From the NCBI RefSeq assembly GCF_009914755.1, contig NC_060933.1: a stretch of 64,000 bases of DNA; one strand, given 5' to 3'. The first letter of the stretch is position 1, and each line of letters begins with the position of its first letter. The notes under the pieces are model-generated. The model was not told the origin of the DNA. It searched no databases and saw only the letters and a program-made list of their open reading frames with translations. Shown here one piece after another: positions 1 to 64,000 of this stretch. This DNA is from the human T2T-CHM13v2.0 reference genome, Homo sapiens. The translations under genes and the position numbers were made by a program.

Positions 1-2320
1 TACAATTCCATTCCATTCCATTCCATTCCATTCCGTTCCATTCCGTTCCATTGCATTCCATTCCATTCTATTCGGATTAATTCCATTCCATTCCATTCCA
101 TTCCATTCTATTCCATTCCATTGCAATCGAGTTGAATCCATTGCATTTCATTCCATTCCATTCCATTCCATTCCATTCCGGAAGATTCCATTCCATTGCA
201 TTCCATTCCATTCCATTCTCCTGCACTCGGGTTGATTCCATTCCATTCCATTCCATTCCATTCCGTTCCGTTCCATTCCATTCCATTCCATTCCAATCCA
301 TTCCGTTCCGTTCCATTCCATTCTATTCCATTTTTTCGGGTTAATTCCATTCCATTCCATTCGATTGCAATCGAGTTGATTCCATTCCATTCCATTCCAT
401 TCCATTCCATTCCATTCCTTTCCATTCCATTACGGATGATTCCATTCCATTGCATTGCATTCCATTCCATTCCCCTGTACTCGGGTTGATTCCATTCCAT
501 TCCATTCCAATCCATGCCATTCCACTCGTGTTGATTCCATTCTTTCCATTCCATTCAAGTTGAATCCATTCCATTGCCTTCCATTCCATTCCATTCCCCT
601 GCAGTCGGGTTGATTCCATTCCGTTCCATTCCATTCGATTCCATTCCATTCCAATCCGTTCCTTTCCATTCCATTCCATTCCATTGTATTCGGGTTAATT
701 CCATTCCATTCCATTCCATTCCATTCCATTCCAATCGAGTTGATTCCATTCCATTCCATTCCATTCCATTCCACTCCATTCCAGTCCTTTCCATTCCATT
801 CCACTCGGGTTGATTCCAATGTATTCCTTTCCATTCCATTCCATTCCATTGCAATCGAGTTGATTCCATTGCTTTGCATTCCATTCCATTCCATTCCATT
901 CCGGATGATTCCATTCCATTGCATTCCATTCCATTCCATTCCCCTGCACTCGGGTTGATTCCATTCCATTCCACTCCATTCCGTTCCATTCCATTCCATT
1001 CCATTTTATTCGGGTTAATTCCATTCCATTCCATTCCATTCCATTCCATTCCATTACAATCGAGTTGATTCCATTCCATTCCATTCCATTCCAGTCCTTT
1101 CCATTCCATTCCACTCGGGTTGATTCCATTCTATTAGTTTCCATTCCATTCCATTCCCTTCCATTCCACTCTGGTTGATACCATTCCTTTCCGTTCCACT
1201 CGAATACATTCCCTCCTATTCCACTCGGAACGATTGCATTCCATTCCATTCCATTCCATTCCATTCCATTCCATTCCATTCCATTCCATTTCGTTCCATT
1301 CCATTCTATTCCGTATCATTCCATTCCATTCCATTCCATTCCATTCCATTCCATTCCATTCCATTGTACTCGGGTTGATTCAATTCCATTGCATTCCATT
1401 CCATTCCATTCCATTCCATTCCATTCCGTTGCATTCCATTCCATTACATTCGGATTGATTCTATTCAACTCCCTTACTCTCCATTACATTACATTCCATT
1501 CGGGTTGTTCCATTCCATTCCATTCCATTCCACTCCATTCCATTGCACTCGGGTTGATTCCATTCCATTCCATTCCATTCCATTCCATTCCATTCCTGAT
1601 GATTCCATTCCATTGCATTACTTTCCATTACATTCCCCTGCACTCGCGTTGATTCCATTCCATTCCATTCCATTCCATTCAATTCCATTCCATTACAATT
1701 CGTTCCATTCCATTCTATTCCGTACCATTCCATTCCATTCCATACAATTCCATTCCATTCCATTCCATTCCATTCCGTTCCATTCCGTTCCATTGCATTC
1801 CATTCCATTCTATTCGGATTAATTCCATTCCATTCCATTCCATTCCATTCTATTCCATTCCATTGCAATCGAGTTGAATCCATTGCATTTCATTCCATTC
1901 CATTCCATTCCATTCCATTCCGGAAGATTCCATTCCATTGCATTCCATTCCATTCCATTCCCCTGCACTCGGGTTGATTCCATTCCATTCCATTCCATTC
2001 CATTCCGTTCCGTTCCATTCCATTCCATTCCATTCCAATCCATTCCGTTCCGTTCCATTCCATTCTATTCCATTTTTTCGGGTTAATTCCATTCCATTCC
2101 ATTCGATTGCAATCGAGTTGATTCCATTCCATTCCATTCCATTCCATTCCATTCCATTCCATTCCTTTCCATTCCATTACGGTTGATTCCATTCCATTGC
2201 ATTCCATTCCATTCCATTCCCCTGTACTCGGGTTGATTCCATTCCATTCGATTCCAATCCATGCCATTCCACTCGTGTTGATTCCATTCTTTCCATTCCA
2301 TTCAAGTTGAATCCATTCCA
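1..2320. repeat. Direct repeat, 1-575 matching 1743-2320 (offset ~1742 bp)
   Basis: Shared markers tacaattcc, ccggaagattcc, ttttttcgggtt and caagttgaatcc. Near-identical ORFs 77..316 and 1819..2058. Confidence 0.85.
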
Positions 2321-5300
2321 GTGCATTCCATTCCATTCGATTCCATTTGATTGCACTCGGGTTGATTCCATTCCATTGCATTCCATTCCATTCCATTCCA
2401 TTCCATTCCATTCCATTCCATTCCGTTCCATTCCATTCCATTACATTCGGATTTATTCTATTCAATTCCCTTACACTCCATTACATTCGATTCGGGTAGT
2501 TTCCATTGCATTCCATTCCATTCCTCTCCATTCCATTGCACTCGGGTTGATTCCATTCCATTGAATTCCATTCCATTCCATTCAATTCCATTCCTTTCCT
2601 TTCCATTCCATTACATTCGGATTGATTCTATTCTACTCCCTTACTCTCCATTACATTCCATTCCATTCGGGTTGTTCCATTCCATTCCATTCCATTCCAC
2701 TCCATTCCATTGCACTCGGGTTGATTCCATTCCATTCCATTCCATTCCTTTCCATTCCATTCCGGAAGATTCCATTCCATTGCATTCCATTCCATTCCAT
2801 TCCCCTGCACTCGCGTTGATTCCATTCCATTCCATTCTATTCCATTCCATTCCCTTCCTTTCCTTTCCATTCCATTCCATTCCATTCCATTCCAATCCGT
2901 TCCGTTCCATTCCATTCCATTCCATTCTATTCGGGTTAATTCCATTCCATTCCATTCGATTGCAATCGAGTTGATTCCATTCCATTCCATTCCATTCCAT
3001 TCCATTCCTTTCCATTCCATTACGGATGATTCCATTCCATTGCATTCCATTCCATTCCATTCCCCTGTACTCGGGTTGATTCCATTCCATTCCATTCCAA
3101 TCCATGCCATTCCACTCGTGTTGATTCCATTCTTTCCATTCCATTCAAGTTGAATCCATTCCATTGCATTCCATTCCATTCGATTCCATTCGATTGCACT
3201 CGGGTTGATTCCATTCCACTGCATTCCATTCCATTCCATTCCATTCCATTCCATTCCATTCCATTCCGTTCCATTCCATTCCATTACACTCGGATTGATT
3301 CTATTCAATTCCCTTAGACTCCATTACATTCCATTCCATTCGGGTAGTTTCCATTCCATTCCATTCCATTCCTCTCCATTCCATTGAACTCGGGTTGATT
3401 CCATTCCATTCCATTCCATTCCATTCCATTCCATTCCATTCCATTCAATTCCATTCCGTTCCATTGCATTCCATTACATTCGGATTGACTCTATTCAACT
3501 CCCTTACTCTCCATTACATTCCATTCCATTCGGGTTGTTCCATTCCATTCCATTCCATTCCACTCCATTCCATTGCACTCGGGTTTATTCCATTCCATTC
3601 CATTCCATTCCATTCCATTCCATTCCATTTCGCTCCATTCCATTCTATTCCGTATCATTCCATTCCATTCCATTCCATTCCATTCCAGTCCATTCCACTC
3701 CATTCCATTCCATTCCATTCCATTCCATTCCACTCGTGTTGATTCCATTCCTTTCCATTCCATTAGGTTTGAAGGCATTCCATTCCATTCCATTCCATTC
3801 CATTCCATTCCATTCCATTCCATTCCATTGTACTCGGGTTGATTCCATTCCATTGCATTCCATTCCATTCCATTCCGGATGATTCCATTCCATTGCATTC
3901 CATTCCATTCCATTCCCCTGCACTCGGGTTGATTCCATTCCATTCCATTCCATTACATTCCGTTCCATTCCATTCCATTCCATTCGGATTGATTCTATTC
4001 AATTCCCTTACACTCCATTACATTCCATTCCATTCGGGTAGTTTCCATTCCATTCCATTCCATTCCTCTCCATTCCATTGCACTCGGGTTGATTCCATTC
4101 CATTCCATTCCATTCCATTCCATTCCGGATGATTCCATTCCATTGCATTCCGTTCCATTACATTCCCCTGCACTCGCGTTGATTCCATTCCATTCCATTC
4201 CATTCCATTGAATTCCATTCCATTACAATTCCTTCCATTCCATTCTATTCCGTACCATTCCATTGCATTCCATATCATTCCATTGCATTCCATTCCATTC
4301 CATTCCATTCCATTCCATTCCATTCCACTCCACTCCGTTCCATTCCATTCCATTCCATTCCATTCCATTGTATTCGGGTTAATTCCATTCCATTCCATTC
4401 CATTCCATTCCATTCCATTACAATCGAGTTGATTCCATTCCATTCCATTCCAGTCCTTTCCATTCCATTCCACTCGGGTTGATTCCAATCTATTAGTTTC
4501 CATTCCATTCCATTCCCTTCCATTCCACTCTGGTTGATTCCATTCCTTTCCATTCCACTCGAATACATTCCCTCCTATTCCACTCCGAACGATTCCATTC
4601 CATTCCATTCCATTCCATTCCATTCCGTTCCATTCCATTCCATTACATTCGGATTGATACTATTCAATTCCCTTACACTCCATTACATTCCATTCCATTC
4701 GGGTAGTTTCCATTCCATTCCATTCCATTCCTCTCCATTCCATTGCACTCGGGTTGATTCCACTCCATTGCATTCCATTCCATTCCATTCAATTCCATTC
4801 CGTTCCATTCCATTCCATTACATTCGGATTGATTCTATTCAACTCCCTTACTCTCCATTACATTCCATTCCATTCGGGTTGTTCCATTCCATTCCATTCC
4901 ATTCCACTCCATTCCATTGCACTCGGGTTGATTCCATTCCATTCCATTCCATTCCATTCCATTCCATTCCATTCCGGATGATTCCATTCCATTACATTCC
5001 GTTCCATTACATTCCCCTGCACTCGGGTTGATTCCATTCCATTCCATTCCATTCCATTCGATTCCATTCCATTCCAATTCTTTCCATTCCATTCTATTCC
5101 GTACCATTCCATTCCATTCCATACAATTCCATTCCATTCCATTCCATTCCGTTCCGTTCCGTTCCGTTCCGTTCCGTTCCATTCCATTCCATTCCATTCT
5201 ATTCGGGTTAATTCCATTCCATTCCATTCCATTCCATTCTATTCCATTCCATTGCAATCGAGTTGAATCCATTGCATTCCATTCCATTCCATTCCGGAAG

Positions 5301-7189
5301 ATTCCATTGCATTGCATTCCATTCCATTCCATTCCCCTGCACTCGTGTTGATTCCATTCCATTCCATTCCATTCCATTCCATTCCGAACCGTTCCATTAA
5401 ATTCCATTCCATTCCATTCCATTCCGTTCCGTTCCATTCCATTCCATTCCATTCCATTCTATGCGGGTTAATTCCATTCCATTCCATTCGATTGCAATCG
5501 AGTTGATTCCATTCCATTCCATTCCATTCCATTCCATTCCATTCCTTTCCATTACATTACGTATGATTCCATTCCATTTCATTCCATTCCATTCCATTCC
5601 CCTGTACTCGGGTTGATTCCATTCCATTCCATTCCAATCCATGCCATTCCACTCGTGTTGATTCCATTCTTTCCATTCCATTCAAGTTGAATCCATTCCA
5701 TTGCATTCCATTCCATTCGATTCCATTCGATTGCACTCGGGTTGATTCCATGGCTTTGCATTCCATTCCATTCCATTCCATTCCTTTCCATTCCATTACA
5801 TTCCATTCGGATTCATTCTATTCAATTCCCTTACACTCCATTACATTCCATTCCATTCGGGTAGTTTCCATTCCATTCCATTCCATTCCTCTCCATTCCA
5901 TTGCACTCGGGTTGATTCCATTCCATTCCATTCCATTCCATTCCATTCCATTCCATTCCGGATGATTCCATTCCATTGAATTCCATTCCATTCCATTCCC
6001 CAGCACTTGGGTTGATTCCATTCCATTCCATTCCATTCCTTTCTGTTCCATTCCATTCCATTCCATTCCATTCTATTCGTGTTAATTCCATTCCATTCTA
6101 TTCCATTCCATTCCATTGAAATCGAGTTGATTCCATTCCATTCCATTCCATTCCATTCCATTCCATTCCATTCCATTCCATTCCGGATGATTCCATTGCA
6201 TTGCATTCCATTCCATTCCATTCCCCTGCACTCGGGTTGATTCCATTCGATTCCATTGCATTACATTCCGTTCCATTCCGTTCCATTTCATTCTATTCGG
6301 GTTAATTCCATTCCATTGCATTCCACTCCATTCCAGTCCTTTCCATTCCATTCCACTCGGGTTGATTCCATTCTATTCCTTTCCATTCCATTCCATTCCA
6401 TTGCAATCGAGTTGATTCCATTCGAGTTGAATCCATTCCATTCCATTCCATTCCATTGCACACGGGTTCATTCCATTCCATTCCATTCCATTCCATTTCA
6501 TTCCATTCCATTCTATTCCGTACCATTCCATTCCATCCCATTCCATTCCGTTCCATTCCATGCCATTACACTCGGGTTGATTCCATTCCTTTCCATTCCA
6601 TTCTTGTTGAATCCATTCAATTCCATTCCATTCCATTCGAATCCTTTCCATTGCACTCGGGTTGATTCCATTCCATTCCATTCCATTCCATTTCATTCCA
6701 TTCCATTCCATTACATTCGGATTGATTCTATTCAATTCCCTTACACTCCATTACATTCCATTCCATTCGGGATGATTCCATTCCATTCCATTCCATTCCA
6801 CTCCATTCCATTGCATCAGGTTGATGGCATTCCATTCCATTCCATTCCATTCCGGATGATTCCATTCCATTGCATTCCATTCCATTCCATTCCCCTGTAC
6901 TCGGGTTGATTCCATTCCATTCCATTCCTTTCCATTCCATTCCGTTCCATTCCATTCCATTCCATTCTATTCTGGTTAATTCCATTCCATTACATTCGAT
7001 TCCATTCCATTGCCTTCCATTCCATTGCAATCGAGTTGATTCCATTCCATTCCATTCCATTCCGTTCCGGATGATTCCATTCCTTTCCATTCCATTCCAT
7101 TCCATTCCATTCCCCTGCAGTCGGGTTGATTCCATTCCATTCCATTCCATTCCATTCCATTCCGTTCCATTCCATTCCATTCCATTCTA

Positions 7190-10100
7190 TTCGGGTTAAT
7201 TCCATTCCATTCCATTCCATTCCATTCCATTCCATTCCATTCCATTCCAATCGAGTTGATTCCATTCCATTCCATTCCATTCCATTCCATTCCACTCCAT
7301 TCCAGTCCTTTCCATTCCATTACACTCGGGTTGATTCCATTCTATTCCTTTCCATTCCATTCCATTCCATTGCAATCGAGTTGATTCCATGGCTTTGCAT
7401 TCCATTCCATTCCATTCCATTCCGGATGATTCCATTCCGTTGCATTCCGTTCCATTACATTCCCCTGCACTCGGGTTGATTCCATTCCATTCCATTCCTT
7501 TCCATTCGATTCCATTCCATTCCCCTGCACTCGCGTTGATTCCATTCCATTCCATTCCATTCCATTCCATTCCATTCCTTTCCGTTCCATTCCATTCCAT
7601 TCCATTCCGTTCCGTTCCATTCCATTCCATTCCATTCTATTCGCGTTAATTCCATTCCATTCCATTCGATTGCAATCGAGTTGATTCCATTCCATTCCAT
7701 TCCATTCCATTCCATTCCATTCCGTTCCATTCCATTCCTTTCCATTCCATTACGGATGATTCTATTCCATTGCATTCCATTCCATTCCATTCCCCTGTAC
7801 TCGGGTTGATTCCATTGCATTCCATTCCATTCCATTCCCCTGCAGTCGGGTTGATTCCATTCCATTCCATTCCATTCCATTCCATTCCATTCCATTCCGT
7901 TCCGTTCCGTTCCGTTCCATTCCATTCCATTCCATTCTATTCGGGTTAATTCCATTCCATTCCATTCCATTCCATTCCATTCCATTCCATTCCATTCCTT
8001 TCCATTGCATTCCATTCCATTCCATTCCATTCCGTTCCGTTCCATTCCATTCCATTCCATTCTATTCGCGTTAATTCCATTCCATTCCATTCGATTGCAA
8101 TTGAGTTGATTCCATTCCATTCCATTCCATTCCATTCCATTCCATTCCATTCCATTCCTTTCCATTCCATTACGGATGATTCTATTCCATTGCATTCCAT
8201 TCCATTCCATTCCCCTGTACTCGGGTTGATTCCATTGCATTCCATTCCATTCCATTCCCCTGCAGTCGGGTTGATTCCATTCCATTCCATTCCATTCCAT
8301 TCCATTCCATTCCATTCCATTCCATTCCATTCCGTTCCGTTCCATTCCATTCCATTCCATTCTATTCGGGTTAATTCCATTCCATTCCATTCCATTCCAT
8401 TCCATTCCATTCCATTCCAGTCGAGTTGATTCCATTCCATTCCATTCCATTCCATTCCACTCCATTCCAGTCCTTTCCATTCCATTCCACTCGGGTTGAT
8501 TCCAATGTATTCCTTTCCATTCCATTCCATTCCATTGCAATCGAGTTGATTCCATTGCTTTGCATTCCATTCCATTCCATTCCATTCCGGATGACTCCAT
8601 TCCATTGCATTCCATTCCATTGCATTCCCCTGCACTCGGGTTGATTCCATTCCATTCCACTCCATTCCTTTGCATTCCATTCCATTCCATTGTATTCGGG
8701 TTAATTCCATTCCATTCCATTCCATTCCATTACAATCGAGTTGATTCCATTCCATTCCATTCCATTCCATTCCATTCCATTCCATTCCAGTCCTTTCCAT
8801 TCCATTCCACTCGGGTTGATTCCATTCTATTAGTTTCCATTCCATTCCATTCCCTTCCATTCCACTCTGGTTGATTCCATTCCTTTCCATTCCACTCGAA
8901 TACATTCCCTCCTATTCCACTCCGAACGATTCCATTCCATTCCATTCCATTCCATTCCATTCCATTCCGTTCCATTCCATTCCATTACATTCGGATTGAT
9001 ACTATTCAATTCCCTTACACTCCATTACATTCCATTCCATTCGGGTAGTTTCCATTCCATTCCATTCCATTCCTCTCCATTCCATTGCACTCGGGTTGAT
9101 TCCACTCCATTGCATTCCATTCCATTCCATTCAATTCCATTCCGTTCCATTCCATTCCATTACATTCGGATTGATTCTATTCAACTCCCTTACTCTCCAT
9201 TACATTCCATTCCATTCGGGTTGTTCCATTCCATTCCATTCCATTCCACTCCATTCCATTGCACTCGGGTTGATTCCATTCCATTCCATTCCATTCCATT
9301 CCATTCCATTCCGGATGATTCCATTCCATTACATTCCGTTCCATTACATTCCCCTGCACTCGGGTTGATTCCATTCCATTCCATTCCATTCCATTCGATT
9401 CCATTCCATTCCAATTCTTTCCATTCCATTCTATTCCGTACCATTCCATTCCATTCCATACAATTCCATTCCATTCCATTCCATTCCGTTCCGTTCCGTT
9501 CCGTTCCGTTCCATTCCATTCCATTCTATTCGGGTTAATTCCATTCCATTCCATTCCATTCCATTCCAATCCATTCCGTTCCATTCCATTCCATTCCATT
9601 CTATTCGGGTTAATTCCATTCCATTCCATTCCATTCCATTCCATTCCATTCCATTCCATTCCATTCCAATCGAGTTGATTCCATTCCATTCCATTCCATT
9701 CCATTCCATTCCATTCCATTCCATTCCACTCCATTCCAGTCCTTTCCATTCCATTACACTCGGGTTGATTCCATTCTATTCCTTTCCATTCCATTCCATT
9801 CCATTGCAATCGAGTTGATTCCATGGCTTTGCATTCCATTCCATTCCATTCCATTCCGGATGATTCCATTCCGTTGCATTCCGTTCCATTACATTCCCCT
9901 GCACTCGGGTTGATTCCATTCCATTCCATTCCTTTCCATTCGATTCCATTCCATTCCCCTGCACTCGCGTTGATTCCATTCCATTCCATTCCATTCCATT
10001 CCATTCCTTTGCGTTCCATTCCATTCCATTCCATTCCGTTCCGTTCCATTCCATTCTATTCCATTCTATTCGCGTTAATTCCATTCCATTCCATTCGATT

Positions 10101-10770
10101 GCAATCGAGTTGATTCCATTCCATTCCATTCCATTCCATTCCGTTCCGTTCCATTCCATTCCTTTCCATTCCATTACGGATGATTCTATTCCATTGCATT
10201 CCATTCCATTCCATTCCCCTGTACTCGGGTTGATTCCATTGCATTCCATTCCATTCCATTCCCCTGCAGTCGGGTTGATTCCATTATATTCCATTCCATT
10301 CCATTCCGTTCCGTTCCGTTCCGTTCCATTCCATTCCATTCCATTCTATTCGGGTTAATTCCATTCCATTCCATTCCATTCCATTCCATTCCATTCCATT
10401 CCGTTCCTTTCCGTTCCATTCCATTCCATTCCATTCCATTCCATTCCGTTCCATTCCATTCCATTCTATTCGCGTTAATTCCATTCCATTCCATTCGATT
10501 GCAATTGAGTTGATTCCATTCCATTCCATTCCATTCCATTCCATTCCATTCCTTTCCATTCCATTACCGATGATTCTATTCCATTGCATTCCATTCCATT
10601 CCATTCCCCTGTACTCGGGTTGATTCCATTGCATTCCATTCCATTCCATTCCCCTGCAGTCGGGTTGATTCCATTCCATTCCATTCCATTCCATTCCATT
10701 CCATTCCATTCAATTCCGTTCCGTTCCATTCCATTCCATTCCATTCCATTCTATTCGGGTTAATTCCATT
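7190..10770. repeat. Nested duplication: a ~1.2 kb block (7190-8370 matching 9600-10770, offset ~2.43 kb) that itself contains a 400-420 bp tandem pair
   Basis: Marker ccatggctttgc at ~7387 and ~9821. tattcgcgttaa at ~7638/8063 and ~10067/10467. gatgattctattcc...cccctgtactc...cccctgcagtc occurs twice in each block. Confidence 0.82.
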
Positions 10771-13700
10771 CCATTCCATTCCATTCCATTCCATTCCATT
10801 CCAGTCCTTTCCATTCCATTCCACTCGGGTTGATTCCATTCCTTTCCATTCCTTTATATTTCATTCCATTCCACTCCATTCAATGCCATTCCACGCGGGT
10901 TTATTCCATTCCTTTCCATTCCATTCGTGTTGAATCCATTCCATTCCATTCCATTCCATTCGATTCCATTACACTGCCCTCGGGTTGATTCCATTCCATT
11001 CCATTCCATTACATTTCATTCTATTCCATTCCATTCCATTCCATTCCATTCCATTCAATTCCATTCCATGCCATTCCACTCGTGTTGATTCCATTCCTTT
11101 CCATTCCATTCGAGTTGAACCCATTCCATTCCATTCCATTCCATTCCATTCCATTCCATTCCATTGCACACGGGTTCATTCCATTCCATTCCATTCCATT
11201 CCGTTCCATTCCATTCCGTTCCATTCCATTCCATTCCATTCTGTTCAGCTTAATTCCATTCTATTCCTTTCCCTTCCATTCCATTCCATTCCATCCCATT
11301 GCAATCGAGTTGATTCCATTGCATTCCATTCCATTACATTCCATTGCATTCCATTCCATTCCATTCCCCTGCACTCAGGTTGATTCCATTCGATTCCATT
11401 CCATTCCATTCCATTCCATTCCGTTCCATTCCATTCCATTCCATTCTGTTCAGGATAATTCCATTCCATTCCATTCCCTTCCATTCCATTCCATTCCATT
11501 CCATTCCATTCCATCCAATTGCAATCGAGTTGATTCCATTGCATTCCATTCCATTCCATTCCATTGCATTCCATTCCATTAGATTCCATTCCATTGCATT
11601 CCATTCCATTCCATTCCCCTGCACTCAGATTGATTCCATTCGATCCCATTCCATTCCATTCCGTTCCATTCCATTCCATTCCATTCTATTCGCGTTAATT
11701 CCATTCCATTCCATTACATTCCATTGCAATCGAGTTGATTCCATTCCATTCCGTTCCATTCCATTCCATTCCATTCCATTTCGTTCCATTCCATTCTATT
11801 CCGTACCATTCCATTCCATTCCATTCCATTCCATTCCATTCCATTCCATGCCATTCCACTCGGGTTGATTCTATTGCTTTCCATTCCATTTGGGTTGAAT
11901 CCAATACATTCCATTCCATTCCATTCCATTCCATTCCATTGCACTAGGTTTGATTCCATTCCACTGCATTCCATTCCATTCCATTCCGTTCCATTCCATT
12001 CCATTACATTCGGATTGATTGTATTCAATTCCTTACACTCCATTACATTCCATTCCATTCGGGTTGTTTCCATTCCATTCCATTCCATTCCATTCCATTC
12101 CATTCCATTGCACTCAGGTTGATTCCATTCCACTCCATTCCATTCCATTCCATTCCATTCCATTCCATTCCATTTCGTTCCATTCCATTCCATTCCGTAC
12201 CATTCCATTCCATTCCATTCCATTCCATGCCATTCCACTCGGGTTTATTCCATTCCTTTCCATTCCATTCGGGTTGAATCCATTCCATTCCATTCCATTC
12301 CATTCCATTCCATTCCATTGCACTCGGGTTGATTCCATTCCATTCCCTGCCATTCCATTTCATTCCATTCCATTCCATTCCATTGCATTCCATTCCATTC
12401 CGTTCCATTCCATTCCATTACATTCGGATTGATTGTATTCAATTCCCTTACACTCCATTACATTCCATTCCATTCGTGTTGTTTCCGTTCCATTACATTC
12501 CATTCCACTCCATTCCATTGCACTCAGGTTGATTCCATTCCATTCCATTCCATTCCATTCCATTCCATTCCATTCCATTTCGTTCCATTCCATTCTATTC
12601 CCTACCATTCCATTTCATTCCATTCCATTCCATGCCAATCCACTCGGGTTTATTCCATTCCTTTCCATTCCATTCGGGTTGAATCCATTCCATTCCATTC
12701 CATTCCATTCCATTCCATTCCATTCCATTCCCCTGCAATCGGGTGGATTCCATTCTATTCCATTCCATTCCATTCCATTCCATTCCATTCCATTTCGTTC
12801 CATTCCATTCTATTCCGTACCATTCCTTTCCATTCCATTCCATTCCATTCCATGCCATGCCATTCCACTCGGGTTGATTCCATTCCTTTCCATTCCATTC
12901 TAGTTGAAACCATTACATTGCATTCCATTCCATTCGATTCCATTCAATTGCACACGGGTTCATTCCATTCCATTCCATTCCATTCCATTCCATTCCATTT
13001 CGTTCCATTCCATTCTATTCCGTTCCATTCCCTTCCATTCAATTCCATTCCACTCCATTCCATGCCATTCCACTCGGGTTTATTCCATTCCCTTCCATTC
13101 CATTCGGGATGAATCCATTCCATTCCATTCCATTCCATTCCATTCCATTCCATGCCATTCCACTCGGGTTGATTCCATTCTTTTCCATTCCATTCGAGTT
13201 GAACCCATTCCATTCCATTCCATTCCATTCCATTCCATTCCATTCCACTCGGGTTGATTCCATTCCCTTCCATTCCATTCTGGTTGAAACCATTCCATTC
13301 CTTTCCATTCCTTTCGATTCCATTCCATTTCACTCGGGTTAATCCCATTCCATTGCATTCCATTCCATTCCATTGCATTCCATTCCGTTCCATTCCATTC
13401 CATTACATTCGTATTGATTCTATTCAATTCCCTTACTCTCCATTACATTCCATTCCATTCGGGTTGTTTCCATTCCATTCCATTCCATTCCACTCCATTC
13501 CATTGCAATCGGGTTGATTCCATTCCATTCCATTGCATTCCATTCCATTTCATTCCATTCCATTCCATTCCATTCCATTCCGTATGATTCCATTCCATTG
13601 CATTCCATTCCATTCCATTCCACTGCACTCGGTTGGATTCCATTCTATTCCATTCCATTCCATTCCATTCCATTCCATTCCATTCCATTCCATTCCATTC

Positions 13701-15253
13701 TATTCGGGTTAATTTCATTCCATTCCCTTCCATTCCCTTCCATTCCATTCCATTCCATTCCATTGAAATCGAGTTGATTCCATTCCATTCCATTCCATTC
13801 CATTCCATTCCATTCTATTCGTGTTAATTCCATTCCATTCCATTCCATTCCATTCCCTTCCATTCCATTCCATTCCATTCCATTCCATTCCATTCCATTC
13901 CATTCTATTAAGGTTAATTCCATTCCATTCCATTCCGTTACATTCCATTCCATTCCATTCCACTCCATTCCATGCCATTCCACTCGGGTTTATTCCATTC
14001 CTTTCCATTCCATTCGGGTTGAGTCCATTCCATTCCATTCCATTCCATTCCATTCCATGCCATTGCACTCGGGTTGATTCCATTCCTTTCCATTCCATTC
14101 GAATTGAACCCATTCCATTCCCTTCCATTCCATTCCATTCCATTCCATTCCATTGCTCACGGGTTCATTCCATTCCATTCCATTCCATTCCATTCCATTC
14201 CATTTCGTTCCATTCCATTCTACTCCGTACCATTCCATTCCATTCCATTCCCTTCCATGCCATTTCACTCAGGTTTATTCCATTCCTTTCCATTCCATTC
14301 GGGTTGAATCCATTCCATTCCATTCCATTCCATTCCATTGCGCTCGGGTTGATTCCATTCCATTCTATGCCATTCCATTTCATTCCGTTCCATTCCATTC
14401 CATTCCTTTCCATTCCTTTCCTTTCAATTCCATTCCATTACATTCGGATTGATTCTTTTTAATTCCCTTACACTCCATTACATTCCATTCCATTCGGGTA
14501 CTTTCCATTCCATTCCATTCCATTCCACTGCATTCTATTGCACTCGGGTTGATTGATTCCATTAGATTGCATTCCATTCCATTCCATTCCCCTGCACTCG
14601 GGTTGATCCCATTCCATTGCATTCCATTCCATTCCTTTCCATTCCATTCCGTTCCATTCCATTCCATTCCATTCTGTTCAGGTTAATTCCATTCCATTCC
14701 ATTCCATTCCATTCCATTCCATCCCATTGCAATCTAGTTGATTCCATTGCATTCCATTCCATTCCATTCCATTCCATTGCATTCCATTCCATTCCATTCC
14801 CCTGCACTCAGATTGATTCCATTCCATCCCATTCCATTCCATTACGTTCCATTACATTCCATTCCATTCTATTCGCGTTAATTCCATTCCATTCCATTCC
14901 ATTACATTCCTTTGCAATCGAGTTGATTCCATTCCATTCCGTTCCATTCCGTTCCATTCCATTCCATTTCGTTCCATTCCATTCTATTCTGTACCATTCC
15001 ATTCCATTCCATTCCATTCCATGCCATTCCACTCGGGTTGATTCCATTGCTTTCCATTCCATTTGGGTTGAATCCAATCCATTCCATTCCATTCCATTCC
15101 ATTCCATTCCATTCCATTCCATTGCACTAGGTTTGATTCCATTCCACTGCATTCCATTCCATTCCTTTCCGTTCCATTCCATTCCATTACATTCGGATTG
15201 ATTGTATTCAATTCCCTTACACTCCATTACATTCCATTCCATTCGGGTTGTTT

Positions 15254-15281
15254 CCATTGCATTCCATTCCGTGTGCAATGG
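15254..15281. other. Strand-inversion breakpoint inside the satellite, spanned by an 8-bp inverted repeat
   Basis: ccattgca (15254-15261), a 12-nt loop ttccattccgtg, then tgcaatgg (15274-15281). The cc at 15269-15270 fits both the left ATTCC unit and the right motif (gaac)CCGTGTGCAAT. Confidence 0.93.
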
Positions 15282-15379
15282 CATGGAATGGAATGGAATG
15301 GAATGGAATGGAATGGAAAGGAATGGAATGAAATGGAATGGAAGGGAATGGATTGAAATGGAATGGAATGGAATGGAAT

Positions 15380-15389
15380 CAACCCGAGT
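15380..15389 (+). repeat. Example of the SatIII CAACCCGAGT decamer (very many copies and variants window-wide)
   Basis: caacccgagt read directly. The reverse complement actcgggttg occurs throughout 1-15270. Confidence 0.9.
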
Positions 15390-15439
15390 GCAATGTAATG
15401 GAACTGAATGGAATGGAATGGAATGCAATGGAATGAATT

Positions 15440-18240
15440 CAACACGAATGGAATGGAAAGGAATGGAATAAACCCGAGTGGAATGGCATGGAATGGAGTG
15501 GAATGGAATGGAATGGAATACTACGGAAGAGAATGGAATGGAACGAAATGGAATGGAATGGAATGGAATGGAATGGAATGGAATGGAATGAACACGTGAG
15601 CAATTGAACGGAATCGAATGGAATAGAATGGAATGGAATGGATTCAACTCGAATGGAATGGAAAGGAATGGAATCAACCCGAGTGGAATGGCATGGAAAG
15701 GAATGGAATGGAATGGAACGGAATGGAATGGAATCAACTCGATTGCAAAGGAATGTAATGGAATGGAATGGAACGGAATTAACGCAAATAGAATGGAATG
15801 GAAAGGAATGGAACGGAATGGAATGTAAAGGAATGGAATGGAATCAATCTGAGTGCAGGGGAATGCAATGGAATGGAATGCAATGGAATGGAATGGAATG
15901 GAATGCAATGGAATCACCTCGATTGCAATGGGATGGAATGGAATGGAATGGAATGGAAGGGAATGGAATGGAATGGAATTAACCTGAACAGAATGGAATG
16001 GAATGGAATGGAATGGAATGGAATGGAATGCAATGGAATGGAATCAATCAACCCGAGTGCAATAGAATGCAGTGGAATGGAATGGAATGGAATGGAATGG
16101 AATGGAATGGAATGGAATGAAATGGAATGGCAGGGAATGGAATGGAATCAACCCGAGTGCAAAGGAATGGAATGGAATGGAATGGAATGGAATGGAATGG
16201 AATGGATTCAACCCGAATGGAATGGAAAGGAATGGAATAAACCTGAGTGGAATCGCATGGAATGGAATGGAATGGAATGGAATGGAATGGTACGGAATAG
16301 AATGGAATGGAAAGAAATGGAATGGAATGGAATGGAATGGAATGGAATCAACCTGAGTGCAATGGAATGGAGTGGAATGGAATGTAATGGAATGGAAACA
16401 ACCCGAATGGAATGGAATGTAATGGAGTGTAAGGGAATTGAATACAATCAATCCGAATGTAATGGCATGGAATGGAACGGAATGGAATGGAATGGAATGC
16501 AGTGGAATGGAATCAAACCTAGTGCAATGGAATGGAATGGAATGGAATGGAATGAAATGGAATGGAATGGAATGGAATGGAATGGAATGGATTGGATTCA
16601 ACCCAAATGGAATGGAAAGCAATGGAATCAACCCGAGTGGAATGGCATGGAATGGAATGGAATGGAATGGAATGGAATGGAATGGTACAGAATAGAATGG
16701 AATGGAATGAAATGGAATGGAATGGAATGGAATGGAACGGAATGGAATGGAATCAACTCGATTGCAATGGAATGTAATGGAATGGAATGGAATGGAATTA
16801 ACGCGAATAGAATGGAATGGAATGTAATGGAACGGAATGGAATGGAATGGGATGGAATGGAATCAATCAGTGCAGGGGAATGGAATGGAATGGAATGCAA
16901 TGGAATGGAATGGAATGGAATGGAATGCAATGGAATCAACTAGATTGCAATGGGATGGAATGGAATGGAATGGAATGGAAGGGAATGGAATGGAATGGAA
17001 TTAACCTGAACAGAATGGAATGGAATGGAATGGAACGGAATGGAAGGGAATGGAATGGAATGGAATTAAGCTGAAGAGAATGGAATGGAATGGAATGGAA
17101 CGGAATGGAATGGAATGGAATGGAATGGAATGCAATGGAATGGGATCAACCCGAGTGCAGGGGAATGGAATGGAATGGAATACAATGGAAGGGAATCAAT
17201 CAACCCGAGTGCAATAGAATGCAGTGGAATGGAATGGAATGGAACGGAACGTACCCGAATGGAAAGGAATGTAATGGAGTGTAAGGGAATTAAAAAGAAT
17301 CAATCCGAATGTAATGGAATGGAAGGGAACGGAATGGAATGGAATGGAATGGAATGGAATGGAATGAAATGGAATGGCATGGAATGGAATGGAATCAACC
17401 TGAGTTCAATGGAATGGAATGGAATGGAATGGAATGGAATGGATTCAACCCGAATGGAATGGAAAGGAATGGAATAAACCCGAGTGAAATGGCATGGAAG
17501 GGAATGGAATGGAATGGAATGGTAAGGAATAGAATGGAATGGAACGAAATGGAATGGAATGGAATGGAATCGAATGTAATGGAATGAACCCGTGTGCAAT
17601 GGAATGGAATGGAATGGAATGGAATGGAATGGGTTCAACTAGAATGGAATGGAAAGGAATGGAATCAACCCGAGTGGAATGGCATGGAATGGAATGGAAA
17701 GGAATGGAATGGAATGGAATGGAATGGAATGAATTCAACCCGAATGGAATGGAAAGGAATGGAATAAACCCGAGTGGAATGGCATGGAATGGATTGGAAT
17801 GGAATGGAATGGAATACTACGGAAGAGAACGGAATGGAACGAAATGGAATGGAATGGAATGGAATGGAATGGAATGAACACGTGAGCAATGGAATGGAAT
17901 CGAATGGAATGGAATGGAATGGAATGGATTCAACTCGAATGGAATGGAAAGGAATGGAATCAACCCGAGTGGAATGGCATGGAATGGAATGGAATGGAAT
18001 GGAATGGAACGGAATGGAATGGAATCAACTCGATTGCAAAGGAATGTAATGGAATGGAATGGAACGGAATTAACGCAAATAGAATGGAATGGAAGGGAAT
18101 GGAACGGAATGGAATGGAAAGGAATGGAATGGAATCAATCTGAGTGCAGGGGAATGGAATGGAATGGAATGCAATGGAATGGAATGGAATGGAATGCAAT
18201 GGAATCACCTCGATTGCAATGGGATGGAATGGAATGGAAT
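15440..18240 (+). repeat. Direct repeat, ~15440-15950 matching ~17730-18240 (offset ~2.29 kb)
   Basis: Markers seen on + only in these two places: aatactacggaagag (~15517/17813), aacacgtgagcaat (~15591/17877), gattgcaaagg (~15741/18032), taacgcaaatag (~15780/18071), aatcacctcgattgc (~15912/18203). Confidence 0.85.
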
Positions 18241-21200
18241 GGAATGGAATGGAATGGAATGGAATGAACCCGTGTGCAATGGAATGGAATCGAATGGAAT
18301 GGAATGGAATGCAAAGGATACAACTCGAATGGAATTGAAAGGAATGAAATCAACCCGAGTGGAATGGCATGGACTGGAATGGAATGGAATGGCATGGAAT
18401 GGAATGGAATTGAATGGTACGGAATAGAATCGAATGGAACGAAATTGAATGGCATGGAATGGAATGGAATGGAATGGAAACAACCCGAGTGCATGGTAAT
18501 GGAATGGAATGGAAGGAAATGGAATGGAATCATCCGGAATGGAATGGAATGGAATGGAATGGAATGGAATGGAATGGAATGGAATCAACTCGATTGCAAT
18601 GGAATGGAATGGAATGGAATGGAATGGAATGGAATTAACCCGGATAGAATCGAATGGAATGGAATGGAATGGAATGGAATGGAATGGAATGGAAGGGAAT
18701 GGAATGTAATGGAATGGAATGGAATTAACCCGAATAGAATGGAATGGAACGGAAAGGAAGGGAATGGAATGGAATGTAATCAACTCCAGTGCAGGGGAAT
18801 ACAATGGAATGGAATGAAATGGAATGGAGTCATACGGAATGGAAGGGAATGGAATGGAATCAACCAGAGTGCAATGGAATGGAGTGGAATGGAATGGAAT
18901 AGAATGGAAACAACACGAATGGAATAGAATGTAATGGAGTGTAAGGGAATTGCATATAATCAATCCGAATGTAATGGAATGGAACGGAAAGGAATGGAAT
19001 GGAATGGAATGGAATGGAATGGAATGGAATGGAATGAAATGGAATGGCATGGAATGGAATGGAATCAACCCGAGTTCAATGGAATTGAATGGAATGGAAT
19101 GGAATGGAATGGAATGGAATCAACTAGATTGCAATGGAATGGAATGGAATGGGATGGAATGGAATGGAATGGAATGGAATGGAATCAACCCGAGTGTAGG
19201 GGAATGGAGTGGAATGGAAGGCAATGGAATGGAATCATCCGGAATTGAATGGAATGGAATGGAATGGAATGGAATCAACTCGATTGAAATGGAATGGAAT
19301 GGAATGGAGTGGATGGGAATGGAATGGAATGTAATGAACCCGAGTGCAGGGGAATGGAATGGAATGGAATGCAATGGAATGGAGTCATCCTGAATGGAAC
19401 GGAATGGAATGGAATGGAATCAACCCGTGTGCAATATAATGGAATCGAAAGGAATGGAATGGAATGGAATGGATTCAACCCAAATGGAATGAAAAGGAAT
19501 GGAATAAACCCGAGTGGAATGGCATGGAATGGAGTGGAATGGAATGGAATGGAATGGTACAGAATAGAATGGAATGGAACGAAATGGAATGGAATGGAAT
19601 GGAATGGAATGGAATGGAATGGAACGGAATGCAATGGAATGGAATGGAATGGAATGGAATGGAATGAACCCGTGTGCAATGGAATGGAATGGAATGGAAT
19701 GGGTTCAACACTAATGGAATGCAAAGGAATGGAATCAACACGAGTGGAATGGCATGGAATGGAATGGAATGGAATGGAATGGAATGGAATGGAATGGAAT
19801 GGAATGGAATGAAATGGAATGGAATGGAATGGAATCAACCTGAGTGCAGTGTAATGGAATCGAATGGAATGGAATGGAATGGAATGGATTCAACACGAAT
19901 GGAATGGAAAGGAATGGAATAAACCCGCGTGGAATGGCATGGAATGGAGTGGAATGGAATGGAATGGAATGGAATGGAATCAACCCGAGTGCAATGTAAT
20001 GGAATCGAATGGAATGGAATGGAATGGAATGGATTCAACCCGAATGGAATGGAAAGGAATGGACTAAACCCGAGTGGAATGGCATGGAGTGGAGTGGAAT
20101 GGAATGGAATGGAATGGAATGGAATGGTACGGAATAGAATGGAATGGAAAGACATGGAATGGAATGGAATGGAATGGAATGGAATGGAATGGAATGGAAT
20201 GAACCCGTGTGCAATGGAATGGAATCGAATGGAATGGAATGGATTGGAATGGATTCAACTCGAATGGAATGGAAAGGAATGGAATCAACCCGAGTGGAAT
20301 GGCATGGAATGGAATGGAATGGAATGGAATGGAAAGGAATGGAATGGAATGGTACGGAATAGAATGGAAAGGAACGAAATGGAATGGAATGAAATGGAAT
20401 GGAATGGAATGGAATGGAATGGAATGGAATGGAATGGAATGGAATCAACCCGAGTGCAGGGGAATGGAATGGAATTGAAGGCAATGGAATGGAATCATCC
20501 GGAATTGAATGGAATGGAATGGAATCAACTCGATTGCAATGGAATGGAATGGAATGGAATGGAATGGAATGGAATGGAATGGAATGGAATGGAATGGAAT
20601 TAACCCGAATAGAATGGAATGGAATGGAATGGAAGTAAATGGAATGGAAGGTAATGAACCCGAGTGCAGGGGAATGGAATGGAATGGAATGCAATGGAAT
20701 GGAGTCATCCGGAATGGAACGGAAAGGAATGGAATGGAACCAACCCGTGTGCAATGGAATTGAAAGGAATGGAATGGAATGGAATGGAATGGAATGGAAT
20801 GGATTCAACCCGAATGGAATGGAAAGGAAGGGAATCAACCCAAGTGGAATGGCATGGAATGGAATGGATAGGAATGGAATGGAATGGAATGGTACCGAAT
20901 GGGATAGAATGGAATGGTACCGAATAGAATGGAATGGAACGAAATGGAATGGAATGGAATGGAATGGAATGGAATGGAATGAACCCGTGTGCAATGGATT
21001 GGAATGGAATGGAATGGAATGGAATGGAATGGAATGGGTTCGACTCGAATGGAACGGAATGGAATGAAATCAAACCGAGTGGAATGGCATGGAATGGAAT
21101 GGAATGGAATGGAATGGAATGGAATGGAATGGAAACAACACGAGTGCAATGTAATGGAATCGAATGGAATGGAATGCAATGGATTCAACCCGAATGGAAT

Positions 21201-21919
21201 GGAAACGAATGGAATAAAACCGAGTGGAATGGCATGGAATGGAGTCTAATGGAATGGAATGGAATCGAATGGTATGGAATAGAATGGAATGGAACGAAAT
21301 GGAATGGAATGGAATGGAATGAAATGAACCCGTGTGCAATGGAATGGAATGGAATGGAATGGAATGGAATGGATTCAACTCGAATGGAATGGAAAGGAAT
21401 GGAATCAACCCGAGTGGAATGGCATGGAATGGAATGGAATGGAATGGAATGGAATGGAATGGAAAGGAATGGAATAGAATGAAATGGAATGGAATGGAAT
21501 GGAATGGAAACAACACGAGTGCAATGTAATGGAATCGAGTGGAATGGAATTGAATGGATAGGAATGGATTCAATCCGAATGGAATGGAAAGGAATGGAAT
21601 AAACCCGAGAGGAATAGCATGGAATGGAGTGGAATGGAATGGAATGGAATGGAATGGTATGGAATAGAATGGAATGGAACTAAATGGAATGGAATGGAAT
21701 GGAATGGAATAGAATGAACCCGTGTGCAATGGAATGGAATGGAATGGAATGGAATGGAATGGAATGGATTCAACTCGAATGGAATGGAAAGGAATGGAAT
21801 CAACCCGAGTGGAATAGCATGGATTGGAATGGAAAGGAATGGAATGGAATGGTACGGAATAGAGTGGAATGGAACGAAATGGAATGGAATGGAATGGAAT
21901 GGAATGGAATGGAATGGAA

Positions 21920-24900
21920 TCAACCCGAGTGTAGGGGAATGGAGTGGAATGGAAGGCAATGGAATGGAATCATCCGGAATTGAATGGAATGGAATGGAAT
22001 GGAATGGAATCAACTCGATTGAAATGGAATGGAATGGAATGGAGTGGATGGGAATGGAATGGAATGTAATGAACCCGAGTGCAGGGGAATGGAATGGAAT
22101 GGAATGCAATGGAATGGAGTCATCCTGAATGGAACGGAATGGAATGGAATGGAATCAACCCGTGTGCAATATAATGGAATCGAAAGGAATGGAATGGAAT
22201 GGAATGGATTCAACCCAAATGGAATGAAAAGGAATGGAATAAACCCGAGTGGAATGGCATGGAATGGAGTGGAATGGAATGGAATGGAATGGTACAGAAT
22301 AGAATGGAATGGAACGAAATGGAATGGAATGGAATGGAATGGAATGGAATGGAATGGAATGGAATGCAATGGAATGGAATGGAATGGAATGGAATGGAAT
22401 GAACCCGTGTGCAATGGAATGGAATGGAATGGAATGGGTTCAACACTAATGGAATGCAAAGGAATGGAATCAACACGAGTGGAATGGCATGGAATGGAAT
22501 GGAATGGAATGGAATGGAATGGAATGGAATGGAATGGAATGAAATGGAATGGAATGGAATGGAATCAACCTGAGTGCAGTGTAATGGAATCGAATGGAAT
22601 GGAATGGAATGGAATGGATTCAACACGAATGGAATGGAAAGGAATGGAATAAACCCGCGTGGAATGGCATGGAATGGAGTGGAATGGAATGGAATGGAAT
22701 GGAATGGAATCAACCCGAGTGCAATGTAATGGAATCGAATGGAATGGAATGGAATGGAATGGATTCAACCCGAATGGAATGGAAAGGAATGGACTAAACC
22801 CGAGTGGAATGGCATGGAGTGGAGTGGAATGGAATGGAATGGAATGGAATGGAATGGTACGGAATAGAATGGAATGGAACGACATGGAATGGAATGGAAT
22901 GGAATGGAATGGAATGGAATGGAATGGAATGAACCCGTGTGCAATGGAATGGAATCGAATGGAATGGAATGGATTGGAATGGATTCAACTCGAATGGAAT
23001 GGAAAGGAATGGAATCAACCCGAGTGGAATGGCATGGAATGGAATGGAATGGAATGGAATGGAAAGGAATGGAATGGAATGGTACGGAATAGAATGGAAA
23101 GGAACGAAATGGAATGGAATGAAATGGAATGGAATGGAATGGAATGGAATGGAATGGAATGGAATCAACCCGAGTGCAGGGGAATGGAATGGAATTGAAG
23201 GCAATGGAATGGAATCATCCGGAATTGAATGGAATGGAATGGAATCAACTCGATTGCAATGGAATGGAATGGAATGGAATGGAATGGAATGGAATGGAAT
23301 GGAATGGAATGGAATGGAATTAACCCGAATAGAATGGAATGGAATGGAATGGAAGTAAATGGAATGGAAGGTAATGAACCCGAGTGCAGGGGAATGGAAT
23401 GGAATGGAATGCAATGGAATGGAGTCATCCGGAATGGAACGGAAAGGAATGGAATGGAACCAACCCGTGTGCAATGGAATTGAAAGGAATGGAATGGAAT
23501 GGAATGGAATGGAATGGAATGGATTCAACCCGAATGGAATGGAAAGGAAGGGAATCAACCCAAGTGGAATGGCATGGAATGGAATGGATAGGAATGGAAT
23601 GGAATGGAATGGTACCGAATGGGATAGAATGGAATGGTACCGAATAGAATGGAATGGAACGAAATGGAATGGAATGGAATGGAATGGAATGGAATGAACC
23701 CGTGTGCAATGGATTGGAATGGAATGGAATGGAATGGAATGGAATGGAATGGGTTCGACTCGAATGGAACGGAATGGAATGAAATCAAACCGAGTGGAAT
23801 GGCATGGAATGGAATGGAATGGAATGGAATGGAATGGAATGGAATGGAATGGAAACAACACGAGTGCAATGTAATGGAATCGAATGGAATGGAATGCAAT
23901 GGATTCAACCCGAATGGAATGGAAACGAATGGAATAAAACCGAGTGGAATGGCATGGAATGGAGTCTAATGGAATGGAATGGAATCGAATGGTATGGAAT
24001 AGAATGGAATGGAACGAAATGGAATGGAATGGAATGGAATGAAATGAACCCGTGTGCAATGGAATGGAATGGAATGGAATGGAATGGAATGGATTCAACT
24101 CGAATGGAATGGAAAGGAATGGAATGAACCCGAGTGGAATGGCATGGAATGGAATGGAATGGAATGGAATTAACCCTAATAGAATGGAATGGAATGGAAT
24201 GGAATTGAATGGAATGGAATGGAATGGAAGGAAATGGAATGGAATGGAATGGAATGGAATGGAATGGAATGGTACGGAATAGAATGGAATGGAACGAAAT
24301 GGAATGGAATGGAATGGAATGGAATGGAATGGAATGGAATGGAATGGAATGGAATCAACCCGAGTGCAGGGGAATGGAATGGAATGGAAGGCAATGGAAT
24401 GACATCATTCGGAATTGAATGGAATGGAATGGAATGGAATGGAATCAACTCGATTGAAATGGAATGGAATGGAATGGAATGGAATGGAATGGAATGGAAT
24501 GGAAGTGAATGGAATGGAATGTAATGAAACCGAGTGCAGGGGAATGGAATGGAATGGAATGCAATGGAATGGAGTCATCCGGAATGGAACGGAATGGAAT
24601 GGAATGGAATCAACCCGAGTGCAATGGAATGGAATGGAATGGAAAGGAATGGAATGGAATGGACTCAACCCGAATGGAATGGAAAGGAATGGAATCAACC
24701 CGAGAGGAATGGCATGGAATGGAATGGAATGGAATGGAGTGGAATGGTACAGAATAGAATGTAATGGAACGAAATGGAATGGAATGGAATGGAATGGAAT
24801 GGAATCATTCCGAGTGGAATAGAAGGGAATGTTTTCGAGTGGAATGAAAAGGAATGGAATCAACCAGAGTGGAATGGAATGGAATCGAGTGGAATGGAAT

Positions 24901-26785
24901 GCAATCGAATGGAATGGAAAGGAATAGAATGGAATCAACCCGAGTGGAATGGAATGGAAAGGACTGGAATGGAATGGAATGGAATGCAATGGAATCAACT
25001 CGATTGCAATGAAATGGAATGGAATGGAATGGAATGGAATGGAATGGAATGGAATTAACCGGAATAGAATGGAATTGAATGGAATGGAAAGGAATGGAAT
25101 GGAATAGAATGGAATGGAATGGATTCAACTCGAATGGAATGGAAAGGAATGGAATCAACCCGAGTGGAATGGCATGGAACGGAATGGAATGGAATGGAAT
25201 GGAATGGAATTAACCCTAATAGAATGGAATGGAACGAAATGGAATGGAATGGAATGGAATGGAATGGAACGGAAAGGAATGGAATGGATTCAACTCGAAT
25301 GGAATGGAAAGGAATGAAATCAACCCGAGTGGAATAGCATGGATTGGAATGGAAAGGAATGGAATGGAATGGTACGGAATAGAGTGGAATGGAACGAAAT
25401 GGAATGGAATGGAATGGAATGGAATGGAATGGAATGGAATGGAATCAACCCGAGTGCAGGGGAATGGAGTGGAATGGAAGGCAATGGGATGGAATCATCC
25501 GGAATGGAATGGAATGGAATGGAATGGAATGGAATGGAATGGAATCAACCTGAGTGCAGGGGAATGGAATGCAATGGAATGCAATGGAATGGAATGCAAT
25601 GGAAACAACTCGATTGCAATGGAATGGAATGGAATGGAATGGAATGGAATGGAATGGAATGGAATGGAATTAACCTGAACAGAATGGAATGGAATGGAAT
25701 GGAATGGAACGGAATGGAATGGAATGGAATGGAATGGAATCAACCCGAGTGCAGGGGAATGGAATGGAAGGAAATGCAATGGAATGGATTCATCCGGAAT
25801 GGAATGGAATGGAATGGAATGCAATGGAATGGAATCAATCAACCCGAGTGCAATGCAATGGAGTGGAATGGAATGGAATGGAACGGAAACTACCCGAATG
25901 GAATGGAATCTAATGGAGTGTAAGGGAATTGAAAAGAATCAATCCGAATGTAATGGAATGGAATGGAACGGAATGAAATGGAATGGCATGGAATGGAATG
26001 GAATTAACCCGAGTTCAATGGAATGGAATTGAACGGAATGGAATGGAAAGGAATGGATTCAACCCGAATGGAATGGAAAGGAATGGAATGGAATGGAATG
26101 GAATGGTACGGAATAGAATGGAATGGAACGAAATGGAATGGAATGGAATGGAATGGAATGGAATGGAATGGAATGAACCCGTGTGCAATGGATTGGAATG
26201 GAATGGAATGGAATGGAATGGAATGGAATGGAATGGAATGGTTTCAACTCGAATGGAATGGAAAGGAGTGGAATCAACCCGAGTGGAATGGCATGGAACG
26301 GAATGGAATGGAATGGAATGGAATGGAAAGGAATGGAATAGAATGAAATGGAATGGAATGGAATGGAATGGAAACAACACGAGTGCAATGTAATGGAATC
26401 GAGTGGAATGGAATTGAATGGATAGGAATGGATTCAATCCGAATGGAATGGAAAGGAATGGAATAAACCCGAGAGGAATAGCATGGAATGGAGTGGAATG
26501 GAATGGAATGGAAAGGAATGGTATGGAATAGAATGGAATGGAACTAAATGGAATGGAATGGAATGGAATGGAATGGAATAGAATGAACCCGTGTGCAATG
26601 GAATGGAATGGAATGGAATGGAATGGAATGGAATGGAATGGATTCAACTCGAATGGAATGGAAAGGAATGGAATCAACCCGAGTGGAATAGCATGGATTG
26701 GAATGGAAAGGAATGGAATGGAATGGTACGGAATAGAGTGGAATGGAACGAAATGGAATGGAATGGAATGGAATGGAATGGAATC
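21920..26785 (+). repeat. One full ~4.87 kb higher-order repeat unit of the right-hand array
   Basis: Marker gagtggatggg recurs at ~19307, 22042, 26906, 29506, 34200, 39080, 45831, 48810, 55507 and 60381. Spacings of 4864, 4694, ~4880 and ~4874 dominate, with shorter (2735, 2600, ~2980) and longer (~6700-6750) variants. Confidence 0.82.
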
Positions 26786-29700
26786 AACCCGAGTGCAGGG
26801 GAATGGAGTGGAATGGAAGGCAATGGAATGGAATCATCCGGAATTGAATGGAATGGAATGGAATGGAATGGAATCAACTCGATTGAAATGGAATGGAATG
26901 GAATGGAGTGGATGGGAATGGAATGGAATGTAATGAACCCGAGTGCAGGGGAATGGAATGGAATGGAATGCAATGGAATGGAGTCATCCTGAATGGAACG
27001 GAATGGAATGGAATGGAATCAACCCGTGTGCAATATAATGGAATCGAAAGGAATGGAATGGAATGGAATGGATTCAACCCAAATGGAATGAAAAGGAATG
27101 GAATAAACCCGAGTGGAATGGCATGGAATGGAGTGGAATGGAATGGAATGGAATGGTACAGAATAGAATGGAATGGAACGAAATGGAATGGAATGGAATG
27201 GAATGGAATGGAATGGAATGGAATGGAATGGAACGGAATGCAATGGAAAGGAATGGAATGGAATGGAATGGAATGAACCCGTGTGCAATGGAATGGAATG
27301 GAATGGAATGGGTTCAACACTAATGGAATGCAAAGGAATGGAATCAACACGAGTGGAATGGCATGGAATGGAATGGAATGGAATGGAATGGAATGGAATG
27401 GAATGGAATGGAATGGAATGAAATGGAATGGAATGGAATGGAATCAACCTGAGTGCAGTGTAATGGAATCGAATGGAATGGAATGGAATGGAATGGATTC
27501 AACACGAATGGAATGGAAAGGAATGGAATAAACCCGCGTGGAATGGCATGGAATGGAGTGGAATGGAATGGAATGGAATGGAAAGGAATGGAATCAACCC
27601 GAGTGCAATGTAATGGAATCGAATGGAATGGAATGGAATGGAATGGATTCAACCCGAATGGAATGGAAAGGAATGGACTAAACCCGAGTGGAATGGCATG
27701 GAGTGGAGTGGAATGGAATGGAATGGAATGGAATGGAATGGTACGGAATAGAATGGAATGGAACGACATGGAATGGAATGGAATGGAATGGAATGGAATG
27801 GAATGGAATGGAATGAACCCGTGTGCAATGGAATGGAATCGAATGGAATGGAATGGATTGGAATGGATTCAACTCGAATGGAATGGAAAGGAATGGAATC
27901 AACCCGAGTGGAATGGCATGGAATGGAATGGAATGGAATGGAATGGAAAGGAATGGAATGGAATGGTACGGAATAGAATGGAAAGGAACGAAATGGAATG
28001 GAATGAAATGGAATGGAATGGAATGGAATGGAATGGAATGGAATGGAATCAACCCGAGTGCAGGGGAATGGAATGGAATTGAAGGCAATGGAATGGAATC
28101 ATCCGGAATTGAATGGAATGGAATGGAATCAACTCGATTGCAATGGAATGGAATGGAATGGAATGGAATGGAATGGAATGGAATGGAATGGAATGGAATG
28201 GAATTAACCCGAATAGAATGGAATGGTATGGAATGGAAGTAAATGGAATGGAAGGTAATGAACCCGAGTGCAGGGGAATGGAATGGAATGGAATGCAATG
28301 GAATGGAGTCATCCGGAATGGAACGGAAAGGAATGGAATGGAACCAACCCGTGTGCAATGGAATTGAAAGGAATGGAATGGAATGGAATGGAATGGAATG
28401 GAATGGATTCAACCCGAATGGAATGGAAAGGAAGGGAATCAACCTAAGTGGAATGGCATGGAATGGAATGGATAGGAATGGAATGGAATGGAATGGTACC
28501 GAATGGGATAGAATGGAATGGTACCGAATAGAATGGAATGGAACGAAATGGAATGGAATGGAATGGAATGGAATGGAATGAACCCGTGTGCAATGGATTG
28601 GAATGGAATGGAATGGAATGGAATGGAATGGAATGGGTTCGACTCGAATGGAACGGAATGGAATGAAATCAAACCGAGTGGAATGGCATGGAATGGAATG
28701 GAATGGAATGGAATGGAATGGAATGGAATGGAATGGAAACAACACGAGTGCAATGTAATGGAATCGAATGGAATGGAATGCAATGGATTCAACCCGAATG
28801 GAATGGAAACGAATGGAATAAAACCGAGTGGAATGGCATGGAATGGAGTCTAATGGAATGGAATGGAATCGAATGGTATGGAATAGAATGGAATGGAACG
28901 AAATGGAATGGAATGGAATGGAATGAAATGAACCCGTGTGCAATGGAATGGAATGGAATGGAATGGAATGGAATGGATTCAACTCGAATGGAATGGAAAG
29001 GAATGGAATCAACCCGAGTGGAATGGCATGGAATGGAATGGAATGGAATGGAATTAACCCTAATAGAATGGAATGGAATGGAATGGAATTGAATGGAATG
29101 GAATGGAATGGAAGGAAATGGAATGGAATGGAATGGAATGGAATGGAATGGAATGGAATGGAATGGTACGGAATAGAATGGAATGGAACGAAATGGAATG
29201 GAATGGAATGGAATGGAATGGAATGGAATGGAATGGAATGGAATGGAATCAACCCGAGTGCAGGGGAATGGAATGGAATGGAAGGCAATGGAATGACATC
29301 ATTCGGAATTGAATGGAATGGAATGGAATGGAATGGAATCAACTCGATTGAAATGGAATGGAATGGAATGGAATGGAATGGAATCAACCCGAGTGTAGGG
29401 GAATGGAGTGGAATGGAAGGCAATGGAATGGAATCATCCGGAATTGAATGGAATGGAATGGAATGGAATGGAATCAACTCGATTGAAATGGAATGGAATG
29501 GAATGGAGTGGATGGGAATGGAATGGAATGTAATGAACCCGAGTGCAGGGGAATGGAATGGAATGGAATGCAATGGAATGGAGTCATCCTGAATGGAACG
29601 GAATGGAATGGAATGGAATCAACCCGTGTGCAATATAATGGAATCGAAAGGAATGGAATGGAATGGAATGGATTCAACCCAAATGGAATGAAAAGGAATG

Positions 29701-32700
29701 GAATAAACCCGAGTGGAATGGCATGGAATGGAGTGGAATGGAATGGAATGGAATGGTACAGAATAGAATGGAATGGAACGAAATGGAATGGAATGGAATG
29801 GAATGGAATGGAATGGAATGGAACGGAATGCAATGGAATGGAATGGAATGGAATGGAATGGAATGAACCCGTGTGCAATGGAATGGAATGGAATGGAATG
29901 GGTTCAACACTAATGGAATGCAAAGGAATGGAATCAACACGAGTGGAATGGCATGGAATGGAATGGAATGGAATGGAATGGAATGGAATGGAATGGAATG
30001 GAATGGAATGAAATGGAATGGAATGGAATGGAATCAACCTGAGTGCAGTGTAATGGAATCGAATGGAATGGAATGGAATGGAATGGATTCAACACGAATG
30101 GAATGGAAAGGAATGGAATAAACCCGCGTGGAATGGCATGGAATGGAGTGGAATGGAATGGAATGGAATGGAATGGAATCAACCCGAGTGCAATGTAATG
30201 GAATCGAATGGAATGGAATGGAATGGAATGGATTCAACCCGAATGGAATGGAAAGGAATGGACTAAACCCGAGTGGAATGGCATGGAGTGGAGTGGAATG
30301 GAATGGAATGGAATGGAATGGAATGGTACGGAATAGAATGGAATGGAACGACATGGAATGGAATGGAATGGAATGGAATGGAATGGAATGGAATGGAATG
30401 AACCCGTGTGCAATGGAATGGAATCGAATGGAATGGAATGGATTGGAATGGATTCAACTCGAATGGAATGGAAAGGAATGGAATCAACCCGAGTGGAATG
30501 GCATGGAATGGAATGGAATGGAATGGAAAGGAATGGAATGGAATGGTACGGAATAGAATGGAAAGGAACGAAATGGAATGGAATGAAATGGAATGGAATG
30601 GAATGGAATGGAATGGAATGGAATGGAATGGAATCAACCCGAGTGCAGGGGAATGGAATGGAATTGAAGGCAATGGAATGGAATCATCCGGAATTGAATG
30701 GAATGGAATGGAATCAACTCGATTGCAATGGAATGGAATGGAATGGAATGGAATGGAATGGAATGGAATGGAATGGAATGGAATGGAATGGAATTAACCC
30801 GAATAGAATGGAATGGAATGGAATGGAAGTAAATGGAATGGAAGGTAATGAACCCGAGTGCAGGGGAATGGAATGGAATGGAATGCAATGGAATGGAGTC
30901 ATCCGGAATGGAACGGAAAGGAATGGAATGGAACCAACCCGTGTGCAATGGAATTGAAAGGAATGGAATGGAATGGAATGGAATGGAATGGAATGGATTC
31001 AACCCGAATGGAATGGAAAGGAAGGGAATCAACCCAAGTGGAATGGCATGGAATGGAATGGATAGGAATGGAATGGAATGGAATGGTACCGAATGGGATA
31101 GAATGGAATGGTACCGAATAGAATGGAATGGAACGAAATGGAATGGAATGGAATGGAATGGAATGGAATGAACCCGTGTGCAATGGATTGGAATGGAATG
31201 GAATGGAATGGAATGGAATGGAATGGGTTCGACTCGAATGGAACGGAATGGAATGAAATCAAACCGAGTGGAATGGCATGGAATGGAATGGAATGGAATG
31301 GAATGGAATGGAATGGAATGGAATGGAATGGAAACAACACGAGTGCAATGTAATGGAATCGAATGGAATGGAATGCAATGGATTCAACCCGAATGGAATG
31401 GAAACGAATGGAATAAAACCGAGTGGAATGGCATGGAATGGAGTCTAATGGAATGGAATGGAATCGAATGGTATGGAATAGAATGGAATGGAACGAAATG
31501 GAATGGAATGGAATGGAATGAAATGAACCCGTGTGCAATGGAATGGAATGGAATGGAATGGAATGGAATGGATTCAACTCGAATGGAATGGAAAGGAATG
31601 GAATCAACCCGAGTGGAATGGCATGGAATGGAATGGAATGGAATGGAATTAACCCTAATAGAATGGAATGGAATGGAATGGAATTGAATGGAATGGAATG
31701 GAATGGAAGGAAATGGAATGGAATGGAATGGAATGGAATGGAATGGAATGGAATGGAATGGTACGGAATAGAATGGAATGGAACGAAATGGAATGGAATG
31801 GAATGGAATGGAATGGAATGGAAGTGAATGGAATGGAATGTAATGAAACCGAGTGCAGGGGAATGGAATGGAATGGAATGCAATGGAATGGAGTCATCCG
31901 GAATGGAACGGAATGGAATGGAATGGAATCAACCCGAGTGCAATGGAATGGAATGGAATGGAAAGGAATGGAATGGAATGGACTCAACCCGAATGGAATG
32001 GAAAGGAATGGAATCAACCCGAGAGGAATGGCATGGAATGGAATGGAATGGAATGGAGTGGAATGGTACAGAATAGAATGTAATGGAACGAAATGGAATG
32101 GAATGGAATGGAATGGAATGGAATCATTCCGAGTGGAATAGAAGGGAATGTTTTCGAGTGGAATGAAAAGGAATGGAATCAACCAGAGTGGAATGGAATG
32201 GAATCGAGTGGAATGGAATGCAATCGAATGGAATGGAAAGGAATAGAATGGAATCAACCCGAGTGGAATGGAATGGAAAGGACTGGAATGGAATGGAATG
32301 GAATGCAATGGAATCAACTCGATTGCAATGAAATGGAATGGAATGGAATGGAATGGAATGGAATGGAATTAACCGGAATAGAATGGAATTGAATGGAATG
32401 GAAAGGAATGGAATGGAATAGAATGGAATGGAATGGATTCAACTCGAATGGAATGGAAAGGAATGGAATCAACCCGAGTGGAATGGCATGGAACGGAATG
32501 GAATGGAATGGAATGGAATGGAATTAACCCTAATAGAATGGAATGGAACGAAATGGAATGGAATGGAATGGAATGGAACGGAAAGGAATGGAATGGATTC
32601 AACTCGAATGGAATGGAAAGGAATGAAATCAACCCGAGTGGAATAGCATGGATTGGAATGGAAAGGAATGGAATGGAATGGTACGGAATAGAGTGGAATG

Positions 32701-35700
32701 GAACGAAATGGAATGGAATGGAATGGAATGGAATGGAATGGAATGGAATGGAATGGAATCAACCCGAGTGCAGGGGAATGGAGTGGAATGGAAGGCAATG
32801 GAATGGAATCATCCGGAATGGAATGGAATGGAATGGAATGGAATGGAATGGAATCAACCTGAGTGCAGGGGAATGGAATGCAATGGAATGCAATGGAATG
32901 GAATGCAATGGAAACAACTCGATTGCAATGGAATGGAATGGAATGGAATGGAATGGAATGGAATGGAATGGAATGGAATTAACCTGAACAGAATGGAATG
33001 GAATGGAATGGAATGGAACGGAATGGAATGGAATGGAATGGAATGGAATCAACCCGAGTGCAGGGGAATGGAATGGAAGGAAATGCAATGGAATGGATTC
33101 ATCCGGAATGGAATGGAATGGAATGGAATGCAATGGAATGGAATCAATCAACCCGAGTGCAATGCAATGGAGTGGAATGGAATGGAATGGAACGGAAACT
33201 ACCCGAATGGAATGGAATCTAATGGAGTGTAAGGGAATTGAAAAGAATCAATCCGAATGTAATGGAATGGAATGGAACGGAATGAAATGGAATGGCATGG
33301 AATGGAATGGAATTAACCCGAGTTCAATGGAATGGAATTGAACGGAATGGAATGGAAAGGAATGGATTCAACCCGAATGGAATGGAAAGGAATGGAATGG
33401 AATGGAATGGAATGGTACGGAATAGAATGGAATGGAACGAAATGGAATGGAATGGAATGGAATGGAATGGAATGAACCCGTGTGCAATGGATTGGAATGG
33501 AATGGAATGGAATGGAATGGAATGGAATGGAATGGTTTCAACTCGAATGGAATGGAAAGGAGTGGAATCAACCCGAGTGGAATGGCATGGAACGGAATGG
33601 AATGGAATGGAATGGAATGGAAAGGAATGGAATAGAATGAAATGGAATGGAATGGAATGGAATGGAAACAACACGAGTGCAATGTAATGGAATCGAGTGG
33701 AATGGAATTGAATGGATAGGAATGGATTCAATCCGAATGGAATGGAAAGGAATGGAATAAACCCGAGAGGAATAGCATGGAATGGAGTGGAATGGAATGG
33801 AATGGAAAGGAATGGTATGGAATAGAATGGAATGGAACTAAATGGAATGGAATGGAATGGAATGGAATGGAATAGAATGAACCCGTGTGCAATGGAATGG
33901 AATGGAATGGAATGGAATGGAATGGAATGGAATGGATTCAACTCGAATGGAATGGAAAGGAATGGAATCAACCCGAGTGGAATAGCATGGATTGGAATGG
34001 AAAGGAATGGAATGGAATGGTACGGAATAGAGTGGAATGGAACGAAATGGAATGGAATGGAATGGAATGGAATGGAATCAACCCGAGTGCAGGGGAATGG
34101 AGTGGAATGGAAGGCAATGGAATGGAATCATCCGGAATTGAATGGAATGGAATGGAATGGAATGGAATCAACTCGATTGAAATGGAATGGAATGGAATGG
34201 AGTGGATGGGAATGGAATGGAATGTAATGAACCCGAGTGCAGGGGAATGGAATGGAATGGAATGCAATGGAATGGAGTCATCCTGAATGGAACGGAATGG
34301 AATGGAATGGAATCAACCCGTGTGCAATATAATGGAATCGAAAGGAATGGAATGGAATGGAATGGATTCAACCCAAATGGAATGAAAAGGAATGGAATAA
34401 ACCCGAGTGGAATGGCATGGAATGGAGTGGAATGGAATGGAATGGAATGGTACAGAATAGAATGGAATGGAACGAAATGGAATGGAATGGAATGGAATGG
34501 AATGGAATGGAATGGAATGGAATGGAACGGAATGCAATGGAATGGAATGGAATGGAATGGAATGGAATGGAATGAACCCGTGTGCAATGGAATGGAATGG
34601 AATGGAATGGGTTCAACACTAATGGAATGCAAAGGACTGGAATCAACACGAGTGGAATGGCATGGAATGGAATGGAATGGAATGGAATGGAATGGAATGG
34701 AATGGAATGAAATGGAATGGAATGGAATGGAATCAACCTGAGTGCAGTGTAATGGAATCGAATGGAATGGAATGGAATGGAATGGATTCAACACGAATGG
34801 AATGGAAAGGAATGGAATAAACCCGCGTGGAATGGCATGGAATGGAGTGGAATGGAATGGAATGGAATGGAATGGAATCAACCCGAGTGCAATGTAATGG
34901 AATCGAATGGAATGGAATGGAATGGAATGGATTCAACCCGAATGGAATGGAAAGGAATGGACTAAACCCGAGTGGAATGGCATGGAGTGGAGTGGAATGG
35001 AATGGAATGGAATGGAATGGAATGGTACGGAATAGAATGGAATGGAAAGACATGGAATGGAATGGAATGGAATGGAATGGAATGGAATGGAATGGAATGA
35101 ACCCGTGTGCAATGGAATGGAATCGAATGGAATGGAATGGATTGGAATGGATTCAACTCGAATGGAATGGAAAGGAATGGAATCAACCCGAGTGGAATGG
35201 CATGGAATGGAATGGAATGGAATGGAATGGAAAGGAATGGAATGGAATGGTACGGAATAGAATGGAAAGGAACGAAATGGAATGGAATGAAATGGAATGG
35301 AATGGAATGGAATGGAATGGAATGGAATGGAATGGAATGGAATGGAATGGAATCAACCCGAGTGCAGGGGAATGGAATGGAATTGAAGGCAATGGAATGG
35401 AATCATCCGGAATTGAATGGAATGGAATGGAATCAACTCGATTGCAATGGAATGGAATGGAATGGAATGGAATGGAATGGAATGGAATGGAATGGAATGG
35501 AATTAACCCGAATAGAATGGAATGGAATGGAATGGAAGTAAATGGAATGGAAGGTAATGAACCCGAGTGCAGGGGAATGGAATGGAATGGAATGCAATAG
35601 AATGGAGTCATCCGGAATGGAACGGAAAGGAATGGAATGGAACCAACCCGTGTGCAATGGAATTGAAAGGAATGGAATGGAATGGAATGGAATGGAATGG

Positions 35701-36299
35701 AATGGATTCAACCCGAATGGAATGGAAAGGAACGGAATTAACCTAAGTGGAATGGCATGGAATGGAATGGATAGGAATGGAATGGAATGGAATGGTACCG
35801 AATGGGATAGAATGGAATGGTACCGAATAGAATGGAATGGAACGAAATGGAATGGAATGGAATGGAATGGAATGGAATGAACCCGTGTGCAATGGATTGG
35901 AATGGAATGGAATGGAATGGAATGGGTTCGACTCGAATGGAACGGAATGGAATGAAATCAAACCGAGTGGAATGGCATGGAATGGAATGGAATGGAATGG
36001 AATGGAATGGAATGGAATGGAATGGAAACAACACGAGTGCAATGTAATGGAATCGAATGGAATGGAATGCAATGGATTCAACCCGAATGGAATGGAAACG
36101 AATGGAATAAAACCGAGTGGAATGGCATGGAATGGAGTCTAATGGAATGGAATGGAATCGAATGGTATGGAATAGAATGGAATGGAACGAAATGGAATGG
36201 AATGGAATGGAATGAAATGAACCCGTGTGCAATGGAATGGAATGGAATGGAATGGAATGGAATGGATTCAACTCGAATGGAATGGAAAGGAATGGAATC

Positions 36300-39200
36300 A
36301 ACCCGAGTGGAATGGCATGGAATGGAATGGAATGGAATGGAATTAACCCTAATAGAATGGAATGGAATGGAATGGAATTGAATGGAATGGAATGGAATGG
36401 AAGGAAATGGAATGGAATGGAATGGAATGGAATGGAATGGAATGGTACGGAATAGAATGGAATGGAACGAAATGGAATGGAATGGAATGGAATGGAATGG
36501 AATGGAATGGAATGGAATGGAATCAACCCGAGTGCAGGGGAATGGAATGGAATGGAAGGCAATGGAATGACATCATTCGGAATTGAATGGAATGGAATGG
36601 AATGGAATGGAATCAACTCGATTGAAATGGAATGGAATGGAATGGAATGGAATGGAATGGAATGGAAGTGAATGGAATGGAATGGAATGAAACCGAGTGC
36701 AGGGGAATGGAATGGAATGGAATGCAATGGAATGGAGTCATCCGGAATGGAACGGAATGGAATGGAATGGAATCAACCCGAGTGCAATGGAATGGAATGG
36801 AATGGAAAGGAATGGAATGGAATGGACTCAACCCGAATGGAATGGAAAGGAATGGAATCAACCCGAGAGGAATGGCATGGAATGGAATGGAATGGAATGG
36901 AGTGGAATGGTACAGAATAGAATGTAATGGAACGAAATGGAATGGAATGGAATGGAATGGAATGGAATCATTCCGAGTGGAATAGAAGGGAATGTTTTCG
37001 AGTGGAATGAAAAGGAATGGAATCAACCAGAGTGGAATGGAATGGAATCGAGTGGAATGGAATGCAATCGAATGGAATGGAAAGGAATAGAATGGAATCA
37101 ACCCGAGTGGAATGGAATGGAAAGGACTGGAATGGAATGGAATGGAATGCAATGGAATCAACTCGATTGCAATGAAATGGAATGGAATGGAATGGAATGG
37201 AATGGAATGGAATTAACCGGAATAGAATGGAATTGAATGGAATGGAAAGGAATGGAATGGAATAGAATGGAATGGAATGGATTCAACTCGAATGGAATGG
37301 AAAGGAATGGAATCAACCCGAGTGGAATGGCATGGAACGGAATGGAATGGAATGGAATGGAATGGAATTAACCCTAATAGAATGGAATGGAACGAAATGG
37401 AATGGAATGGAATGGAATGGAACGGAAAGGAATGGAATGGATTCAACTCGAATGGAATGGAAAGGAATGAAATCAACCCGAGTGGAATAGCATGGATTGG
37501 AATGGAAAGGAATGGAATGGAATGGTACGGAATAGAGTGGAATGGAACGAAATGGAATGGAATGGAATGGAATGGAATGGAATGGAATGGAATGGAATGG
37601 AATGGAATCAACCCGAGTGCAGGGGAATGGAGTGGAATGGAAGGCAATGGAATGGAATCATCCGGAATGGAATGGAATGGAATGGAATGGAATGGAATGG
37701 AATGGAATGGAATCAACCTGAGTGCAGGGGAATGGAATGCAATGGAATGCAATGGAATGGAATGCAATGGAAACAACTCGATTGCAATGGAATGGAATGG
37801 AATGGAATGGAATGGAATGGAATGGAATGGAATTAACCTGAACAGAATGGAATGGAATGGAATGGAATGGAACGGAATGGAATGGAATGGAATGGAATGG
37901 AATCAACCCGAGTGCAGGGGAATGGAATGGAAGGAAATGCAATGGAATGGATTCATCCGGAATGGAATGGAATGGAATGGAATGCAATGGAATGGAATCA
38001 ATCAACCCGAGTGCAATGCAATGGAGTGGAATGGAATGGAATGGAACGGAAACTACCCGAATGGAATGGAATCTAATGGAGTGTAAGGGAATTGAAAAGA
38101 ATCAATCCGAATGTAATGGAATGGAATGGAACGGAATGAAATGGAATGGCATGGAATGGAATGGAATTAACCCGAGTTCAATGGAATGGAATTGAACGGA
38201 ATGGAATGGAAAGGAATGGATTCAACCCGAATGGAATGGAAAGGAATGGAATGGAATGGAATGGAATGGTACGGAATAGAATGGAATGGAACGAAATGGA
38301 ATGGAATGGAATGGAATGGAATGGAATGGAATGGAATGGAATGAACCCGTGTGCAATGGATTGGAATGGAATGGAATGGAATGGAATGGAATGGAATGGA
38401 ATGGAATGGTTTCAACTCGAATGGAATGGAAAGGAGTGGAATCAACCCGAGTGGAATGGCATGGAACGGAATGGAATGGAATGGAATGGAATGGAAAGGA
38501 ATGGAATAGAATGAAATGGAATGGAATGGAATGGAATGGAAACAACACGAGTGCAATGTAATGGAATCGAGTGGAATGGAATTGAATGGATAGGAATGGA
38601 TTCAATCCGAATGGAATGGAAAGGAATGGAATAAACCCAAGAGGAATAGCATGGAATGGAGTGGAATGGAATGGAATGGAAAGGAATGGTATGGAATAGA
38701 ATGGAATGGAACTAAATGGAATGGAATGGAATGGAATGGAATGGAATAGAATGAACCCGTGTGCAATGGAATGGAATGGAATGGAATGGAATGGAATGGA
38801 ATGGAATGGATTCAACTCGAATGGAATGGAAAGGAATGGAATCAACCCGAGTGGAATAGCATGGATTGGAATGGAAAGGAATGGAATGGAATGGTACGGA
38901 ATAGAGTGGAATGGAACGAAATGGAATGGAATGGAATGGAATGGAATGGAATCAACCCGAGTGCAGGGGAATGGAGTGGAATGGAAGGCAATGGAATGGA
39001 ATCATCCGGAATTGAATGGAATGGAATGGAATGGAATGGAATCAACTCGATTGAAATGGAATGGAATGGAATGGAATGGAGTGGATGGGAATGGAATGGA
39101 ATGTAATGAACCCGAGTGCAGGGGAATGGAATGGAATGGAATGCAATGGAATGGAGTCATCCTGAATGGAACGGAATGGAATGGAATGGAATCAACCCGT

Positions 39201-42200
39201 GTGCAATATAATGGAATCGAAAGGAATGGAATGGAATGGAATGGATTCAACCCAAATGGAATGAAAAGGAATGGAATAAACCCGAGTGGAATGGCATGGA
39301 ATGGAGTGGAATGGAATGGAATGGAATGGTACAGAATAGAATGGAATGGAACGAAATGGAATGGAATGGAATGGAATGGAATGGAATGGAATGGAACGGA
39401 ATGCAATGGAATGGAATGGAATGGAATGAACCCGTGTGCAATGGAATGGAATGGAATGGAATGGGTTCAACACTAATGGAATGCAAAGGAATGGAATCAA
39501 CACGAGTGGAATGGCATGGAATGGAATGGAATGGAATGGAATGGAATGGAATGGAATGAAATGGAATGGAATGGAATGGAATGGAATCAACCTGAGTGCA
39601 GTGTAATGGAATCGAATGGAATGGAATGGAATGGAATGGATTCAACACGAATGGAATGGAAAGGAATGGAATAAAACCGCGTGGAATGGCATGGAATGGA
39701 GTGGAATGGAATGGAATGGAATGGAATGGAATCAACCCGAGTGCAATGTAATGGAATCGAATGGAATGGAATGGAATGGAATGGATTCAACCGGAATGGA
39801 ATGGAAAGGAATGGACTAAACCCGAGTGGAATGGCATGGAGTGGAGTGGAATGGAATGGAATGGAATGGAATGGAATGGTACGGAATAGAGTGGAATGGA
39901 ACGACATGGAATGGAATGGAATGGAATGGAATGGAATGGAATGGAATGAACCCGTGTGCAATGGAATGCAATCGAATGGAATGGAATGGATTGGAATGGA
40001 TTCAACTCGAATGTAATGGAAAGGAATGGAATCAACCCGAGTGGAATGGCATGGAATGGAATGGAATGGAATGGAATGGAATGGAATGGAATGGAATGGT
40101 ACGGAATAGAATGGAAAGGAACGAAATGGAATGGAATGAAATGGAATGGAATGGAATGGAATGGAATGGAATGGAATGGAATGGAATCAACCCGAGTGCA
40201 GGGGAATGGAATGGAATTGAAGGCAATGGAATGGAATCATCCGGAATTGAATGGAATGGAATGGAATCAACTCGATTGCAATGGAATGGAATGGAATGGA
40301 ATGGAATGGAATGGAATGGAATGGAATGGAATGGAATGGAATTAACCCGAATAGAATGGAATGGAATGGAATGGAAGTAAATGGAATGGAAGGTAATGAA
40401 CCCGAGTGCAGGGGAATGGAATGGAATGGAATGCAATGGAATGGAGTCATCCGGAATGGAACGGAAAGGAATGGAATGGAACCAACCCGTGTGCAATGGA
40501 ATTGAAAGGAATGGAATGGAATGGAATGGAATGGAATGGAATGGATTCAACCCGAATGGAATGGAAAGGAAGGGAATCAAACCAAGTGGAATGGCATGGA
40601 ATGGAATGGATAGGAATGGAATGGAATGGAATGGTACCGAATGGAATAGAATGGAATGGTACCGAATAGAATGGAATGGAACGAAATGGAATGGAATGGA
40701 ATGGAATGGAATGGAATGAACCTGTGTGCAATGGATTGGAATGGAATGGAATGGAATGGAATGGAATGGGTTCGACTCGAATGGAACGGAATGGAATGAA
40801 ATCAAACCGAGTGGAATGGCATGGAATGCAATGCAATGGAATGGAATGGAATGGAATGGAATGGAATGGAATGAACCCGTGTGCAATGGAATGGAATCGA
40901 ATGGAATGGAATGGAATGCAAAGGATACAACTCGAATGGAATTGAAAGGAATGAAATCAACCCGAGTGGAATGGCATGGACTGGAATGGAATGGAATGGC
41001 ATGGAATGGAATGGAATTGAATGGTACGGAATAGAATCGAATGGAACGAAATGGAATGGAATGGAATGGAATGGAATGGAATGGAAACAACCCGAGTGCA
41101 TGGTAATGGAATGGAATGGAAGGAAATGGAATGGAATCATCCGGAATGGAATGGAATGGAATGGAATGGAATGGAATGGAATGGAATCAACTCGATTGCA
41201 ATGGAATGGAATGGAATGGAATGGAATGGAATGGAATTAACCCGGATAGAATCGAATGGAATGGAATGGAATGGAATGGAATGGAATGGAATGGAAGGGA
41301 ATGGAATGTAATGGAATGGAATGGAATTAACCCGAATAGAATGGAATGGAACGGAAAGGAAGGGAATGGAATGGAATGTAATCAACTCCAGTGCAGGGGA
41401 ATACAATGGAATGGAATGAAATGGAATGGAGTCATACGGAATGGAAGGGAATGGAATGGAATCAACCAGAGTGCAATGGAATGGAGTGGAATGGAATGGA
41501 ATAGAATGGAAACAACACGAATGGAATAGAATGTAATGGAGTGTAAGGGAATTGCATATAATCAATCCGAATGTAATGGAATGGAACGGAAAGGAATGGA
41601 ATGGAATGGAATGGAATGGAATGGAATGGAATTGAATGAAATGGAATGGCATGGAATGGAATGGAATCAACCCGAGTTCAATGGAATTGAATGGAATGGA
41701 ATGGAATGGAATGGAATGGAATCAACTAGATTGCAATGGAATGGAATGGAATGGGATGGAATGGAATGGAATGGAATGGAATGGAATTAACCCTAATAGA
41801 ATGGAATGGAATGGAATGGAATGGAATAGAATGGAATGGAATGGAATAGAATGGAATGGAAAGGAATGGAATGGAATGGAATGGAATGGAATTAACCCGA
41901 GTTCAATGGAATTGAATGGAATGGAATGGAATGGAATGGAATGGAATGGAATCAACTCGATTGCAATGGAATGGAATGGAATGGGATGGAATGGAATGGA
42001 ATGGAATGGAATGGAATTAACCCTAATAGAATGGAATGGAATGGAATGGAATGGAATAGAATGGAATGGAAGGGAATGGAATGGAATGGAATGGAATGGA
42101 ATTAACCCGAATAGAATGGAATGGAATGGAATGGAATGGAATGGAATGGAATGGAATGGAATCAACTCGATTTCAATGGAATGGAATGGAATGGAATGGA

Positions 42201-45200
42201 ATGCAATGGAAGGGAATGGAATGGAATGGAATGAAATTAACCCGAATAGAATGGAATGGAATGGAATGGAATGGAATGGAATGGAATGGAATGGAATGGA
42301 ATAGAATGGAATCCACCCGAGTGCAAGGGAATGGAATGGAATGGAATGCAATGGAATGGAATCATACGGAATGGAATGGAATGGAATGGAATGCAATGGA
42401 ATGGAATGGAATCACCCGATTGAAATGGAATGGAGTGGAATGGAATGGAATGGAATGGAAACAACCCGAAAGGAATGGAATGTAATGGAGAGTAAGGGAA
42501 TTGAATAGAATCAATACGAATGTAATGGAATGGAATGGAACAGAATGGAATGCGATCAACCCGAGTGAAATGGAATGGAATCGAAAAGAATGGTATGGAA
42601 TGGAATGGTTTCAACCCGAATGGAATGGAAAGGAATGGAATCAACCCGAGTGGAATGCAATGGAATGGAATGGAATGGAATGGGTTCAACTCGAATGGAA
42701 TGGAAAGGAATGGAATCAACCTGAGTGGAATGGCATGGAATGGAATGGAATGGAATGGAAGGGAATGGAATGGAATGGAATTAACCTGAAGAGAATGGAA
42801 GGGAATGGAATGGAACGGAACGGAATGGAATGGAATGGAATGGAATGGAATGGAATGGAATGCAATGGAGTGGGATCAACCCGAGTACAGGGGAATGGAA
42901 TGCAATGGAATGCAATGGAATGGAATCATCCCGAATGGAATGGAATGGAATGGAATGCAATGGAATGGAATCAATCAACCCGAGTGCAATAGAATGCAGT
43001 GGAATGGAATGGAATGGTATGGAAACTACCCGAATGGAATAGAATGTAATGGAGTGTAAGGGAATTAAAAAAAATCAATCCGAATGTAATGGAATTGAAT
43101 GGAACGGAATGGAATGGAATGGAATGGAATGGAATGGAATTAACCCGAATAGAATGGAAAGGAATGGAATGGAATGGAATGGAATGTAATGGAATGGAAT
43201 GGAATGGAACAGAAAAGAATGGAATGGAACGAAATGGAATGGAATGAAATGGAATGGAATGGAATGGAATGGAAACAACCCGAGTGCAGGGGAATGGAAT
43301 GGAATTGAAGGCAATGGAATGGAATCATCCGGAATTGAATGGAATGGAATGGAATCAACTCGATTGCAATGGAATGCAATGGAATGCAATGGAATGGAAT
43401 GGAATGGAATGGAAGGGAATGGAATGGAATGGAATGGAATTAACCCGAATAGAATGGAATTGAATGGAATGGAATGGAATGGAAGTAAATGGAATGGAAT
43501 GTAATGAACCCGAGGGCAGGGGAATGGAATGGAATGGAATGCAATGGAATGGAGTCATCCGGAATGGAACAGAAAGGAATGGAATGGAATCAACCCGTGT
43601 GCAATGGAATGGAAAGGAATGGAATGGAATGGAATGGAATGGATTCAACCCGAATGGAATGGAAAGGAAGGGAATCAACCCAAGTGGAATGGCATGGAAT
43701 GGAATGGAATGGAATGGAATGGAATGGTACCGAATAGAATGGAATGGAACGAAATGGAATAGAATGGAATGGAATAGTATGGAAACAACCCGAATGGAAT
43801 GGAATGAAATGGAGTGTAAGGGAATTGAATACAATCAATCCGAATGTAATGGAATGGAATGGAACGGAATGGAATGGAATGGAATGGAATGCAGTGGAAT
43901 GGAATCAAACCTAGTGCAATGGAATGGAATGGAATGGAATGGAATGGAATGGAATGGAATGGAATGGAATGGATTCAACCCAAATGGAATGGAAAGCAAT
44001 GGAATCAACCCGAGTGGAATGGCATGGAATGGAATGGAACGGAATGGAATGGAATGGAATGGAATGGAATGGAATGGTACGGAATAGAATGGAATGGAAC
44101 GAAATGGAATGGAATGGAATGGAATGGAACGGAAAGGAATGGAATGGATTCAACTCGAATGGAATGGAAAGGAATGGAATCAACCCGAGTGGAATAGCAT
44201 GGATTGGAATGGAAAGGAATGGAATGGAATGGTACGGAATAGAGTGGAATGGAACGAAATGGAATGGAATGGAATGGAATGGAATGGAATGGAATGGAAT
44301 CAACCCGAGTGCAGGGGAATGGAGTGGAATGGAAGGCAATGGAATGGAATCATCCGGAATGGAATGGAATGGAATGGAATGGAATGGAATGGAATGGAAT
44401 CAACCTGAGTGCAGGGGAATGGAATGCAATGGAATGCAATGGAATGGAATGGAATGGAATGCAATGGAAACAACTCGATTGCAATGGAATGGAATGGAAT
44501 GGAATGCAATGGAAACAACTCGATTGCAATGGAATGGAATGGAATGGAATGGAATGGAATGCAATGGAATGCAATGGAATGGAATGGAATGGAATTAACC
44601 TGACCAGAATGGAATGGAATGGAATGGAATGGAACGGAATGGAATGGAATGGAATGGAATCGAATCAACCCGAGTGCAGGGGAATGGAATGGAAGGGAAT
44701 GCAATGGAATGGATTCATCCGGAATGGAATGGAATGGAATGGAATGCAATGGAATGGAATCAATCAACCCGAGTGCAATGCAATGGAGTGGAATGGAATG
44801 GAATGGATCGGAAACTACCCGAATGGAATGGAATGTAATGGAGTGTAAGGGAATTGAAAAGAATCAATCCGAATGTAATGGAATGGAATGGAACGGAATG
44901 AAATGGAATGGCATGGAATGGAATGGAATCAACCCGAGTTCAATGGAATGGAATTGAACGGAATGGAATGGAAAGGAATGGATTCAACCCGAACGGAATG
45001 GAAAGGAATGGAATGGAATGGAATGGAATGGTACGGAATAGAACGGAATGGAACGAAATGGAATGGAATGGAATGGAATGGAATGGAATGGAATGGAATG
45101 AACCCGTGTGCAATGGATTGGAATGGAATGGAATGGAATGGAATGGAATGGAATGGAATGGAATGGTTTCAACTCGAATGGAATGGAAAGGAATGGAATC

Positions 45201-48200
45201 AACCCGAGTGGAATGGCATGGAATGGAATGGAATGGAATGGAATGGAATGGAAAGGAATGGAATAGAATGAAATGGAATGGAATGGAATGGAATGGAAAC
45301 AACACGAGTGCAATGTAATGGAATCGAGTGGAATGGAATTGAATGGATAGGAATGGATTCAATCCGAATGGAATGGAAAGGAATGGAATAAACCCGAGAG
45401 GAATAGCATGGAATGGAGTGGAATGGAATGGAATGGAATGGAATGGTATGGAATAGAATGGAATGGAACTAAATGGAATGGAATGGAATGGAATGGAATA
45501 GAATGAACCCGTGTGCAATGGAATGGAATGGAATGGAATGGAATGGAATGGAATGGATTCAACTCGAATGGAATGGAAAGGAATGGAATCAACCCGAGTG
45601 GAATAGCATGGATTGGAATGGAAAGGAATGGAATGGAATGGTACGGAATAGAGTGGAATGGAACGAAATGGAATGGAATGGAATGGAATGGAATGGAATG
45701 GAATGGAATCAACCCGAGTGTAGGGGAATGGAGTGGAATGGAAGGCAATGGAATGGAATCATCCGGAATTGAATGGAATGGAATGGAATGGAATGGAATC
45801 AACTCGATTGAAATGGAATGGAATGGAATGGAGTGGATGGGAATGGAATGGAATGTAATGAACCCGAGTGCAGGGGAATGGAATGGAATGGAATGCAATG
45901 GAATGGAGTCATCCTGAATGGAACGGAATGGAATGGAATGGAATCAACCCGTGTGCAATATAATGGAATCGAAAGGAATGGAATGGAATGGAATGGATTC
46001 AACCCAAATGGAATGAAAAGGAATGGAATAAACCCGAGTGGAATGGCATGGAATGGAATGGAATGGAATGGAATTAACCCTAATAGAATGGAATGGAATG
46101 GAATGGAATTGAATGGAATGGAATGGAATGGAAGGAAATGGAATGGAATGGAATGGAATGGAATGGAATGGAATGGAATGGAATGGTACGGAATAGAATG
46201 GAATGGAACGAAATGGAATGGAATGGAATGGAATGGAATGGAATGGAATGGAATGGAATGGAATCAACCCGAGTGCAGGGGAATGGAATGGAATGGAAGG
46301 CAATGGAATGACATCATTCGGAATTGAATGGAATGGAATGGAATGGAATGGAATCAACTCGATTGAAATGGAATGGAATGGAATGGAATGGAATGGAATG
46401 GAAGTGAATGGAATGGAATGGAATGAAACCGAGTGCAGGGGAATGGAATGGAATGGAATGCAATGGAATGGAGTCATCCGGAATGGAACGGAATGGAATG
46501 GAATGGAATCAACCCGAGTGCAATGGAATGGAATGGAATGGAAAGGAATGGAATGGAATGGACTCAACCCGAATGGAATGGAAAGGAATGGAATCAACCC
46601 GAGAGGAATGGCATGGAATGGAATGGAATGGAATGGAGTGGAATGGTACAGAATAGAATGTAATGGAACGAAATGGAATGGAATGGAATGGAATGGAATG
46701 GAATCATTCCGAGTGGAATAGAAGGGAATGTTTTCGAGTGGAATGAAAAGGAATGGAATCAACCAGAGTGGAATGGAATGGAATCGAGTGGAATGGAATG
46801 CAATCGAATGGAATGGAAAGGAATAGAATGGAATCAACCCGAGTGGAATGGAATGGAAAGGACTGGAATGGAATGGAATGGAATGCAATGGAATCAACTC
46901 GATTGCAATGAAATGGAATGGAATGGAATGGAATGGAATGGAATGGAATTAACCGGAATAGAATGGAATTGAATGGAATGGAAAGGAATGGAATGGAATA
47001 GAATGGAATGGAATGGATTCAACTCGAATGGAATGGAAAGGAATGGAATCAACCCGAGTGGAATGGCATGGAACGGAATGGAATGGAATGGAATGGAATG
47101 GAATTAACCCTAATAGAATGGAATGGAACGAAATGGAATGGAATGGAATGGAATGGAACGGAAAGGAATGGAATGGATTCAACTCGAATGGAATGGAAAG
47201 GAATGAAATCAACCCGAGTGGAATAGCATGGATTGGAATGGAAAGGAATGGAATGGAATGGTACGGAATAGAGTGGAATGGAACGAAATGGAATGGAATG
47301 GAATGGAATGGAATGGAATGGAATGGAATGGAATGGAATCAACCCGAGTGCAGGGGAATGGAGTGGAATGGAAGGCAATGGAATGGAATCATCCGGAATG
47401 GAATGGAATGGAATGGAATGGAATGGAATGGAATGGAATGGAATCAACCTGAGTGCAGGGGAATGGAATGCAATGGAATGCAATGGAATGGAATGCAATG
47501 GAAACAACTCGATTGCAATGGAATGGAATGGAATGGAATGGAATGGAATGGAATTAACCTGAACAGAATGGAATGGAATGGAATGGAATGGAACGGAATG
47601 GAATGGAATGGAATGGAATGGAATCAACCCGAGTGCAGGGGAATGGAATGGAAGGAAATGCAATGGAATGGATTCATCCGGAATGGAATGGAATGGAATG
47701 GAATGCAATGGAATGGAATCAATCAACCCGAGTGCAATGCAATGGAGTGGAATGGAATGGAATGGAACGGAAACTACCCGAATGGAATGGAATCTAATGG
47801 AGTGTAAGGGAATTGAAAAGAATCAATCCGAATGTAATGGAATGGAATGGAACGGAATGAAATGGAATGGCATGGAATGGAATGGAATTAACCCGAGTTC
47901 AATGGAATGGAATTGAACGGAATGGAATGGAAAGGAATGGATTCAACCCGAATGGAATGGAAAGGAATGGAATGGAATGGAATGGAATGGTACGGAATAG
48001 AATGGAATGGAACGAAATGGAATGGAATGGAATGGAATGGAATGGAATGGAATGGAATGAACCCGTGTGCAATGGATTGGAATGGAATGGAATGGAATGG
48101 AATGGAATGGAATGGAATGGAATGGTTTCAACTCGAATGGAATGGAAAGGAGTGGAATCAACCCGAGTGGAATGGCATGGAACGGAATGGAATGGAATGG

Positions 48201-51200
48201 AATGGAATGGAAAGGAATGGAATAGAATGAAATGGAATGGAATGGAATGGAATGGAAACAACACGAGTGCAATGTAATGGAATCGAGTGGAATGGAATTG
48301 AATGGATAGGAATGGATTCAATCCGAATGGAATGGAAAGGAATGGAATAAACCCAAGAGGAATAGCATGGAATGGAGTGGAATGGAATGGAATGGAAAGG
48401 AATGGTATGGAATAGAATGGAATGGAACTAAATGGAATGGAATGGAATGGAATGGAATGGAATAGAATGAACCCGTGTGCAATGGAATGGAATGGAATGG
48501 AATGGAATGGAATGGAATGGAATGGAATGGATTCAACTCGAATGGAATGGAAAGGAATGGAATCAACCCGAGTGGAATAGCATGGATTGGAATGGAAAGG
48601 AATGGAATGGAATGGTACGGAATAGAGTGGAATGGAACGAAATGGAATGGAATGGAATGGAATGGAATGGAATGGAATGGAATCAACCCGAGTGCAGGGG
48701 AATGGAGTGGAATGGAAGGCAATGGAATGGAATCATCCGGAATTGAATGGAATGGAATGGAATGGAATGGAATCAACTTGATTGAAATGGAATGGAATGG
48801 AATGGAATGGAGTGGATGGGAATGGAATGGAATGTAATGAACCCGAGTGCAGGGGAATGGAATGGAATGGAATGCAATGGAATGGAGTCATCCTGAATGG
48901 AACGGAATGGAATGGAATGGAATCAACCCGTGTGCAATATAATGGAATCGAAAGGAATGGAATGGAATGGAATGGATTCAACCCAAATGGAATGAAAAGG
49001 AATGGAATAAACCCGAGTGGAATGGCATGGAATGGAGTGGAATGGAATGGAATGGAATGGTACAGAATAGAATGGAATGGAACGAAATGGAATGGAATGG
49101 AATGGAATGGAATGGAATGGAATGGAACGGAATGCAATGGAATGGAATGGAATGGAATGAACCCGTGTGCAATGGAATGGAATGGAATGGAATGGGTTCA
49201 ACACTAATGGAATGCAAAGGAATGGAATCAACACGAGTGGAATGGCATGGAATGGAATGGAATGGAATGGAATGGAATGGAATGGAATGGAATGAAATGG
49301 AATGGAATGGAATGGAATGGAATCAACCTGAGTGCAGTGTAATGGAATGGAATGGAATGGAATGGATTCAACACGAATGGAATGGAAAGGAATGGAATAA
49401 AACCGCGTGGAATGGCATGGAATGGAGTGGAATGGAATGGAATGGAATGGAATGGAATCAACCCGAGTGCAATGTAATGGAATCGAATGGAATGGAATGG
49501 AATGGAATGGATTCAACCGGAATGGAATGGAAAGGAATGGACTAAACCCGAGTGGAATGGCATGGAGTGGAGTGGAATGGAATGGAATGGAATGGAATGG
49601 AATGGTACGGAATAGAATGGAATGGAACGACATGGAATGGAATGGAATGGAATGGAATGGAATGGAATGGAATGAACCCGTGTGCAATGGAATGCAATCG
49701 AATGGAATGGAATGGATTGGAATGGATTCAACTCGAATGTAATGGAAAGGAATGGAATCAACCCGAGTGGAATGGCATGGAATGGAATGGAATGGAATGG
49801 AATGGAATGGAATGGAATGGTACGGAATAGAATGGAAAGGAACGAAATGGAATGGAATGAAATGGAATGGAATGGAATGGAATGGAATGGAATGGAATGG
49901 AATGGAATCAACCCGAGTGCAGGGGAATGGAATGGAATTGAAGGCAATGGAATGGAATCATCCGGAATTGAATGGAATGGAATGGAATCAACTCGATTGC
50001 AATGGAATGGAATGGAATGGAATGGAATGGAATGGAATGGAATGGAATGGAATGGAATGGAATGGAATTAACCCGAATAGAATGGAATGGAATGGAATGG
50101 AAGTAAATGGAATGGAAGGTAATGAACCCGAGTGCAGGGGAATGGAATGGAATGGAATGCAATGGAATGGAGTCATCCGGAATGGAACGGAAAGGAATGG
50201 AATGGAACCAACCCGTGTGCAATGGAATTGAAAGGAATGGAATGGAATGGAATGGAATGGAATGGAATGGATTCAACCCGAATGGAATGGAAAGGAAGGG
50301 AATCAAACCAAGTGGAATGGCATGGAATGGAATGGATAGGAATGGAATGGAATGGAATGGTACCGAATGGAATAGAATGGAATGGTACCGAATAGAATGG
50401 AATGGAACGAAATGGAATGGAATGGAATGGAATGGAATGGAATGAACCTGTGTGCAATGGATTGGAATGGAATGGAATGGAATGGAATGGAATGGGTTCG
50501 ACTCGAATGGAACGGAATGGAATGAAATCAAACCGAGTGGAATGGCATGGAATGGAATGCAATGGAATGGAATGGAATGGAATGGAATGGAATGGAATGA
50601 ACCCGTGTGCAATGGAATGGAATCGAATGGAATGGAATGGAATGCAAAGGATACAACTCGAATGGAATTGAAAGGAATGAAATCAACCCGAGTGGAATGG
50701 CATGGACTGGAATGGAATGGAATGGCATGGAATGGAATGGAATTGAATGGTACGGAATAGAATCGAATGGAACGAAATGGAATGGAATGGAATGGAATGG
50801 AATGGAATGGAAACAACCCGAGTGCATGGTAATGGAATGGAATGGAAGGAAATGGAATGGAATCATCCGGAATGGAATGGAATGGAATGGAATGGAATGG
50901 AATGGAATGGAATCAACTCGATTGCAATGGAATGGAATGGAATGGAATGGAATGGAATGGAATTAACCCGGATAGAATCGAATGGAATGGAATGGAATGG
51001 AATGGAATGGAATGGAATGGAAGGGAATGGAATGTAATGGAATGGAATGGAATTAACCCGAATAGAATGGAATGGAACGGAAAGGAAGGGAATGGAATGG
51101 AATGTAATCAACTCCAGTGCAGGGGAATACAATGGAATGGAATGAAATGGAATGGAGTCATACGGAATGGAAGGGAATGGAATGGAATCAACCAGAGTGC

Positions 51201-54200
51201 AATGGAATGGAGTGGAATGGAATGGAATAGAATGGAAACAACACGAATGGAATAGAATGTAATGGAGTGTAAGGGAATTGCATATAATCAATCCGAATGT
51301 AATGGAATGGAACGGAAAGGAATGGAATGGAATGGAATGGAATGGAATGGAATGGAATTGAATGAAATGGAATGGCATGGAATGGAATGGAATCAACCCG
51401 AGTTCAATGGAATTGAATGGAATGGAATGGAATGGAATGGAATGGAATCAACTAGATTGCAATGGAATGGAATGGAATGGGATGGAATGGAATGGAATGG
51501 AATGGAATGGAATTAACCCTAATAGAATGGAATGGAATGGAATGGAATGGAATAGAATGGAATGGAATGGAATAGAATGGAATGGAAAGGAATGGAATGG
51601 AATGGAATGGAATGGAATTAACCCGAGTTCAATGGAATTGAATGGAATGGAATGGAATGGAATGGAATGGAATGGAATCAACTCGATTGCAATGGAATGG
51701 AATGGAATGGGATGGAATGGAATGGAATGGAATGGAATGGAATTAACCCTAATAGAATGGAATGGAATGGAATGGAATGGAATAGAATGGAATGGAAGGG
51801 AATGGAATGGAATGGAATGGAATGGAATTAACCCGAATAGAATGGAATGGAATGGAATGGAATGGAATGGAATGGAATGGAATGGAATCAACTCGATTTC
51901 AATGGAATGGAATGGAATGGAATGGAATGCAATGGAAGGGAATGGAATGGAATGGAATGAAATTAACCCGAATAGAATGGAATGGAATGGAATGGAATGG
52001 AATGGAATGGAATGGAATGGAATAGAATGGAATCCACCCGAGTGCAAGGGAATGGAATGGAATGGAATGCAATGGAATGGAATCATACGGAATGGAATGG
52101 AATGGAATGGAATGCAATGGAATGGAATGGAATCACCCGATTGAAATGGAATGGAGTGGAATGGAATGGAATGGAATGGAAACAACCCAAAAGGAATGGA
52201 ATGTAATGGAGAGTAAGGGAATTGAATAGAATCAATACGAATGTAATGGAATGGAATGGAACAGAATGGAATGCGATCAACCCGAGTGAAATGGAATGGA
52301 ATCGAAAAGAATGGTATGGAATGGAATGGTTTCAACCCGAATGGAATGGAAAGGAATGGAATCAACCCGAGTGGAATGCAATGGAATGGAATGGAATGGA
52401 ATGGGTTCAACTCGAATGGAATGGAAAGGAATGGAATCAACCTGAGTGGAATGGCATGGAATGGAATGGAATGGAATGGAAGGGAATGGAATGGAATGGA
52501 ATTAACCTGAAGAGAATGGAAGGGAATGGAATGGAACGGAACGGAATGGAATGGAATGGAATGGAATGGAATGGAATGGAATGCAATGGAATGGGATCAA
52601 CCCGAGTACAGGGGAATGGAATGCAATGGAATGCAATGGAATGGAATCATCCCGAATGGAATGGAATGGAATGGAATGCAATGGAATGGAATCAATCAAC
52701 CCGAGTGCAATAGAATGCAGTGGAATGGAATGGAATGGTATGGAAACTACCCGAATGGAATAGAATGTAATGGAGTGTAAGGGAATTAAAAAAAATCAAT
52801 CCGAATGTAATGGAATTGAATGGAACGGAATGGAATGGAATGGAATGGAATGGAATGGAATTAACCCGAATAGAATGGAAAGGAATGGAATGGAATGGAA
52901 TGGAATGTAATGGAATGGAATGGAATGGAACAGAAAAGAATGGAATGGAACGAAATGGAATGGAATGAAATGGAATGGAATGGAATGGAATGGAAACAAC
53001 CCGAGTGCAGGGGAATGGAATGGAATTGAAGGCAATGGAATGGAATCATCCGGAATTGAATGGAATGGAATGGAATCAACTCGATTGCAATGGAATGCAA
53101 TGGAATGCAATGGAATGGAATGGAATGGAATGGAAGGGAATGGAATGGAATGGAATGGAATTAACCCGAATAGAATGGAATTGAATGGAATGGAATGGAA
53201 TGGAAGTAAATGGAATGGAATGTAATGAACCCGAGGGCAGGGGAATGGAATGGAATGGAATGCAATGGAATGGAGTCATCCGGAATGGAACAGAAAGGAA
53301 TGGAATGGAATCAACCCGTGTGCAATGGAATGGAAAGGAATGGAATGGAATGGAATGGAATGGATTCAACCCGAATGGAATGGAAAGGAACGGAATCAAC
53401 CCAAGTGGAATGGCATGGAATGGAATGGAATGGAATGGAATGGAATGGTACCGAATAGAATGGAATGGAACGAAATGGAATAGAATGGAATGGAATAGTA
53501 TGGAAACAACCCGAATGGAATGGAATGAAATGGAGTGTAAGGGAATTGAATACAATCAATCCGAATGTAATGGAATGGAATGGAACGGAATGGAATGGAA
53601 TGGAATGGAATGCAGTGGAATGGAATCAAACCTAGTGCAATGGAATGGAATGGAATGGAATGGAATGGAATGGAATGGAATGGAATGGATTCAACCCAAA
53701 TGGAATGGAAAGCAATGGAATCAACCCGAGTGGAATGGCATGGAATGGAATGGAACGGAATGGAATGGAATGGAATGGAATGGAATGGAATGGTACGGAA
53801 TAGAATGGAATGGAACGAAATGGAATGGAATGGAATGGAATGGAACGGAAAGGAATGGAATGGATTCAACTCGAATGGAATGGAAAGGAATGGAATCAAC
53901 CCGAGTGGAATAGCATGGATTGGAATGGAAAGGAATGGAATGGAATGGTACGGAATAGAGTGGAATGGAACGAAATGGAATGGAATGGAATGGAATGGAA
54001 TGGAATGGAATGGAATGGAATCAACCCGAGTGCAGGGGAATGGAGTGGAATGGAAGGCAATGGAATGGAATCATCCGGAATGGAATGGAATGGAATGGAA
54101 TGGAATGGAATGGAATGGAATGGAATCAACCTGAGTGCAGGGGAATGGAATGCAATGGAATGCAATGGAATGGAATGGAATGGAATGCAATGGAAACAAC

Positions 54201-55710
54201 TCGATTGCAATGGAATGGAATGGAATGGAATGGAATGCAATGGAATGCAATGGAATGGAATGGAATGGAATTAACCTGACCAGAATGGAATGGAATGGAA
54301 TGGAATGGAACGGAATGGAATGGAATGGAATGGAATCGAATCAACCCGAGTGCAGGGGAATGGAATGGAAGGGAATGCAATGGAATGGATTCATCCGGAA
54401 TGGAATGGAATGGAATGGAATGCAATGGAATGGAATCAATCAACCCGAGTGCAATGCAATGGAGTGGAATGGAATGGAATGGAACGGAAACTACCCGAAT
54501 GGAATGGAATGTAATGGAGTGTAAGGGAATTGAAAAGAATCAATCCGAATGTAATGGAATGGAATGGAACGGAATGAAATGGAATGGCATGGAATGGAAT
54601 GGAATCAACCCGAGTTCAATGGAATGGAATTGAACGGAATGGAATGGAAAGGAATGGATTCAACCCGAACGGAATGGAAAGGAATGGAATGGAATGGAAT
54701 GGAATGGTACGGAATAGAATGGAATGGAACGAAATGGAATGGAATGGAATGGAATGGAATGGAATGGAATGGAATGAACCCGTGTGCAATGGATTGGAAT
54801 GGAATGGAATGGAATGGAATGGAATGGAATGGAATGGAATGGTTTCAACTCGAATGGAATGGAAAGGAATGGAATCAACCCGAGTGGAATGGCATGGAAT
54901 GGAATGGAATGGAATGGAATGGAATGGAAAGGAATGGAATAGAATGAAATGGAATGGAATGGAATGGAATGGAAACAACACGAGTGCAATGTAATGGAAT
55001 CGAGTGGAATGGAATTGAATGGATAGGAATGGATTCAATCCGAATGGAATGGAAAGGAATGGAATAAACCCGAGAGGAATAGCATGGAATGGAGTGGAAT
55101 GGAATGGAATGGAATGGAATGGTATGGAATAGAATGGAATGGAACTAAATGGAATGGAATGGAATGGAATGGAATAGAATGAACCCGTGTGCAATGGAAT
55201 GGAATGGAATGGAATGGAATGGAATGGAATGGATTCAACTCGAATGGAATGGAAAGGAATGGAATCAACCCGAGTGGAATAGCATGGATTGGAATGGAAA
55301 GGAATGGAATGGAATGGTACGGAATAGAGTGGAATGGAACGAAATGGAATGGAATGGAATGGAATGGAATGGAATGGAATGGAATCAACCCGAGTGTAGG
55401 GGAATGGAGTGGAATGGAAGGCAATGGAATGGAATCATCCGGAATTGAATGGAATGGAATGGAATGGAATGGAATCAACTCGATTGAAATGGAATGGAAT
55501 GGAATGGAGTGGATGGGAATGGAATGGAATGTAATGAACCCGAGTGCAGGGGAATGGAATGGAATGGAATGCAATGGAATGGAGTCATCCTGAATGGAAC
55601 GGAATGGAATGGAATGGAATCAACCCGTGTGCAATATAATGGAATCGAAAGGAATGGAATGGAATGGAATGGATTCAACCCAAATGGAATGAAAAGGAAT
55701 GGAATAAACC
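36300..55710 (+). repeat. Near-identical ~9.7 kb tandem duplication (36300-46030 and 46031-55710)
   Basis: Constant offsets of 9676-9736 between matching ORFs: 36937/46673, 38146/47867, 40381/50107, 42501/52222, 43075/52796, 45359/55035. The two copies also share private variants. Confidence 0.88.
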
Positions 55711-58700
55711 CGAGTGGAATGGCATGGAATGGAGTGGAATGGAATGGAATGGAATGGTACAGAATAGAATGGAATGGAACGAAATGGAATGGAATGGAAT
55801 GGAATGGAATGGAATGGAATGGAATGGAACGGAATGCAATGGAATGGAATGGAATGGAATGGAATATAATGAACCCGTGTGCAATGGAATGGAATGGAAT
55901 GGAATGGGTTCAACACTAATGGAATGCAAAGGAATGGAATCAACACGAGTGGAATGGCATGGAATGGAATGGAATGGAATGGAATGGAATGGAATGGAAT
56001 GGAATGAAATGGAATGGAATGGAATGGAATCAACCTGAGTGCAGTGTAATGGAATCGAATGGAATGGAATGGAATGGAATGGATTCAACACGAATGGAAT
56101 GGAAAGGAATGGAATAAACCCGCGTGGAATGGCATGGAATGGAGTGGAATGGAATGGAATGGAATGGAATGGAATCAACCCGAGTGCAATGTAATGGAAT
56201 CGAATGGAATGGAATGGAATGGAATGGATTCAACCCGAATGGAATGGAAAGGAATGGACTAAACCCGAGTGGAATGGCATGGAGTGGAGTGGAATGGAAT
56301 GGAATGGAATGGAATGGAATGGTACGGAATAGAATGGAATGGAACGACATGGAATGGAATGGAATGGAATGGAATGGAATGGAATGGAATGAACCCGTGT
56401 GCAATGGAATGGAATCGAATGGAATGGAATGGATTGGAATGGATTCAACTCGAATGGAATGGAAAGGAATGGAATCAACCCGAGTGGAATGGCATGGAAT
56501 GGAATGGAATGGAATGGAATGGAAAGGAATGGAATGGAATGGTACGGAATAGAATGGAAAGGAACGAAATGGAATGGAATGAAATGGAATGGAATGGAAT
56601 GGAATGGAATGGAATGGAATGGAATGGAATCAACCCGAGTGCAGGGGAATGGAATGGAATTGAAGGCAATGGAATGGAATCATCCGGAATTGAATGGAAT
56701 GGAATGGAATCAACTCGATTGCAATGGAATGGAATGGAATGGAATGGAATGGAATGGAATGGAATGGAATGGAATGGAATGGAATTAACCCGAATAGAAT
56801 GGAATGGAATGGAATGGAAGTAAATGGAATGGAAGGTAATGAACCCGAGTGCAGGGGAATGGAATGGAATGGAATGCAATGGAATGGAGTCATCCGGAAT
56901 GGAACGGAAAGGAATGGAATGGAACCAACCCGTGTGCAATGGAATTGAAAGGAATGGAATGGAATGGAATGGAATGGAATGGAATGGATTCAACCCGAAT
57001 GGAATGGAAAGGAAGGGAATCAACCCAAGTGGAATGGCATGGAATGGAATGGATAGGAATGGAATGGAATGGAATGGTACCGAATGGGATAGAATGGAAT
57101 GGTACCGAATAGAATGGAATGGAACGAAATGGAATGGAATGGAATGGAATGAACCCGTGTGCAATGGATTGGAATGGAATGGAATGGAATGGAATGGAAT
57201 GGAATGGGTTCGACTCGAATGGAACGGAATGGAATGAAATCAAACCGAGTGGAATGGCATGGAATGGAATGGAATGGAATGGAATGGAATGGAATGGAAT
57301 GGAATGGAAACAACACGAGTGCAATGTAATGGAATCGAATGGAATGGAATGCAATGGATTCAACCCGAATGGAATGGAAACGAATGGAATAAAACCGAGT
57401 GGAATGGCATGGAATGGAGTCTAATGGAATGGAATGGAATCGAATGGTATGGAATAGAATGGAATGGAACGAAATGGAATGGAATGGAATGGAATGAAAT
57501 GAACCCGTGTGCAATGGAATGGAATGGAATGGAATGGAATGGAATGGATTCAACTCGAATGGAATGGAAAGGAATGGAATCAACCCGAGTGGAATGGCAT
57601 GGAATGGAATGGAATGGAATGGAATTAACCCTAATAGAATGGAATGGAATGGAATGGAATTGAATGGAATGGAATGGAATGGAAGGAAATGGAATGGAAT
57701 GGAATGGAATGGAATGGAATGGAATGGAATGGAATGGTACGGAATAGAATGGAATGGAACGAAATGGAATGGAATGGAATGGAATGGAATGGAATGGAAT
57801 GGAATGGAATGGAATCAACCCGAGTGCAGGGGAATGGAATGGAATGGAAGGCAATGGAATGACATCATTCGGAATTGAATGGAATGGAATGGAATGGAAT
57901 GGAATCAACTCGATTGAAATGGAATGGAATGGAATGGAATGGAATGGAATGGAATGGAATGGAAGTGAATGGAATGGAATGTAATGAAACCGAGTGCAGG
58001 GGAATGGAATGGAATGGAATGCAATGGAATGGAGTCATCCGGAATGGAACGGAATGGAATGGAATGGAATCAACCCGAGTGCAATGGAATGGAATGCAAT
58101 GGAAAGGAATGGAATGGAATGGACTCAACCCGAATGGAATGGAAAGGAATGGAATCAACCCGAGAGGAATGGCATGGAATGGAATGGAATGGAATGGAGT
58201 GGAATGGTACAGAATAGAATGTAATGGAACGAAATGGAATGGAATGGAATGGAATGGAATGGAATCATTCCGAGTGGAATAGAAGGGAATGTTTTCGAGT
58301 GGAATGAAAAGGAATGGAATCAACCAGAGTGGAATGGAATGGAATCGAGTGGAATGGAATGCAATCGAATGGAATGGAAAGGAATAGAATGGAATCAACC
58401 CGAGTGGAATGGAATGGAAAGGACTGGAATGGAATGGAATGGAATGCAATGGAATCAACTCGATTGCAATGAAATGGAATGGAATGGAATGGAATGGAAT
58501 GGAATGGAATTAACCGGAATAGAATGGAATTGAATGGAATGGAAAGGAATGGAATGGAATAGAATGGAATGGAATGGATTCAACTCGAATGGAACGGAAA
58601 GGAATGGAATCAACCCGAGTGGAATGGCATGGAACGGAATGGAATGGAATGGAATGGAATGGAATGGAATTAACCCTAATAGAATGGAATGGAACGAAAT

Positions 58701-61669
58701 GGAATGGAATGGAATGGAATGGAACGGAAAGGAATGGAATGGATTCAACTCGAATGGAATGGAAAGGAATGAAATCAACCCGAGTGGAATAGCATGGATT
58801 GGAATGGAAAGGAATGGAATGGAATGGTACGGAATAGAGTGGAATGGAACGAAATGGAATGGAATGGAATGGAATGGAATGGAATGGAATGGAATGGAAT
58901 GGAATGGAATCAACCCGAGTGCAGGGGAATGGAGTGGAATGGAAGGCAATGGAATGGAATCATCCGGAATGGAATGGAATGGAATGGAATGGAATGGAAT
59001 GGAATCAACCTGAGTGCAGGGGAATGGAATGCAATGGAATGCAATGGAATGGAATGCAATGGAAACAACTCGATTGCAATGGAATGGAATGGAATGGAAT
59101 GGAATGGAATGGAATGGAATGGAATGGAATTAACCTGAACAGAATGGAATGGAATGGAATGGAATGGAACGGAATGGAATGGAATGGAATGGAATGGAAT
59201 CAACCCGAGTGCAGGGGAATGGAATGGAAGGAAATGCAATGGAATGGATTCATCCGGAATGGAATGGAATGGAATGGAATGCAATGGAATGGAATCAATC
59301 AACCCGAGTGCAATGCAATGGAGTGGAATGGAATGGAATGGAACGGAAACTACCCGAATGGAATGGAATCTAATGGAGTGTAAGGGAATTGAAAAGAATC
59401 AATCCGAATGTAATGGAATGGAATGGAACGGAATGAAATGGAATGGCATGGAATGGAATGGAATTAACCCGAGTTCAATGGAATGGAATTGAACGGAATG
59501 GAATGGAAAGGAATGGATTCAACCCGAATGGAATGGAAAGGAATGGAATGGAATGGAATGGAATGGTACGGAATAGAATGGAATGGAACGAAATGGAATG
59601 GAATGGAATGGAATGGAATGGAATGGAATGGAATGGAATGAACCCGTGTGCAATGGATTGGAATGGAATGGAATGGAATGGAATGGAATGGAATGGAATG
59701 GTTTCAACTCGAATGGAATGGAAAGGAGTGGAATCAACCCGAGTGGAATGGCATGGAACGGAATGGAATGGAATGGAATGGAATGGAAAGGAATGGAATA
59801 GAATGAAATGGAATGGAATGGAATGGAATGGAAACAACACGAGTGCAATGTAATGGAATCGAGTGGAATGGAATTGAATGGATAGGAATGGATTCAATCC
59901 GAATGGAATGGAAAGGAATGGAATAAACCCGAGAGGAATAGCATGGAATGGAGTGGAATGGAATGGAATGGAAAGGAATGGTATGGAATAGAATGGAATG
60001 GAACTAAATGGAATGGAATGGAATGGAATGGAATGGAATAGAATGAACCCGTGTGCAATGGAATGGAATGGAATGGAATGGAATGGAATGGAATGGAATG
60101 GATTCAACTCGAATGGAATGGAAAGGAATGGAATCAACCCGAGTGGAATAGCATGGATTGGAATGGAAAGGAATGGAATGGAATGGTACGGAATAGAGTG
60201 GAATGGAACGAAATGGAATGGAATGGAATGGAATGGAATGGAATGGAATGGAATCAACCCGAGTGCAGGGGAATGGAGTGGAATGGAAGGCAATGGAATG
60301 GAATCATCCGGAATTGAATGGAATGGAATGGAATGGAATGGAATCAACTCGATTGAAATGGAATGGAATGGAATGGAATGGAGTGGATGGGAATGGAATG
60401 GAATGTAATGAACCCGAGTGCAGGGGAATGGAATGGAATGGAATGCAATGGAATGGAGTCATCCTGAATGGAACGGAATGGAATGGAATGGAATCAACCC
60501 GTGTGCAATATAATGGAATCGAAAGGAATGGAATGGAATGGAATGGATTCAACCCAAATGGAATGAAAAGGAATGGAATAAACCCGAGTGGAATGGCATG
60601 GAATGGAGTGGAATGGAATGGAATGGAATGGTACAGAATAGAATGGAATGGAACGAAATGGAATGGAATGGAATGGAATGGAATGGAATGGAATGGAACG
60701 GAATGCAATGGAATGGAATGGAATGGAATGGAATGAACCCGTGTGCAATGGAATGGAATGGAATGGAATGGGTTCAACACTAATGGAATGCAAAGGAATG
60801 GAATCAACACGAGTGGAATGGCATGGAATGGAATGGAATGGAATGGAATGGAATGGAATGGAATGAAATGGAATGGAATGGAATGGAATGGAATCAACCT
60901 GAGTGCAGTGTAATGGAATCGAATGGAATGGAATGGAATGGAATGGATTCAACACGAATGGAATGGAAAGGAATGGAATAAAACCGCGTGGAATGGCATG
61001 GAATGGAGTGGAATGGAATGGAATGGAATGGAATGGAATGGAATCAACCCGAGTGCAATGTAATGGAATCGAATGGAATGGAATGGAATGGAATGGATTC
61101 AACCCGAATGGAATGGAAAGGAATGGACTAAACCCGAGTGGAATGGCATGGAGTGGAGTGGAATGGAATGGAATGGAATGGAATGGAATGGTACGGAATA
61201 GAATGGAATGGAACGACATGGAATGGAATGGAATGGAATGGAATGGAATGGAATGGAATGGAATGAACCCGTGTGCAATGGAATGCAATCGAATGGAATG
61301 GAATGGATTGGAATGGATTCAACTCGAATGTAATGGAAAGGAATGGAATCAACCCGAGTGGAATGGCATGGAATGGAATGGAATGGAATGGAATGGAATG
61401 GAATGGAATGGAATGGTACGGAATAGAATGGAAAGGAACGAAATGGAATGGAATGAAATGGAATGGAATGGAATGGAATGGAATGGAATGGAATGGAATG
61501 GAATGGAATGGAATGGAATCAACCCGAGTGCAGGGGAATGGAATGGAATTGAAGGCAATGGAATGGAATCATCCGGAATTGAATGGAATGGAATGGAATC
61601 AACTCGATTGCAATGGAATGGAATGGAATGGAATGGAATGGAATGGAATGGAATGGAATGGAATGGAAT

Positions 61670-63900
61670 TAACCCGAATAGAATGGAATGGAATGGAATG
61701 GAAGTAAATGGAATGGAAGGTAATGAACCCGAGTGCAGGGGAATGGAATGGAATGGAATGCAATGGAATGGAGTCATCCGGAATGGAACGGAAAGGAATG
61801 GAATGGAACCAACCCGTGTGCAATGGAATTGAAAGGAATGGAATGGAATGGAATGGAATGGAATGGAATGGATTCAACCCGAATGGAATGGAAAGGAAGG
61901 GAATCAAACCAAGTGGAATGGCATGGAATGGAATGGATAGGAATGGAATGGAATGGAATGGTACCGAATGGAATAGAATGGAATGGTACCGAATAGAATG
62001 GAATGGAACGAAATGGAATGGAATGGAATGGAATGGAATGGAATGAACCCGTGTGCAATGGATTGGAATGGAATGGAATGGAATGGAATGGAATGGGTTC
62101 GACTCGAATGGAACGGAATGGAATGAAATCAAACCGAGTGGAATGGCATGGAATGGAATGGAATGGAATGGAATGGAATGGAATGGAATGAACCCGTGTG
62201 CAATGGAATGGAATCGAATGGAATGGAATGGAATGCAAAGGATACAACTCGAATGGAATTGAAAGGAATGAAATCAACCCGAGTGGAATGGCATGGACTG
62301 GAATGGAATGGAATGGCATGGAATGGAATGGAATTGAATGGTACGGAATAGAATCGAATGGAACGAAATGGAATGGAATGGAATGGAATGGAATGGAATG
62401 GAAACAACCCGAGTGCATGGTAATGGAATGGAATGGAAGGAAATGGAATGGAATCATCCGGAATGGAATGGAATGGAATGGAATGGAATGGAATGGAATG
62501 GAATCAACTCGATTGCAATGGAATGGAATGGAATGGAATGGAATGGAATGGAATTAACCCGGATAGAATCGAATGGAATGGAATGGAATGGAATGGAATG
62601 GAATGGAATGGAAGGGAATGGAATGTAATGGAATGGAATGGAATTAACCCGAATAGAATGGAATGGAACGGAAAGGAAGGGAATGGAATGGAATGTAATC
62701 AACTCCAGTGCAGGGGAATACAATGGAATGGAATGAAATGGAATGGAGTCATACGGAATGGAAGGGAATGGAATGGAATCAACCAGAGGGCAATGGAATG
62801 GAGTGGAATGGAATGGAATGGAATGGAAACAACACGAATGGAATAGAATGTAATGGAGTGTAAGGGAATTGCATATAATCAATCCGAATGTAATGGAATG
62901 GAACGGAAAGGAATGGAATGGAATGGAATGGAATGGAATGGAATGGAATGGAATGAAATGGAATGGCATGGAATGGAATGGAATCAACCCGAGTTCAATG
63001 GAATTGAATGGAATGGAATGGAATGGAATCAACTAGATTGCAATGGAATGGAATGGAATGGGATGGAATGGAATGGAATGGAATGGAATGGAATTAACCC
63101 TAATAGAATGGAATGGAATGGAATGGAATGGAATAGAACGGAATGGAATGGAATAGAATGGAATGGAAAGGAATGGAATGGAATGGAATGGAATGGAAAT
63201 AACCCGAGTTCAATGGAATTGAATGGAATGGAATGGAATGGAATGGAATGGAATGGAATGGAATCAACTCGATTGCAATGGAATGGAATGGAATGGGATG
63301 GAATGGAATGGAATGGAATGGAATGGAATTAACCCTAATAGAATGGAATGGAATGGAATGGAATGGAATAGAATGGAATGGAAGGGAATGGAATGGAATG
63401 GAATGGAATGGAATGGAATTAACCCGAATAGAATGGAATGGAATGGAATGGAAGTAAATGGAATGGAAGGTAATGAACCCGAGTGCAGGGGAATGGAATG
63501 GAATGGAATGCAATGGAATGGAGTCATCCGGAATGGAACGGAAAGGAATGGAATGGAACCAACCCGTGTGCAATGGAATTGAAAGGAATGGAATGGAATG
63601 GAATGGAATGGAATGGAATGGATTCAACCCGAATGGAATGGAAAGGAAGGGAATCAAACCAAGTGGAATGGCATGGAATGGAATGGATAGGAATGGAATG
63701 GAATGGAATGGTACCGAATGGAATAGAATGGAATGGTACCGAATAGAATGGAATGGAACGAAATGGAATGGAATGGAATGGAATGGAATGGAATGAACCC
63801 GTGTGCAATGGATTGGAATGGAATGGAATGGAATGGAATGGAATGGGTTCGACTCGAATGGAACGGAATGGAATGAAATCAAACCGAGTGGAATGGCATG
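61670..63900 (+). repeat. Direct repeat, ~61670-62150 matching ~63420-63900 (offset 1750 bp)
   Basis: Identical ORFs 61708/63458 and 61733/63483. Shared variant aatcaaaccaagtgg. Confidence 0.8.
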
Positions 63901-64000
63901 GAATGGAATGGAATGGAATGGAATGGAATGGAATGGAATGGAAACAACACGAGTGCAATGTAATGGAATCGAATGGAATGGAATGCAATGGATTCAACCC

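What the first reader, a model, noticed from the sequence alone, without database searches (positions are those of the whole stretch)
14150..17600. Sequence-specific inverted repeat around the breakpoint, with its symmetry centre displaced from the strand switch
Seen: beyond generic pentamer complementarity, rare variants at ~14150-15260 are mirrored in order at ~16395-17600. The symmetry centre is therefore ~15850, about 0.6 kb right of the switch, and 15271-16394 is a spacer. The arms are not identical: the right arm has a 2-bp deletion (aatcaatcagtgc at ~16861 vs ctcagattgatt at ~14807) and an extra ttaagctgaagag module at ~17066. Inference: an inverted duplication made by switching to a template ~1.1 kb away, old enough to have diverged. 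The divergence also argues against a read fold-back artefact.
Basis: partly seen in the sequence, partly recalled or inferred. Interest (0 to 1): 0.7.

Follow-up and report, generated by a model that had tools for sequence, protein, structure and literature searches.

The report
One satellite fold-back junction, copied 85-fold
The point where this human chromosome 9 satellite repeat flips strand is not unique: the same junction occurs 85 times along the array, likely made once by a DNA end folding back on itself and then copied as the array grew, so most of the array's 200-odd strand flips likely descend from a handful of old events.

Summary
In the chr9 HSat3 array the strand switches at 15270/15271, and 14640-15270 mirrors 16379-17045 across a 1.1-kb spacer.

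The event is not local. The base-exact junction occurs 85 times, all on chr9 (52.3-76.4 Mb; 36 forward, 49 reverse). In 25 junctions examined, left arms group with left arms and right with right. A left arm is no closer to its own right arm than to another copy's (8.7 vs 8.5 differences), and three characters separate the sides.

Four more amplified junctions (52, 30, 22, 11 copies) bring the five families to 200 of 207 mapped switches, out of at least 225.

Best reading: one old fold-back (1.2-kb spacer, 2-bp microhomology, no reciprocal junction found), then copying by array duplication and re-orientation by recombination between opposite blocks. Shared descent is well supported; the fold-back step is inferred (about 65%).

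The switches are published. Their descent from a few junctions was not found in the main texts I searched; supplements and one key review were unavailable.

The parts
15260..15281 (.). Strand-switch junction (CATTCC|GTGTGCAAT), break between 15270 and 15271; family 'F1', 85 copies on chr9; 2-bp overlap (CC) with both intact parent sequences
14640..15270 (-). Left (junction-proximal) arm, module A1; G-rich strand runs leftwards; groups with left arms of other junction copies
14152..14555 (-). Outer left arm, unit B; its closest mirror partner is a unit about 2.7-3.2 kb into the spacer side of sister junctions, not found at that place in this copy
15271..16393 (+). Unmirrored spacer, 1123 bp here and about 1190 bp in several sister copies; a ~70-bp deletion at its start is seen only in this copy and its twin among 25 examined
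16379..17045 (+). Right arm, module A1; private 2-bp deletion at 16869; side-specific T at 16708 (C at 14971)
17046..17111 (+). Extra TAAGCTGAAGAG-containing module, present in 11 of 11 right arms and 0 of 25 left arms; likely lost from the left arm before amplification
   Evidence: a junction-less paralog (L036) has a doubled module at this place
17197..17600 (+).
17586..18400 (+). Intact paralog of the spacer start with its native upstream bases (GAACCC|GTGTGCAAT); shows what the broken end looked like before the junction formed
11412..12384 (-). More distant in-window paralog of the spacer end plus A1, used as outgroup (10-11 differences from both arms)

Best explanation
This strand switch is one of 85 copies of the same junction in the human chr9 HSat3 array, likely created once by a fold-back, in which a broken or stalled DNA end re-primed on its own strand about 1.2 kb back, and likely spread by duplications of the array. 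Step 1 (inferred): a tract ordered spacer-A1-B'-spacer'-B broke inside the module GAACCC|GTGTG. The C-rich strand folded back at a 2-bp overlap and copied A1 onwards in reverse, leaving the loop as an unmirrored spacer. Step 2 (differences shown, order inferred): the arms acquired fixed differences, and the left arm lost a short module and one ~1.2-kb unit. Step 3 (copies shown, mechanism inferred): tandem and multi-megabase duplications copied the junction. Step 4 (mixed orientations shown, mechanism inferred): recombination between opposite-strand satellite blocks inverted whole blocks. This carried junctions intact into both orientations and next to different partner junctions without making new ones. 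No function is claimed; the junction is a fossil of array growth.
For: Same junction in many places: 82 exact and 3 one-mismatch sites, all chr9, with 0 for the reversed-pattern control. 31 of 32 distinct places fetched by similarity carry it at the same base.

Arms sort by side, not by locus: own left-right 8.7 differences, cross left-right 8.5, left-left 6.1, right-right 5.7. The maximum-likelihood tree needs 1 change of the side label; shuffles need 9.8 on average and 0 of 500 were as low. Side-specific characters: C in 25 of 25 left arms vs T in 12 of 12 right; GAAAT variant 0 of 25 vs 11 of 12; extra module 0 of 25 vs 11 of 11.

The A1 marker is tied to this junction: 56 of the first 100 listed copies (of 168) lie within 2.5 kb of one, against 1.9 expected if uniform.

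Fold-back geometry: a 1.1-1.2-kb spacer and 2-bp overlap fit the published ranges of 766-70,466 bp and 2-8 bp (PMC3907307, passages). One search for the reciprocal junction found 0 sites. A second family (F2) shows a mirror at 993 bp scoring above all 14 controls in one of two copies tested.

Amplification: the twin at 68.86 Mb differs by 1 substitution and one 5-bp indel in 5,730 bp. Junction order repeats at offsets near 8.75 and 10.6 Mb. 55 copies remain outside those second copies. Forward and reverse copies are interleaved in the tree.
Against: Branch support for the left/right split is weak: 76/84, and 74% of bootstrap trees have one change. The 25 junctions are the nearest relatives of this one and include recent duplicates; 60 of 85 were not in the comparison, and right arms were available for 12.

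A CC overlap is nearly automatic in a CCATT repeat, so it carries little weight. Near-copies within 1.5 kb are not rare in this array: 2 of 14 controls had 12 mismatches in about 350 bp. An ordinary inversion between nearby paralogs can therefore mimic the geometry.

The other F2 copy and G1, G4, G5 and G10 did not beat the controls for a nearby mirror, although some had under 1.5 kb of flank. The reciprocal-junction search used one pattern and had no positive control. Only 43 of the 100 listed A1-marker copies can be assigned as arms of a junction (32 proximal plus 25 distal counts over 48 junctions, 18 with both), so the marker also occurs away from junctions.
Confidence: 0.7

Rival explanations
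1. The junction is one ancestral event, amplified as described, but it was an ordinary two-break inversion whose ends fell about 1.2 kb out of register in two neighbouring tandem copies; the arms are pre-existing paralogs.
For: Fixed left/right differences could predate the event. A further spacer-A1 paralog lies 3 kb out on the left. Close paralogs within 1.5 kb occur in controls. One outgroup shares the left-arm state at the C/T site.
Against: No reciprocal junction in the one search made, and none of G1, G4, G5 or G10 has the expected flanks. The arms are closer to each other (7) than to the neighbouring paralog (10-11). It needs two breaks at nearly homologous positions.
Confidence: 0.22
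2. The site is a recurrent hotspot: the same junction formed many times independently at a favoured sequence.
For: Copies are in both orientations and have varied neighbours. A preprint reports inversion boundaries at palindromic repeats in pericentromeres generally (10.64898/2026.09.03.749043, passages).
Against: Independent events would pair each left arm with its own right arm. Instead the arms sort by side with fixed differences. The motif GAACCCGTGTGCAAT occurs intact 52 times in the window alone, yet the examined junctions always join it to A1 at the same base.
Confidence: 0.05
3. Local, one-off inverted duplication at this locus, or a read fold-back or assembly artefact.
For: Within the window alone the right arm is the best partner.
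Against: There are 85 diverged copies. Strand switches in this array are reported across many independent assemblies.
Confidence: 0.03

Closest known systems
Strand switches ('inversion breakpoints') of the chr9 HSat3B5 array: Altemose et al., bioRxiv 10.1101/2021.07.12.452052 (passages); 10.64898/2026.07.22.740206 (passages and section 6); 10.64898/2026.09.03.749043 (passages)
   Same: This switch is in all likelihood one of them (their coordinate tables were not seen). They report over 200 breakpoints in CHM13 (a sentence that also covers beta-satellite arrays), about 129 per haplotype, and a count that scales with array length (r = 0.90), read as stochastic by-products of expansion. My map gives at least 225.
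   Different: In the passages read they are counted as separate, randomly placed breakpoints. Here 200 of 207 mapped sites fall into five sequence-defined junctions (85, 52, 30, 22, 11), which would explain the scaling with length as copying.
Fold-back inverted duplications with a disomic spacer (Hermetz et al. 2014, PMC3907307; passages)
   Same: Inverted copy separated from its template by an unduplicated spacer of about 1 kb, with 2-bp overlap at the junction.
   Different: Those are non-recurrent, megabase, patient-specific events beside terminal deletions. This one lies inside a satellite, is old, has short eroded arms (about 0.6 kb here, at least 1.7 kb against a sister copy) and has been amplified 85 times.
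Palindromes kept alike by arm-to-arm gene conversion and spacer flipping, as on the Y chromosome (recalled, no call)
   Same: Inverted arms around a spacer.
   Different: No arm-to-arm homogenisation and no flipped spacer was seen: side-specific characters hold in all 12 copies with both arms.

Membership tests
HSat3 (chr9, HSat3B5) array | Diverged (CATTC)n satellite in the large chr9 pericentromeric array | tested here: met
   About 50-65 pentamer hits per 500 bp throughout; window is chr9:58.22-58.28 Mb; all 85 junction copies on chr9 52.3-76.4 Mb; HSat3B5 is the chr9 subfamily (PMC4022460, passages)
HSat3 (chr9, HSat3B5) array | Subfamily assignment by the published subfamily k-mer sets | not tested
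   The k-mer sets were not applied; assignment rests on position
Fold-back inverted duplication (Hermetz type) | Unduplicated spacer of about 0.8-70 kb between the inverted copy and its template | tested here: met
   1123 bp here, about 1190 bp in 7 sister copies, range 104-4753 bp where found
Fold-back inverted duplication (Hermetz type) | Short inverted microhomology at the junction above chance | tested here: inconclusive
   2 bp (CC) shared with both parents, but expected by chance in a CCATT repeat
Fold-back inverted duplication (Hermetz type) | Non-reciprocal: no partner junction from the same two breaks | tested here: inconclusive
   0 matches to one predicted pattern, no positive control; 2 GGAAT-to-CATTC switches unmapped and five singleton or paired types seen only as short matches or one locus
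Fold-back inverted duplication (Hermetz type) | Arms identical at birth, copied from the adjacent template | tested here: inconclusive
   Arms differ at about 1.3-1.6% and are closer to each other than to the in-window outgroup; pre-existing paralogy not excluded
Fold-back inverted duplication (Hermetz type) | Dicentric intermediate and adjacent terminal deletion | not testable with these tools
   Ancient event inside an amplified array
Actively converting palindrome | Arms of one locus more alike than arms of different loci | tested here: not met
   Own left-right 8.7 vs cross 8.5 differences; left-left 6.1; fixed side characters
Read fold-back or assembly artefact | Unique junction with identical arms | tested here: not met
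   85 diverged copies; arms differ by 9 substitutions and 4 internal gaps in the alignment

The most novel reading that the evidence does not exclude
Nearly all strand switches of the largest human satellite array descend from about five ancestral junctions, at least some of them fold-backs. This one alone accounts for about three quarters of the CATTC-to-GGAAT switches. The first such junction would have seeded opposite-strand blocks, after which recombination between blocks could invert and shuffle 9q12 indefinitely without new breakpoints. The junctions and their flanks would then be unique, alignable markers for the expansion history and size polymorphism of 9qh, and this has not been described.
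Probability: 0.5. Interest if true: 0.65.

Novelty: new variant of a known kind. Interest (0 to 1): 0.52.

Why it matters
The 27.6-Mb chr9 HSat3 array is usually left out of alignment-based analysis; one preprint excludes inversions inside it for low alignment confidence. Its 200-odd strand switches are unexplained beyond being called by-products of expansion.

If they are copies of a few junctions, three things follow. The inversion rate needed to explain the array drops from hundreds of events to a handful plus recombination. The published scaling of switch number with array length follows directly. Short junction k-mers become markers for counting, ordering and dating blocks across haplotypes and apes.

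No function or medical effect is shown.

Tried and rejected
Ungapped inverted-repeat search: 255 pairs, dominated by generic pentamer complementarity (70-90%); uninformative because run lengths shift the register.

BLAST mismatch counts were unstable near the 2-bp deletion (22 vs 8). I replaced them with global alignments with cheap gaps.

Rows dropped before the tree: two distant right-side hits at 57.47 Mb (38 and 44 mismatches), one duplicate of a neighbouring junction's arm and one distant window paralog (44 mismatches). In one search two left rows were trimmed short (345 and 365 bp) by my rule. Several near-identical duplicate loci were left out of the junction set.

Two candidate GGAAT-to-CATTC motifs (5 sites each) were checked at one locus each, showed no strand switch and were dropped. 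One chr7 match was dropped. G6-G9 (6 sites) rest on pattern matches only. Families were verified by fetched sequence or probes at few sites: F2 3 of 11, G1 2 of 22, G4 1 of 30, G10 2 of 52 plus one bracketed by probes. Their strict alternation (188 of 206 neighbours, shuffle mean 103, maximum 127 of 10,000) supports the rest.

Spacer flipping between the arms was considered as the cause of mixed orientation; not seen in 12 copies. A general fold-back signature in all families was tested and was not general.

Literature: ten searches gave no paper describing shared junction sequences in this array. The journal version of Altemose 2022 and the review 'A classical revival' were not held, and bioRxiv supplements (breakpoint tables S6-7, Supplementary Fig. 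10 of both 2026 preprints) were not seen. Any of these could hold the point.

Full report
Setting. The window is pure (CATTC)n-derived satellite in the chr9 HSat3 array of T2T-CHM13. It is C-rich on the top strand to 15270 and G-rich from 15271, with no other switch.

Observation. Rare k-mers give the strongest inverted diagonal at a centre near 15800-15850. The inner left arm 14642-15270 matches 17045-16379 with 8 mismatches, against 15 for the paralog at 11412-12086 and 46 or more for the others. The first 350 bp of the left arm fit the right side at offset 1108 better than any of 14 control pieces fit their own next 1.5 kb. The outer half is a weaker match: 14152-14555 differs from 17197-17600 at 17 of 399 bases. 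It differs at only 5-10 from a unit 2.7-3.2 kb into the spacer side of five sister junctions, and at 5 from a unit 0.85 kb out in a sixth. Against the sister at 64.58 Mb the mirror continues to about window 13300-13500. So the ancestral arm was longer, and this copy lost the true partner of its outer part.

The junction is not local. A genome search with 15150-15400 found an identical twin at 68.86 Mb, and a search with the left arm returned copies at 89-97% identity. Of 32 distinct places fetched, 31 switch strand at the same base; one (54.41 Mb) has no switch. A 22-base junction pattern has 82 exact and 3 one-mismatch sites, all on chr9 between 52.3 and 76.4 Mb, 36 forward and 49 reverse, with none for the reversed control. 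The twin differs by 1 substitution and one 5-bp indel in 5,730 bp. Junction order repeats at offsets near 8.75 and 10.6 Mb, which points to two multi-megabase duplications. 55 copies lie outside those second copies.

One origin. For 25 of the 85 junctions I compared the A1 module on the junction side (left) and, for 12, its mirror copy (right). Mean differences over about 540 bp are: left-left 6.1, right-right 5.7, own left-right 8.7, cross left-right 8.5. Neighbour-joining separates left from right. Maximum likelihood needs one change of the side label, with weak support (76/84); 0 of 500 shuffles were as low. Three characters are side-specific: C in 25 of 25 left vs T in 12 of 12 right, a GAAAT variant in 0 of 25 vs 11 of 12, and the extra module in 0 of 25 vs 11 of 11. 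The 2-bp deletion is confined to this copy and its twin. A 37-base A1 marker has 168 sites; 56 of the first 100 listed lie within 2.5 kb of a junction, against 1.9 expected. That concentration is partly circular, because marker and junction were copied together. The sample is biased to near relatives and includes recent duplicates. These data fit one event followed by copying. They do not fit recurrence, arm-to-arm conversion or spacer flipping.

The other switches. I looked for the remaining junctions by generic patterns and by probing intervals that had to hold a switch (read). This gave a second CATTC-to-GGAAT family, F2, with 11 sites. The GGAAT-to-CATTC families are G1 with 22, G4 with 30 on chr9 and G10 with 52. 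Ordered along the chromosome, the 207 sites alternate in type at 188 of 206 neighbours (shuffle mean 103, maximum 127). This implies at least 225 switches, with 16 and 2 of the two types unmapped. Five families hold 200 of 207. This junction is 85 of at least 112 CATTC-to-GGAAT switches. Only a few members of each other family were verified by sequence.

Mechanism. An intact copy of the spacer start at 17586 shows that the break fell inside GAACCC|GTGTG, and the junction shares CC with both parents. A junction-less paralog has the order spacer end, A1, doubled module, B', spacer start, so the right side is likely ancestral and the left arm derived. A spacer near 1.2 kb and 2-bp overlap match fold-back inverted duplications, reported with spacers of 766-70,466 bp and 2-8 bp of microhomology (PMC3907307, passages). 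No reciprocal junction was found with one pattern. Against this, CC is nearly automatic in this repeat and close paralogs within 1.5 kb occur in controls. Of eight other junction loci tested only one F2 copy beat the controls for a nearby mirror; G4 has a suggestive mirror at 127 bp that stayed within the control range. I put fold-back at about 65-70% and an ordinary inversion between out-of-register tandem copies at about 22%. Forward and reverse copies are interleaved in the tree, and neighbours vary in family, distance (1.1 kb to over 800 kb) and orientation. I infer that crossovers inside opposite-strand blocks moved junctions intact.

Age (rough, computed by hand). Left-left divergence of 1.1%, with rates of 1.37e-8 (autosomal) to 1.33e-7 (acrocentric short arms) per base per generation (PMC12724521, passages), gives about 40,000-400,000 generations. 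That is roughly 1-12 million years at a recalled generation time near 29 years. Neither rate was measured on chr9.

Literature. The switches are known. Altemose et al. report over 200 breakpoints (passages). A 2026 preprint finds about 129 per haplotype (passages). Another finds counts scaling with length and calls them randomly placed, stochastic by-products of expansion (section 6), which is compatible with my reading but does not state it. Ten searches turned up no description of shared junction sequences. The journal version, the HSat review and preprint supplements could not be read, so novelty is uncertain.

Verdict. The wider result, that a handful of junctions explain most of the strand pattern of 9q12, is what deserves follow-up. 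Interest 0.52; new variant of a known kind.

Noticed in passing
chr9 52.3-54.6 Mb vs 61.1-63.4 Mb, and 54.6-60.7 Mb vs 65.2-71.35 Mb: Junction order and orientation repeat at offsets near 8.75 and 10.6 Mb, implying a recent duplication of about 8 Mb of the array in two pieces; this window's twin differs by 1 substitution in 5.7 kb.
   Followed up: partly
L101 (chr9:61,043,395) and L102 (chr9:53,813,886-53,813,910): The G10 junction (52 copies) is a near-perfect small hairpin: 9-bp inverted arms around a 4-base loop, joined at the common CAAC(C/T)CGAG module of both strands.
   Followed up: partly
L076 (chr9:52,957,870-52,957,907): The G4 junction (30 copies) has a mirror of a distinctive module only about 127 bp upstream, a possible second fold-back with a very short loop; its score did not exceed the best control.
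   Followed up: partly
window 15254-15281: A private G in this copy's left arm (15259) creates an 8-bp perfect inverted repeat around a 12-base loop at the switch; could be chance, as GCAAT is a common variant.
   Followed up: no
window 18400-64000: Rare 20-mers recur most often at about 4.9 and 9.7 kb, with weaker peaks at 2.6-2.7 kb; the left side lacks a clear period.
   Followed up: no
chr13:5,072,548-5,073,245 and beyond: A short-period array (about 35-55 bp) in which a GGAAT-strand pentamer meets a CATTC run in every unit, that is, tandem tiny hairpin-like switches.
   Followed up: no
chr7:58.70-59.05 Mb: Pairs of HSat strand-switch motifs placed symmetrically (58.726/59.038 and 58.747/59.011 Mb), suggesting a roughly 300-kb palindrome.
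   Followed up: no
L039 (chr9:70,853,891-70,855,061): A G-rich block only about 1.1 kb long between an F1 and a G1 junction, the shortest block on the map.
   Followed up: no
chr9 49-52.3 Mb: No F1 or F2 junction before 52.3 Mb, though two G10 sites lie at 51.07 and 52.13 Mb; the proximal part of the array may be an older layer (array start near 49 Mb is recalled).
   Followed up: no
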